The notes under the pieces were generated by a model. The model did no database searches, was not told the DNA's origin, and saw nothing but the letters and a program-made list of their open reading frames with translations. Positions 1 to 64,000 of a stretch of DNA of 64,000 nt are shown here, in pieces; within the stretch, counting starts at the first letter, position 1, and the number at the start of each line of letters is the position of its first letter. A program made the position numbers and the translations under genes. Source of the stretch: Podarcis erhardii (lineage: Eukaryota); assembly GCA_964252035.1 (NCBI GenBank), contig OZ176204.1; one strand, given 5' to 3'.

Positions 1-402
1 GCTACGAACATTTTGATTCCTTGTGAACAAGAAGAATCTAAATACCAGCACTTGAAAAGTGAGAGTAAAGATACTCTTGTTAAGCATTTTCAACTAAGGC
101 TCCAAGCTTTTGTTCCTTAAATTAGTTATCGCTTTTCAGTGGCTATCCAGACAGCTTGTCTCCAAATGTTGAGGAGGTCATAACTGTGTTTTTAAAAATG
201 CTCAGAGGAAGTAGCGACAAGTGCTTAATTCCACAAAAGTTTTACTTGTATAATTGACCTTCATTTATATTTATATATTTATATATTTATACAATGGTTC
301 CTCAAAGAGACAGGCATCAGGGCTGAGGCTTATTTGGGAGCACTGTCATGAGGGCAAGCAGCAGCGGGGTGAGGAAAAGAGACTTTGTACATGCCCACAG
401 GC

Positions 403-659
403 CACAGAATCATAGAACTGTAGAGCTGGGAGGGACCCCAAGGGTCATCTAGTCCAACCCCCCTTCAATGCAGGAATCTCAGCTAAAGGAATCTCAGCTA
501 AACCATACTTGACAGATGGCCACCCAACCCCTGCTTGAAAACCTCCAAGGTAGGAGAGTCCACCGCCTTCCGAGGGAGGCTGTCCCACTGTAAAACGTCT
601 CTTACCACCAGAAAGTTCTTCCTTAGTCAGAATCTCCTTTCTTGCAACTTGAAGCCATT
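403..659 (-). mobile_element. CR1 LINE 3' fragment
   Basis: Begins cacagaatcatagaactgtagagctgggagggacc, the reverse of a CR1 (ATTCTRTG)n tail; closely similar to copies at 38381 and 50984. Confidence 0.8.
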
Positions 660-1129
660 TTCTTTGCTATGTACTACCTCACTGTACTCCTGTAGGAGGA
701 GAGGAGAGTCCAGGAGTTATTTCCAGTTGGCAGCAGGTGGGTGTATGTGTGGAATGAAAAAGGGAGGAACTGAAAAATGGGATTGAGCGGCACAAGAAAG
801 AGCCCTTGGGAGAGGAGTCGTGTGAAGTCATTGTAAAGGAGGTTGTCGTGGCTTTCCAACTCAGCATCAGCGAGCCACACCTGGGTTCACCTGGTTCTCT
901 GTAATAGAGATGTGGAGCCTCAGATGCAGGGGCTGAATGTTGTCCCTCTAAGCCTATCTGGCTCCCAGCAGTCTCCAGAGGCCACAAATGGGTCTCCAGG
1001 CCACAGGCCTCAGAGGTCTCTAGGCCACAGGCCTCACTGCCCCTGCTTTGAAGCTTTTTTGTGTGGCTTGGATGTGTCCTTTAGCTCTAATAATGCCTCT
1101 CGCTTGCTTGGACGAAGGATAGAGATGAC

Positions 1130-1155
1130 TGTGTGTGTGTGTGTGTGTGTGTGTG
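1130..1155. repeat. (TG)13 microsatellite
   Basis: Read directly. Confidence 0.95.
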
Positions 1156-1287
1156 ATTGCATGCAGAAAATAGCCTAGTATACAAAAGTAAAACAGGTAT
1201 TCATTGCTTGGTCCACTTTTATGTCTAGCTGTGGAAAGTTGCTCGGAAGGGAATGTGGGCCTCAGATGGAAAAGAGTCCCCCCCCCA

Positions 1288-1308
1288 AATAATAATAATA
1301 ATAATAAT
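1288..1308. repeat. (AAT)7 microsatellite
   Basis: Read directly. Confidence 0.9.
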
Positions 1309-1340
1309 AGGAGAGGGGTTCAAAGTGAGTGAGATGAACC

Positions 1341-1608
1341 AGTTAAGTTGTGGATTGACATAGCAGACGACACAGCGATTTCTCCAAAGCAGCTCTTTAT
1401 TTTGTAAGCTGGAATAGAACTGACTAGCAAACAGCTCAGCTGGCCTGCTTTTATAGGCAGCCGGCTGTCAACATTGTAGCAACAACAACCCAGAGTTTCC
1501 CGCCTAAAATAACTGACGTGGACCTGAGTGAAAACTATCTACAGACCTGAGTGAAAACTATCTACAGTATCCCCCTGCTGGCCCAGGGTGAAACTTCACT
1601 ACATAACA
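1341..1608 (-). mobile_element. Solo LTR (268 bp) with 5-bp TSD GAACC
   Basis: Minus strand starts TGTTATG and ends CTTAACT (CA end mutated). GAACC occurs at 1336-1340 and 1609-1613. TATAAAA at 1455-1449, AATAAA at 1401-1396, and an internal 23-bp tandem duplication at 1521-1566. Confidence 0.8.
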
Positions 1609-1907
1609 GAACCCTCTTCTCACTGTCCACTTTTTAAAAAGCCGTTGTTCTCCCAACAGGACTTACTTCATTTTCGGACAGGGAGCCTCACGAGAAAAGG
1701 CTTTTGAAAATTGGTTGCAAGGGGAAAGGGTGGGCAGGGAGGGTTCATTTCCCCACATGACACACTTTCAGTCTGCACCCTTTTGAGAATTAAGACAGCA
1801 AACACAATCCTGTCCAGGGTTCTGGAGTATGTATGCTGAATCCAACCTAATGGATAACTGCCGAGATGAGTAGATTATTTAGGAAACTGGGCATCTAAAA
1901 ACACGTA

Positions 1908-1990
1908 TATGTTGTAAGCCGGCCACAGGGGCTGGGGAAACCCAGCCAGATAGGCGGGGTATAAATTAAAAAAATCATTATTATTATTAC
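1908..1990 (+). mobile_element. 3' tail of an L2-type LINE or L2-dependent SINE
   Basis: tgtaagccggccacaggggctggggaaacccagccagataggcggggtataaat followed by an (ATT)n tail. Confidence 0.55.
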
Positions 1991-2868
1991 ATTGATCATT
2001 CAGACCATAAATAAGGATATTTTTCAGGACCAACATATATTAGTAATTTATTGGCCAGGAAGACTTAGCATGCAGCTGCCACTAATTAAGCGTTTGCTAG
2101 CTCTTTCTACAAAGTGGTGTTGTGTGACAAGACACCATGTCTTCCTTTTGTCCTTAAAACAGGAAATAGTTGTGGTAATGGCACAGTAGATGTTGGCAAA
2201 CTTTGGTTTATTCTGTCAATTTAGCCTCACCAAAACCACCAAAGAAATTGTCATCTTTTTGTGGTCTGTTTTGCGGTTGATGAAAGAAAGCAGGAAGTCA
2301 ACTGAGGTAATTTTAGATCTGGGCTAGGGAACTAATTATTGCCTGTCTTATACCGAACCTAAATCAAAGTGAGAAAAAAATGCTTCATGTACCAAAGGTT
2401 ACATCCCTGGTTGCTCCAGGTAACAGAATCTCAGTTAAGTAGAGCTAGGAAAGAAAAGTGCCTGAGACTTTTGAAGAAGCATTTTTTAGTGGACAATAGT
2501 GGGCTAGAAGGACCAGTTAAGGCAGTTTCATATGTTCATATATGTTGTGGCATCTGACTTCAGAACCATTAATGCATTATCAGCTACTAGATAAATACTT
2601 GTAGACGAGGAATTAGCTTTTCTGCAGTGGACTATTTCCTTTTAGTCGGGCTGTTGGTTTGATTGATTGGTTGATTAACTAAGGAAGGAGCTAATTTAAG
2701 CAAAAGCAAATTTTGGATGAGGGTACACTTCTTTGTTATGAGCAAGCACACATTTAATTATTTTGTGGTATTTCTTCACGTATCCACTGTTTACTGAAGA
2801 GGCCATGTAGAATTTTTGGCTATGCCCAATGTGATCTAGCAGCAGATTTAAAGATGCATGTATTACAC

Positions 2869-3003
2869 CAGGCTTCCTCAAACTTGGCCCTCCAGATGTT
2901 TTGGGACCACAACTCCTATCATCCCTAGCTAACAGGACCGGGGGTCAGGGATGATGGAGTTGTAGTCCCAAAACATCTGGAGGGCCAAGTTTGCCTGTGC
3001 CTG
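2869..3003. mobile_element. Palindromic hAT MITE, TSD TATTACAC
   Basis: Long inverted arms (ctccagatgttttgggaccacaactcc / ggagttgtagtcccaaaacatctggag); 8-bp TSD at 2861-2868 and 3004-3011. Confidence 0.85.
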
Positions 3004-3719
3004 TATTACACACATACCCCACAATGTTTCCGTTTTAATAATTTTGTCCTGGAATTTTTAATCTGAGATAACAATTCCTCTACACTATTTCCACGTGCAT
3101 GGTGGACATCTGGAAAAAGAGCAACTTGAACAATTCTAATTATAGAAAGCCCTGTTTGGTTATTTAGAGGGACAGAATGATTCTCATCCATTAGTCTGGC
3201 ATCTAAGAATAAATTATACTTGCTGAATGACAACATACGCAGCCACGCTGGAGTGGAACTCCATAAGCAGTGAAACTCCAGAGATTATTCTGCACCTCCT
3301 AGGAACGTTCTTAAGGCTAAACACAATCCTTCAGACAGTTACAGAAGGATGGAATTTTTAAAATCTGGGAGTGACTTAGGGCAGCCTTCAAACTGTAACA
3401 TGAGAAATGATCTTCATTGGTTGCCTTACAAAGGAAGTTCTGGGTTCACTGGCTAGGTCTGGTGGAAAGGAAACTGGCAACAATCTCTCTGTGTAAAACT
3501 AACAACCAGCATCTTATTTTTGTTCACTGATAAAGAATTCCTGTCAGGAACTTCAGCCCGACTCCAGACTGTTGCTTCCTTTTAAGATGTTGCTTCCATT
3601 GGCTGAACTCTCCTGCACCCCTCATAACTTACTGCCTTGCCTCTTAGGTTGTTTCTAATGTTACTTTATATTGATATTAGTCATGAGATAATATATGATG
3701 ATGATGATTAGTCATGAAA

Positions 3720-3890
3720 TCCAGTGTCGGATAGCAGTGTGTTCAAATTTCTGCTCAGCCATGAAACTCACTGGGTGACCTGGGTCTGACACAGCCTCTC
3801 AGCCCAACCAATTTCACAGGTATAAAATGGGGAGGGAAGGGACCCACCTTTCTGAGGATATGTGGGGTATAAATGCAATAAACAAATTAT
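3720..3890 (+). mobile_element. Degraded tRNA-derived SINE
   Basis: B-box-like gttcaaatttc, CORE-like ctcactgggtgacctggg, and an A-rich tail. Confidence 0.5.
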
Positions 3891-4135
3891 AGTCATTTAT
3901 CTTAAAAAGGGTTATATGCTGGAAGCATATCAGAGGCCCCAATGAACCACAGTCCCATGTTTTTGAAGCGCATAAGGTTGTGCCTAAGTGTAGTACAATT
4001 CATATTGCACATAATATAATGTTTATGTGTCATCGGGCTCCTTGGGTAGAAGGGCAGTACACAAATTTAATAAATGTCTACCTACCTAACTACTTACAGC
4101 TGTGTGGATAGTTTCATTATATAGTCTAGTCACTA

Positions 4136-4512
4136 GCGGGTGGTGCTGTAGTCTAAACCACTGAGCCCCTTCAGCTTGCTGATCAGAAGGTCAGCAGCTC
4201 GAATCTGCATGACGGGGTGAGCTCCCTTTGCTCTGTCCTAGCTTCTGCCAACCTAGCAGTTCAAAGTATACCAGTGCAAGTAGATGAATAGGTGCCGCTG
4301 TGGCAGGAAGGTAAATGGCGTTTCCGTGTGCTCTGGTTTCCGCCATGGTGTTCCGTTGTGCCAGAAGTGGTTTAGTCATGCTGACCACATGACTCGAAAA
4401 GCTGCCTGTAGACAAATGCCGGTTCCCTTGGCCTGAAAGCGAGATGAGCGCTGCACCCCATAGTTGCCTTTGACTGGACTTAACCATCCAGCGGTCCTTT
4501 ACCTTTACCTTT
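4136..4512 (+). mobile_element. Sauria SINE (near full length)
   Basis: ggtggtgctgtagtctaaaccactgagc...cagtgcaagtagatgaataggt..., ending in (ACCTTT)n; homologous to the 38452, 47815 and 53028 copies. Confidence 0.88.
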
Positions 4513-4589
4513 TACTGGACTGAATGGTATCTGTGTGGAGTCCGGAGTTTCCTTTTGTTCTGTTCTTGTTGAAGAAAGACAATAAAATT

Positions 4590-4930
4590 CTGTGTAGGGG
4601 CAGATGGAACTCATCAACCTGGGCAGCCCATCTAGGGGTAGGAAGAGGAAAACTCGGCTGTTAAACCTTCACTGCCTTGCCGGATAACTTCGGGAGAAGA
4701 AAGGGCTAAGGCAGGCTTCCTCAACCTTGGCCCTCCAGATGTTTTGAGACTACAATTCCCAGCATCCCTGACCACTGGTCCTGCTAGCTAGGGATCATGG
4801 GAGTTGTAGGCCAAAAACATCTGGAAGGCCAAGGTTGAGGAAGCCTGGGCTAAGGAGTAAACCCTACACAAATCTGGAGTGAAGCCCCTAAAGCGGTTGG
4901 ATTGTGCCTTGTACATGTACTTCCTAAGGA
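4590..4930 (+). mobile_element. Probable RTE/BovB-type LINE 5' fragment interrupted by a MITE
   Basis: ctcatcaacctgggcagcccatctagg...gaaaactc...aaccttcactgccttg...gagtaaaccctacacaaatctggagt resembles RTE 5' UTRs I recall; not verified. Confidence 0.35.
4712..4847. mobile_element. Palindromic hAT MITE, TSD GGCTAAGG
   Basis: TIRs caggcttcctcaaccttggcc / ggccaaggttgaggaagcctg; TSD at 4704-4711 and 4848-4855. Confidence 0.9.
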
Positions 4931-6074
4931 CAGTCACCTAAAAGAAAGTTACTTGCCACTCTTGATTCCGGATTTGATTAATACTGTATTCATTTGATTT
5001 GCCCAGTTTGACTTCCAGGGTGGTTCAGTCATTATGTCACTAACTGATTTCATGAAAGAATGCATTTCTAAAAGTGAAAAAGACTTCAGCAGAAAAATAA
5101 AATAGTGAGGATTTTTCCATTTTGGAAAACCATACACCCTGTATCACTGCTGATACACAGCTATTCATAGTACAGTAACTAGAAATCTTCTTCTTCTTTC
5201 AGTCCAAAGATGTTCCTGAAAGTCAGGGGTATACATTTATATGTTGCATAATCTTATTTCTGAGGGAAAAAATGAAGGAAGTGAAAACTGTTTAACATAC
5301 AAATTTCAACAAATTCAGCCATGATCTTATATATGCTCACACACTTTCTAGGGTGAGCCACTTGAAAAAATGCTATTCTTCCAAAAGAAGAAATTGCCCG
5401 GTTTGAATAGTGCTATATCCACTGATTGTGTTACAAATTAATTTCATTTAACTTTAATTATTAGAAATTGGAATTTTTCCTCAGAAAAATATAGCAGTTT
5501 TCCATTCTGGAAAATTTCCCGCCTCCTGTCACAGTATAAAAATCCTGCACTCACCCCAGACATTTTCCAGCTATTGTCTTCTCCACTATGTACAGAGTGA
5601 GAGTAGGGAGGAAAGTGCTTCATGGGTTCTCTTTTTGTTATTGCTGAATTCACTGGATAAGTATCTCCACATGTATCTACTTACAAACTACACGTTATCT
5701 GATTCTGGCTAGTATTTCACTTCCCTGTGAAGGAAGCAGGCAAAGATAAGAGGCAGCAAAAACCGCAAATGCAACAAGTTATTAACTTAATTTCAAGCCC
5801 TAATTTTGCCTGCATAATTAACTTCAGGTTTAAAGATATATTCTTCTGTCCCACTTAGGAATGATGAGACCAAGCCGAGAGTGTAGTTGTGGATCCATTC
5901 AGCTGAGATTGAACCAACTCAGAGGTGTTATAGCCTGATTTATTTATTGACAGTCCTAGATTGTATAGCCAGAGATTCAAGATGGGTTCAAGTGTTATAT
6001 ATAAAAGAGCAAAAACAGGAGGTTTGGTTTCTCTGTGTCTTCAGATGACAAAACCCTGCTGTGCAGGTTCACAT

Positions 6075-6078
<4 letters not shown>

Positions 6079-6115
<37 letters not shown>
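6079..6115. repeat. (TG)~18 microsatellite
   Basis: Read directly. Confidence 0.95.
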
Positions 6116-6119
<4 letters not shown>

Positions 6120-6488
6120 GAAAAAAGGGAGGGATGTACTTATTTTTTTTTGCAGAGAGTGCCCATGCACAATTCTTACTGTAGCACAACTGAATCCAAT
6201 AGCCAGCATGGGCCAGGAGAAGTGCTGTGCTGTGTTAACCTATCCTATACTGTTTTGTCCTGCTATGCTGCTTTTGCTTGTGCTGCCACTTGCACAACAA
6301 AAATAGCTTGCACAACATTGCGGACTCTCCCACTTTTTGTACTAAATGGTTCTTGCCAAGTGACCTCAGGGCTTCTTCCTCCAACTTGCACTCCAGGTCT
6401 GGATTCAGTCATGGTCCCAACGCATAAAAGATGTAATAGGCACAGAAGGAAACAAATTGGAGAACACTATCGTTTGTTTTTGCAGTAT

Positions 6489-6494
6489 TTTAAT
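6489..6494 (-). terminator. Candidate distal poly(A) signal ATTAAA
   Basis: The + strand TTTAAT is followed on the minus strand by a GU/U-rich tract (6441-6468, atagtgttctccaatttgtttccttctgtg). Other AATAAA candidates lie at 5943-5948, 9007-9012, 9553-9558 and 10699-10704. Confidence 0.3.
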
Positions 6495-8783
6495 ACAGCA
6501 TTAAACTGCTATAATGCTAAAAGCAAGCCATATACTATTCAGCAAATAAGGCACATGTCGGAATGCCATTTTATGGACAATCCACAACAGAGGTTTGACA
6601 GTCTTTTAAACAACCCAGCTAACCAGTTATCACCTTCATGGCTGAAATAAGCCTGGCACCCCTGAGGCCTATGTCCATAGAAATGTTATCATTATTATTA
6701 TTTTTAAGCTGTACAAATTAATTACCAGTTACAGAAGAGAAAAATTATACGACTGAAACTGAAAAGAAGTCTGTGGGTACAGCTATGATGTTTTTTTCTT
6801 TAAGTTTATAAGTAATTGAACTAATCTAAACTGGTAGACGTTAATATGATAAAAGGGTTAGTTTTATACAATGTAGTGATTGCTGCTCTAAATAACCTTT
6901 GTAAAGGAAAAACAAGCCCAGTACAGGATTGAACCTATCTCCTATTTTAGCATGGTTTAAGAATCACACAAACAATCTTAATATAATGGAGCTATGTGAA
7001 ACCATAAAGCGTAAGATGCATAAAATACGTGCACATGCATATTGTATCATTTTATGAATTCTAAATAAAAAATAAACACAAAATGCTTGTGTCAATCTAA
7101 CTCTTTCTTGATTATGGCCACTGATTGATAGTACTGTATTGTTTTACGGCTAGCATGGCATCGCAAATCCCACAGCGTCATTGCAAACCGCTGTGAGCCT
7201 TCCTTAGCAAAACAATGTCTCCCCCCTCCCAGCCACCCACCCTGAAGAGATAGTGTAAAAATAATAATAATCAGATAATATAACCGTGTTACAGAATTTC
7301 TGAAAGCCAAATCTGGACTCTTTGGATCATTTCACACATTACATTGCAACAAAACGAGGGAGCTGCAGCAAACCCTGCTGTCGAATCTAAATGATGTTAC
7401 ATGTTTGTCACATTTACCCCTTGCATGTTAAGGTATGCAGTAGGTTATTTTAAAAAAACTAGATGTACACCTGAAAAACATAATGTGTGAATAAGTCCTT
7501 TGAGCATTTGCACTTCAAATCTAACTCTTTGCACCGGAGTCCCTGCTATGCTACTATAAAACTGTGCCGACATAGAAGTCATTATAGCCCCATCCTAAGC
7601 ATAAGTTTTGGGAGTGGGCTATAAACAAGTATGTCTTTCATAAGGTCATAAAGTGATAGTGTAACATCTGATTCTTACCAAATCAGTTATAGCTTCTCTA
7701 AAAAGGCAATACTTTTCAAAATACACATATAAATAAACCGAATAAGCATATTAATATAAGTTCTAAACACCTGAATAATATACTGGTTACTTAATACTGA
7801 TATTTTCATCCAAAAGAAAACAACAACAAAAACAACAACAATATGGCTTAAAGAATTGCAAGGGTTTTTTTTTCTTCATGTCAGAATTATGTACCAACTT
7901 TCATATAATATTCTATGTAGACAATATTTCCTTCTTAATGTAGTTCTGTTGCATACTTTATACAGACAAAAGCATTGTAAAAAAAAGAAAAAAGCAAAAG
8001 CAAAAAAGCAAATTCCTTTCATAAATATTTTCTTGAGGATACACCCTTAATTTTGTATAATACTTAAGAAAACTCTTAGCTCTGTTAGTATTCTAGTAAA
8101 AAAATCCAAGGCCCTTTTTGAAAGCTTCAGAGTTGTAAAAACACTTTTTAAAAAACCCAAACAGAACAAACAATATTATTTTTTTTAAAAAAAGGCCCTC
8201 AAATATATACAAAAAAAGGTTACTGCAAAGAGTTTCCAGATAACAATTCAGTATTACAAAGAAATATTTGTAACCATTCAAAAATTTAAACACCTAAAAA
8301 GTTTTTCCCCCAAAATACACACACAGTATTAAAAAGAAGAAAGGAACTCTATGTCAAGTATAACTCAAGATAAATACACATCTGCAAGTAAAACTGTAAA
8401 ATATTTCATAACAGGGGTAAACAGTAATATCAATTGACTACATCTATTAACTGCACACGATTGTCCCTTTGATATTCATCCTAAGAAAACACAAACCTTC
8501 ATTTGTATAGCTACAATTTCAGTCGTCTTACTGAGTGCTACAGCCATTCAACAATACTTCCAGAGGCAGTGGTTTTTGTAGACATAAAACAGATAGGCAC
8601 TGAGATCATACATATATATATATATACACATACACACTGCCTTAAAGAATGACAGTGTGGATCATTCCGTTAAGTCTGAATTAAAACCCGATATCTGCTT
8701 GCTTAAATTTTAACAAGGTTTACATGAGGATGACTTAGCACTTGCATTATCAGAAGCCTATATAATGTCTAGAACAACGTAGT

Positions 8784-9016
8784 TCCAGTTACAGATAGGT
8801 AGCCGTGTTGGTCTGCCATAGTCAAAACAAAATAAAAAAATTCCTTCCAGTAGCACCTTAAAGACCAACTAAGTTAGTTCTTGGTATGAGCTTTCGTGTG
8901 CATGCACGAAATCTGAAGAAGTATCTGAAGTATCTGAAGAAGTGTGCATGCACACGAAAGCTCATACCAAGAACTAACTTAGTTGGTCTTTACTGGAAGG
9001 AATTTTTTTATTTTGT
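8784..9016. mobile_element. Penelope-like (PLE) LTR-derived insertion, inverted arrangement, 14-bp TSD
   Basis: TAGAACAACGTAGT occurs at 8770-8783 and 9017-9030. Inverted arms lie at about 8826-8907 and 8944-9017. Contains tagcaccttaaagaccaac...gagctttcgtgtgcatgcac, shared with the 19305 remnant. Confidence 0.75.
8930..8967 (+). ncRNA. Minimal type I hammerhead ribozyme motif (PLE type)
   Basis: GUAU-CUGAAGA-A-GUGUG(CAUG)CACAC-GAAA-GC-UC^AUAC. It has the conserved core, a 5-bp stem II, a 4-bp stem I (GUAU/AUAC) and a palindromic AGCU stem III. There is one extra A after the CUGANGA box. Confidence 0.7.
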
Positions 9017-12000
9017 TAGAACAACGTAGTGGGCACCATGTAGCCAAAGGTAAGCACTTCTAAGTCCCACTGATTACAACAGGTTTTGGGAGTTGCCTCA
9101 TACAAAACCAAATAGTTGGCCCACCAAAATAAGAGCTCTCTATTCTGCCAGGCAGTAGTTCACAGAAGTGGTGGGTGAAGTCATTTCCCAGCCCTGCTAT
9201 CAGAGAACCCTTTTTTAAAGGTGCCAGATATTTTTCCTAGAATCTTAGGCATGCAACCCATATGGTCTGCGCTCTGGCCTATCCCCTGATGTGCTTAACT
9301 TTGCCATTGAAATGGATGGGACCTAAAAAGTGCTTCGCTTTGGTTGGATCATGCTGCTGCTTTAGTTACAACTAGTTTGGGAGGGGGAGGAATCTAACTC
9401 CATAATCCTAAACTCACATTTCATTTTCATTGGAATTTCCAGGTTCAATCAATTAGGCTCAAAAAGATTTTACACAAACAGGAGTTACATGGAACAGCAG
9501 GTGGTTCTGTGACACATAAAGCATGGCACTTTTCATGCATAGATCTCTATATTTTATTTTGTTGTTGGCACATTTGTTGGAAAGCCAGTGCCCCCCACAT
9601 ACCAGAGGTAAATGTAACATTGGCACTGGTAGGAGAGTTGCTGGAGACCTGCGAGTTGCCAATTCACATGGGTGAATATGCACAACATCTTTTCAGATGG
9701 GCCTTCCAAAATCAGCACTTAGTACCCCCTGAAAAGCCACTACTGAATATTAGAGGGGGGGGGGCAGCTCCAAAGTGGTTTTTAAGACTGCTCTATGTGC
9801 TGCTGAAAGAAGTCAAATTTAGAAGCGTCTTCATATACCAGTCAAAATAATCCTGCACATGTACCTACAGGAATGGCTTATCTTCATATGTAAAAAAGAA
9901 GTGTGCAAACTGCCCGTTGTTTTTTAGCACATGCTGAAAAACAACTTCTAGATTTTCCAGGTGTGTTGTTTACAAAGCATATTTTTGGCATTTTCTGCAA
10001 GTGGATGTGATGTAACAGCACTAAATTTGCACTAGAAATGTATTTCTTAAAAAGAGACAGATTGTTTTTTGACAAAAGTTGGGCATTGCAACCCCAGTTA
10101 CAAGCTGTCTTAGTTCATATTTTACTTTTCCTTATTAGATATGGAGATATTACTGCTAACATTTTATAAGTGGTCAAAGAGAAATACTGTATATGATATA
10201 ACATATGGCTCTTTTGTAACCATATTGTTAACTCTCTTGCAAGAGTGAAACAGAATTAACACTAAAAGTTCAAGTTTTTAAATGCCACCACTCACCTCCA
10301 CATGCCCAAGATAAGGAGCACTGTACTGTTCTTTACACAGTCACTTAATCTGGCAATGAAATGGAAGGAAAGTTAGAACTTTTTATACAGGGGCAGTCTT
10401 CCTTGCTTTCTGCTTCTTTCTGCTTTTGATCGGCCCCTTGATCATGTAAACAAAGCAGAGAAAGAAGTTCAGGGGTTTCTGTCTCAGGATAACTGCTCAT
10501 GTAAACAATATCTGATGCAGAAATGGCCTGATCCCTTGCTTTTGTATAATCACAATATCTTCAAGTGGTCACTGAGTCACTCATAAGTCACTCAGGGAAC
10601 TATATTTGAAAACAAAAGCCACACTGGCTCTACAGTTGTATTTGACAGAATTCATAATACCCACAGAAGGTAGGCATGGCGATTCATGTTACACCCATTT
10701 TATTGAGCCCTAGGGAGAATATATGACTTGTCAAATTTAATAAAATCAGTCATTATTGCAGGATCTAGCCCAGAGATACTGAGGCACAGTCACACGCAGT
10801 GCTGCTAGATAGTGCTATAAAGTATTTAAATTAAGTTAATTAATTTCCACGGATTCTGAATGAATACTGCCTGCCATCCATATGAGACTTATTTGCTTAA
10901 TGGACATTAGGAAAATAAAAGGAATTTATGTTTTCGGCAACATCATGACAGGTTCACAACGAAATTTGTTACTGGAATAGGGCTTCTACTAATAGATTTA
11001 GAAAGAGTGCACCTGTTTCTTTAAGAGCTCTGCCACATTCAGCTTCAGATTGACTTGCTGCTGTACTTAAGTGCTGGTGTCCTCTGCTCCTAACCACTGC
11101 GGCATGGAACCAGGATACACAGCAATTATTTTCAGAATGTTGGTGGTGGTATGAGAAGCATCACTTCTCATCGTGTATCCAGTTTTGTTAAAGAGGTTTG
11201 GCAGGTTTCATAGTGCTTCAGAAACCTGCAACATCTCTTTGGCCAAGGTAATAGTGAAAAAGACACCTCCACCATAGCACTTTCAATGCTCTTCAAAACC
11301 ACTGTCTGCCTTTAGGCCCACATCCCACAGGTGGGACCACAGCTCAGTGGTAGGGGATATGCAGAAGTCTGGAGGAAAGTGTTTACTGCCTGAGATCCTT
11401 GAGAGTTGCTGCCAGCCTGACTCAGCATAAGACAAATTCCTGTGTTTACAACGGGAATGGAAGGAGCCAGAGCTTCTGGACCACTGCAACGATGGTTGAT
11501 GATCTGCCCAAACTCTCTTTGTGCTGCAGCCCACTATTACCCTACTGGGTTCCAGATGTGAAACATCTTTTAAGTATTGTTTTCTTATATATGATGATAA
11601 TCAGTGAAGCACTTCACTGCTACTGCTGATAGAAATACTCACCGCAAGTGTTTATGGATAACATGGCATCATCCCTAGCTGATCTGACATGAGATGATTT
11701 GACACAGAAATGATCCTGCTTTGCCAGGAACCAAAACATCCCCGCTGAAGATCATCTCAAGTGAATACTACCCAGAGCCACAGTCCACCTGTGATTCTCT
11801 GTAGAAACAGGTTGTGCAGGCAAATGGTCCAGTCACTGCTTTATCCCTGCTCTTAAATTTAATACAGAATACAGAAAGGAGTTAGAGCAGCTCCAATAAT
11901 ATATCTGCTTCACAAATAACACTTGAAAATTCTCTCACTTGGTGCAATTATTACATTTCCCCTAAACTAATATGGTAATGTTTTGGAAGATAGGAAGAAG

Positions 12001-14247
12001 GGACAGCTTTGCAGTGGAATTTCCTTTATGCATTCCTATGATATCCCTATGGCTACTTAGATATATTATTTGATATTTAATAGGAAATTGGTGTAGTTGT
12101 TTCCTTAAAGTGTCACTGAATACACAATAAGTAGGCCCAAGTATATATATATATTCAGTTAAGGTATGGAGAATACGTCTCCCATGATTCACAGTAAATT
12201 TACCTTTGCCCACCCTGGTCCTAAATATTTGTACTGGCATATATTCTGCAGTGATGTTGAAGTAGCAACCCTGTAACGGCATGCAGTATGGTTCGGGTAA
12301 TCTAAACAGTTTGGGTGCTCAGTCTTGTGATTGAGCTTTTTTTGGTCTTATGTGTAACAAAAAGTAGGCCACATAGAAGCTTATAAGCAGTGATGAAAGC
12401 AAGTGAATGAGGTGTTTCTTGTCCCAAACTCTCATCATGCTTTTTTGCTGTTCTAAGCTCAAGGCTGATTAAGGCGTTATGGCCCCCCACCAAAAATCTT
12501 TGGCGTAGTGGCACATGAGGATTCTCCATAACCATTTTGCAAAATCATAGGGTCTGCTGTTGTGAACATGGAGAGCTTCTGAACTATTACATTGCTCTGC
12601 AGGCACCTTTTTGTGATGAGCTTGATTACAAACATGCTTTGTGCAGAGTACCACCATGCCACAACAATTTTCAGTGGACCCTATCTACTTGAGGGGTGTA
12701 ACGTATGAAATTCCTTCATTTATAATGTAGGTGAAATTGTTGATGCCATATTGCTTGGCAAGTCCCAAGTGTCTATCCATTCCTGCCCTCTGCCATCACT
12801 GTCTTTAAGTCATGTGTGGCTCAAGCACAATTCAAACAGAGCTCATAAATGAATACATCAACAATATTTTTTGTTTAGGAACCTCTGAAGGGTTACAGGG
12901 AAGCTCCCACTATCTATTGTTTAGGGAGCTGATGTGTGTCTTTAGATGTGGAGAGTACGTACATCTTGAACATAGTGTGTGAGCAGATCAGTTAGTGACA
13001 CCTCATTTCACTACAGGAAAAATCTAACTGTAGGGTCTTTGCTCTAAAAGGAGCAAAGGGCCAAACTGCACTACAGAGTATGTGAATGAGAATTATAATG
13101 GGGCAGGGATAGCCTGCTATGGTGAGACAAAGAAAGTTGAATTTATCATGTTGGCTATATAAGGTGGTTGGTTATGTGGCATTCACAACAGTAGGAATTT
13201 CAGCCACCACTTGCATAGCAAGTACATAAAGAAAGGAAGGAGAAGCTTTAGAAATTGTGACAAGGGAACGGTATTGGTCAACAACGCCCTGAAACAACAA
13301 ATGCATCCTAAGTGCATTTGCTCAAAAGTAGCCTTATAGATTTCAGCGGAACTTCTTCTGAGGAAGCATGCTTAAGACTACTGGCTAAGAAAGATGAATT
13401 CCTGATCGACCCTTCCTGTTCTACCATTATACTTCCATGCAAAACACTCCCTCAAACAATTATTCACTTGTTCTTTTTAACCCTCAAGATTCTATTAATC
13501 AAAAGCCTACCAAAAGTCTCATTTCAGTGGCCCTGGACTCTTGGAAAGCAAGCAATCATATGCAACTCTCAGACCAACCCTAAAGTCAAGGAAAATGAAC
13601 ATTCCCCCCTCCCACGCACACGCACACGCACACCTTTTTCTAGCTTAGCCCTCATTGTATTAGAAAAATATATCGTTTGTGGCATTGGCTAGAACCCACA
13701 TTTAACATTTCCACCCATTTTGTCTAATGCCTGCAAAAGCCATGACGTTATTATATACCTCTCTTGACAAACAATACTGTTTCACCTGGGCAGGATATTG
13801 GAACTGTGTAAACAATCAACAGAAACCACGTCGGTGATTTCATCATGAACATGATGGGCACAGCCCAGCAAAAACTGCTACTGCACAACCCCCCCCCCAC
13901 CTGTTTGTGTGAGGCTGTTATGCAAGACTCACAGGAAAGGACGGCGGCTGTACAGCAGCAGCAGTGCTTGACGATTTGTGCCCTACATCAGTAACATCTG
14001 TTTCATATATATATATATATATAAACACACCATAGTCCTATAAATACAACTTGCACGTATACACATACACAGGAAAAGGGTTACATTCTATTAAAGGTAA
14101 GGCGTATTATTAGTTTGTTGATAGGCAATATTGGTGATGTTTGGGGTTCTTGTCTGATGTTCTTTTTTCCTCCCCTCCTCTTTCATTTTGACTGTTTGCT
14201 GCCAGAGGATCTAAAAACGTGGTGGCAGAGGTGATCCCTGTGTTGAT

Positions 14248-14556
<309 letters not shown>

Positions 14557-14772
14557 TTAAAACACATAGAATCACCGGGTACCACATACAAATTAAAAAG
14601 GCAAAGGGTGAATGTTTAACAGTAATCTGTCTCCCATGTGGTTTACCATTTAAAATATGGTTTACCATTTAAATTATTTGCATATTGCCAGACTCTCAGG
14701 ATAAGTGGGCTGTTGAAATACCAAAATTGTCGAGAGCCACCAAAGTTAGATCTGGGAATCCTCAGATGGTGA

Positions 14773-14816
<44 letters not shown>
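14773..14816. repeat. (TAT)~14 microsatellite
   Basis: Read directly. Confidence 0.95.
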
Positions 14817-14817
<1 letters not shown>

Positions 14818-14818
<1 letters not shown>

Positions 14819-14895
14819 CCATCTTGGTGTCCTCCAGATGTTTTGGACTACAACTCCCATTAGTCCCTGCCAGCGTGGCCCAGTGGTCAGGGACA
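14818..14895. mobile_element. Half copy of the palindromic hAT MITE
   Basis: cctccagatgttttggactacaactcccattagtccctgccagc...cagtggtcagggac, truncated next to a SINE. Confidence 0.65.
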
Positions 14896-14904
14896 ATGAG
14901 AATC

Positions 14905-15052
14905 CACAAAATCACAGAATTGTAGAGTTGGAAGGGACCATGAGGCTCATTTAGTCCCACCCCCTGCAATGCAGGAATCTTTGGGCAAGGTGGGTCTTGA
15001 ACCCACAACCCCGAGATTAAGAATCTCATGCTCCACCAACTGAGCTATCCCA
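14905..15052 (-). mobile_element. tRNA-Lys(CUU)-derived SINE with a CR1-type 3' tail
   Basis: The minus strand reads gatagctcagttggtggagcatgagattcttaatctcggggttgtgggttcaagacccacc (tRNA-Lys-like), joined to gattcctgcattgcaggggg...ccttccaactctacaattctgtg (CR1 tail). Confidence 0.8.
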
Positions 15053-17388
15053 GAAGAGTTCAAATCACCTGGAGGGCACCTTGTTGAGGGAGTCAGTTGC
15101 ACAAGAGTGCAGAGCACTCTCCTTTTCCTTGCTGACATTAACCCTGGATGTCCCCCATCTGCAGTGAACACTGGGAAGCTATCTATATTCCTTCACATGT
15201 AAAGGTATGATTCAAATCTTGCCTCAGCACAGAACACAGCACTAAGAAAAGGGGGAAAGGGATGTAGGAAAGGTTGTAGAAACCAATTTAAATGCTCTTT
15301 ATGGCATCAGAATTGCACATCTATCTCTCACTGCAAGGAATTATTGTCAGAGCAATGTATAGGTTTTTGGAGTACCACATATATTCTATGCAATCATCTG
15401 TTTCCTGCCTCCTGTCACCCTGAGCAATATGCTCGCCATCCTTCCCCCCCCCCCCCGCCGCCAAATATATGACCATGATTTTGGCTGCAGTACTTTAAAC
15501 GTTTTTATTCTAGCGGAGCAAGAGTGTTTCAGATTGCAGCCTTCCTGTTCTTTCCTCACCAACCCTCCCCGAAGCAGCTTTAAAATCTTAACTACAAATA
15601 AGACGTTTTTGAAGAGAGACATAATCCAGAAATGAAATCAGTTGTTTATTCCCCAGCAGTTCACTTCAAATGTCTATCATAAAAACAAAAGTGCTGTCTG
15701 AAATTACACACCATGTAAGTGAGATGGAAACCAACCACTAGCTAAGAGTCGGAAAGAACAACCCTAAGGAAATGAGCAAAGGTCTACTACATTTTAAGAT
15801 TTAAGCAAAAAATAAATACCCAGCTTGCTCTTGTACCTGAATAGGTGCACTGCCATATTTCTTGAAATAAGTTAAAATTATGAATGAACTTGATAAAATC
15901 TGAGGGTTTATATCTTTTCTTCCCGGCATTCACAAAGAGAGCCCCCCTGCACCCCACAAGGGCCCCCTTTATTCTGTGCTATGAAAGGTCTGCTTAGGAA
16001 CTGAAGGTTTGTGCAATTTCCTTCTTCCCACTGGCTCTGCTGCAATGGTAGCTCCACTGCTTTGGCCAAAGTGGCCTATGAGGTTCCCAGCCAGGGGGCA
16101 GAGGGGACCCTGCCCAGTCCATAATAGAGGGGGCCAAAGGGCTCTAGCTCAGGACAGCCGCACTGTGCGAAAGTGCCTGGGGGAGAAGCTGCCGTGACCT
16201 GACCCGAGAGAGACAAATGAAGCAGTTATCGTGTTTATTGATATAAACTAGCTTAAAGCAAATTAACACAAATACGCAGGAATAATTTTTTCCTGGAAGT
16301 AGAGCAAAGGATGTTGGGGGTGCCAAGAGTTTCTTGGACCGCAGTCAGAAACAATATCTTTCCCTGGTTTGCTTTTCCCAGGCATTGGTTGATTTCAGTT
16401 TTATTGGCCTGCAACCCATTTAGATCTCAGAAAATGTTATTGTTACCAGCACGTTATGACATACTTGCAGAGGACAGACGTTGCAAACACAGGAAATCAG
16501 GTTGTTATGGGCCAGTTGGAGGCCACAAAGCAGTGCTTGGGCTGCATGCATCTGGTGAAGTGCGGCTGAGGCTCAGGCTCCAGAAACAGCACAAAAGCAA
16601 CAGGCATTAAACCAGTATGCAAACCAAAGCATAGCAAGCAAGTGCAGCATTTTTTGAGTGTAATGATGGCCATGGTCTAGAGCAGTAGTGGGTGGCCCAG
16701 GTTTTCTAGTGGAAGGAAACACTATCCACATCAGTTCATTTGCCAACTACGTCCTAGCAGCTTGGATGTAGGGATGTAGGCCATGGTGGAAGAGACTTTG
16801 GTGCAATGCAGTGGGTTCCAGGGCATGGTCAGTTCATGTAGGGCACCAGCCAGGACTTGGCTGTTGCCTGATGTGTATCAAAGGCCAAAGCTGACAGTGC
16901 AGATCCATGTGTTTAAATGTGGATCTGTCCCATCACATAAAAAATACGGCATGGGAGCCCAACTTCAAGAGCAAAAGGGGTGAGGGACACTAAACCTTTT
17001 CCTTGCCTGCCACCTCCCTGCCCCATCTCTCTGGATCTCTTCTCCCCATTCGCTTTTCTTCCGCCTTGGCTCCCTTCTGGTATCAGAACTGGAACTGGAA
17101 TAAAAGTGAAGTTGAGGAGCAGACCAAAAGTGGTCAGAGGGATTAGCACTCTTCAGAGGGAGTGCAGGACCAGTGTCAGGGGTTGGACTAACCATAGCCC
17201 AGCAGAGGGCCCCCTGCAGACAAGAGATGCTCAACCAGTCTTCCATTGAGAAGTCCCCAGCAGAAGGAGAACAAACACAAGGGGAGTGGTCATTGCAGGA
17301 TTCTTTGCAACGATCACCTGTTTCTCTTGTGGGAAGTGTTCCTGCAGGTTGCAGGGCAGAGAATGAAACAACATATTATTCTTTATTA

Positions 17389-17521
17389 CAGTGCTATTTT
17401 TCTAGAAAAAGAGGTGCCAGGACTCACCACGAAACCTCCCTTGTTCACTTATAATGGCAATGGTGCCCACCTGAGAGGTACTGGAACTGAGTTCTGGTGA
17501 GTTCTGGCTGAAAAAAACCTG
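17389..17521. mobile_element. hAT MITE (cagtgctatttttctag...gaaaaaaacctg family)
   Basis: Degenerate TSD CTTTATTA / CTTTATGT; related to the 29120 and 52999 copies. Confidence 0.65.
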
Positions 17522-19304
17522 CTTTATGTTGCTATATTCCCATAATAACTATTACATATCCTGTAATAATTGTCACAGCAAGAATGTGTATGTGTACACC
17601 AAGACTAAGGATACCACTCAAATTTAGTTCAAATTTCTTCAAAATTATTGTTCATCCCCAACCAAAGTTTCTTATGGTTTTTTGTGATCAATTAGCAACT
17701 TTTATATGTGTTTATGTATCCAAGGCTTACATCCCTCCAGTCCCTTTCATCTTGTTTGTATGAATAAATGTACACTGTTAATATGGAATACAAAGTGAAA
17801 GAGAGCTGTTCTTTGCACAAATGTGCATTCTGACCAATGCACACTTGCATTACACACCAATTTAAGCTAGGGAAAGCACTTTAAGTCATGTGTGAAATGC
17901 CCCAAGTAATGGAAGGATTTGGCTCAACCCTTCATTTCATACACAGATGATTTCTCTGATAGTTTTCTGGATGCCAAACAGGTAATGCTGCAGGTAGTTT
18001 ATATGTATTTTTCCTTCTAGAACACAGGACAAGAATCTTTTAAAGGAGAGAAATATTTTTGGTGACCTGTCTGGAATTCTGTGAGCAATTTATATGTTTC
18101 CAAAAACCCTTCGCTCCCAATAAAACAGTATCCAGCAAAGCAAACCAACTACCAAGTGGCTGAATCTGAACCCAGTTCTGCAGCTGTCGTTACAGAAACA
18201 GCAGAGAAGGCCAAAATAACAACAATTTTTTAAAAAGGAACTTGACAGGAGGCCAGTCAGGAAGAAGCCACGGCATTGATGCTTCTCCTAGAAAGTGGCA
18301 GGAGGGAGGGGGGAAATGACCATTCAGAGGCTGGCATCTGGGTGGCAACGCTGCCAAGAACACCCAAGGAAATGGATATACATGCCAGCTCAATCACGAA
18401 CCCACTGTGACGTCAAACCAAACGGGCAGCAAATAGCTAATTGAAACAAAAAGCAGCAGCCTCCTGGAAAGGAGATCTTCTTTCTTTTAGAGCACCACCA
18501 CAGTGCTATTGGTGGTGGGGTGGGGGTGGGGGCGGAAATACAGCCCTAACTAACCACACTGAGAAAGGACTATGTGTTAAAGGGCGACATGGAAACTTCC
18601 CTGAAGCTGTGTGAATGGTGAGCTGCGCTGATTTGAGGAATGAAGGCTGCAATCCTCAGCACACTAGCCTGGGAGTAAAGTTGCCTGAGCTGAGTATAAT
18701 GTGCACGACGTAAATGTATTGGAACATATTGTGTGAGAGAGGGCTACGGTTAATTAGCATTTGTGTTTGCATGTAGTCAAGAGTTCCAGATGAATAGATC
18801 AGGTGCCAAACCGCAACTGATTTGACATGCCACAATTAATTGCATGCTGGTTTGAATCATGCCTTGAAAAATATTGATACAGTCTTAGAAATAACAAATG
18901 TCAGTAGGAAACAATACTATAATGAATTTAAACTACATTTTACTAACTTATTTGGGTTCAGATACATCCAGGTTTTTGTCATCTGATGACATCAAGGCGA
19001 AACAATTGATGGATGTGGATTCCAAAGGGAAGGGTGCCACTTTCCTGCCTCCAATGTCAGTCCTATGAGCTGCGTTTGCACATGGCTTGTTCCAACCAAA
19101 CCATGGTTTAATTGGAAGGAACAGTGCTACACAGAAGTTCCCGTAATGCTGAGCCCTTACTCCTGCCATGTCTCTGAACCTAAGCCCATGTTTATGTTTT
19201 CCCCCAAACAAACCACAAGTGAAGATTCAATTCTGGAATTTTGTGGGAGTTCCCATATGTCATCTTTTCCCAGGGCACACCATCTTTTTCATTATAAAAT
19301 TGTC

Positions 19305-19520
19305 CAGTAGCACCTTGGAGACCAACTAAGTTTGTTCTGCTTTTGTGTTCATGCACACTTCTTCAGATACACTGAAAGAGAAGTCACCAGACCCTTATAG
19401 AGGGTGGGGTGGGGGTTTTCTAAGAAGGGAAGTAGGAGATGGGTGATTGACTCAATGGGTATGGTAAACCTGTTGGCAACTGTTAAGGACTGCAATTAGT
19501 CCTACAAGAAAAAGCAAGGG
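19305..19520. mobile_element. Penelope-like remnant with a degenerate hammerhead (minus strand)
   Basis: ccagtagcaccttggagaccaactaag...atgcacacttcttcagatac is homologous to the 8784 element. Confidence 0.65.
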
Positions 19521-19697
19521 ATAGTATGCAGATTACGGTACCAAAAATAGCTTTAGCTATTTATATTTGGATATATTGGATTAATGGATTAATGTGTGCA
19601 AAAGTGACCACTTTGCCCATCTCTACCAAGATATATATGCAGACTGCTTTGCATATGCAGACTACTAAGATTTTGCCTTCCTGCCTTTGTCATCAGA

Positions 19698-19757
<60 letters not shown>
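19698..19757. repeat. Compound (CT)11(GT)8(GA)11 microsatellite
   Basis: Read directly. Confidence 0.95.
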
Positions 19758-19758
<1 letters not shown>

Positions 19759-20039
19759 CTTCTGTGCTGTTGTTTCAGCTGTAGATGGGATGCACTTCCC
19801 TTCATATGGAGCAAGGAACAATGGAGAAAAGCCGTTTTCATATTTAACCCAGGTTCTCAGAATTTGATCTTAAATCATCAAGATGTCAAGCACAAATAAG
19901 CTGGGTAGGTTTCACAATTTCTGGGAAGATCATTTGAGAGGGGTCAGAGATTGCAGTTAGAGAATGAAGAGAGCTATGTCCCCCATTTCTAAACTCTGCA
20001 TGTGATTATCCGTCAGGATCAGCTATAGTTTTGGCTACC

Positions 20040-20735
20040 TTATGGTTCTACACACTATTTTTACATTATTATTTTTTTAAAAAGCTTACTATCCCTCCTA
20101 TTTTTAGAAGAAATTTAGTTGTTGCAACAAAATATAAAACAATCTACAATTCAACCAAATCATGTATAAAAACACAATACCGCAATACCAATTCCAAAGC
20201 AACCACCCGAGTTAAGCATCAATATCAAAAGGAGGAAATATTAAGTGGAAGGGCTTTTTAATCAGCTAGGTATTTTAGCAGTCATCTAAATATATATATA
20301 TTGTGGGGGCCTCGGGCAAGGCTTCTTGCAGGATGAGCACTGCTACAGAGGAGGCCGTAGCACTGGTAATTTCTTAGCATGCCTGGACCAGTACCTCAAA
20401 TGACTATTGTAGCATGTGGGGAGTCTCATATGGAAGAAGATGGTCCTCAAGGTGCCCAGGTGCCAAACCTTAAAGATTACCACCAGCACCTTGAATTGAT
20501 GCTGAAAACAAACCTGCAGCCTGTTCAAATCCTGGTATGATAGACTAAAAATGCCTAATACCCATCAACATCCTTGCTGTGACATTTAACACCAGTTGCA
20601 GTTCCTGATTGCTTTTCAAAGGCATACCCACCTAGAGTGTTTTGCAGTAACCTAATCCATAGGTCACTGTGGCATCAATGACCATGGCAATATTCTACTC
20701 CATCAGGAATGGAAAAGTCAGGTGCTATCTGAATA
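20040..20735 (-). mobile_element. L2 LINE 3' region (decayed RT C-terminus)
   Basis: Minus frame ...LQVCFQHQFKVLVVIFKV... resembles the L2 motif LPV.FRAQFKVLVL.FKAL. Confidence 0.7.
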
Positions 20736-21716
20736 TTTAATAATAGCACTTGATTCAAGGAGTACCCTCCCCCAAACCGTGGGCCTGATCTTTCAAGGGG
20801 TGTGTGACCCCCTCCAGAACAAGTTACGAACCCAGACTAAAAGTTGGACACTGTACCTACCAACAACATGACTGTTCTGTGTGGATTATATTTCAGCATT
20901 TTCTACTTCATCCAGTCTTTCACAGCTACCAAACAGCAGTTCAGCCATTCAACTGCCTCCCTAGGATCATATAAAACTAAGAGGTAGGGTTGAGTGACAC
21001 ACCAGCATACTGATGACTCCATGACCCACACCCCAACCAGCATTTTCATGTGCAGTGTATATTAAACAGCATGGGAAACAGAAGGGAACCTTCCAGGACC
21101 CCAGAGCCCGCAAACAAAGGGAAAGAACAGCAGTCCCTTGGCACCATCTTCTGGGTCCAAATTCTCATGAATCAATGGAGTTGGTTCAATACTGTGCCCC
21201 TAATCCCCACCCTTTCAAGATGGTCCAGAAGGGTACCACAACTGATGGACTTGACCACCACTAAGAAATCCAGGAGAATCAGCAGAGATGCTCCCTCCCA
21301 GTCCATTTTCCATTGGAGGTTATCCACCTGGACGACTAAGGCAATTTCAGTGACAATACAGACAACATTGAGCAGATGCCATGGTGGTGGAAAATGAAGA
21401 TTCCTTTGCCACCATCATTGTCACAAAACAGGCTCAATAACTAGTTCTAAGCTGTTTTGGTTGGGCTCACTATGAATCTTCCTGTATTTTCACTCCAGTG
21501 GTCTGCTCATTTGTTTCATTGCTCCTCAGTAAACCAAAGAGTTTTATAAGCCCCAGGGGAGAGCTAAGCTCCACCAGGGGCTTAGAAGCAATAGAATTGA
21601 TAACTGGGCTACTTCTATATTTCACAGATTGACCAGGACAGTGGCAGAACTGCAATCTATTTCAGTGGGAATTCTTCCACCCACACAGGGAGCTATCAGG
21701 ATTCTACCTGGATCCA

Positions 21717-22218
21717 TCAGTCTCCAAGGATGGACAATTTCAATAGCTCCTTCCTGCAGAGTTGGGCAGTTGTCCAGAGACTAAACCTAACCAGGCAGTG
21801 ATCTGTCAATGACAAGGGAAGCGCACCGACTTCCTCTGCCATCAGACCATATTGTCCCAGCCCAGGACAAAGCAGCAAGTCAAGCACATGCCCTACAATT
21901 TGTGTGTGGGACCAGGTACCATTTGAGGCAGGCCCACAGTTGTCATGGTAGCCATGAAATCCTGAGCTACTCCAGTCAGGTATGAAACTCACCCAAGTTT
22001 GTAAACCCTGGAGAATCCAGCATCACTATGAAGATTATCATGGCCAGCTTTGGTAAGCAGACTGTTAGATGGTGCACCAAGAGAATTGCTATCATATCCT
22101 GTGTTTTCAACACCATATGCAGACACACAGACCTAGTGGGTTGCCTGGCAAGAATGATGGCATCATGGCAGACAGCAGCAATCCCTCCTCCCTGTCTACT
22201 GGGACTATGCTGCTGCAT
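21717..22218 (-). mobile_element. L2 LINE APE endonuclease remnant
   Basis: Minus frames give GHVLDLLL...PLSLTDHCLVRF and ...LDSPGFTNLGEFH, typical EEP endonuclease motifs with frameshifts. Probably the same element as 20040-20735. Confidence 0.7.
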
Positions 22219-24271
22219 AGTGTAGTAATGATGACTGCTTGACTTGTGGTGATATAATTGCTAACAGTTATGAACCATTAAAAATCCAATTTCAAAATGT
22301 GTGGTGTTTAAGGCTGAATATATCCAACAGCAGGCTTTTAAACTATGCTGAGAATCTTGCTGCCTTCTATTGTAATTGCTTAGCTCCCCCTCACATACAG
22401 AAATCTAAAATGGCAACTCTGACATGCAGTGGGAAAGGGCAAGGCATCCAAACATTCTACAATTCCCTTCCAGTGTAAATATATATTCAAGGTGAGGACT
22501 ACAACCCATACGCAACTTTTTATTTATTTATTGAATTTATATATCGTCCTATACCCACCAGGTCTCATATCCTAAATCTTGTAAACAAGCCATTCACCAA
22601 AGTGTCTGGTTTTACCTAATGGCTATAGCCCTTTTGCTGAACCCCAATGATCTTGGAGAACTACACAAGGGATTTCTTTCACTCTGCTTCTGCTGTTGCT
22701 GCCAGCAAAGGAGCAGAGACTGTGCTTTGGAATGGATTCTAAATTTCTGGCATGGTGTCATCATTTGCTAGTCACACAGCCTCCAGTCTCATTTGTAATG
22801 GATCAGTTTTCATTTTGACCTACTTTAAATTAATCTGAAAGCTTTATCTGAGCACTGAAATATTTTCTGTGGCTAGGGGAGGTCTTTGCTCTGCTCTTCC
22901 AAATGACCTTTTCTTCGTACTTAATGCCATACACTTTCCCCAACATTACCTCTTACAATTGACACTCTTCCACCCTTCACCTTCCCGATTATACAAGCAC
23001 AGATCCTTGTCAAGATTTAACGACTGCAATTGCATCAAGTATAACTCTCAAAGAGATTAGTAAATACACCCCACATTCTCTGCCCATGAAAGACACAAAT
23101 ATCATCATATTTTTTCAGTCACAGCATCTACACCGAAGCTGACTATCCTTAGGTAAAATGTCCCAATCTAGCAATTGAATTTTATACATGCAAATAATAC
23201 ATGTGAAAATGTATTGCAATGCTCTCCAGTCCCCACTGAATGCAATGAATGTGTCTAATGGGATGGATAGATCAGTCAAATTCTGCTCCATGTCTGTCTC
23301 CTGTGTGTTTATTCATAAGTTATTCCCCCCCATTTTCATATCGATCTGTGATGATTTTTTTAAAAAGGGAAAAACATGTATGGAAATTTGCATTATTTTT
23401 CAATGCATTTTATTATTTTCACAAAATGCAGAGTTGTGTACACATTTTACCCAAAGCACACATGGGGGGGGCTGTATTATACCTAAAACACAAGTTTTCA
23501 AGACAATTTGGTATAATTCTTTTAGTCAAGAACTTGCAGAAGTGCAAAAACCAAAAGATAACTGTGTTCCAATCTATACATTAATCCAGGAAATGTGAAT
23601 CAGATTGATTCATTTAAAAAATACTGTATGGACAAAACAACACCCTCCACCCTCCCTACTAATGGGAAATTTTCATCCCCCCCCATCCAGATTGCACATA
23701 AGCAGTACATTACAATAAAAATGAGTTCACTTTTCATTTAAAAAAATAATAAACGGGAAAAGTATGTGAATAAAATCTATTATAGGAAACCCTATAAGAA
23801 TTAACAGAGTTATTTTAGACCCCAAATGTACTATAAAAAATAATCCCAAACATTTCTTATTCTTTGATATTAACTAGGAGTAATTGTCAAATACATCTAA
23901 TGGTTTTTTAAACTAAACTATGATCTGGGCCCAATATCAGATAACTGAAACAACTATTAGAGGATTAAAAGGTTACTTAAATTCTTGACAGTTGTTTACA
24001 ATTACTTTAGATATTCTGAATAAGAAGAAAATGTGTTTTGCTTGTTTGAAAAGTTTTGTTGCTGTTGGCTTTTTTAAAAATAAAAAAGTTTCGACATTGT
24101 TTCTAACATTCTTTATGTGTTTCCCATAATAAAATATGAATAAGCATTACTGGAATATACAATTTTCAGTAATCATGTAAGCACTCTTGCTCATAGTCTC
24201 AGTCTTGCAATGTCTCAGTCTATTGCATTAAAACTTACTTGACGTTCCACTTCTTCCAATGTATATGTTTA

Positions 24272-24622
<351 letters not shown>

Positions 24623-24775
24623 CTAAAATGTGAAGAGGAGAGAAATAAATGTAATCATAACTGAAGTGCAGAACAGGAAGTGGGAATGGATTGCGCAGTG
24701 AGTTCTGCGTGCCCAAGGAGGCTTAGGCCCTCTCCCCTTCCTGCATAGCTCAGGTTCTCAGCTACTATGCTATAC

Positions 24776-24911
24776 CAGTGTTTCCCAAACTTGGGTCTCC
24801 AGCTGTTATTGGACTACAACTCCCATCATCCCTAGCTGGCAAGACCAGCGGTCAGGGATGATGGGAACTGTAGCCTGAAAACAGCTGGAAACTAAAGTTT
24901 GGGAAAATCTG
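24776..24911. mobile_element. Palindromic hAT MITE, TSD TGCTATAC
   Basis: cagtgtttcccaaacttggg...aagtttgggaaaatctg; TSD at 24768-24775 and 24912-24919. Confidence 0.88.
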
Positions 24912-25220
24912 TGCTATACCATCTATTTCATAATCTAAACATAGTAATCTAAGGAACACTCAAATAACAAAAGACAATCGAACAAAAAAGAGTAGTGAGA
25001 TTTTTAAGCACCTCTACAAGTAAGAACTTCCCCCCAACATTCTCTCCCACTCTCCCAAAAAGATATCCCATCCTAGCATGACCAAGACATGGAATCCAGG
25101 GCAGGACTACATAGATAGGGGCTGGGCTGGCTCTCAGTGGCTCCCACTGAGCTGTGTGGGATAATGCAGGTCGGCTACAGTAGGCAACATGATTCCCCCG
25201 GTGTCATTTTTTTTCTACTG

Positions 25221-25423
25221 TGGAGGAGGAGGAGGAGGAGTTTGGATTTGATATCCCGCCTTTCACTCCCTTTAAGGAGTCTCAAAGCGGCTAACATTCT
25301 CCTTTCCCTTCCTCCCCCACAACAAACACTCTGTGAGGTGAGTGGGGCTGAGAGACTTCAAAGAAGTGTGACTAGCCCAAGATAACGAGACTACCGCTCT
25401 TAACCACTACACCACACTGGCTC
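25221..25423 (-). mobile_element. tRNA-derived SINE with (CCT)n tail, internally deleted (Squam3-like)
   Basis: The minus-strand head reads agagccagtgtggtgtagtggttaagagcggtag; (GGA)n on the + strand marks the tail. Confidence 0.7.
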
Positions 25424-26804
25424 TACTGTGCCACTACAACAGCTGGCATCTTGCTCATTAATAAATAGCAGAGTAAATGCAATCTTAAAATTCATTCCTT
25501 TATCCAGTACCAAAGGCCAGGTGACACTAAAACAGTGCAATCTACTTCCGAAGCATAGGGAGAAATAGAGAATGCTGGACTTCCTTGGGAGGGAATTCCA
25601 AATATATGGTGCCACTATGAAGATGTCGCTTCCGTTTGCAGCTGTTGAAGGAATTTCCAGTATTGAATGTTCCCCGATGGGATTATATGACCCAGACAGT
25701 TTAAGGCTTTTAATGAAAGATGGTAACCAGCACCCTGAATGGTGCCCAAATTAGTGCATCCACAGAGAGCATGTCAGTAGGAATTGCTTGTCCCAGAGGT
25801 GCTCAGCACTTTTGATTCTGGGCTTGGCTTCCTCTGTAACTACCCTCCCCTACGACTATGGACTTGCTTGTGAACGCCTTCTCTCTGCTTTCATGGGTAG
25901 TAAGCATGCAGGGAAATGCCTGCTCTCATGAGAACCCCAAGGCCCATATGGTTTTTGTTTCATGTGTTGTCATTCTATTATCCAACTCCTGGAAACTGTG
26001 AATCACGGCCCTTTGTGGGGCTGACTGTGCTATGATCCATTTATGTTGTTGTCTTCTGAGGTTGCTTCACATTCCCTGATGAAATCCTCAGTGTTTCTTA
26101 ACTGTGCGGGGCGCCACTTTTCTTTGTCAGCAATATGCATGCACGATTATTTGTTTTTATTTGCGATACTTCAGCTGTTTTATACATACAGATGGCCTGT
26201 TAATGAGGACGTGAGTGATGCCTTTTTCCTCACTTAGACAAATCTTTGGATTTTGCAAGACACATAACTAAACAGAATATGGGATTGCTAATTATATGAG
26301 AAAATACATTGCAGTTGTGTTGATAAAATGCATGAAGAAGATAATCCAGATTTGCATTAAAACTAGGGGTACTAATACAGACGTCTGAATAAGTAGGCTA
26401 TACTAAGTACCATGCTAGCACAGCAATGTTTAGGTACTGAAACAGATGCCACAGTTGGTGTCCATTTTTACAGGGTCTCCTGCTGTCTCCTCTTTCACTC
26501 CCCTTCTCTTGTGCCCTGCTTCTTCCATACCTTTCCCATTCCATCCTTGTTTCATCAAGCAAATGCCACACTCACACTCTGGTCATAACAAGCTCCAGAG
26601 TATTTCATAATGATGTTTCTAAACTCTCCCGACACTAAATATCAGGGTTACTGAGTAAGTTGCTCCATGACTGCTGCAGAACGAGTCTTAAGGTCCCAGC
26701 AGGCATGAGATGGTTAAATTACAGTTAAGGCCATTTGGTTGCTTGGCAGGCTGTCGATTCAGCTGACATGTCAGCTAGCACTGGGAATTGAAACTAGTTT
26801 TTTA

Positions 26805-26805
26805 A

Positions 26806-26861
<56 letters not shown>

Positions 26862-26863
26862 AA
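26805..26863. repeat. (AAAG)~14 microsatellite
   Basis: Read directly. Confidence 0.95.
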
Positions 26864-27741
26864 CCATTGGCTCAGTTTCTTCGAACTGAGTCCAAATTAC
26901 AAAATGGTATTTTGACATAATATGCATGTAAAGGTGGAGTTCCTGGCTGCAGAGGTGCTGGCAAATCTCCCGTTCCCTGATAATAGCTGACCCCGATTCC
27001 CAGATAAGATTTGTGCCTGAACTTAAATGTTTCTAAAATTATCACACACACACACTTCTCTCTACTGGAAGGCTGTAGGGATTAAATGTCTTTCCTCAAA
27101 GGCTGTTGGTAACCCACTGTGACCTGAGCAGGCCAAAGGCCTCTTTGTTACCCATTCATGCAACTGCACTTCTGTTCTGCTGGAGACATTTTATAAGGCT
27201 CCCAGAATAAATTTAAGCTTTCCGAAAGCCAAGTGGGTCCTTAGCTTTAAGAAAATCTCTGCTTTGCTCTGGGAACTTGTGCACTATATCTTGGTGTAGA
27301 GGTCCAAATAGCTCTTGGTTGTTAAAACTGTGTAGAGGGAAAAGCAGGTGTTTGGCACGAAAACCCGAACTTGGCAGGGATGGGAGATCCCATGGCCAAT
27401 GGCGATGGCTCGTGCTGTGTTGTGTGTATGTGAGAACTTCAGAAAAGTACATTCAGCGTATCTGGCCCTGTTAAAGGAGGCAATGAAACAAGGTGGGTAT
27501 TTCCCTTGTTTTATTGCATGGGGATAAGGAAGGCCATAAATGCACAGCTTTCAATGAGGAATGCTATATTTTCCACTTAAAGGAGCCAAAAAGTTTGCCA
27601 GAAGGGTAAGTTGGGCTACTGGGGTCAGGTGGGTCTGGGCTGCAAAGGGGGTGTGAGTGAAGCCAAGCAGACAGGGATCAAGTGGAAATTCTGGAGTAGC
27701 AGAATTCAAGACTACTAACTGACATGTGCCATGAGCTAAGT

Positions 27742-27816
27742 CAGTGTTTCCCAGTGGTCAGGGATGATGGGTATTGTAGTTCGAAAATAGCTGGAGACCC
27801 AAGTTTGGGAAACGAT
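27742..27816. mobile_element. Internally deleted palindromic hAT MITE
   Basis: cagtgtttccc...gggatgatgggtattgtagttc...aagtttgggaaac; flanked by gctaagt on both sides. Confidence 0.7.
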
Positions 27817-29119
27817 GCTAAGTGAAAGGGTGAACAAGGCAAAAAGGAGGAGAAAACAGGAAGCACAAGCAGGAGGTTCAACAGGCATAGCTGGATTCGA
27901 GTCCCTGATTTGAACTGTTGCTCATTCTTCCAGCAGCCACAGCCACTACAGCTTCTTTTTATAGTAGCGGTAGAGAACCTTTCTCAGCTCAAGAGCCATA
28001 TTGTGTTGTGGGCAACATTCTAAGGGCCATATGCCAGTGGTGGGGGGGGGAAGGGGGGAGAGGAAGGACCTACTGACAAGAGAGCTTGGGGATCCACATT
28101 TGCACCCAGAATCTATCTTCCTTGGATGCCTGTGCAAGAATGCCACTTAGTGGTTTTTATTCACAATGAAGCGGTAGTATAAAATTGTTGTGAAATAAAA
28201 GTAAATAAATAATGATTTCTCCTTCGGGCAAAAATAGAAACTGTTTGCAGAAGGTTGGTGACAGCACAAGAAACCCTGGACATTTCTCGTGAGTTAAAAT
28301 GGGCATTTATTGGGAGCTAAAATGGGGCGTTTCCTACCCTTCTGGTGAACCATCTTCCTGGTCTCCATGGCAGGCACCCGCTCCACATTGTCATGTTACT
28401 CCTACGCCAGGAAGACCCAGTGTGTGATCCTAGCTCTTCCCTGAGGTGCTAATTTAAATCCAAGCTGAGGTGTACATGGAGAAGAGGAGCTCCTGTTCTT
28501 TATGCTGCATCTCTTTTACTTTGCTGAGAATCACCCTGCTTTAGCCAGACAATACAGATGAACCACTATGGAGGCTTCCTGGCCATGGTCCCCTCCTTTT
28601 CTTGACTGCAGCCAAGGAAGGGCTATTAAAATAAATAGTGGTGTTTCTGCACAGGATGGACTGCAGGGTTTTATATATATATATATTTCTGGCTCAACTC
28701 CTTCTTCCCTAGAGTAAGCTGGGAGTGTCATGGTGACCCTCACAGCTGTGCAGGGTTCTCAGTGAGATGGGTTATCCCACACCGCTAGTAAATTTGTTGG
28801 AATTGCTCCTGCTCCCTCCTGCCAAGCAATAAATACTCAGTGTAAATGTGGAAGGAAACACACACATAAAAATTGCCCCTCCCTTCCATTTAATAATAAT
28901 CAGCATTTTATACAGTGCTTGAAGCTACATGATGTCTTGTGATCCTTGCAGGGACCAAGTATTGTTATACGGTTGGTGTTATTATTCTGATATTGCAGAG
29001 GAAGCTTTGAGGCTGAGACAGAGTGGGGTGAACAAGGTGACTTCATGGCAAGAGACCAGGGATTTCCTGATTTGTAGTTTAGAAGTAACTGAATCTTACT
29101 TCAGCACTAATTATAGGAC

Positions 29120-29225
29120 CAGGGCTCTCCCCCCCCCCCAGCCAGAACTCACCAGAACATAGTTCTGGCACCTCTCAGGTGGGCTCCATTGCCATTCCAA
29201 GAAAATGAGGGAGGTGCTCATGGTT
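29120..29225. mobile_element. hAT MITE fragment (reverse of the 17389 family)
   Basis: cagggctctcccc...cagccagaactcaccagaac...ggcacctctcaggtgggc...ccattgccatt mirrors 17450-17521. Confidence 0.6.
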
Positions 29226-29529
29226 CATGTGCCTTGCATTACACATATTTCCACATGCATTCTCCTTCCCTGGCACAGGAAGATTTTGCTTCTGAATTCC
29301 CTTAACCACAGTTTAGTGTGTCACCAAACCCACACTGGTATTTAATATGTGTGTTGCTCTCTGGGTTCATAGTGTGGCTATCCTTAAGTTCTCCACACTT
29401 CAGTTTCTCCAAGGACGTCTTGATCTATTTTATTACATTGTTTTTAATCCTGACCTTCATCCAAGAGGGTCACAGTGACATCCCCGCCCCCACTCCTTCC
29501 TTCTGCTACAAGCAGCACTTTAAAAACAG

Positions 29530-29680
29530 CGAATAGAATGAGTTTTGGACTGAACCTCCACTATAGCCATAAATTCAGTGGGTGGACAAAGACAGGCCTC
29601 TCGCATTTCTTAATTCTAAGTTTCCCTGTGTTAAAGTAGGAATCACAACCCTTGACAGAGTTGTTGTGAGGATAGATAAC
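29530..29680 (+). mobile_element. Old MIR/CORE-like SINE
   Basis: ...agtttccctgtgttaaagtaggaat...cagagttgttgtgaggatagat resembles the MIR 3' consensus. Confidence 0.45.
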
Positions 29681-30640
29681 AAAAACATTGTGAAAAATAT
29701 ACTCCACAACCATCCTCAACTACACATTATGCAGACTCCCAAGATTCTTCCCTTCAGGTATGTGGACATGGCGGTGCTGGTGGTTGTTTTGCATTCTGAG
29801 CTCCAAGCAGATAAACAGATGGTCTGGCTTTGGAACAAGGCAGCTTCCTTTGTTATTCTCATATACCCCACCTACCCTTTCCCCTGTCAAACCACAAATG
29901 GGCTATAATAAGATTTCTGAAGCATCTAATCTCCCCCCACCACTCCCTTCCCCCACTTTGGTGAGTGGCCAACTGGGGCCCAACTGGTCCGTGTATCTCA
30001 TGGGACGGCTTTGCCAAGCATCTTGGCAGCATCAGGCATCATAAAGGATCTATTTGCTTCCCTTGGGACAATTCTCCAAAAGTATCCATTTGCAGAGTTT
30101 CAGTCATGCCTGGATTTGATGCTGGACTTTTACAAATGCAATAACGTGCACAAGCATCCTCTCAGGCTGGAAGGCAAATTGACCACTGAGGGTGTATCTT
30201 CTTCTGAAAGCTCCAGGGACAAAGCAGTGTATTGGAACATACAAGCATGTAGCCAGCAAGATGCTGGACTCACTCCACACAGAGATCTGCGTCGGTGGGA
30301 ATATTTAATTAGCAAATGCTTATCCCTCAAATGTCAGAATAAAATAAACGAGTGATTTGAATTGCTGGATGACTGCTGGATAAATCCCCTGTGTAGAAAC
30401 ACTGTCTTGAAATGTGACCATTTGCCATAGCATGAAGTTCAGTTGTCAAATGCTAGTGGGATAAATGATAGGCTCCCCAAATCATGACAGATGTGTGGTC
30501 ATCTCCAAAAGCAGTGGTGCCATGTCTCCTCTTCCTTTCTCCCTCCCGTAATATTTTGTATTGGAATCATGATGCATGATATCTCACCCACCTACCCACC
30601 TGCACCAACTATACATTTTTCCACCCTACATGTTTTCGTG

Positions 30641-30770
30641 CAGGCTTCTTCAACCTCCAGATGTTTTGAGACTACAATTCCCATCATCTCTGACCACTGG
30701 TCCTGCTAGCTAGGGAACATAGGAGTTGTAGGCCAAAAAACATCTGGAGGGCTGAGGTTGAGGAAGCCTG
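30641..30770. mobile_element. Palindromic hAT MITE, TSD TTTT(C/A)GTG
   Basis: Same subfamily as 4712; TSD matches at 7 of 8 positions (30633-30640, 30771-30778). Confidence 0.85.
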
Positions 30771-31829
30771 TTTTAGTGGAACATCGTATTCCATGCTTTC
30801 CTGGGTGCAAAAGTTTCTATGTCATCCATTCAAAAGAACCCATGCAGTCTTGAACTGGGAGGAGACATTGGGGTGTTAAGCTTTGAACCTCTGCCTATGC
30901 TGATGCCGCATGTGTGTAAACATATGCAAATATTACAAGACATCAATAAGCCTCCTGTGACCTTATTCCGAAGGGGACCAAGCCCAAGAAAGTGCTGTAC
31001 CCCTGAAATTTCTTGCCGCTTAAGAGAATCAAGGTGTGCACATAACAGCTTAGTAAGGCAAAAATGTATGGCCTGACATTGTGTTGAGGGTTTGCAACTC
31101 CTACACCACTTCACGTAGCAAGCAATTTGTCCTGTGAAATGCTAAGAGGAAGAGTGGAGGAAGAGATATTTTAACTGCGGTTGGGTGGTGAATGTAACTT
31201 GCAGAACCTGTCTTAGATTACCGTATAAATAAGAACAAACCAGTCTATTAAAAGCAGCATTATTGTAACAAAAGAATATTAGTTTAAACTACTTTAAAAC
31301 ATTTGTTGGGAAAGCTATTATACTGCCACCTCAAGTCTAGTACGATTATGGTCTTGCAGGAGTCCCTTAAGAGGATATTCCACAGCTAGGGCACCACAAC
31401 AGAGAGACTGCCTGGGCAGCCAGTAATTTAAGTAGCTGAAAAGAAAGCACAGCAGCAGAGATCCTCTGGATATTCTTAGACTGTAGAGAAGCTCACACTG
31501 GAGAAAAAGTTCTCTTGAGTACTGGCTGCAGATGTTTTAATCTATTAGGGTGGCTTTCAATTTTGTTTTACTCAGATATGGTTGGCATCTGCCCATCTCG
31601 GGAGACAGTGGAATAGTGCACTTTCGGAGACAAAGTCACACTGTTGATGAGTAGAGCCATTGAAATCAATGAACATTCGGTCCATATAGTTAAGTGGGTC
31701 TGCTCTGAGTAACACTCAGTTGAATACCACCTTTAGGATTTCAGTGGATTTTCCTGGTGGTGTTGATTGCATTAATTAAAAGGTATCTAGATACAAATAT
31801 TTGATCATATTCCCTATGTGATTCACAAG

Positions 31830-32115
31830 AAAGAATAAAACAACATAGTAACTATGAACAGAATATAATACAGCAGAAAGGCCACAAGTTCACAAAATGC
31901 ACATAAAACAGCAATTTTAAAATTGTATTTAAAAAGTGTTTGGGGGGAAATGGTTGTGCCTGGCAAAAAAAAATATTAAAAAGGCACCAGGTGAACCTCT
32001 TTGGAGATAGTATTGTGTTACTGGGGAGCCATCAATAAGAAGGCCCTCTCACTCGTAGCCACTTGCCTCAACCCAGATGATGGGGGCACCTTCACGAGGC
32101 CCTTCTCTGAATATC
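31830..32115 (-). mobile_element. L2 LINE 3' fragment
   Basis: tgcctggc...aaggcaccaggtgaacctc...ggggagcc...gaaggccctctc...gtagccac is the reverse counterpart of the 62437 copy. Confidence 0.6.
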
Positions 32116-32713
32116 GTAATATAATTTAGAAACATTATCCCAAAAGTTGTTTCAGAAGGGGGGAGGGAATATACATCTCTCTTTTTCTACAATGATGACT
32201 GAGTGGCACGATTTGGCAGTGCTAATCAGGAAGTGCTTACACATGTTTCCAGATGCTGATTAAAGCTGCAAGAGATGAACTACTCAGGAGCCTATAAACC
32301 TAAAGTGCTGGCTTGGCAGATGCCTCAGTATTCAAATTAAGACCTGTGCTACAAATCTTGCAAATGCCTTGGCCACAATATTTTGGAAATAATCTATGTA
32401 GTGTTTAATTGGGCTGATCATTAGGCCCATTTGAGGGTGAAATGCATAAATGCCAAAGCTGGGATTCTATGCACTATGCCAGCAGAAATGTCAAGAGAGC
32501 TGTTTCCCAATGCTTCAGTCAACGTGAAATGTCAGGAAATAGGTTATTTTGACAGTACACAGGAAAATTTTTGACAGCACCCTGTTCCATTACATCAGGG
32601 GTGGCTATTTTATTTCATGGCTTTATGCTAATGTGGGCATGGTCACAGCTAAACATTTGGTGTGATCAAGCTGGAAAGTGGACGTTGCCAAAAAAGAAAA
32701 TAAATACCACATG

Positions 32714-32863
32714 CAGAACCATAGAATCATAGAACTGTAGAGTTGGAAGGGACCGCAATGATCATCTAGTCCAACCCCCTGCAGTGCAGGAATCTTTTGC
32801 TTATGTGGGGCTCAAACCCACAACCCTGAGATTAAGAGTCTCATGCTTTGCCAACTGAGCTAT
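32714..32863 (-). mobile_element. tRNA-Lys(CUU)-derived SINE with a CR1-type tail (second copy)
   Basis: Homologous to 14905-15052; retains the gagactcttaatctc anticodon arm. Confidence 0.8.
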
Positions 32864-34056
32864 GTATCAGAGCACATAGATAACACTGCATGGCTAGGAA
32901 GAACCAGTATGGACCCTCCTCCAATTTCATCAAATTATGTTTTCCCTAAGACAAGCCCCCTGCAAATTGGTTTGTTCACCCTCACAAGACCATCAATTCA
33001 GGTGTGTTACAAAGTCCTCCCGCGGCATGCTTTTATTACTAAGTGGTGAAGTGCTGGCTGCAATGCTTGTCCCACTATGATGCCATTGGTAGCACTCTGG
33101 ACAAATTGCTGAAGATCATTGGTCTTCAGTTGCTGACAGCATTGCAGGCAACTACTAATATTATTAATAACACTACCATTTTAATAACATGGACCTAAAA
33201 ACTTGGGAAAAGGGAAGTGAGCTTTCTTGAGTTCTGCTGTTGTAGAGAGGGGTCTTGAATATGTTATGGCAGCTTTTGGAAAGGTGGAAACAGCTGTGGA
33301 ATAACCACCAAATAATAGGCAGCATAATTTTCCCAGCATAAGCCCCCACTCAGACAAGTGATGGCCCAAGAAATAGATAGGCACCACATGTTCCCAGATG
33401 TGTGCCTCAGGATCTCTTGCAACCATGTGCATTGCTTTACTTTCTAAGACTAGAGATTCAATAAATGCCTTTAACAATTGGTAAGTGGCCAGCCTCTCTT
33501 TTAGAGCAAGACAGAGATCTACATTATAATTGTACTTATTCAAGTAATGTTAATAATTGTACTTATCCAAAATACTTGGTTCCTGTTTTAATCTTTCTGT
33601 TGACTGTATGCCCAAGGACCGCTTAGAGATGGAATCATTTTAGACTTCTTTTTGAAGTAGTTTATCTTTTTGGAACCATTCTTGAAAAGGAAAGGAAAAT
33701 CACTGCGATAAGAAGCACGGTTGTATTCAAAGGTTTTTTTAAAAAAAACCTGCTACAAGCTGGCCTTCTTAAGATTTTTTTCAAAGCAAAGTGTCCATCT
33801 GTTACCAGACAAATAACTTGTCATAGAGTGGCAGGGTAGATTTAGAGGCAATGTAATTCTGTATTTAATTTTGCAAGTTATTAAATTTTGACTTAAGTGG
33901 AATGGGTGGAAAATACGGTAATTTATACAACACGTACATTGAATCAGCTGGGTCTGCTTCTCATTCAGCTGTAGAAACTCAAATGGCTATAACCAAACAA
34001 TCTCAGCAACAAACAAGATAGTGACAAAGCCCTCTGAAACACCCCACCACACAAAA

Positions 34057-34157
34057 GCCAGCATGGTTTAGTGGTTGGAGTGTTAGACTAGGACTTGGGA
34101 GCTCAAGGTCCAAATCCCACTAAACCACTACTCATTGGGTGATCTTGGGCCAATCGC
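34057..34157 (+). mobile_element. tRNA-derived SINE head
   Basis: agccagcatggtttagtggttggagtgttagactaggac...ggtccaaatccc...gggtgatcttgggcc, with A- and B-box-like motifs. Confidence 0.6.
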
Positions 34158-34772
34158 AGTAGAGGACAGTGTGATATGGCAGCAATGTTCACCTGACCTC
34201 CTGACCACTGAGTCACCATTGGTTACCATGAAGAAGAAGAGGGTGAAGTAGGGGCGGCAGGGAGGCCACTGTGGTGCAAACACACTGGCGGGAGCACTGC
34301 AATGGCTCCAATGATGTGTTTACACTATGCTGAGCTCCCTGCTGCCTCATCCTCTCCTTCCCAGTAAGGAGAAGGAGGTTCACTGTCTCTTTGCTTAACC
34401 TACTTCACAGTATCATTGTGAGAATAAAATGGAGGAGGAAGATGTATGCCACCTTGATGTTCTTGAGAGAAAGTTGGCATATAAACTCAATAATAAAATA
34501 AAATGTTTGAAGAGGCACCATACCAAAGTTTCTTGTCTAAGGCAGAAGTCTGGACTTTCTTGTGGATTTTTGGCCGGCCTGCCAAAAAATATTAATCTGT
34601 AACTCAAACAGGATCACCCACATGCAAGTTCTCGGGTGTGCGAGAGAGAGAGATTGGGAGACAAAAATGGAGGACATATTCAGGGCTGTTTACAGCCATG
34701 TTCAAAAGAATTAAAATTCGAGCACATCATTCTAAACATAAGGACTAGAAACTTCAACTTTGTCCTTTTGTT

Positions 34773-34803
34773 AGAGAGAGGGAGAGAGAGAGAGAGAGAG
34801 AGA
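34773..34803. repeat. Interrupted (GA)n microsatellite
   Basis: Read directly. Confidence 0.9.
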
Positions 34804-36159
34804 ATGCGCAAGGATTATCCAGAAACTGAATTTTGTACATAGTGCCATGTTCTATCTGCACTTTTCCCATATTGCAGCAGAATTATGGTGCATTGTTGGA
34901 AAACCAGTGAGTGTTGGGCTGCTCTGGTTGTAGATTTAGCAGCAAAGCAGCAGGGTTACCCCTTCCAGCTGGATCTAGTCTTCGGGTTTCAGCTGCTAAG
35001 AAACAGAGAAAGGAAATGGAGACCAGATGAGCAATCTCCCCCATGCCTCCCTTTCTCTCTCTCCCTGAGATGATACATGAAAATACCAATTGAGTCGGTC
35101 AGCCTGCTTTAAATCATAGCAGGTTAAAAAAAAAACAACCCTAAAAAACTAAAAAAGAAAATGCTTGCTGTGAACAGCCCAAGTATGAAAAATGATTTGG
35201 CCTGCCCCCAGCAGATTTAGAGGCAAAACATACATCACCAGCAACCTCATGTGATGTATCTGTTGCTCGGCTGTGTGACCAAGCTGCAAGTTTCTGGTTT
35301 GTGTGTGTGCGTGTAAAATCTTCAAGTGTTTTCCCATCTGAAAAAACTTCTTGCACATCCAAAATTCACATGCCACGGAGAATGCTAGCCTAGCCTGTTA
35401 TTTTCAAGCAACTGTCTTGTTGTTTGTGACTGCAACTCCCCTCCTGCACAGCAACAGCAGGCTTTTTGTGTTGGTGTGTGCATGCCCGTGTGTGGGGTGG
35501 TTACTAGAGGTGTGTAAAATCGGTCCCTTTATTTTTACAGATATTTCTGCCGTCCTGTATACTGGTTGGCATTGCAAAAACAGATAGGTGAATTTTAAGC
35601 ATGTTGTGGGCGAATGTTATCTGGTCCTTTTTGCTGTGTTGCTGCATTGCGGCCAAGGTTTGTCTTAGCATGCTTTTAGGAGTCATGGATAAGTTCTGCA
35701 CCAGACAATAGGACCTGCATGTCTATGACTCACTTTAGCCTTTTTAACCACATTCACATATAGTAATGGGCACAACCACATTCCCAACAATTAATTCCTG
35801 TCTTGCTCTGAAATAGTTTGCAGTGCAGATAATGGAAGCATAAAGTCAAAGTTATCCTCACAATACTTTCTCTGTATCCATTTCCTCTCCAACTCACACA
35901 TATTCTGCCCTAGACACTAGCTGAATGACATTTGCATGCTCACACGCATATGACAACCACATGCAGACAATCTAACAAGTGACTGTGCTGCTTTGATAGT
36001 TTTGCTTATGCTTTTCTCTGTCCCTAAGCCCAGGGCACTGATTCTTTTTAACCTCTGAAGTTGGGGTGCTTATAGGCATTCCATAGCACCACACAGGGTG
36101 AGCCAATGGCTAAAGAGGTATCCTTTCAAAATACTGAAACCAGAGCTCATGCACTAGAG

Positions 36160-36342
36160 CAGGGCTGTCCAGCTTCCAAGAGACTGCGATCTGCAACCAC
36201 TATATTAAAAAACTGGCAGTGATCTATTGTTGGGCTTTTTTCAGGGAAGCCAAAGTTGTTGGGCTTTTTGGGGGGGGGGAGGATCCCGCAATCGACCAGG
36301 ACCTTGACCGGTAGATTGCGATCGACCTGTTGGACATCCTGG
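36160..36342. mobile_element. hAT non-autonomous element, TSD CACTAGAG
   Basis: Termini cagggctgtcca / tggacatcctg; TSD at 36152-36159 and 36343-36350; CpG-rich gatcgac...cgatcgac subterminus. Confidence 0.8.
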
Positions 36343-36744
36343 CACTAGAGGTTTTGAGCACTGTTCTGTGCCATCTTCTTTCCACATCTCTCACCTGCAG
36401 TAGTGTAGATACTCCCACCCTGGCTCTCAACCAGAGGAACCTTATGTCTACTATTATGGGCTCTCACTCCACATGGAAGCCAATGACTTCCCTTCCATAC
36501 TCTCCGATCAAGCAACATCCAGGGTGGGGGCCACAAACAAGGTCTTGAGGGTGGTGTCCTTAGCCTCATGGTGAGCTCCAAAGGTAAATTTATTTGTGCT
36601 TAAAGCCACATTGTAACTGCCACCGCTTCTTCTACACCAACACTTTACGTCAGCATAGTAATGCTACATTGTTGGCAAAGACCCAGTTGATGGCATGTCT
36701 CTTCAGTTCTCTTCCCAAATTACTGAAGTGAGTACTAATATGAG

Positions 36745-36925
36745 CTGTGAGCCAGGGTGTCTGTAGTTCATATCTCAGCTCAACCACAATCTGGCTGGGA
36801 GTCCCAGGTGAAGCACTATTCCCTTAGCCTCAACTACCAAATGCAAAATGGGAACAATGCAGTTCTGTTTGCAATTACTACTTGTGTTAATGCATGAGAA
36901 AACTATATGAAGCTGCTTTCTGATG
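36745..36925 (+). mobile_element. Old MIR/CORE-like SINE
   Basis: agttcatatctcagctc...ccttagcctcaactaccaaatgcaaaatgggaacaat resembles the CORE domain. Confidence 0.45.
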
Positions 36926-37213
36926 AGTTGAACCTTTGGTCCATTCCCCCCACCAATATCTATGCTGTCTGGCAGTGGCCCTCCAAGTTCTCAGGCACAA
37001 TATTTCCCCCAGCTCTACCTGATCCCACTTTCACAGGGAATACCAAGGATTCAACTTGGGGTGTTCTGCATGGAAAACATTTCATGGTCCTCCACTATGA
37101 TATAGCCTTTCAGCATTGTGTTTTGAACACTTGAAAAGTGCCACAGAAATGTTCTGTGTTATGTATGGAGAAGCACTCGCCACTCAACACAGGCAGTCCA
37201 AATCTCTAGATAA

Positions 37214-37237
37214 GGATGGATGGATGGATGGATAGAT

Positions 37238-37269
<32 letters not shown>
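37214..37269. repeat. Compound (GGAT)n(AGAT)n microsatellite
   Basis: Read directly. Confidence 0.95.
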
Positions 37270-37271
<2 letters not shown>

Positions 37272-38168
37272 TAAAGTGCATTATCAAGTCAGCATCTGGC
37301 TTTAGAAGAAGATGTCATTCCCCCAGCATCATAAATGTGGTCACTTTCTGTATTGGGTTGACCCTCGGCTTCAGGGAGTGGTTCTGCATAGTCCTGAAAT
37401 GAAGAAATGTACATCAAATTGGGGATGGTCCCGCCAATTGGCTTGCTCTCAGACTTTTTGCTGCCAGCTACACTTTCTGCTTTGGATAAAGAGAGGGCTG
37501 TACTTGTCATACGTCTGCTTTATACAAGCACTGGATTCCGTTTACTGTGAATGATGTAGCAAAGTTCTAAAATGACAAGGAATGGTAACTTGGCTGCAGG
37601 TACCTTTCTGTCCCAAGGGAGCCTGCAAGGTTCACTCTTTGTTGGTGATCTTTCCTGGTTACACTGTTGCTATGGTTGTAATGATATCACCCCAAACCAG
37701 CAAGGAAGATCTGCCCACACAATGAAGCAACTGATGCTGCGGGCCACTGATGCAGCTATGCATCTGCAACAATGTGCAGATTATATGCATTGACTCCCAC
37801 AGAGATGGCTGAATGAATCTCATTATGAATTAGGCATCCTTCGCCAGGCAGTCAGAGCACTTGACTGAACACACGGAGTGCCTTATATTGAACCAAAGGC
37901 ACTTTCCGACCTAACCCAACAGCTCTTCAATATGTCAGTTGTTTGCATCACTGCTGCCCCCCCCCCAACAAGTCCTCATGAAAATCCAGCATAACTTTAT
38001 TGCAGAGTTCTCCTGATATACATCTCTTCAAATGCAACTTGATCCAATATGCACATTTTCTACAAAGGAATTTCACCTTATAGAATACATTTTATCAGTG
38101 CTTCTTTTTCCTATAAAAATAGGTACTGTTACTCACCATGAAATTGTTACAGTAAGTGTCACACTTTT

Positions 38169-38205
38169 AAACAAACAAACAAACAAAAACAAACAAACAA
38201 ACAAA
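38169..38205. repeat. (AAAC)n microsatellite
   Basis: Read directly; another copy lies at 58307-58330. Confidence 0.9.
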
Positions 38206-38380
38206 GGTGCTGGTACTGTGTACCCTTGAGTATGCACATGGCGTATATGTATTTTTGCACACGTTTTCTTTACTGGAAAACTGCATTGCAAAATTCAGAG
38301 AAGAGAGAATTTCAAAGTGTGGTGCTCTGTATGGGTCGACATCCTGTTTCACAAAGTGTGTAAGCTTAAGGGTATCAAAG

Positions 38381-38915
38381 AATTGTAGAGCTGGAAGAGA
38401 TCGTGAGGGTCATCTGGTCTAACCCCCTGCAATGCAGGAATCTGAACTAAAAGGTAAAAAAGAAAGGTAAAGGACCCCTGGACGGTCAAGTCCAGTCAAA
38501 GGTGACTATGGGGTGAGGCACTTATCTCACTTTCGGGCCAAGGGAGCCGGTGTTTGTCCACAGACAGCTTTTGAGGTCATGTTGCCAGCATGACTAAACC
38601 GCCTCTGGCGCAACGGAACACCATAATGGAAACCAGAGCACATGGAAATGCTGTTTGCCTTCCTGCCGCAGCGGTACCTGTTTATCTACTTGCACTGGCA
38701 TATTGAAGAACTACTAGGTTGGCAGAAGCTGGGACAGAGCAATGGGAGCTCACCCCGTCACGGCGATTTGAACTACCGACCTTCTGATCGGCAAGCCCAA
38801 GAGGCTCAGTGGTTTACACCACAATGCCACCTGTGTCCTTCAGGAATCTCAACTAAAGCATCCATGACAGATGGCCATCCAACCTCTGCTTAAAAACCTC
38901 CAATGAAGGAATCCC
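38381..38915 (-). mobile_element. CR1 3' fragment split by a Sauria SINE
   Basis: The halves 38381-38451 and 38841-38915 join into the same sequence seen at 403 and 50984. Confidence 0.8.
38452..38840 (-). mobile_element. Sauria SINE with a 17-bp TSD
   Basis: (AAAGGT)n tail on the + strand; TSD caggaatct(g/c)aactaaa at 38435-38451 and 38841-38857. Confidence 0.9.
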
Positions 38916-39470
38916 AGGTACATCACCACTGTGACAAACACATTTGAAGAACACTCCCTTTCCCCTATGGCAGCAATCAGGGCCAACTTCAAAAATCTAT
39001 TTATCCCCCACTTAACACAACAGATGACGATAAACCTGTCCCAGTTGCACAGAAGAAAGAACAGCATATTCTAAGACATGATATTGATTGTGACACCTAC
39101 TAGCTAGTCAAGAACATGGTGAACTTTCTTAATGGGGCTGAGGAGAGCAGGAGGACAGCAGTTGGCTTCAGCCATCCAATGCTTTTACAGAGGTGTTTTT
39201 GTTTTTTTGTTTTATACAAAAGGGTTCTAGCTGTACTTTAAACTTAATCCACTTAAACTTGTTTCTTGATAAGTGATTACAGCTCCCCTTCTGTTTCTTC
39301 TCCTCCTCCTTGAAACTCAAAAGCAACAGTCAAATGAATACATAATTAAAATTCCAACCAATATTTGCAAGATGAAAATAGATGTCAGGGCCTTGATTCA
39401 GGAACGTCATGGTCTAGAGCTGCAACTGAGCCAGAGACAGGGTGTGCTCAAGTCTCAAAACCCTTCTCCC

Positions 39471-39580
39471 GGCACAGTGTGGTGCAGTGCTTAGAGTCCT
39501 GGACTAGGACTGGGGGAGATTCTGGGTTCAAATTTCCATTCAGACCATGAAGCTCTCACTGGGTGACCTTGAGCCAGTCC
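39471..39580 (+). mobile_element. tRNA-derived SINE head
   Basis: gtgtggtgcagtgcttagagtcctggactagg...gggttcaaatttcc...cactgggtgaccttgagccagtc. Confidence 0.6.
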
Positions 39581-39629
39581 CTTTTTGAGCATGACCTGTG
39601 GCAGGGCCTTTCAGGGGCCATTGTGGAAT

Positions 39630-39862
39630 GCTGACTCTCATCCGTCATTACTGATATTCAGGAGGCATTTGAAAACATTCCTATTTACCCAGGCATTTGA
39701 TGGCTGAAGAACACTTATCCTAGCAACCCTGAGATCACTGAATGAGATAATGTTTTTAGCTGCTTTCAGAATGCTTTTTGAAAAATGGTTGTGGATGAGT
39801 TTGCTGCCCTGGGCTCCTTTGAGAGAAAGGGTGGGATATAAATTCAATAATTAATAATAATA
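39630..39862 (+). mobile_element. L2 LINE 3' end
   Basis: ttcaggaggcatttgaaaacattcctatttacccaggcattt...gctgccctgggctcctttgagagaaagggtgggatataaat plus an (AAT)n tail. Confidence 0.65.
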
Positions 39863-42800
39863 ATTTTTGTACACATTACAGGACCGGGGAATGCCACTGC
39901 CAAAATTGGAAAAGTGCAAACTACAAAGGATGGGTTTGTTTCAGTTTGTGGATTGTTTTAGAAAGTGTGAATTAGGTAGGTTTGGCTTTAAATGCGGACT
40001 GAATTGAATTACCCCACCTTCCCTAACAGGCTCCAGGGTCAGCAGGGGACCCTTGCTGGAGTGTGGACCTCAGGAGAAGCCCAGAAAATGCAAATCCCTG
40101 GGATCAGCTCTGACTTCAGCTTGCCAAATTGAGTTTAAAACAACGACAACACCCTGTTTATATATCACAGATCAGTATGCGGAGAAATAAGCTGTCATAC
40201 ATATTTAACATGAAGGATCATGCGATCTTTTTATTTGGTCTGCTATCTTATTGTTGTTCGGTTTCCTGCCCAAGTGATAAGGGTCTCATGGCTGCAGTGA
40301 TAAGAGTGAAAATATGATGGCAAAAATGTGAAAGACAGTGCAAAGGAAACCCACACACCACCAGCTGCCAATGCAATCTCTTCCACTATTAGCTGACACC
40401 AGGCTATAGATGTGCACGCCTCCTGCACAACTTTCCCTTTTGTTTACAATTGGGTGCTATGAGTTGAGTGCTGAAGAAGCGCATGCACAGGCACCTCTGG
40501 CTCGTTTCCCAGTGACGCAAGCCAGAGACATTGTAAACAAGCGCTATCACGGGAACCTGGGCAGTGTCATCTGCAGTTGGCTCATGGCACTTGATAGCAA
40601 AACTCAAAGGGAAATATTAGGCTTTATCCACATCTACTGCCTGCGCAACTTTCCTACACAATATGCCTTCTGGGTATGAACTGGGGTGGTGGCAAATCAT
40701 ACCATGCAAATTAATCTTTGGCAAATCATACCATGCAAATTTGCTCTGTCCCTGCATCTTCTTCTTGTCAAATTCAAGAGGTCTTGAACTGGAGACCCAG
40801 GTGACATCTCAGTGGATTATTCTCCCATGGAAACTTGCCCATCAGGGGTTGCTTGATACACTAAAGTTCCACCTGGTCTTGTAAACCTTTTCGGCTCCTC
40901 AGTCTGAGCTATTTATCACTTTGGTACTTCCCATCCTTGTTTACTAGTATAGCTGCCTGCCTGCTTGATAACCACTTGCCTCCAGACTACTACCGTGACA
41001 ATAACGTACTAATGTAGTTCGCAGTGCCAAGACCCTTCCCAGTTCCTGCCTCTGAGTTACAATGAGGCCATTTATTCTAACTCGACGCTAGAAGCAGAAA
41101 ACAAGCTCATGAGCACGAAGGATCTTGGCCCCTCCTAGAAAAAAACAGGTTATACCTGACAGAGAACAGGCCACTGGAAACTGTCATCATGAGATGCCAT
41201 TTCTCTTTTAATGTCTGCAGAGGTACCAGAAGCAGTTCTGTTGTTCATGTGAATGCTATGCAGAGTGTCGTTGAAAGCCTCTGCAAAGCTCCCTGCAGCA
41301 ATAGCAAATCAGAAAGATACCAGGGATGGGGGCGAAGGAGCAGACAGTTGGAGGGATGAAAGGTTACGTCTCCCTCCTGCTTTGCTCTTTTTCCTATCCC
41401 ACTTTCCCCTTTTCATTTTCCACAACCTGCTCCCTGAATCACAAACAAAGGCCAGGTGTTTGCCCTGTATTGCTCTGCTAGTCTTAATGGAGTCACACAG
41501 GGAGTTGATTTGCACCCCAAATATTAGTGCACCCCTTTCCCCCGTTGAAATCAACCCCCCATCTTCCACCAGCTGTCACATCAATAGAACTCTTATTCCA
41601 CTGGAATGCTCTGGCCTCTCAGGGGTAGGTGCTGGTAATACAAGTGGTAATAATATGACTGTAGGTAGGATCTCTGGCCTAAGGTGGACAGGTTGCATCA
41701 GGAGTGGGAAAGGCTCATTGGGAGCCACATTCCCTCACTGGTAGCCTTCTGGGCACTGCATGTTCGTTGCGGGTGGGGCCAGAGGAAAAAGTGGGGGTGT
41801 GACTCATTCGAAAGCCAGAGGTTTGTCCCCCAAGCTGGAGGCCTCTCCCGCCCCGCCCCCCTTGGACTACATGCCTATCTGGAGGAAGGTAGAATGAGTC
41901 TTGCCTTCAGAAATCCTTGAGAAAGAAAAATAACAATTACTTCTTCTTTTTTCAGTTAGAGGTCTCTTTTCCCCCTTTAAACTATAGAATCAAAGAGATT
42001 CAGTGAGTTCAGAGCCTTGCCTCAAAACCAGATAACTTGTTCATCATATGAAATGCCTGAAGGCACATCACTGCAACTCATCAGGTTTGGCCTGATAGAA
42101 CTGCCTGGATCCAAGGCCACCCAGGAATCCTGTGTAAGCTGCCTTGAGGCATTTGAAGGAATAGTGGGGCATGTATGTATGAATAAATAAATTTATAAAT
42201 TTATAAATTTATAAATAAATATGAAATACATTTCCAATCTGCTATAGCTCATTTTTATAAACCTAATGGTTTTATTTTGGTTAGCATTAATACGTGTATA
42301 TCGAGAAAAGATCCAGCAGATTCACTAAGTGTAGCACAAGAATTATGTATATAATATGTGATAAATATAAATTGATTCTAATGGCAAACATGATCCACTG
42401 TGACAGCAAAGACAGGAGTAAAGACAAGGGAAAGGACACATGCTGCTTGCTCTCTCAGTTTTTCTTAGCACTTGAGGCCCAAGGAGAATTACATCTGAAT
42501 CCAATCCGGTATCATACCCTATCGTCTGCTGAATTATTGGCACAACATTACCCAATCTCTCTCAATGGATGATATGCAGTGTCGTGTAAGTGTAAGAGTC
42601 TCGCCACATGAACTTCCTCAGTCTGCTCCACAGGGTCTCCCAGCCCTCTGGAGAAGATTTCGGGGACTTCTAGGTGGCTGCAGCAGAGAGGAGAAGAGGT
42701 GAAATCTCACTGCACACATATAAATTCACTGCATGAGCAGTGATCCAATTGGATGCCACCCTCTGGCTGTGGAAGGCCAATAGCAATGAAAAGACCTAGC

Positions 42801-43199
42801 AGATTACTTCTCATATACCCAGCTTTTGTCAGAGCACTGATATGGTCTTTAAAAGCATAACTGGCAAATGCCACCTGTAAAAACATTTTTAACAGTTCAC
42901 TTTAAATTGGTGGCAAAAATTTCTTGTTCCCTCAAGCAGTGTTTTTCGTTGTTTTTTTTTTGTTTTTTTTTTTTTGAAAAATAGGTGAACAAGTGTGGAG
43001 TGAACCATTCTTCACTCACCATCAAGTTGTTACCATAAGTGTCACACTTTTTAACAACAACAAAAAAAGAGGTCATAAGCAATTGTTTCCAAATCCATTA
43101 ACAAACTATTCTATTAAAATAAAATATTGCATTCAAAGCTTCAATTTTAATTAGCATTTTAACTAGTCTTATTTGCATATATTGAGAAAGGCATAAAAT

Positions 43200-43620
43200 T
43201 GCCATCAATTTTCTGAGTGATATCTTGATATTATTACTTAAGAACTTATCTTGTTTTCAGAAAAATCATATCCCCAATTCTTGAAATCACCCATTTGATC
43301 ATTCCAATTAAACTTTTTATTATACAATATGGATATTAATGCATTTTAACATCTATTCAGGTACTTGACATATAAAAATATTTGGTTTCAGAACTCTTGG
43401 CGTACTTTCTTATTGATCCACAACAGCATTAGGAGCAGTCTATAAAATTATTTCACCTCATCTCATGTCAAGAGCTGGTGTTATTTGTCCATAGCAATAC
43501 TAGATCTACTCCAAATTCTCTCTCTTACTACAATCCACCATAAGAACATAGCTAAATGAAAATATATTGTACAAGTCAGTTGTAAACGAGATTTCTAAAT
43601 ATTTAATTGGGGTAGACAGT
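43200..43620 (-). mobile_element. Highly decayed L1/Tx1-like RT fragment
   Basis: Minus frame ...PIKYLEISFTTDLYNIFSFSY... resembles the RT motif IKYLGI...DL..L...NY; the region is very AT-rich. Confidence 0.35.
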
Positions 43621-43826
43621 TGTGGCATTTGAAAAAGCTTTTTTGGATATTTTCCCCCAGGACAAGAATGCTTATTCCTAATAGTTTAGATCTGGTTTCT
43701 GCTGTAATCTAAATTGGAACAAACCATAAGAGAATATCAAAGCTAGCAGCTGAAGACATAGCTGGATCCTGAATGTCAATGGTCACTTAGTCTACATATT
43801 AATATTATAGTTTACACACCTAAGTA

Positions 43827-43995
43827 CCGTATTTTTCACTCTATAACACGCACCTGGCCATAACACGCACATAGTTTTTAGAGGAGGAAAATCTGTAGGC
43901 ATGCCACCCGTAGGCATTCCCTCCATAACACGCACAGACATTTCCCCTTACTTTTTACGAGGAAAAAAGTGAGTGTTATGGTGCAAAAAATACCG
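43827..43995. mobile_element. Tc1/mariner-superfamily (Tigger/Tc2-like) MITE with TA TSD
   Basis: TA-CCGTATTTTTCACTCTATAACACGCAC...GAGTGTTATGGTGCAAAAAATACCG-TA; internal ataacacgcac repeats. Confidence 0.75.
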
Positions 43996-46129
43996 TAATA
44001 TGTATATCACATACCTGACTTTCAATCAGCCCAGGTTTCTTGGGAGTGATCAGCTCTGGGTAATTAAGAAATCATACCCCACCCACACTTGTCTAATAAG
44101 ACGTATGACTTTAACCATTCTGGATCCTGGAAGAGTTTCATGTGAATATAGAAACTGTCACAACATCTTTGCAATGCAATCCGCACTTCTATGAGTCTGA
44201 GCATGGCTTTCATGTTCAGAGAGCAGGCCTACAGTTTCCAGGTCATCCCTAGTGCTAAGTTTACTCTTCCTGGCTTTGTGTTTTCAAGCACTGTTTCATT
44301 CCATGTCTCGCAGACCCAATTCTAATCAACCCTGTTTCTTTGTGTAAAAAAAAAAAAAAAGGAAGCAAACAAACACAAGCCCTGCTATGGTTCCGGACAC
44401 TCTTGCTGAGCCAGCATTCCGGATTTCTTGGGCTCACACTACTCTTTTGCAAGTGCAGCTGTCCCCTTTCTATAGGTTCCCACTGTTTAACAAAAATAAT
44501 AATGATGAAAAGGCTTAGAAGGAAACTGTCAAAGTAACAGGTGTGCTCTGAAGTGAGAAACTTGGCTGCAGACAATCCACTGAGTGTTTGTGGGTGTGAG
44601 TGTGCACACCAGGTCTTGTGTTGAGCTCTCTCCAAGGCCTTCAAGGGCCTCCTTGTCAGAGCAGAGTCTCATCAGGCTGACTCCCTTTCTGCACTGTTTC
44701 TCATCCAGCTCTGGCCAGAATAATTCCTCATTCTACCCCCTCTCCCCAACTTTGACCCCCCGTGCCACACAGAAATGTCATCCATTATTCTGTACCACTG
44801 GTGTTTGTCAAACTAACAGGAACAAAGAGAGCATTCATTTAACCAGGAGGCAAGGGGGGGGTGTTGTATGAGAGTGAGAGAGCAACAGAGGAAGAGAGAG
44901 AAAATTATCAAATTTTGAACACTAAAAGAGATGTCATTTGTCTTGGAAACTTGACTGGATTTATAAGACAGCAAAGTGTGTGAGATGATGACGAGGCACT
45001 CTTAGATTTAGTTCTTTAGAGTATCCACCCAAATTATTTACCACCCATGGTTCCCAAGTTGCCACTTGGGTATCACCTTGAATTATTATTTGGCACATTC
45101 TCTCAAATTCAAAACACATCATGCTGTATAACATGAACTCAATTATGCCTGCGAAACTCCTGTAAGATTAGCATGGGCTAAAAGTGACTTGTCTGAAGGC
45201 TGAACAAGACATCATGCTCAGTGTGGGTCTGCTATTGAAAACCAAAGTGCTGTGCTGAGGTCTCACCACTATGGCCTTAACATATATTATAGGAACATGT
45301 ACCTGGGCTGTGCTGCCACAAAATTGTGCATTTTCTTGTTAACTAGCTACCACTGGTGATAGGAGAGACACACAGTGTGATGATGTCATGATGTCAAGCA
45401 AGTACCTCCAAGCTGCACAGGAGAAGAGAGGAGTGTAACATGCAGCTCCTTTCTCACATCACCTAGTGAGTTTTCTGGCCGACATGACATTTGAACCAGG
45501 GTCCCCCTAACTCTTAACACTTCTCCAGCAGCTCTTGACAAATCTTGGCCACAATTTCATTCCATGGCAAAGCTTTGCTAAGTATATGCACTCTTTTTAA
45601 AGTGAGAGGTTGTTCGAAACACAACATGAAAAGAAATTCCCCTTTGTCACAGCTGCTCTAGCAAAGACTCCTTTCTGCTGGCTGTCTCCCCGCCCTCGTC
45701 CTTTACACCCAGTATATGTGCAGTGACAAACTGGTGAAGTGGTCTGCTACACGGAAACACCAGCTGCAAGAAGTTCCACCTACCGTCTCCTCTGTCACTG
45801 CACTATGGCACATAGAGGCATGGCCTGGCAAATTTGAATCCCTCCAAGTGCTAAGGGGAGCAAACAAGTGGGCTCTTTTTTTAATCCTCAAAATGAGCCA
45901 CTGAGTGGCTTCAGGTGTGACTTGTCCAAGGTTGCCCAGTGAGCTTCATGGGTGAGTGGGGACTTGACTTACGCACATGTTTCCCTAACCTAAGATGGAA
46001 TGCTATACACTGCTGCACTGGCTATCACCAACCAAGATAGAGAAGATATGTTGTCAAGGTTCTAAACAACCAGGGCTGTCCAGCTTTCCACTTAAGAAGT
46101 GTAATATGTAGCTCGGTTCTATTTTTCCT

Positions 46130-46186
46130 AGAATCACAGAATTGTATAATTGGAAGGGACCTTGAGGGTTTTCTAGTCCAACCCCC
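46130..46186 (-). mobile_element. CR1 tail fragment
   Basis: agaatcacagaattgtataattggaagggaccttgagggttttctagtccaacccc. Confidence 0.65.
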
Positions 46187-46989
46187 TCTTTGGTACTATA
46201 TTGTCGATTTCATGACCACAGTGACACCCTAATGAGTTTCTCCGACAGTTGCATTCAGCTTTCTTTGGCAAAGAATGAAGGGTGGGAGAAAGCAAAGCTT
46301 AATTGGAATTATGAACAAACTACAACCCGCATCTTAGATTAGCCATTAGCGGCTGCAGAGTAAATGGCTTGCGGCCGAGACTCCTGGAGGAGGTTTTCCC
46401 TCCAGCTATCCCTATTTATTGGTTCAGCCTAATATCTCTCTCTTCAAGAAAAAAAAAAAAAAACAAGCTGTAAAAATGTATGCAAAATTCACATCACACT
46501 TCATTTTGAAAAGAAACATGCTCCAGCTGTTGTCAGATGTTAGCCAACAACACAGATGAAATCATGGCCTACCAATGTCATTGGGAATGTTTCCATCAAC
46601 TTAAGCAGAGCAAGAGCGTCATGCTCAGATTTGTATTGGAGCGCCATGCAGATTTATACTGGAGGACTCATACTCTCTCCCCCATGACCTGTGCACCTGC
46701 AGGGGGGCAAAAGGGGCAGTTTCTTCCTCTCCTGGATCAGCCTTAATCCTCAAATTCCTTTCTTTCTTTCTAGTAACTAGCACTTGTGGAGCTCAAGATA
46801 TGAGGCAAAACAGGCAAGCACTATTTTCATTTGTTTTGTGAGAAACTAGCTTGTTCCTGTCTTTTGGTGTTTTTAAGCCAATGAATGAAATCATAGCAGT
46901 GACTGACATTTAGGAAAGCAGATCTATTGAATTAGAAAAAAAGGCCAGAGGGAAACAGAGACATTGTTTAGACTGTAGAGGTGGTCTTT

Positions 46990-47230
46990 TCCCAAAGAGG
47001 AAAGGTTATGACGCTGAAGCTTTCTAGTCTAGAGAAAAGGTAAGTAAGAAGAGACACAATAGAGGTGTTTAAAATTAAGAACGGCGTGGAGAAAGTAGAT
47101 AGAGGAAAGTTTTTCTCCCTCTCTCATAACATTCATGGACAGCCAATGAATCTGAATTTTGGAAGATGCAGGACAGATGCAGCATGTAGCTAAACCAAAT
47201 AAACTATGTTATTCGTTCCCACAAGAGGCA
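46990..47230 (+). mobile_element. CR1 ORF2 3' fragment
   Basis: tttctagtctagagaaaaggtaagtaagaagagacacaatagaggtgtttaaaatt...ggagaaagtagatagaggaaagtttttctccctctctcataac is typical of the CR1 RT end. Confidence 0.65.
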
Positions 47231-47814
47231 ATGACATGCACATAGCTGTCTACTCCACACTTATTGAAAACAGTGTTCTTTCTTAATTTAAATTTTCACA
47301 TTAATCGCCTTGAGGGATCTGTTGGTTAGTTTTTAGAATCACCCATATTTATTTATTAGGAATGGATTTTTGCACATACACATGCATGTTTCCATAGGAC
47401 CATTATTTGCATATGTTTATGAAGAAAAGAAGTGATTTCCTCTTTAAAAAATAAGAATGGGCCACCTCTCTGCTTGATAGTATGTACATCATAAGATGAT
47501 ACAATCAGTTTATGTAAAAATGCTAAAATCAATATTAAAAACCATACTATCAGATCAAAACAATGATGCACGACTGTAGAAAAATTGTGCCAAAATCCCT
47601 TGGCTGAATCTTTCTGGGCTTCTTTGTTCTAGTGACTCAGCCCCAGCCTTCATTTGATGACCTTCGATTGCCTAATTGCCTGTTGAGGCTATCTGGCAAG
47701 TCTCCTCGGACCCAGGCAGGTTTCACACTAGAAGTACTAGGCTCTCAGATAGTTGGGCTACTGGTAGAGACCACTAGGATGCTTATATTTGCTTGGCTCT
47801 ACATTCACCCTTCC

Positions 47815-48056
47815 GTGCCAACCTAACAGTTCGAAATCACGTCAAAGTGCAAGTAGATAAATAGGTACCGCTCCTGTGGGAAGGTAAACGGCATTTCCGT
47901 GTGCTGCTCTGGTTCGCCAGAAGCGACATAGTCCTGCTGGCCACATGACCTGGAAGCTGTACGCCGGCTCCCTCGGCCAATAAAGTGAGATGAGCACCGC
48001 AACCCCAGAGTCGGTCATGACTGGACCTAATGGTCAGGGGTCCCTTTACCTTTACT
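47815..48056 (+). mobile_element. 5'-truncated Sauria SINE
   Basis: gccaacctaacagttcgaaa...gtgcaagtagataaataggtacc...ggtcaggggtccctttacctttac. Confidence 0.85.
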
Positions 48057-50983
48057 TTTTACATTCACCCTTGCTTCCAAAATCATCACAGACCTGAAAG
48101 GGCTAAACAACTTCTCTGCCTGTTGTTCTCACTTGGGAATCACGTCTGCTGGGTTGTTCTCTGGTCTTGGTTTGGTTGCATGGAATTCTTGAAAAACCTT
48201 GCTACAAAGTCCATGGCCTTTGCACCCATGAGTCTCCCTACCCCTGCAAACACACTTAGGACAATTCTGAAAGACAATATTTTCAGCATGCAAAACGATG
48301 GGTGAACCTTTTAAAAAAAAAGAAAAACTAGTTCCAGTGAAATGTTCTAGACCAGAAAGTTATTAGAAGCGAATATAGTTCATTTCTCCTTTTTATTGAA
48401 TGCTAGGAGAAGAAAGGCAATTAGGAAACCCAGTCAGGGCTAGGTTGGGATTATTTAATTTAGGGGCAGATGCCACATTTAGAGTTGCAATGCTGAAGAA
48501 ATGCTAAGAGTATGCAAGAGGTTAAAGACAAAAATGAATGACTGGCTTTTTCAAACAGCTGTGTTTCATTGTGAAAGGGTCAGATGGTGCCAAGCCAAAT
48601 AGAAAATAGGAAGGCACACAGATTTGTTAGTTTGAAGTAATTGACCACATGGTGTCCAGTGGTTTGTGTTCTCATGTTTTCTGGAGTGGACTCCCACGAG
48701 AGCTGAGGTAGGGGTTCCAATTCCTAGCACTCTATTGTTTATACTGATGGTTTCCAGATGCTGGAGACAACTACAGTGAAATCTCTGGCTAAATGCCAAA
48801 GAACGGGGGAGACGAAAGGAAAACTGAGAGCTCCCCCCCCCCATTCTGTGTTTCAAAAGATTGCACAGTTCAATTAGGAAATAAACCTCTAAACCCTTCC
48901 ATTTATAGAACTATTCACCCCTCTTTGCTCATCCTAAGTGGCATTAGGTTGCCAATGCCATTGCAGAGAGGTGAGGAGCATTGGAAAATGTCAGTGTAGT
49001 GGGCAGGATTCATCTAACCAACTCCATCTGCGGAAATCCCACAAAAGGACTTCCACTCACACAGTGGGGCTTTCCTCCGTCTCCTCCCCTCATGTCCCCC
49101 AAATTGGTTTGGTTTGGATGGGATGGTTTTGGCTGGCAAACTGCAATGCCTGCCTACCTGAAACGTTCATCATAGTGCAACGTTGAACTCCACCCTATGT
49201 ATTTTATCAGCCCACATATTTCTTGTACATGCCTTGAAACTGTACATCAAACACAGGTGTCCAGAACAAATATCTTGCACATTCATAGCAAACTCTGTTT
49301 TCTGGAGTACAATCCTTATGTAGCCAAAATGGCTCCATCCATGCGCAAAGGGGAGATTTCAACAGGCTTGGGAGAACTACAAGGTTTGCAGAAGTACCAA
49401 AAAAGGGGTTAAAGAAAACACTTCAAGAGAGAACGCCACTCCCAACAGCCCAATGATGACTGAGCATGCTCAGAATGATTAACATGGGGTGGGGGGAACG
49501 ACAGGAAACTGTGGGAAGGGAATATCCTGGAACATTCTGGAGAAGGGTCTGGGTGCTTGGCTGAAACCTTTAACAGGAGAATTCTACAGGGCACTATTTT
49601 GTTGCAAGTTCCACTTGCAAAATCTATTGTGTTTGGCTCTCAGGGCTTGGTGGTTTGTGTGAATAAAGAAAATTTCCCTTGAGCCTCAGATTATACACAT
49701 TATACCATCAAGACACGTCCATTAGAGTCTGCTTATTATTATAATGTCTTTCTGGAGATAAGAAAGTCCATGCCCTGAGGAGTTTACAATCTAAATGTTG
49801 GCAGCAACAGAGATAACAGATGAGGTGTAAGGAAGGACAGAAACGGTTACAAACAGGGGGAGGAGTGAGAGGGATAAGGGATGTAAGTTAGCAAATGCAC
49901 CTGTCTGTGGTTGGGCTTTGTTTCAAGTTGGAGGATAAGGATTCAGAGGTTAACCCAAAGGTGTTGTTAAAAAGTGGGCAATGGGAAGAGTCTTGTATGA
50001 GTTGGGATTGCAGATCAATATGAGTTCAGCAAGCTTCAAAACCCAGGTTTACTGACTTCATGCTGGACCTTTCCTGGTGCTCATGTTCACCTACTGTGAA
50101 AGGTAGTGGAAAACCCGTGTTAGGTTTGCCAATCTGGAATCCAGGTGGGGGTGAGAGGAGTCTGAGAGCATCTTGGTCATCGCTTAAAAGCAATGAGCTG
50201 CTCTGATTGAGGAACCAGGTCAGGGGACAAGATGGAATCCTGCTTGCCTCTTGTGTCGCCCGACAACTGCTAGAGTAGAAAGTGTGATACTGCTCTTTCG
50301 CCAGCTGCACCGGTGGCCCCTAAGCAGGCCAGCGGGGTCCTCTCTTTCTGGCAAGCTGCTACAATAACGGAGAGCTGGAGGTCTGGTTGCCAGAGCTCCC
50401 ACTTCAAGACCCTTGCAACCTGCACAACCACCTCCACAGCTACTTTTGCTTCTTGACTAATTGGATCTAGTCTCTGCCAGCACATCCTTTCAAATCCAAC
50501 CGTACCTTACACTTGGGAGGGGGGGAGTTAAAACTGGCCCTCCTCTGTGGGTAAATACAGGATTCCGTAGCCCCAGAGCTGTCAAAATGACACATCTCAG
50601 CAACAAGAAATTAAGTTTTACAGGGAAGGAAAACTTTTGCTTTGATCCTTCTGCTTAAACAAATGCTAGGCGCTCCTTTACCTTACAGGAAAATAAAGCC
50701 GGAAATCAGACCGTAGCTGTTGCTTTAATTAACACACAGCTAAGTCTGTTTAAACATTTGACTTCTCTCATATGTAAACATGGCCACAGATGGACATATG
50801 GCCCCACAGGGATTTTGCGGGACGTTCAAAGTATCCGAAAGGCCTCCTTCCCCAGTGTTTTCCCCAACGTCAAAAATTAACTCGTTACATAATTTCAGGT
50901 GGGCTTTGATGCGCAATACAAGATAATAAAGCAGATAAGATGCAGAACGTACAATAGAAAAGGGGGGTGTAAAGGGATTGAAT

Positions 50984-51280
50984 TATAGAATCGTAGAGTT
51001 GGAAGGGACTTCAAGGGTCCTCTAGCCCAACCCCTTGCAATGCAGGGATCTCAACTAAAGCATCTATGAGAGGTGGCCATCCAACCTCTGCTTAAAAACC
51101 TCCAGGGAAGGAGAGTCCACAACTTCCAGAGGGAGACTGTTCCACTGTCAAACAGCTCTTACTGTCAGAAAGTTTTTCCGTATGTTTAGTTGGGATCTCC
51201 TTTCCTGTAACTCGAAATTGGTTTGAGTCCTACGCTTCAGAGCAGGAGAAAACAAGCTTGTTCCCTCTTCCATGTGACAG
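50984..51280 (-). mobile_element. CR1 LINE 3' fragment
   Basis: tagaatcgtagagttggaagggacttcaagggtc...ttactgtcagaaagtttttcc; homologous to 403-659. Confidence 0.8.
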
Positions 51281-52998
51281 GATATACGGTATATTAGGGA
51301 GGTTTATTCAAAATGCTTCATGCACTGCCAGAGCATGTTCATGGGCTATGAGAGATTGTGCTCCGTTGCTCCTCCCACCAGCAAAGAGGCCCACAGCTCC
51401 CAAATGCATGGGTGGGGAAAGGGGGTTAAGGCTACATGAAAAGCCCCTCTTCATATGTACTTCCAGCACATCAGATGGTTCATGTGAACCTGTCCCAAAG
51501 TAAAATGCCAACAGGATGTAGAAAAACGACGTGATGGCATAAGGCACATCCTTCCTCCATTGTTAGTGAATTGTTGAAAACAGAGGATGAAGGCAAGGAA
51601 CAAAATTCCGCAGTAAGGAAAGCCAACTTTTGCAATTACTTACAGAATCACAGAGTTAATTACAGCAATCAAATTACTGTAAATGTGCACTGTTTGTCCC
51701 TGTTCTGATTTTCCAATTAATCTGGAGTGGGGGACCTGGATTTATTGCCCAGACATGAACTGGATCTTCCCCTTTTCACTGCTTCACGCTAATTACTGGA
51801 GGGGGGGGACCACCACATTAAGATCCCATCCATTTTGTGAGGGTCACAGGGTCGAGGGATGCCTTGGATGCTCCTGCACATGTACAGCATATTCACAGTG
51901 GCTCTGCACTGTCCGTTTTGTGGTTGAGATGTATTCCAACATTTATTTTAGAGTCCTTTTCATTTCACTGCTGCTGCACCACCATAGGCTCCAAGAGGCC
52001 CCCAAAATAGTTTTCATAAAAATGTACACACATCAGTCTGAAGCTAGTTATTTTCATTGAGAGGAAATCTCCCACTGGTGCCAGGCCTGTGACAACTTCT
52101 AGTCACTTCATGCCACAATGAGCCAGCTATGTGGATGCAGCTGGTATGTGCTGAGAGCCATCTACACTCTGTTCTTTGGCAAATTAAAACCCATCCAGGT
52201 TTAGTTTAATGCACTGACGTCAGGGTATAGTTGGGTGCCTTGCCATAGCTTGAAGCATGGACTTTGGTTTCTCCATACCTGCATATATTAAAGAGGTTGT
52301 GCACATGGACTGGTTTTTATTTTTTATTTTTGGTCATTGAGTGAAGCGTGTGTGTGCGCATGTAAGGAATTTCCTATATCGCTCACCTGCAAAAGTAATT
52401 TCAAGTCTGCTTCAAAATGGATGGCACAATTCAGACCTGCTAGCGTTTTGCCACCTTTCATATGGATAATCTAAAATGAGTCACAGTCTAGTTTTAAGGA
52501 AAACCTGGCAAAATTACAATTCTTTTATGCTTTCAACAGCTGCCAAAATACACAAGGTTTGAATTCAGAACTCTATTTTAGTTTTCTTTACTATGAAATG
52601 AGTCTGCAGTTTGGCAAATAGTTACATTCAATATTTCTCTTGCTTTCCTCTCTTTTCTGCTACTTGAAAGAGGATTAATCTCTCTACCCACCCCGTGCAG
52701 TGTAGAATAAACCCAAAGGTACTTGAAAGTGCTCCTTGTCTTCTCTTCCTGTTCTTGCTTACTATAGAAAGGGCTGAAATGTTAAATGAAAAGCTCCTTC
52801 AGTCATTCTTTTTCTATTTAAATGGAATATTGGGAAAGGGTGGTGCTGAGCTAAATGCTTTTTAACTGACACATTACTGGGAATTATTCCAGATAAAAGG
52901 ATACTGAAACCCAAGGGATCCTCTACCCCAGTCATACCCAACCTGGTGCCCCCCAGAGGTTTCAGACTACAATTCGCCTCAGCCAGCGCACCTGTAGT

Positions 52999-53451
52999 CA
53001 GTGCTTTTTTTGAGTGGGTACTCAAGGGTGGCGCTGTGGGTAAAACCACAGAGACTAGGACTTGCCAATCAGAAGGTCAGCAGTTCGAATCCCCGCGACA
53101 GGGTGAGCTCTCGTTGCTCGGTCCCTGCTCCTGCCAACCTAGCAGTTCGAAAGCACACAGTGCAAGTAGATAAATAGGTACCACTCTGGCGGGAAGGTAA
53201 ACGGTGTTTTCATGCGCTGCTCTGGTTCACCAGAAGTGGCTTCCACTTGACCTGGAAGCTCCCTCAGCCAATAAAGCGAGATGAGCGCCCAGAGTCGGTC
53301 ACGACTGGACCTAATGGTCAGGGGTCCCTTTACCTTTACTCAAGGATACACGGTACCCTTTTTATCTTTCCAAGATGTTAAAAGTGTGGCACTGACTGTA
53401 ACAACTTCATGGTGAGTACCTGCACCACCCCCCTTTTTTAAAAAAGCACTG
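52999..53451. mobile_element. hAT MITE (middle layer), TSD CCTGTAGT
   Basis: TIRs cagtgctttttt / aaaaaagcactg; TSD at 52991-52998 and 53452-53459. Confidence 0.8.
53028..53336 (+). mobile_element. Sauria SINE (inner layer), TSD TACTCAAGG
   Basis: gtggcgctgtgggtaaaaccacagag...ggtcaggggtccctttacctt; direct repeat at 53019-53027 and 53337-53345. Confidence 0.88.
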
Positions 53452-55479
53452 CCTGTAGTCCATGGTTTTGGGAGGGCCCCAGGTTGGTAAAGGCTGCTCT
53501 ACCCTCTCTAGGAAATCTGGTTTGCTTTTACAAATAATATTTTTGCCAAGCCAGAGTTCTTAATTTTTAACATTGGCCAGTGTTCAGTGCTGATAACTGG
53601 ATCCTCTCTGATAAGTTCTGCTATAAAAATCCTCCTGGCTGCTCTCAAAACCCTTTGTATGTTTCAGCCAATCAGGAGCTGCCAAATTCCAGGTTGAACT
53701 TGGTGGCTTTAGGTCTCAACAACTTCATGCGCTGCATGGGGAGATTTCTTAAGCAGCCCTGCAATTGGAACAGCAGGACGTCTGGTGCTGGTAACTGGAG
53801 AATGACATACACATGGTGTAACTTAGCTTAACAATGGCATCCATGCCTATTGTGAAACCCTGGTAGGGTGTGCGAAGCCTCTCCCACAAATTCCATTAGT
53901 CTTATCAAAGTTATTGGCTACCTTCAAAATCCCACCCCCCTTTCTTCGAAACAGGTATCCCAGCAAAGCACCCTGAAACTTCGCTTTAGGCAAAACTTGG
54001 TGTCATCTTTGCTTCTCTCCCTGACGCCACCCACCACACCTGGAGTCTAAGTTAGAGGCAGAGTGGAATTCTCTTGCTGACAGTCTTGTCTAAGTTTAAT
54101 TCTGCCATTTTAGGGAGGAGGGGGGTCCTTAAATTTAGGAGGTGCATTCTCTATTCTCACTTAATTTAAAACAAAGCCCACATATTCTTGAGACCAACTA
54201 TCCCTTTACAGGAGATTCTTGCCTAGTATGAAAAAGTTGCAAGCAGAAATTAGTCCGTTTCAGCTGCCTACTAGTCCACATTTTCACATGCAGACCATAC
54301 CTGCTGTCCTGATTAGAGCACACACACATTATTTTTTAAAAGGAGGGAAGGCGGCAGCATCCATAGTTATCCCTCTAGCATGGCTCCCTGCCGATTCCAG
54401 GCTTGTACAGCTTGTGGTCCGCCCAGCCAAACAGAGCCCACCAGCCATGTTTGGCTGTTTGTGCTGCATGCACAACAGAGAGGTTTTCATGAAACCTGGC
54501 TGGCTGCAAAACATGGCTGCTCGGTTGTGTTTAGTTTTCTGGCCAGGAGCTGGGCAGGGTGTCTGTGGTAGGGACACACTTTGAACTGACTTTGATAGGC
54601 TCCAGGCCAAGTACAAACACTCCAAAGAGCCAGGGCCAGTTAACTTTGCTATTATACTGGCACTCAGCTTAACACATCCCTCTGAGGTCCACCCCCACTG
54701 GCTGTAAATACCAGACAGGAAATGGTTCCCAGAGCTAGATAGAGAGAGACAACATCTCATTTTTCTAAAGACAGCTGACAAGAGCAGGGTCAAGAAAAGC
54801 TTAAGACTGCAGCTAACAAAACCCAGGATATAATTTCTTCTTGCTTTTCTGTTTGTTTTGTGTGTGGGTTTGTTTTTTTAAAAGCAATGGACAGGATGCA
54901 GCAAAGAGAAGCATCCCCCTGTCTTCCTTTTCCTTCGGTGACTGTCTCCTTGGGAGTTTCTCTTTGAATCACACTCGGAGAGCCAGAGTTTGTGGTCAGA
55001 AGCTTTCTCTTGTTTAGTGTTGGGTGTTGGAGCTAAGAGGAGGCAGCCGCTTGCAGTCATGAACATCTTCAGCAGACTGGAGTCACAGGCCAAGGCTGAA
55101 GACAACCCATCCTATTCCTGTCCATACCAGGGATTATAAACTGTCTTCCTTGACAACAGCCCCTTGGATTACCTTGCACGGCATACCTTCACAACTAGTG
55201 GCCCACCACCCATTATTGGATTATGAATTATGCACAGCTGCACGATGTCTCTAATTTTGCATAATTTGTTCTACAACAAAATATATGTTGTTTTGAATAT
55301 ATTGATTCTGCTTCTGCTGACTATGGGGAGAGGCAATGTGTGATGCTAAATAGTGAAGCCCCCATCTTCTGACCACTGAGAATCTTATGCAGCTGCACCC
55401 CTTTCTGGCTTCAAAGGCTTCCTGAGGCATTTGTCTTACAGCATTTGCAAGTGTATCTTCCCATCCCTAGGGACTAGAA

Positions 55480-55615
55480 CAGGCATAGGCAAACTCAGCC
55501 CTCCAGATGTTTTAGGACTACAACTCCCATCATCCCTAGCTAACAGGACCAGTGGTCAGGGATGATGGGAGCTGTAGTCCCAAAACATCTGGAGGGCCGA
55601 GTTTGCCTATGCCTG
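55480..55615. mobile_element. Young palindromic hAT MITE, TSD GACTAGAA
   Basis: 58-bp arms with about 3 mismatches; TSD at 55472-55479 and 55616-55623. Confidence 0.92.
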
Positions 55616-57870
55616 GACTAGAAAGTTGTTTCCTTTTGTAATGAAATGAAGCAGTAGTTCTAATTTTGTACCTGGTTGCGTATGTCCTATTAAATTCAGC
55701 AAGATTTACCTGTTCATACCTTCCTGCTACTCAAATGAAGTAGGAGGTCAGTTCAAGTAGTGAAAGGAATCGTGAGTTTGAATGGGTCCAGTCCATTTCC
55801 TTACTTTGATACTCTAAGATGGCGGGGGAGCTATCCAGATTTAGAAAGCCACCTACATAACTCGCTGTCATGAGCCTCCCAAGCTACTGATCTAGAACCA
55901 TCTCTTTCCCTTGTGTTAAAGGACAGAGGCAAGTCTACTGTTTATTGTATTCTGGGGATCTGCTGGCCAGCTTTAAATTAAAATTATTGTGAGAACATCT
56001 CCTCCGGACCTTGGCCGGAAGTCATAACTCCAGTTTCTTGGGAGGGGGTCACTGATCTCCGATTGCATCCAATGTAGATTTACAATTACTTTTACCTGGT
56101 AGAAGCAGGGAGACATAGAGTAGAATGGTGAGCAGTTGGGGTAAATAGTGGCTGGCTTAGGAAGCGTGCCAGCCCCTGCCACACTGATTTTGGAGATGAA
56201 TGGATGATTCTATTCTGCACCTTAATCCAGTTAGACCACATATGTGGAATCAGGCAGGAGGTCACATGCCCACGTATTTTAAAAGGTGGGTCCTTTCATG
56301 TAGAAAACTAGCAAATCAGGAAGAAGGTTTCTAGTCTAGCCAACTCCTTGGCATGGCCATTTTGTTTGCGCAAGGGAGAGTTTTTAAAATAACAATAATT
56401 ATTAGAAACATTGAAACACCTGCCCCCCACCTTACAATCTGAAATGATATAGCTGAGCAATATATAAAAATGATCATATGTTCCAGCTCTTGGCAAGTAT
56501 TTACAGAGTCCTAGAATCTCTGGACAGCATGAGCTACAGTTGCATTATTTTTTTATTTTTATTTTTTTTACACAGGGAAAGAGGGAAGTATTTCTTATAT
56601 GAGGTCTTCTTTTTCTTTCTTTCTTTTCACTCCATTCTATCTGTGTGGGCTGGAAGTGATGGTGTGGTTTCTCTTTTTCTTTCCTCTCTCTCTCTCCCCC
56701 CTCCCCACCCCCGCTTTTTTACTTTTCCTGAACACTTGCTCTGTTTTTGATCAAACAAGAGAGAAAGGGGCCTGAGCTGAATAGAGCTCTGTTTCTGTCC
56801 TTCAAGATGGTTTCTCATCTTGCAGTAAGAGTATGTGTGGAGGCATTAAAGAGAAGACAGCTGCACCAGAAAACCCCAGTAACCCTCAAAGCTTCCTGCC
56901 TCTTTCTTTCCTGAGCAGGCATGTAGGGAGGTGGGAGCTCACCAGACAAACGGACATCTATGTTCCCATTTAGCCAAGAAGACAACACAGCTGCCAAGTT
57001 TTAAGAATGCCACAGAGAGGCTGAGATAAACAGTGCTGGGAACTTCACAGCGGATGATCCTGTCCCCCCCCTCCCCATTCTATGGCTAGGTCTTAAGGGA
57101 CAAATGGATACTAACAGCAGAGGGGAAAGTACCATGGGTTCAATGCTTCAGTTTTGAGAGAGATCCAGAAGCATATACAAACTGAAGTCTAAGCATGAGT
57201 TGTTGGCATGAAATCTTATTTGTACCATCCAACCTTGGGCTTAAAATAAGGTAAATAGGCTGTTTAGAGCCTTGGTCAGATGTACTGGCAATTTCACTTG
57301 TTCCACGCCTCTCTTTCAATATGGATACGGGTTACAGGTTAGGGAGATTTTCAGTACATGGACTAAACTGGTGGATAGGAAGAAGAGAGAGGGTGTGAAT
57401 GAGCTCAAGGCTCACCATGGCATTGAGCTCACCGAGTTGCATCTGACCAAGCACTAAAATGTCCAGAGAATCAAGGACATCTGGGTGACACATTGAGCTG
57501 ATAATTCTTCTCTGGCCTTGAGAACTGCAGAACTGGAAAAGAAGGTTGCAAGCTATGCCATTAAAAAAAGGGACCGTCCAGTACTGAGAGACTGCTGTCA
57601 TTTCTGACACATAGCTTCTCCTTCTTCCTGTAGAAGGAACCCCAGTTGAATCAGAAGCCTCATGGTCTGAGGCTGGGAACTAGTCTGTGTATCTGGACGC
57701 AGAGGGATCTGGGGAGAAGAAGAGTAAAAGGGGCAACATTGTTTTCTGTGATTGGCAATATTGACTGACCAGGCTTGGAATAATATTGCGGTCAAACTAA
57801 GATTGGCAAATCTGCAGATCTCTGTTTCTTGTTCTTCCAGTCTTAAATTCAGTTATCTGCATTTCAGGAT

Positions 57871-58300
57871 CATAAGAACATAAGAAAACCCTGCTAGGTC
57901 AAGCTAATGGCCCGGGTGGTCCAGCGTCCTGCTCTCACAGTGGCCAAACCATGCCTGTGGGAAACCTCATAAGCAGGACCTAAGGACAATAGCATTCTCC
58001 CTAACTGTGATTCTCAGCAGCTGGTATTCAGAGACATATTGTCTCCAACAGTGGAAATAAAACATAGCCATCAGGGTTAGCAGTCACTAATAGCCTTATT
58101 CTCAATGAATGTCTACTTTTTAAAAGCCATCTGAGCTGACTGTCATCACTACATTTTGCAGGAGAGAATGCTACAGTTTTAACTATGCACCGTGGGGGAA
58201 AGTGCATTTTTTCTTTTGGTCTGTCCTGAATCTTCCAGAATTCAGCTTCATTAGTTGTCCCCAAATTCTGGTGTTATGAGAGAGGGAGAAAAACTTCAAG
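57871..58300 (-). mobile_element. CR1 LINE 3' fragment, (CATAAGAA)n-tail family
   Basis: Starts cataagaacataagaa; minus frames give ...GRFRTDQKKKCTF... and ...RCIVKT..., similar to the CR1 RT C-terminus. Confidence 0.8.
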
Positions 58301-59164
58301 TTGCATAAACAAACAAACAAACAAACAAACTTCTCATGAAAAGTTTGGCCCATGTAGCCAAAAAGGTTTCCCGCCTTTTTGCACATAGGGCTCCTCTACA
58401 TAAGGAGGCGGGGAAATTCTGATTGTCCTTATTATGTTTTAAGTTTAGCCTCTGCAGCTAACTTATTGTACTTCAGTGCAACACATTTGGCCTGCAATAA
58501 ACCTTTTCACCTCCTGGTTTTTGAATGTCTGCAACTGCTAGGGGAGTTGAGTTAGGGAACTCTGCATGGATCTGCCAAACAAACAAACAAATACAGGATG
58601 TCAACTTTGCTTAATGACCTCTAATTGCTCCAGAGAGCCAGAATAGTGGCAGGAGGCTGATGTGCTTAATATGCATGCTTGCTATAATACTTAAGATGCC
58701 ATATAGGTATTCGTCCATGAAGCTTCTCTATGAGAGGTCCACAGAATGTAAAATACATTGCACTGATTTTTTTGTTTTTAATGTTGGCCCTCTTTCATTT
58801 CTTGGATAAGCTTAAGCTAAGGGTCTTAGAGCCTTTGCTAGAGTTAGGAATCTCTCTTCGCCACAGGAAAGGGAGCGCCTTATTTGAGGTTATACAAGTA
58901 GGAATAGAAAGAAACCAGCAATGCATGGACTCCTCTGTCCAGCTTTAACCATAAAGCCAAACGTCCCAAGGTCTGCAGATGTGGGTTTTAGAAGAAAGCC
59001 TGGGGGATTTTGTTTTAATATTCTTAATATTCCCTTAGTTCTGTGGAGGAAGGGTGTGATACAGATGTGGTTGACAGAATAAAATCTGAGCAAAACACAT
59101 GTGGAAGAGCAAATGCCCTGATTCTGCGAGAGAATTCTGCGCATGGAGTCAGGCTCCCATGCAT

Positions 59165-59225
59165 CTGATTGGCCACTGTGAGAACAAGATGCTGGATTAG
59201 ATGGGTCTTATATTCTGATCTTATG
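59165..59225 (+). mobile_element. CR1 tail fragment
   Basis: attggccactgtgagaacaagatgctggattagatggg. Confidence 0.55.
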
Positions 59226-61564
59226 GAAGAAATGGAAGAACCGTGATGACACAGGGGTGGTATATGAATATAAGCAATATGGAATGTGCAAAAAAGGGGG
59301 AAACCACTCCTTTGAAATTCAACTAGCCTCAACCAATTTAGCTTTTCTTGGTGTGCACCATATGTATTACCTCCAGATTCACCTAAAATGTAGCTTTTAG
59401 GCAAACTTCAGCTGCATCTGTAATAAATATTGATGTGAACTGGCAGCAAGGGTGGGGGAGAATCTTCATAAGCTGGTTTATCTGAAACAGTTGTGCCATT
59501 GCCCTACACACATGCTTCTATTTTCATCCATCTCCAGGAACTTGTGGTTATTTACTGGAAACCCAGCCTGGAAGGCCCTGCTTGTGCAACGAGGTCCATT
59601 AAGGACCTCAGGGGATAAGTATTGCCAAACAACGTGATGCTGAGGAACAGGAAGAGAACCCAAACAAAATAGGCTTCTCCAAAGTCTCTCTGGCTAAATA
59701 TTTATATCAGAGTCATTTTTTAAAAACAGAACATTTGTCCCACAAAGGGCTTGCAGGTAATCCTATAGATTCAACTAGCCTCCACTTACTGGAGTGGGAA
59801 TTTATATTTGAACAAACAGATGTGAGTGTTTTTTAAGCCTGTGGGGACAATAAAGCAGGCTGGAAGGCCCTTAATTGTTCAGAAATTCCAACAGTTAAAA
59901 AAGGAAAGCTGGCCAACTTTTCATGGTAAGAAGCCAAGCAATGCCATATGGCTTTTGGTACCCAAAAACGGGCCACACCAGCAAAAATGCCAGAGAGCAG
60001 CCGTGTTTGGGGAAGATGTAGGAATGTGTATTTACCCAGGTGGCTGCCTAATGAAAATACTATTTAATTCCTCAGTCAAATTCCAACTGGCATTGCAGGG
60101 ATCAGAATTCATTTTAGCTTAATTCAATTACCTTGCATAAACCTGAAGAGATCCCCCACAGCCACCAATTGCACCAGCAACCCTTTCCCCAAGCACTGCT
60201 GTTAGAGCTTTGTTGTGCTTGACAATCTCTGACAGCCCTAGCAGTTGATCTTGCCCACCTTCTTTTCAAAAAAACTATGAGGAAGCTTAGGGAACCAGCT
60301 CCAATCCTCATCCCTACCCACCAAGAATTGCACAGGTAAATATAATTTATTTTCCCCAGCAGCACTCAGTGGGGCCCCTGGCTTCCTGATGCTGAGTATT
60401 GCTGCCTCTTGCCAAGAGAGGGAAGCATGAGACATGGGGAGTTCTGCTGCAGCACCTGCACCGCACTGAGCTCCAGGCACCTCAGCACTTTCCCTCTTGG
60501 TAAGTTACAGCAACACTTGGCGTCAGGAAGACAAGCATGCAATGCCAGCCTGTCCCGCCATCCGCTGCTCACTTCTATTTATATTCTAGAAACGAACATA
60601 TAACTCCTAACAGTGGAGTAGGAGAGCTGGGGGGTGGGGATCACATCTGGCAACCAATGTGCCCCTTTGGCTTCAGATAGTACATGGGTAGATGAGTCTA
60701 AAAAGCCCGGGGCACAAATTTTCACAGCCCTCATTTCATTTCATCTCATAGAAATTTTGGTTTCCATAAGAAAATGGTGGTGGATGAGTCTTGCTCTCAG
60801 TCCATCAGGTCAAGCATTTTAATACTTTTTGACATGTCGACACTAGCCTGGAGCCCAGATACTTCCTTAAATAATGAACTGCTACCATCTGCATCATCTG
60901 CAAATGGACCATTATAGCTTTTTAATAAAGTATACATATCTCAAGAGCAGTGTGCTTCAAGGATTCTCTTGTTTCCTGAATGACTCTCCCTTTTAAAGTT
61001 TGGCAAACTATTGTCGGTATCTTTATTTAATGAAGAAACATGGAACCAATTGTCTATATATGTGTGTCTGTAAATTATTACAGAACAGCTGGTCTAGGAG
61101 CTTGCTGGCTTTGTAACAGACATATTTTAACTATTTCTTTTTTTTCTATTAAACATAAAAAGACTTACAGTCAACCCAATCATATGCAGAGCTAGATACT
61201 CCTAAGCTGTCTGAAATCAATGGGCTTTGGTACTCTTCACTCTTCATAGGAGAAGGCAGTAAGTTTTCGATTGGCTTGTCCAAATGCTAAGCAAAATATC
61301 TTAAACAGCGGAAATAAATATATATATATATATATGCTGGAAAGTCTGCAATTATAAACAGACAAATCTGCAGACTGTACAAATTTTTTTTGCTAGCAAC
61401 AAGTTTGGATGCCATACAGGTAGCTGATTCAATGATGGCATATTTCAAGCACCCAAAACATGTTCACAAAGCAGCTATTTGGAAGATATTGGTTTACAAT
61501 TCCCCTGCACCTCTGCATCACCAGCTGCTGCATATCCTACTGTACGCCCAGTTGCCGCCACTGC

Positions 61565-61727
61565 CACTGGTGGAGGAAGGGGGGTGCGGTGGATGCGGTC
61601 CACCCTGGGTGTCATCCCTGAGGAGGGGTGACGTCGCCGCGCCACCCCCCCCCCCCCGGGACACTCTCTCCCCCCCCCCACAATATGCATGCCGCTCCGG
61701 GTGCTGGAGCAGCTAGCTCCGCCTCTG
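61565..61727. mobile_element. GC-rich hAT-type MITE, TSD GCCACTGC
   Basis: Termini cactggtggagg / ctccgcctctg; TSD at 61557-61564 and 61728-61735. Confidence 0.75.
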
Positions 61728-62436
61728 GCCACTGCCACAGTGCATTACACTCAAAGTGCCATCATGGCAATTGTGGCAGCAGAGCAGTGGTAGAGGATAA
61801 TGATAGGGGATTGGTCTAAGGCAACCTGGGACAAGAAGGGAGCCAGTAGTCAATATATCCAAAAGTGTCTTAGGAGGGTTTCTTTTAGTTTAGTGACATA
61901 ATACATCCCATTGCTCCTTCCCAGCTTCTTTGAGGGGATTGTGACACTGCCCCTTCTTCTCTCGTTGGATTGTGATAAAGAGTTCACCATGCAATGCAAT
62001 AGCTCTACTTTATAAAGAGAGCAGCCATCATGTATGAAACCAACACTGCTGCACAGAATTGTGAAACAAACCATTGCTGAATCCTTATAGGAAATCTACC
62101 CTTTCTTAACACCAAACTATGGATTGAGTTTAGGCAATGCTTTGGGAAATGTGAAAATGTCATTTATTCTTTTCTTCCATATATTGGGTCACTGAATTAT
62201 TTCTTATGAAGTAATTCCTTTTCTTTTCCTCTCCCCTCACCTCCTCTCCCCTGGAGTGATCTCAACTTCTTCTATACTGCTGACTCACCCAGTTAACATC
62301 AACAAGCTGACAATATTTATTGAATATTGCACTTACGAAATGCTCTAAGCATCAAGGAGCTTCTACACAGTGAAGACAAACCATTTATGTTTTATTTACT
62401 TATTTGCACCACTTATATCCTGCACTTTTAACACAC

Positions 62437-62825
62437 TGGTATTGAGGACCCCTGTACCTCAAAGACTGCCTCTTCCCGTATGAACCAACTCAGACCCTGC
62501 GATCATCATCTGAGGCCCTTATTCGTGTGTTTCCTCCACAAGAGGTCTGGAAGGTGGCAACCTGAGAAAGGGCCTTCTCTGTGGTGGCTTCTGGTTTGTG
62601 GAATGCTCTCCCCAGGGAGGCTCACCTTGCATGCTCATTACATATCTTTAGGCATCCGGCGAAAACTTTCCTTTTCTCCCAGGGCTTTGGCTAGTTAAGT
62701 TATATACGGACTTCTAAACTGTGGGGGCTGTTGTCGTCTGCTACTCTGTTATATATCTTTATGTTTTTATATTATAAACTGCCCTGTGATCCATGGTTGA
62801 AGGGCAGTACAGAGATTTAATATAA
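62437..62825 (+). mobile_element. L2 LINE 3' end
   Basis: cctcaaagactgcctcttcccgtatgaacc...agggccttctctgtggtggct...tggaatgctctccc...actgccctgtgatcc...gaagggcagtac. Confidence 0.75.
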
Positions 62826-64000
62826 TTGCATACTTTTAAAAAAAAAAACATGTCCTCAGGGCAGCTAACAGAAAATTAATAAAAACAATGCATAATAGAA
62901 TAATTAACAAGGGGGGGAATTGCACCCCCCCCGAAACAGCAACAACTATTTAATTTTCTATTTAGAAATTTTAAATGGCAGATATTTATTTATTCATAGG
63001 AATAATTATATACCACCAGCTCCTAAAAATCTCATGTGGTTTGTGTACAATAAAATCATGAAAACATAAAATAATGAGCATGTATGTTAAAAATTGGATT
63101 ATTGTCCTTATTCCAGAAGGGAGATTAAAAAAGGGTGGTGACTGCAACAATTATATGTGATACGGCATTTACTGAGGAGTCATGGGATAAAGTAGGTTAA
63201 ATTAATGCAGACACACAACAGGTGAAGACAAAATAGCCCTCTCCAGGTCTTTAAAGTACACACATGGACATCAGTGGAGGAGATCAGAGTTCCAGATCAT
63301 GGTCAGAATTCTACACATGTTCAGCTGAATGCATGAATGTCTCCCTTCGGACCTTCCTACTCAACAGAAGAAGGCTCAGGGTGGAGCTGGTGGGATGATG
63401 GGCTAGCACACATTGGACCCTTCAACAGTTTATGCCCACACACATTCTTTAAATGTTTGAAGAGGGCTAGCATCAATGGAATTTCAGTGTTGGTTTCCGG
63501 AGTTCTCCATTTTTCAGTTCTAGATCCCACAGAGGTAGAGAACAGTCTTTGTATGATAGCAAAATAGACATTGGGTTGGAAACAAATCAACAAAATCCAA
63601 ATTAACCACACATTAGCTATTGTGAATTGTCACTCCATACAGTTCTTTTGATGTGCATCCCATTTTTCTGCTCTTGTTAGAATTTGTAATTATGCTTCTA
63701 GGGGAAGGACATCAACAGTCCTATGTGCGTGTGCACACACACACAAACAAGCATGCCAATTTCAACAATTGCATGCAGAAGGGTGTACACCTTGAAGACA
63801 AACATCCTGACATTGTAGCCTCCATCCCAGCCTTTGCAATTGTGAGTTTCTGACCTCAAACTTCTATTCATGGTTCTGGAAATGCACAGAACAGCTATCG
63901 AGGCTTCTCAACAAATGTGGCTGGCTTCTTAAGATTATATGCAAAATGAGAGGGAAAACCACAAGGATGCATTCGACAAATCGTTATAATAAATTGATTA

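What the first reader, a model, noticed from the sequence alone, without database searches (positions are those of the whole stretch)
8770..9030. Young Penelope-type insertion in the ZCCHC24 3' UTR carrying an intact-looking antisense hammerhead ribozyme
Seen: a perfect 14-bp TSD (TAGAACAACGTAGT) brackets 233 bp of inverted repeat with a stuttered centre (atctgaagaa-gtatctgaag-tatctgaagaa). The + strand at 8930-8967 folds as GUAU/CUGAAGA-A/GUGUG-CAUG-CACAC/GAAA/GC/UC^AUAC. Established: Penelope-like elements carry minimal type I hammerheads whose palindromic stem III (here AGCU) is completed by dimerisation, and they often insert as inverted LTR pairs. Inference: this is a recent, possibly polymorphic insertion that places a potentially self-cleaving RNA antisense to a conserved gene's UTR.
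Basis: partly seen in the sequence, partly recalled or inferred. Interest (0 to 1): 0.75.

Follow-up and report, generated by a model that had tools for sequence, protein, structure and literature searches.

The report
Penelope retrotransposon fragment with locked hammerhead
This is an ordinary, apparently recent, dead fragment of a lizard Penelope-like retrotransposon, inserted as two mirror-image arms downstream of the ZCCHC24 gene; it carries the small hammerhead ribozyme motif typical of such elements, which is unlikely to cut here.

Summary
A perfect 14-bp target-site duplication (8770-8783 and 9017-9030) brackets a 233-bp insert made of two head-to-head arms. [quoted passage not shown] The layout carries the structural marks of a PLE insertion: strong 5' truncation, an adjacent inverted copy, and a 42-nt 'tail' at one end only. 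I could not link it to a PLE reverse transcriptase gene.

- Only one complete ribozyme is present, and the opposite arm stops inside helix II.
- Any + strand transcript that includes the left arm folds into a -133 kcal/mol hairpin that takes up the ribozyme.
- No Rfam hammerhead model matches.

The ZCCHC24 last coding exon is confirmed on the - strand, with its stop codon at 14248. The insert lies 5.2 kb downstream of that stop, so whether it is inside the 3' UTR is open.

The scan has already noted many inserts of this type on other DNA of this genome. Verdict: an ordinary transposon relic of low interest.

The parts
8770..8783 (.). Left copy of the 14-bp target-site duplication
   Evidence: Identical to 9017-9030.
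8784..8825 (-). 42-nt extension ('tail') found only on the left arm. It is the 3' end of the left copy when read on the - strand, and it holds an AC-rich stretch.
   Evidence: It has no partner in the right arm. It fits the 30-40-bp tail at one end of PLE insertions (PMC8557442), which lies between the two reverse-transcription start sites (PMC11167929).
8826..8907 (-). Left arm: a 5'-truncated copy in - orientation. It starts inside helix II and so keeps only the 3' half of the hammerhead (GAAA, AGCU, C17, 3' strand of helix I).
   Evidence: Arms are 100% complementary over 49 + 27 nt. Alignment A1. No CUGANGA lies next to helix II on the - strand.
8911..8943 (+). Centre: three tandem units of the element's 5' tip, ATCTGAAG(AAG)T. 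The last unit belongs to the complete ribozyme.
   Evidence: TRF row 8911-8943, 3.0 copies; direct repeat D3.
8930..8967 (+). Complete minimal type I hammerhead motif. Helix I is GUAU/AUAC. The core is CUGAAGA. A8941 is unpaired. Helix II is 8942-8955. GAAA follows, then the palindromic AGCU, then C17 at 8963 (predicted cut between 8963 and 8964).
   Evidence: Features as published in PMC4209133.
8944..9016 (+). Right arm: a copy in + orientation that ends at the proximal 3' end (no tail) and lacks 8 nt that the left arm has.
9017..9030 (.). Right copy of the target-site duplication
   Evidence: Its first T could equally belong to the element, so the boundary is ambiguous by 1 nt.
14248..14355 (-). 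End of the ZCCHC24 coding sequence (C-terminal domain and stop codon), 5.2 kb upstream of the insert in the gene's direction.
   Evidence: Pfam PF23490 ZCCHC24_C, E 2.9e-24, 85 bits against a cut-off of 27, residues 66-100 of ORF 14248-14550.
19303..19370 (-). Older, single-arm, decayed copy of the same module
   Evidence: About 80% identity by blastn. In the alignment, one helix II pair is broken, GAAA reads AAAA, and C17 with the 3' strand of helix I is deleted.

Best explanation
A dead-on-arrival insertion of the 3'-terminal, non-coding module of a lizard Penelope-like retrotransposon. The module runs from the hammerhead to the reverse-transcription start.

Inferred mechanism: the element's endonuclease nicked both target strands 14 bp apart, and each nick primed a cDNA on element RNA. 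One cDNA began at the distal start site. This is the left arm, with the 42-nt tail, and it stopped inside the palindromic helix II. The other began at the proximal start site. This is the right arm, which ran to the RNA's 5' tip and switched template there, leaving three copies of the tip. Joining the two cDNAs head to head gave the fold-back, and gap repair gave the TSD.

The hammerhead is a passenger motif of the element. Here it has no promoter and no partner copy, and it is held in a long hairpin, so it most likely does nothing. Shown: the anatomy, the motif and the folding competition. Inferred: the order of priming and joining, and the lack of activity.
For: - Perfect TSD and arm structure.
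- The hammerhead meets all published PLE min-HHR sequence features. It is unique in the window and absent from 200 shuffles (PMC4209133).
- PLE insertions are described as 5'-truncated, often with an adjacent inverted 5'-truncated copy and a 30-40-bp tail at one end only (PMC8557442).
- An Anolis PLE protein cleaves and extends both target strands. It starts reverse transcription at two internal sites, and the sequence between them is the tail (PMC11167929).
- The distance from ribozyme to 3' end here is 84 nt, and 126 nt with the tail. In that element the start site is 111-118 nt.
- The Poseidon_Ac hammerhead has the same layout: CUGAGGA, one unpaired base, helix II, GAAA, palindromic ACGU, C17.
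- The module has stops in all three frames.
- The older copy at 19303-19370 is single-armed and its ribozyme has decayed.
- Whole-element hairpin: -133.3 kcal/mol, z = -20.7. Ribozyme helices are absent from the minimum-energy fold of every + transcript tested that started at or before 8900.
Against: - No reverse transcriptase or GIY-YIG gene could be linked to this module. The window has no full-length copy, and the metagenome scans gave nothing related.
- No Rfam hammerhead model matches, even at E up to 10 on 71 bases.
- The tail is 42 nt, slightly over the published 30-40.
- The nick sites are not the ATT motif reported for the Anolis element.
- The 36-nt centre does not follow simply from any one joining scheme.
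- No cleavage, expression or population data were obtained.
Confidence: 0.8

Rival explanations
1. The insert comes from a separate small non-autonomous RNA of about 130 nt, headed by the hammerhead and mobilised in trans by PLE protein (SINE-like or retrozyme-like). It would then not be a truncated copy of a full-length element.
For: The module is non-coding. The right arm begins right at the ribozyme, and the tip is reiterated as if it were a true RNA 5' end. Vertebrate non-LTR retrozymes are reported to derive from PLE pLTRs (bioRxiv 10.64898/2026.07.22.740005).
Against: There is no tandem array here, and tandem arrays define retrozymes. A 5' end at the ribozyme fits equally well with the element's own transcription start or with 5' truncation. 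One locus cannot separate the two.
Confidence: 0.15
2. A working antisense self-cleaving ribozyme that cuts + strand transcripts opposite the ZCCHC24 3' region.
For: All core positions are canonical, with C17 at 8963.
Against: There is a single complete copy with no partner for helix III in cis. No element promoter is retained upstream. The ribozyme is sequestered by the hairpin. PLE hammerheads cleave poorly in vitro (PMC4209133) or need the element's protein (PMC11167929). No reads beginning or ending at the cut site were found in Anolis RNA-seq (PMC11167929).
Confidence: 0.03
3. A miniature inverted-repeat DNA transposon (MITE or foldback element).
For: It is short, has inverted arms and is flanked by a TSD.
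Against: The termini are not inverted repeats, because the left end has 42 unpaired nt. A 14-bp TSD is longer than DNA transposons usually make (my own knowledge). The same module occurs elsewhere as a single arm. It carries the PLE-type hammerhead.
Confidence: 0.02

Closest known systems
Minimal hammerhead ribozymes of metazoan Penelope-like elements (Cervera and de la Pena 2014, PMC4209133; Lunse et al., RNA Biol, cited in PMC6765202)
   Same: CUGANGA and GAAA core. One unpaired base between A9 and 10.1. A G10.1-C11.1 pair. A long helix II, a 4-bp helix I, and a palindromic helix III that can form only between two copies.
   Different: It is a single complete copy with no tandem partner, and its complement lies 36 nt upstream in the same DNA strand. 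Cleavage was not tested.
Poseidon_Ac (PAc), the Anolis carolinensis PLE studied in vitro (Frangieh et al. 2024, PMC11167929)
   Same: The order is the same: hammerhead, then roughly 80-130 nt, then the reverse-transcription start. There are two alternative 3' ends that differ by a tail. The published finding that both target strands are nicked and extended explains the head-to-head arms. The ribozyme layout is the same.
   Different: I saw no sequence similarity to the Poseidon_Ac ribozyme region when reading its consensus. In PAc the ORF begins in the ribozyme, whereas here the module has stops in all frames.
Complex tandem/inverted PLE insertions with a one-sided tail (Craig et al. 2021, PMC8557442)
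   Same: 5' truncation, an adjacent inverted 5'-truncated copy, and an extension at one end only.
   Different: This is an extreme miniature: both copies are truncated to about 80-125 nt, and there is no ORF and no tandem pLTR.
Non-LTR retrozymes of animals (Cervera and de la Pena 2020, PMC7229834)
   Same: Short, non-coding, carries a type I hammerhead, and is related to PLEs.
   Different: Retrozymes are tandem arrays that give circular RNAs. This is a single fold-back insertion.

Membership tests
PLE minimal hammerhead (min-HHR) | Conserved core C3-A9 (CUGANGA), G12-A14 (GAA), A15.1-U16.1, and H17 not G | tested here: met
   8934-8940 is CUGAAGA, 8956-8959 is GAAA, U16.1 is at 8962 and C17 at 8963.
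PLE minimal hammerhead (min-HHR) | One unpaired nucleotide between A9 and 10.1, and a G10.1-C11.1 pair | tested here: met
   A8941 is unpaired and G8942 pairs with C8955. Feature listed in PMC4209133.
PLE minimal hammerhead (min-HHR) | Long helix II and short helix I (4-5 bp) | tested here: met
   Helix II is 5 bp plus a tetraloop, within a 14-nt palindrome. Helix I is 4 bp. Feature listed in PMC4209133.
PLE minimal hammerhead (min-HHR) | Palindromic positions 15.x-16.x, so that helix III forms only in a dimer | tested here: met
   AGCU at 8959-8962.
PLE minimal hammerhead (min-HHR) | A second copy nearby to allow the dimeric active fold | tested here: not met
   The descriptor hits once in 64 kb. 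The left arm lacks the CUGANGA half.
PLE minimal hammerhead (min-HHR) | Self-cleavage | not testable with these tools
   Needs in vitro transcription assays, with and without PLE protein.
Rfam hammerhead families | Match to a curated covariance model | tested here: not met
   No hammerhead match at E up to 10 on 8400-9400 or on 8915-8985. This may be because the min-HHR has no hairpin helix III, but I did not check that.
Penelope-like element insertion | Association with a telomerase-like RT plus GIY-YIG endonuclease ORF | not testable with these tools
   The window has only four ORFs of 130 aa or more, the longest 229 aa, so no full-length PLE ORF (about 850 aa in Poseidon_Ac); none was scanned against protein families. 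No lizard genome collection is on hand. The metagenome scans gave 0 hits and 4 chance hits.
Penelope-like element insertion | 5' truncation with an adjacent inverted 5'-truncated copy | tested here: met
   Two arms joined head to head. Feature listed in PMC8557442.
Penelope-like element insertion | 30-40-bp tail at one end only | tested here: met
   42 nt at 8784-8825 on the left arm only, slightly longer than published.
Penelope-like element insertion | AT-rich target and ATT cleavage motif (reported for PAc) | tested here: inconclusive
   The empty site is 58% A+T and the inferred nicks are not at ATT.
Non-LTR retrozyme | Tandem head-to-tail repeats of a hammerhead-bearing unit | tested here: not met
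   Only a 9-12-nt stutter is tandem. The unit itself is not repeated in tandem.
MITE / foldback DNA transposon | Terminal inverted repeats at both ends | tested here: not met
   The left terminus 8784-8825 has no inverted partner.
ZCCHC24 3' UTR | The site lies between the stop codon and the polyadenylation site of the mRNA | tested here: inconclusive
   The stop codon is at 14248-14250 and the site is 5.2 kb downstream. Candidate signals lie on both sides of it. Two runs that may be RNA hold 0.56-0.57 of the words of 8301-9500.

The most novel reading that the evidence does not exclude
The perfectly palindromic helix II of the element's hammerhead (14 nt) may be the place where two antisense cDNAs, made at the two nicks, can anneal to each other. 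If so, the ribozyme sequence itself would help to create the head-to-head inverted insertions that are typical of PLEs. Here the left arm stops inside that palindrome.
Probability: 0.15. Interest if true: 0.45.

Novelty: new member of a known kind. Interest (0 to 1): 0.15.

Why it matters
It matters little on its own. It is one more copy of an abundant lizard repeat of a class known since 2014 to carry hammerhead motifs.

Its value is as a clean miniature example. Three known marks of PLE integration can be read at single-base resolution in 233 bp: priming at both nicks, two alternative 3' ends that differ by the tail, and reiteration of the 5' tip.

If the site is inside the ZCCHC24 transcript, the likelier effect on the gene is not the ribozyme. 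It would be a perfect hairpin with a stem of about 76 bp, plus an AATAAA on the gene's strand at 9007-9012.

Tried and rejected
- **Read laying on window:8001-14000 with X1, X4, X15, X23.** There is therefore no genotype, strand or depth evidence.
- **Rfam at a permissive threshold, twice**. No hammerhead was found. The only matches were miRNA-precursor families far below their gathering scores (56 against 100 at best), which merely reflect a long perfect hairpin.
- **Two metagenome-contig scans for copies of the module**. The first gave 0 hits. The second gave 4 hits that share only the 21-mer and are chance matches.
- **Search of the paper library and of the Frangieh supplements for the ribozyme letters**. 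Nothing was found. The Poseidon_Ac consensus, read by eye, is a different family.
- **Search for a CCHC zinc-knuckle exon of ZCCHC24 in the window**. None was found in frame, so only the last coding exon is identified.
- **Share of words in sequencing runs**. Organism A holds 0.87 and organisms B-F hold 0.66-0.70. The gap is about the size of the insert and hints that B-F lack it. Words of a repeat can come from other copies, so I do not count this as a finding.
- **Dimer cofold**. The minimum-energy dimer pairs the two helix II palindromes between molecules and not the AGCU. This says nothing firm about activity.
Full report
**Observation.**
- The window holds TAGAACAACGTAGT twice, at 8770-8783 and 9017-9030, with no mismatch. 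Between the two copies lie 233 bp.
- The insert is a fold-back, but not a simple one. Two blocks of perfect complementarity form the arms: 8859-8907 with 8944-8992 (49 nt), and 8826-8852 with 8991-9017 (27 nt).
- An 8-nt stretch, present only in the left arm, separates the blocks. The first 42 nt (8784-8825) have no partner, and 36 nt lie between the arms.
- The centre holds three tandem units of ATCTGAAG(AAG)T at 8911-8943.
- As RNA, the whole insert folds at -133.3 kcal/mol, z = -20.7 against shuffles.

**The hammerhead.**
- On the + strand, 8930-8967 reads: helix I 5' strand GUAU, core CUGAAGA, an unpaired A, helix II GUGUG-CAUG-CACAC, then GAA, then AGCU, then C17 at 8963, then helix I 3' strand AUAC.
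- Cervera and de la Pena (PMC4209133) list the marks of the PLE minimal hammerhead. [quoted passage not shown] All are present here.
- A descriptor written from these marks finds this one site in the 64-kb window on both strands, and none in 200 dinucleotide-preserving shuffles. The core spacing alone is expected 0.21 times per window.
- No Rfam hammerhead model matches, even when only 71 bases are searched at E up to 10. The miRNA-family matches lie far below their gathering scores and reflect only the hairpin.

**What the element is.**
- Craig et al. (PMC8557442) describe PLE insertions as highly 5'-truncated. They often have an inverted 5'-truncated copy alongside and a 30-40-bp tail at one end only.
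- Frangieh et al. (PMC11167929) show that an Anolis PLE protein cleaves and extends both target strands. Reverse transcription starts at two internal RNA sites, and the sequence between them is the tail.
- The insert fits this point for point. Both arms have their 3' ends outwards against the TSD. The left arm has the 42-nt extension and the right arm does not. The ribozyme-to-end distance is 84 nt, or 126 nt with the tail, against 111-118 nt for the start site in that element.
- The Poseidon_Ac consensus in that paper's supplement has a ribozyme of the same layout: CUGAGGA, one unpaired base, helix II, GAAA, ACGU, C17. Its letters are unrelated, so this is another family.
- Unlike Poseidon_Ac, this module has stops in all three frames.
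- A second, older copy of the module lies at 19303-19370. It is single-armed, which shows that the fold-back arises at insertion. Its ribozyme has decayed: one helix II pair is broken, GAAA reads AAAA, and C17 with the 3' strand of helix I is deleted.
- I could not link the module to a PLE reverse transcriptase. The window has no full-length PLE ORF, and two metagenome scans gave nothing related. Membership therefore rests on structure and on the ribozyme.

**How it most likely arose (inferred).**
- Two nicks 14 bp apart each primed a cDNA. The + strand end at 8783 copied an RNA from the distal start site and stopped inside the helix II palindrome at 8907.
- The - strand end opposite 9017 copied an RNA from the proximal start site to its 5' tip, which begins just in front of the ribozyme. 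It switched template there twice, leaving the stutter.
- Joining and gap repair then gave the fold-back and the TSD. The 36-nt centre does not follow uniquely from any one scheme, so the order of events is a best guess.

**Will the ribozyme work here?** Probably not, for four reasons:
- Only one complete copy exists. The left arm, read on the - strand, starts inside helix II and lacks CUGANGA. Helix III therefore has no partner in cis.
- The insert keeps nothing of the element upstream of the ribozyme.
- Every + strand transcript tested that started at or before 8900 loses helices I and II to the hairpin in its minimum-energy fold. Only starts at 8908 or later leave helix II free. The left arm is transcribed first, so this holds co-transcriptionally too.
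- Published PLE hammerheads cleave poorly even as dimers (PMC4209133). The Anolis one cleaves only with its protein, and no reads begin or end at its cut site in public RNA-seq (PMC11167929).

**Gene context.**
- ORF 14248-14550 (-) ends with the ZCCHC24 C-terminal domain (Pfam PF23490, E 2.9e-24, 85 bits against a cut-off of 27). ZCCHC24 therefore runs on the - strand, its stop codon is at 14248-14250, and the hammerhead is antisense to it.
- The insert lies 5.2 kb downstream of the stop.
- On the - strand, AATAAA or ATTAAA occur at 12076, 11858, 10736, 10699 and 9553, before the insert. One occurs at 9007, inside it. The next are at 6489 and 5939.
- The sequence alone therefore cannot say whether the site is inside the UTR.

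**Reads.**
- The look-up of sequencing runs gave shares of words of 0.86-0.87 for organism A, 0.66-0.70 for organisms B-F and 0.56-0.62 for organism G. Two small runs of organism G may be RNA.
- The gap between A and B-F is about the size of the insert. Words of a repeat may come from other copies, so this is only a hint.
- Polymorphism, transcription and strand remain untested.
- Zero differences in 90 paired sites (the arms plus the TSD) bound the age only loosely. At 1-2 x 10^-9 substitutions per site per year, a rate I assumed, the insert is under roughly 8-17 million years old.

**Comparison and verdict.**
- The scan has noted many inserts of this type on other DNA of this genome. Follow-ups on head-to-head copies of 226-261 bp called them ordinary relics with locked ribozymes.
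- My own folding and anatomy agree with that for this locus.
- It is a new copy of a known kind. It gives a neat example of PLE integration marks, but there is no evidence of any role for ZCCHC24.

Noticed in passing
window 19303-19370: An older, single-arm copy of the same module in - orientation, about 80% identical to the young copy. Its hammerhead is destroyed: C17 and the 3' strand of helix I are deleted, one helix II pair is broken, and GAAA reads AAAA.
   Followed up: partly
window 8831-8836 (+) and 9007-9012 (-): The insert brings an AATAAA hexamer on each strand. The - strand one would meet a ZCCHC24 transcript right as it enters the element, if the UTR reaches that far.
   Followed up: no
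window 8784-8819 (-): Inside the tail, an ATG opens a frame (MADQHGYLSVTG) that stays open to the end of the module. By analogy with Poseidon_Ac, where reverse transcription starts inside the ORF, this could be the start of the family's ORF.
   Followed up: no
window 8867-8988: Rfam miRNA-precursor models (MIR7993, MIR5200, MIR1222, mir-466) match the fold-back at 30-56 bits, well below their gathering scores of 70-100. These are hairpin look-alikes, not miRNA genes.
   Followed up: yes
window 8172-8213: The reads tool would not lay this stretch. By its own words the filter also trips by chance. I left the stretch alone.
   Followed up: no
window 8607-8637: A short (AT)n/(TA)n microsatellite about 130 bp from the insertion site.
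   Followed up: no
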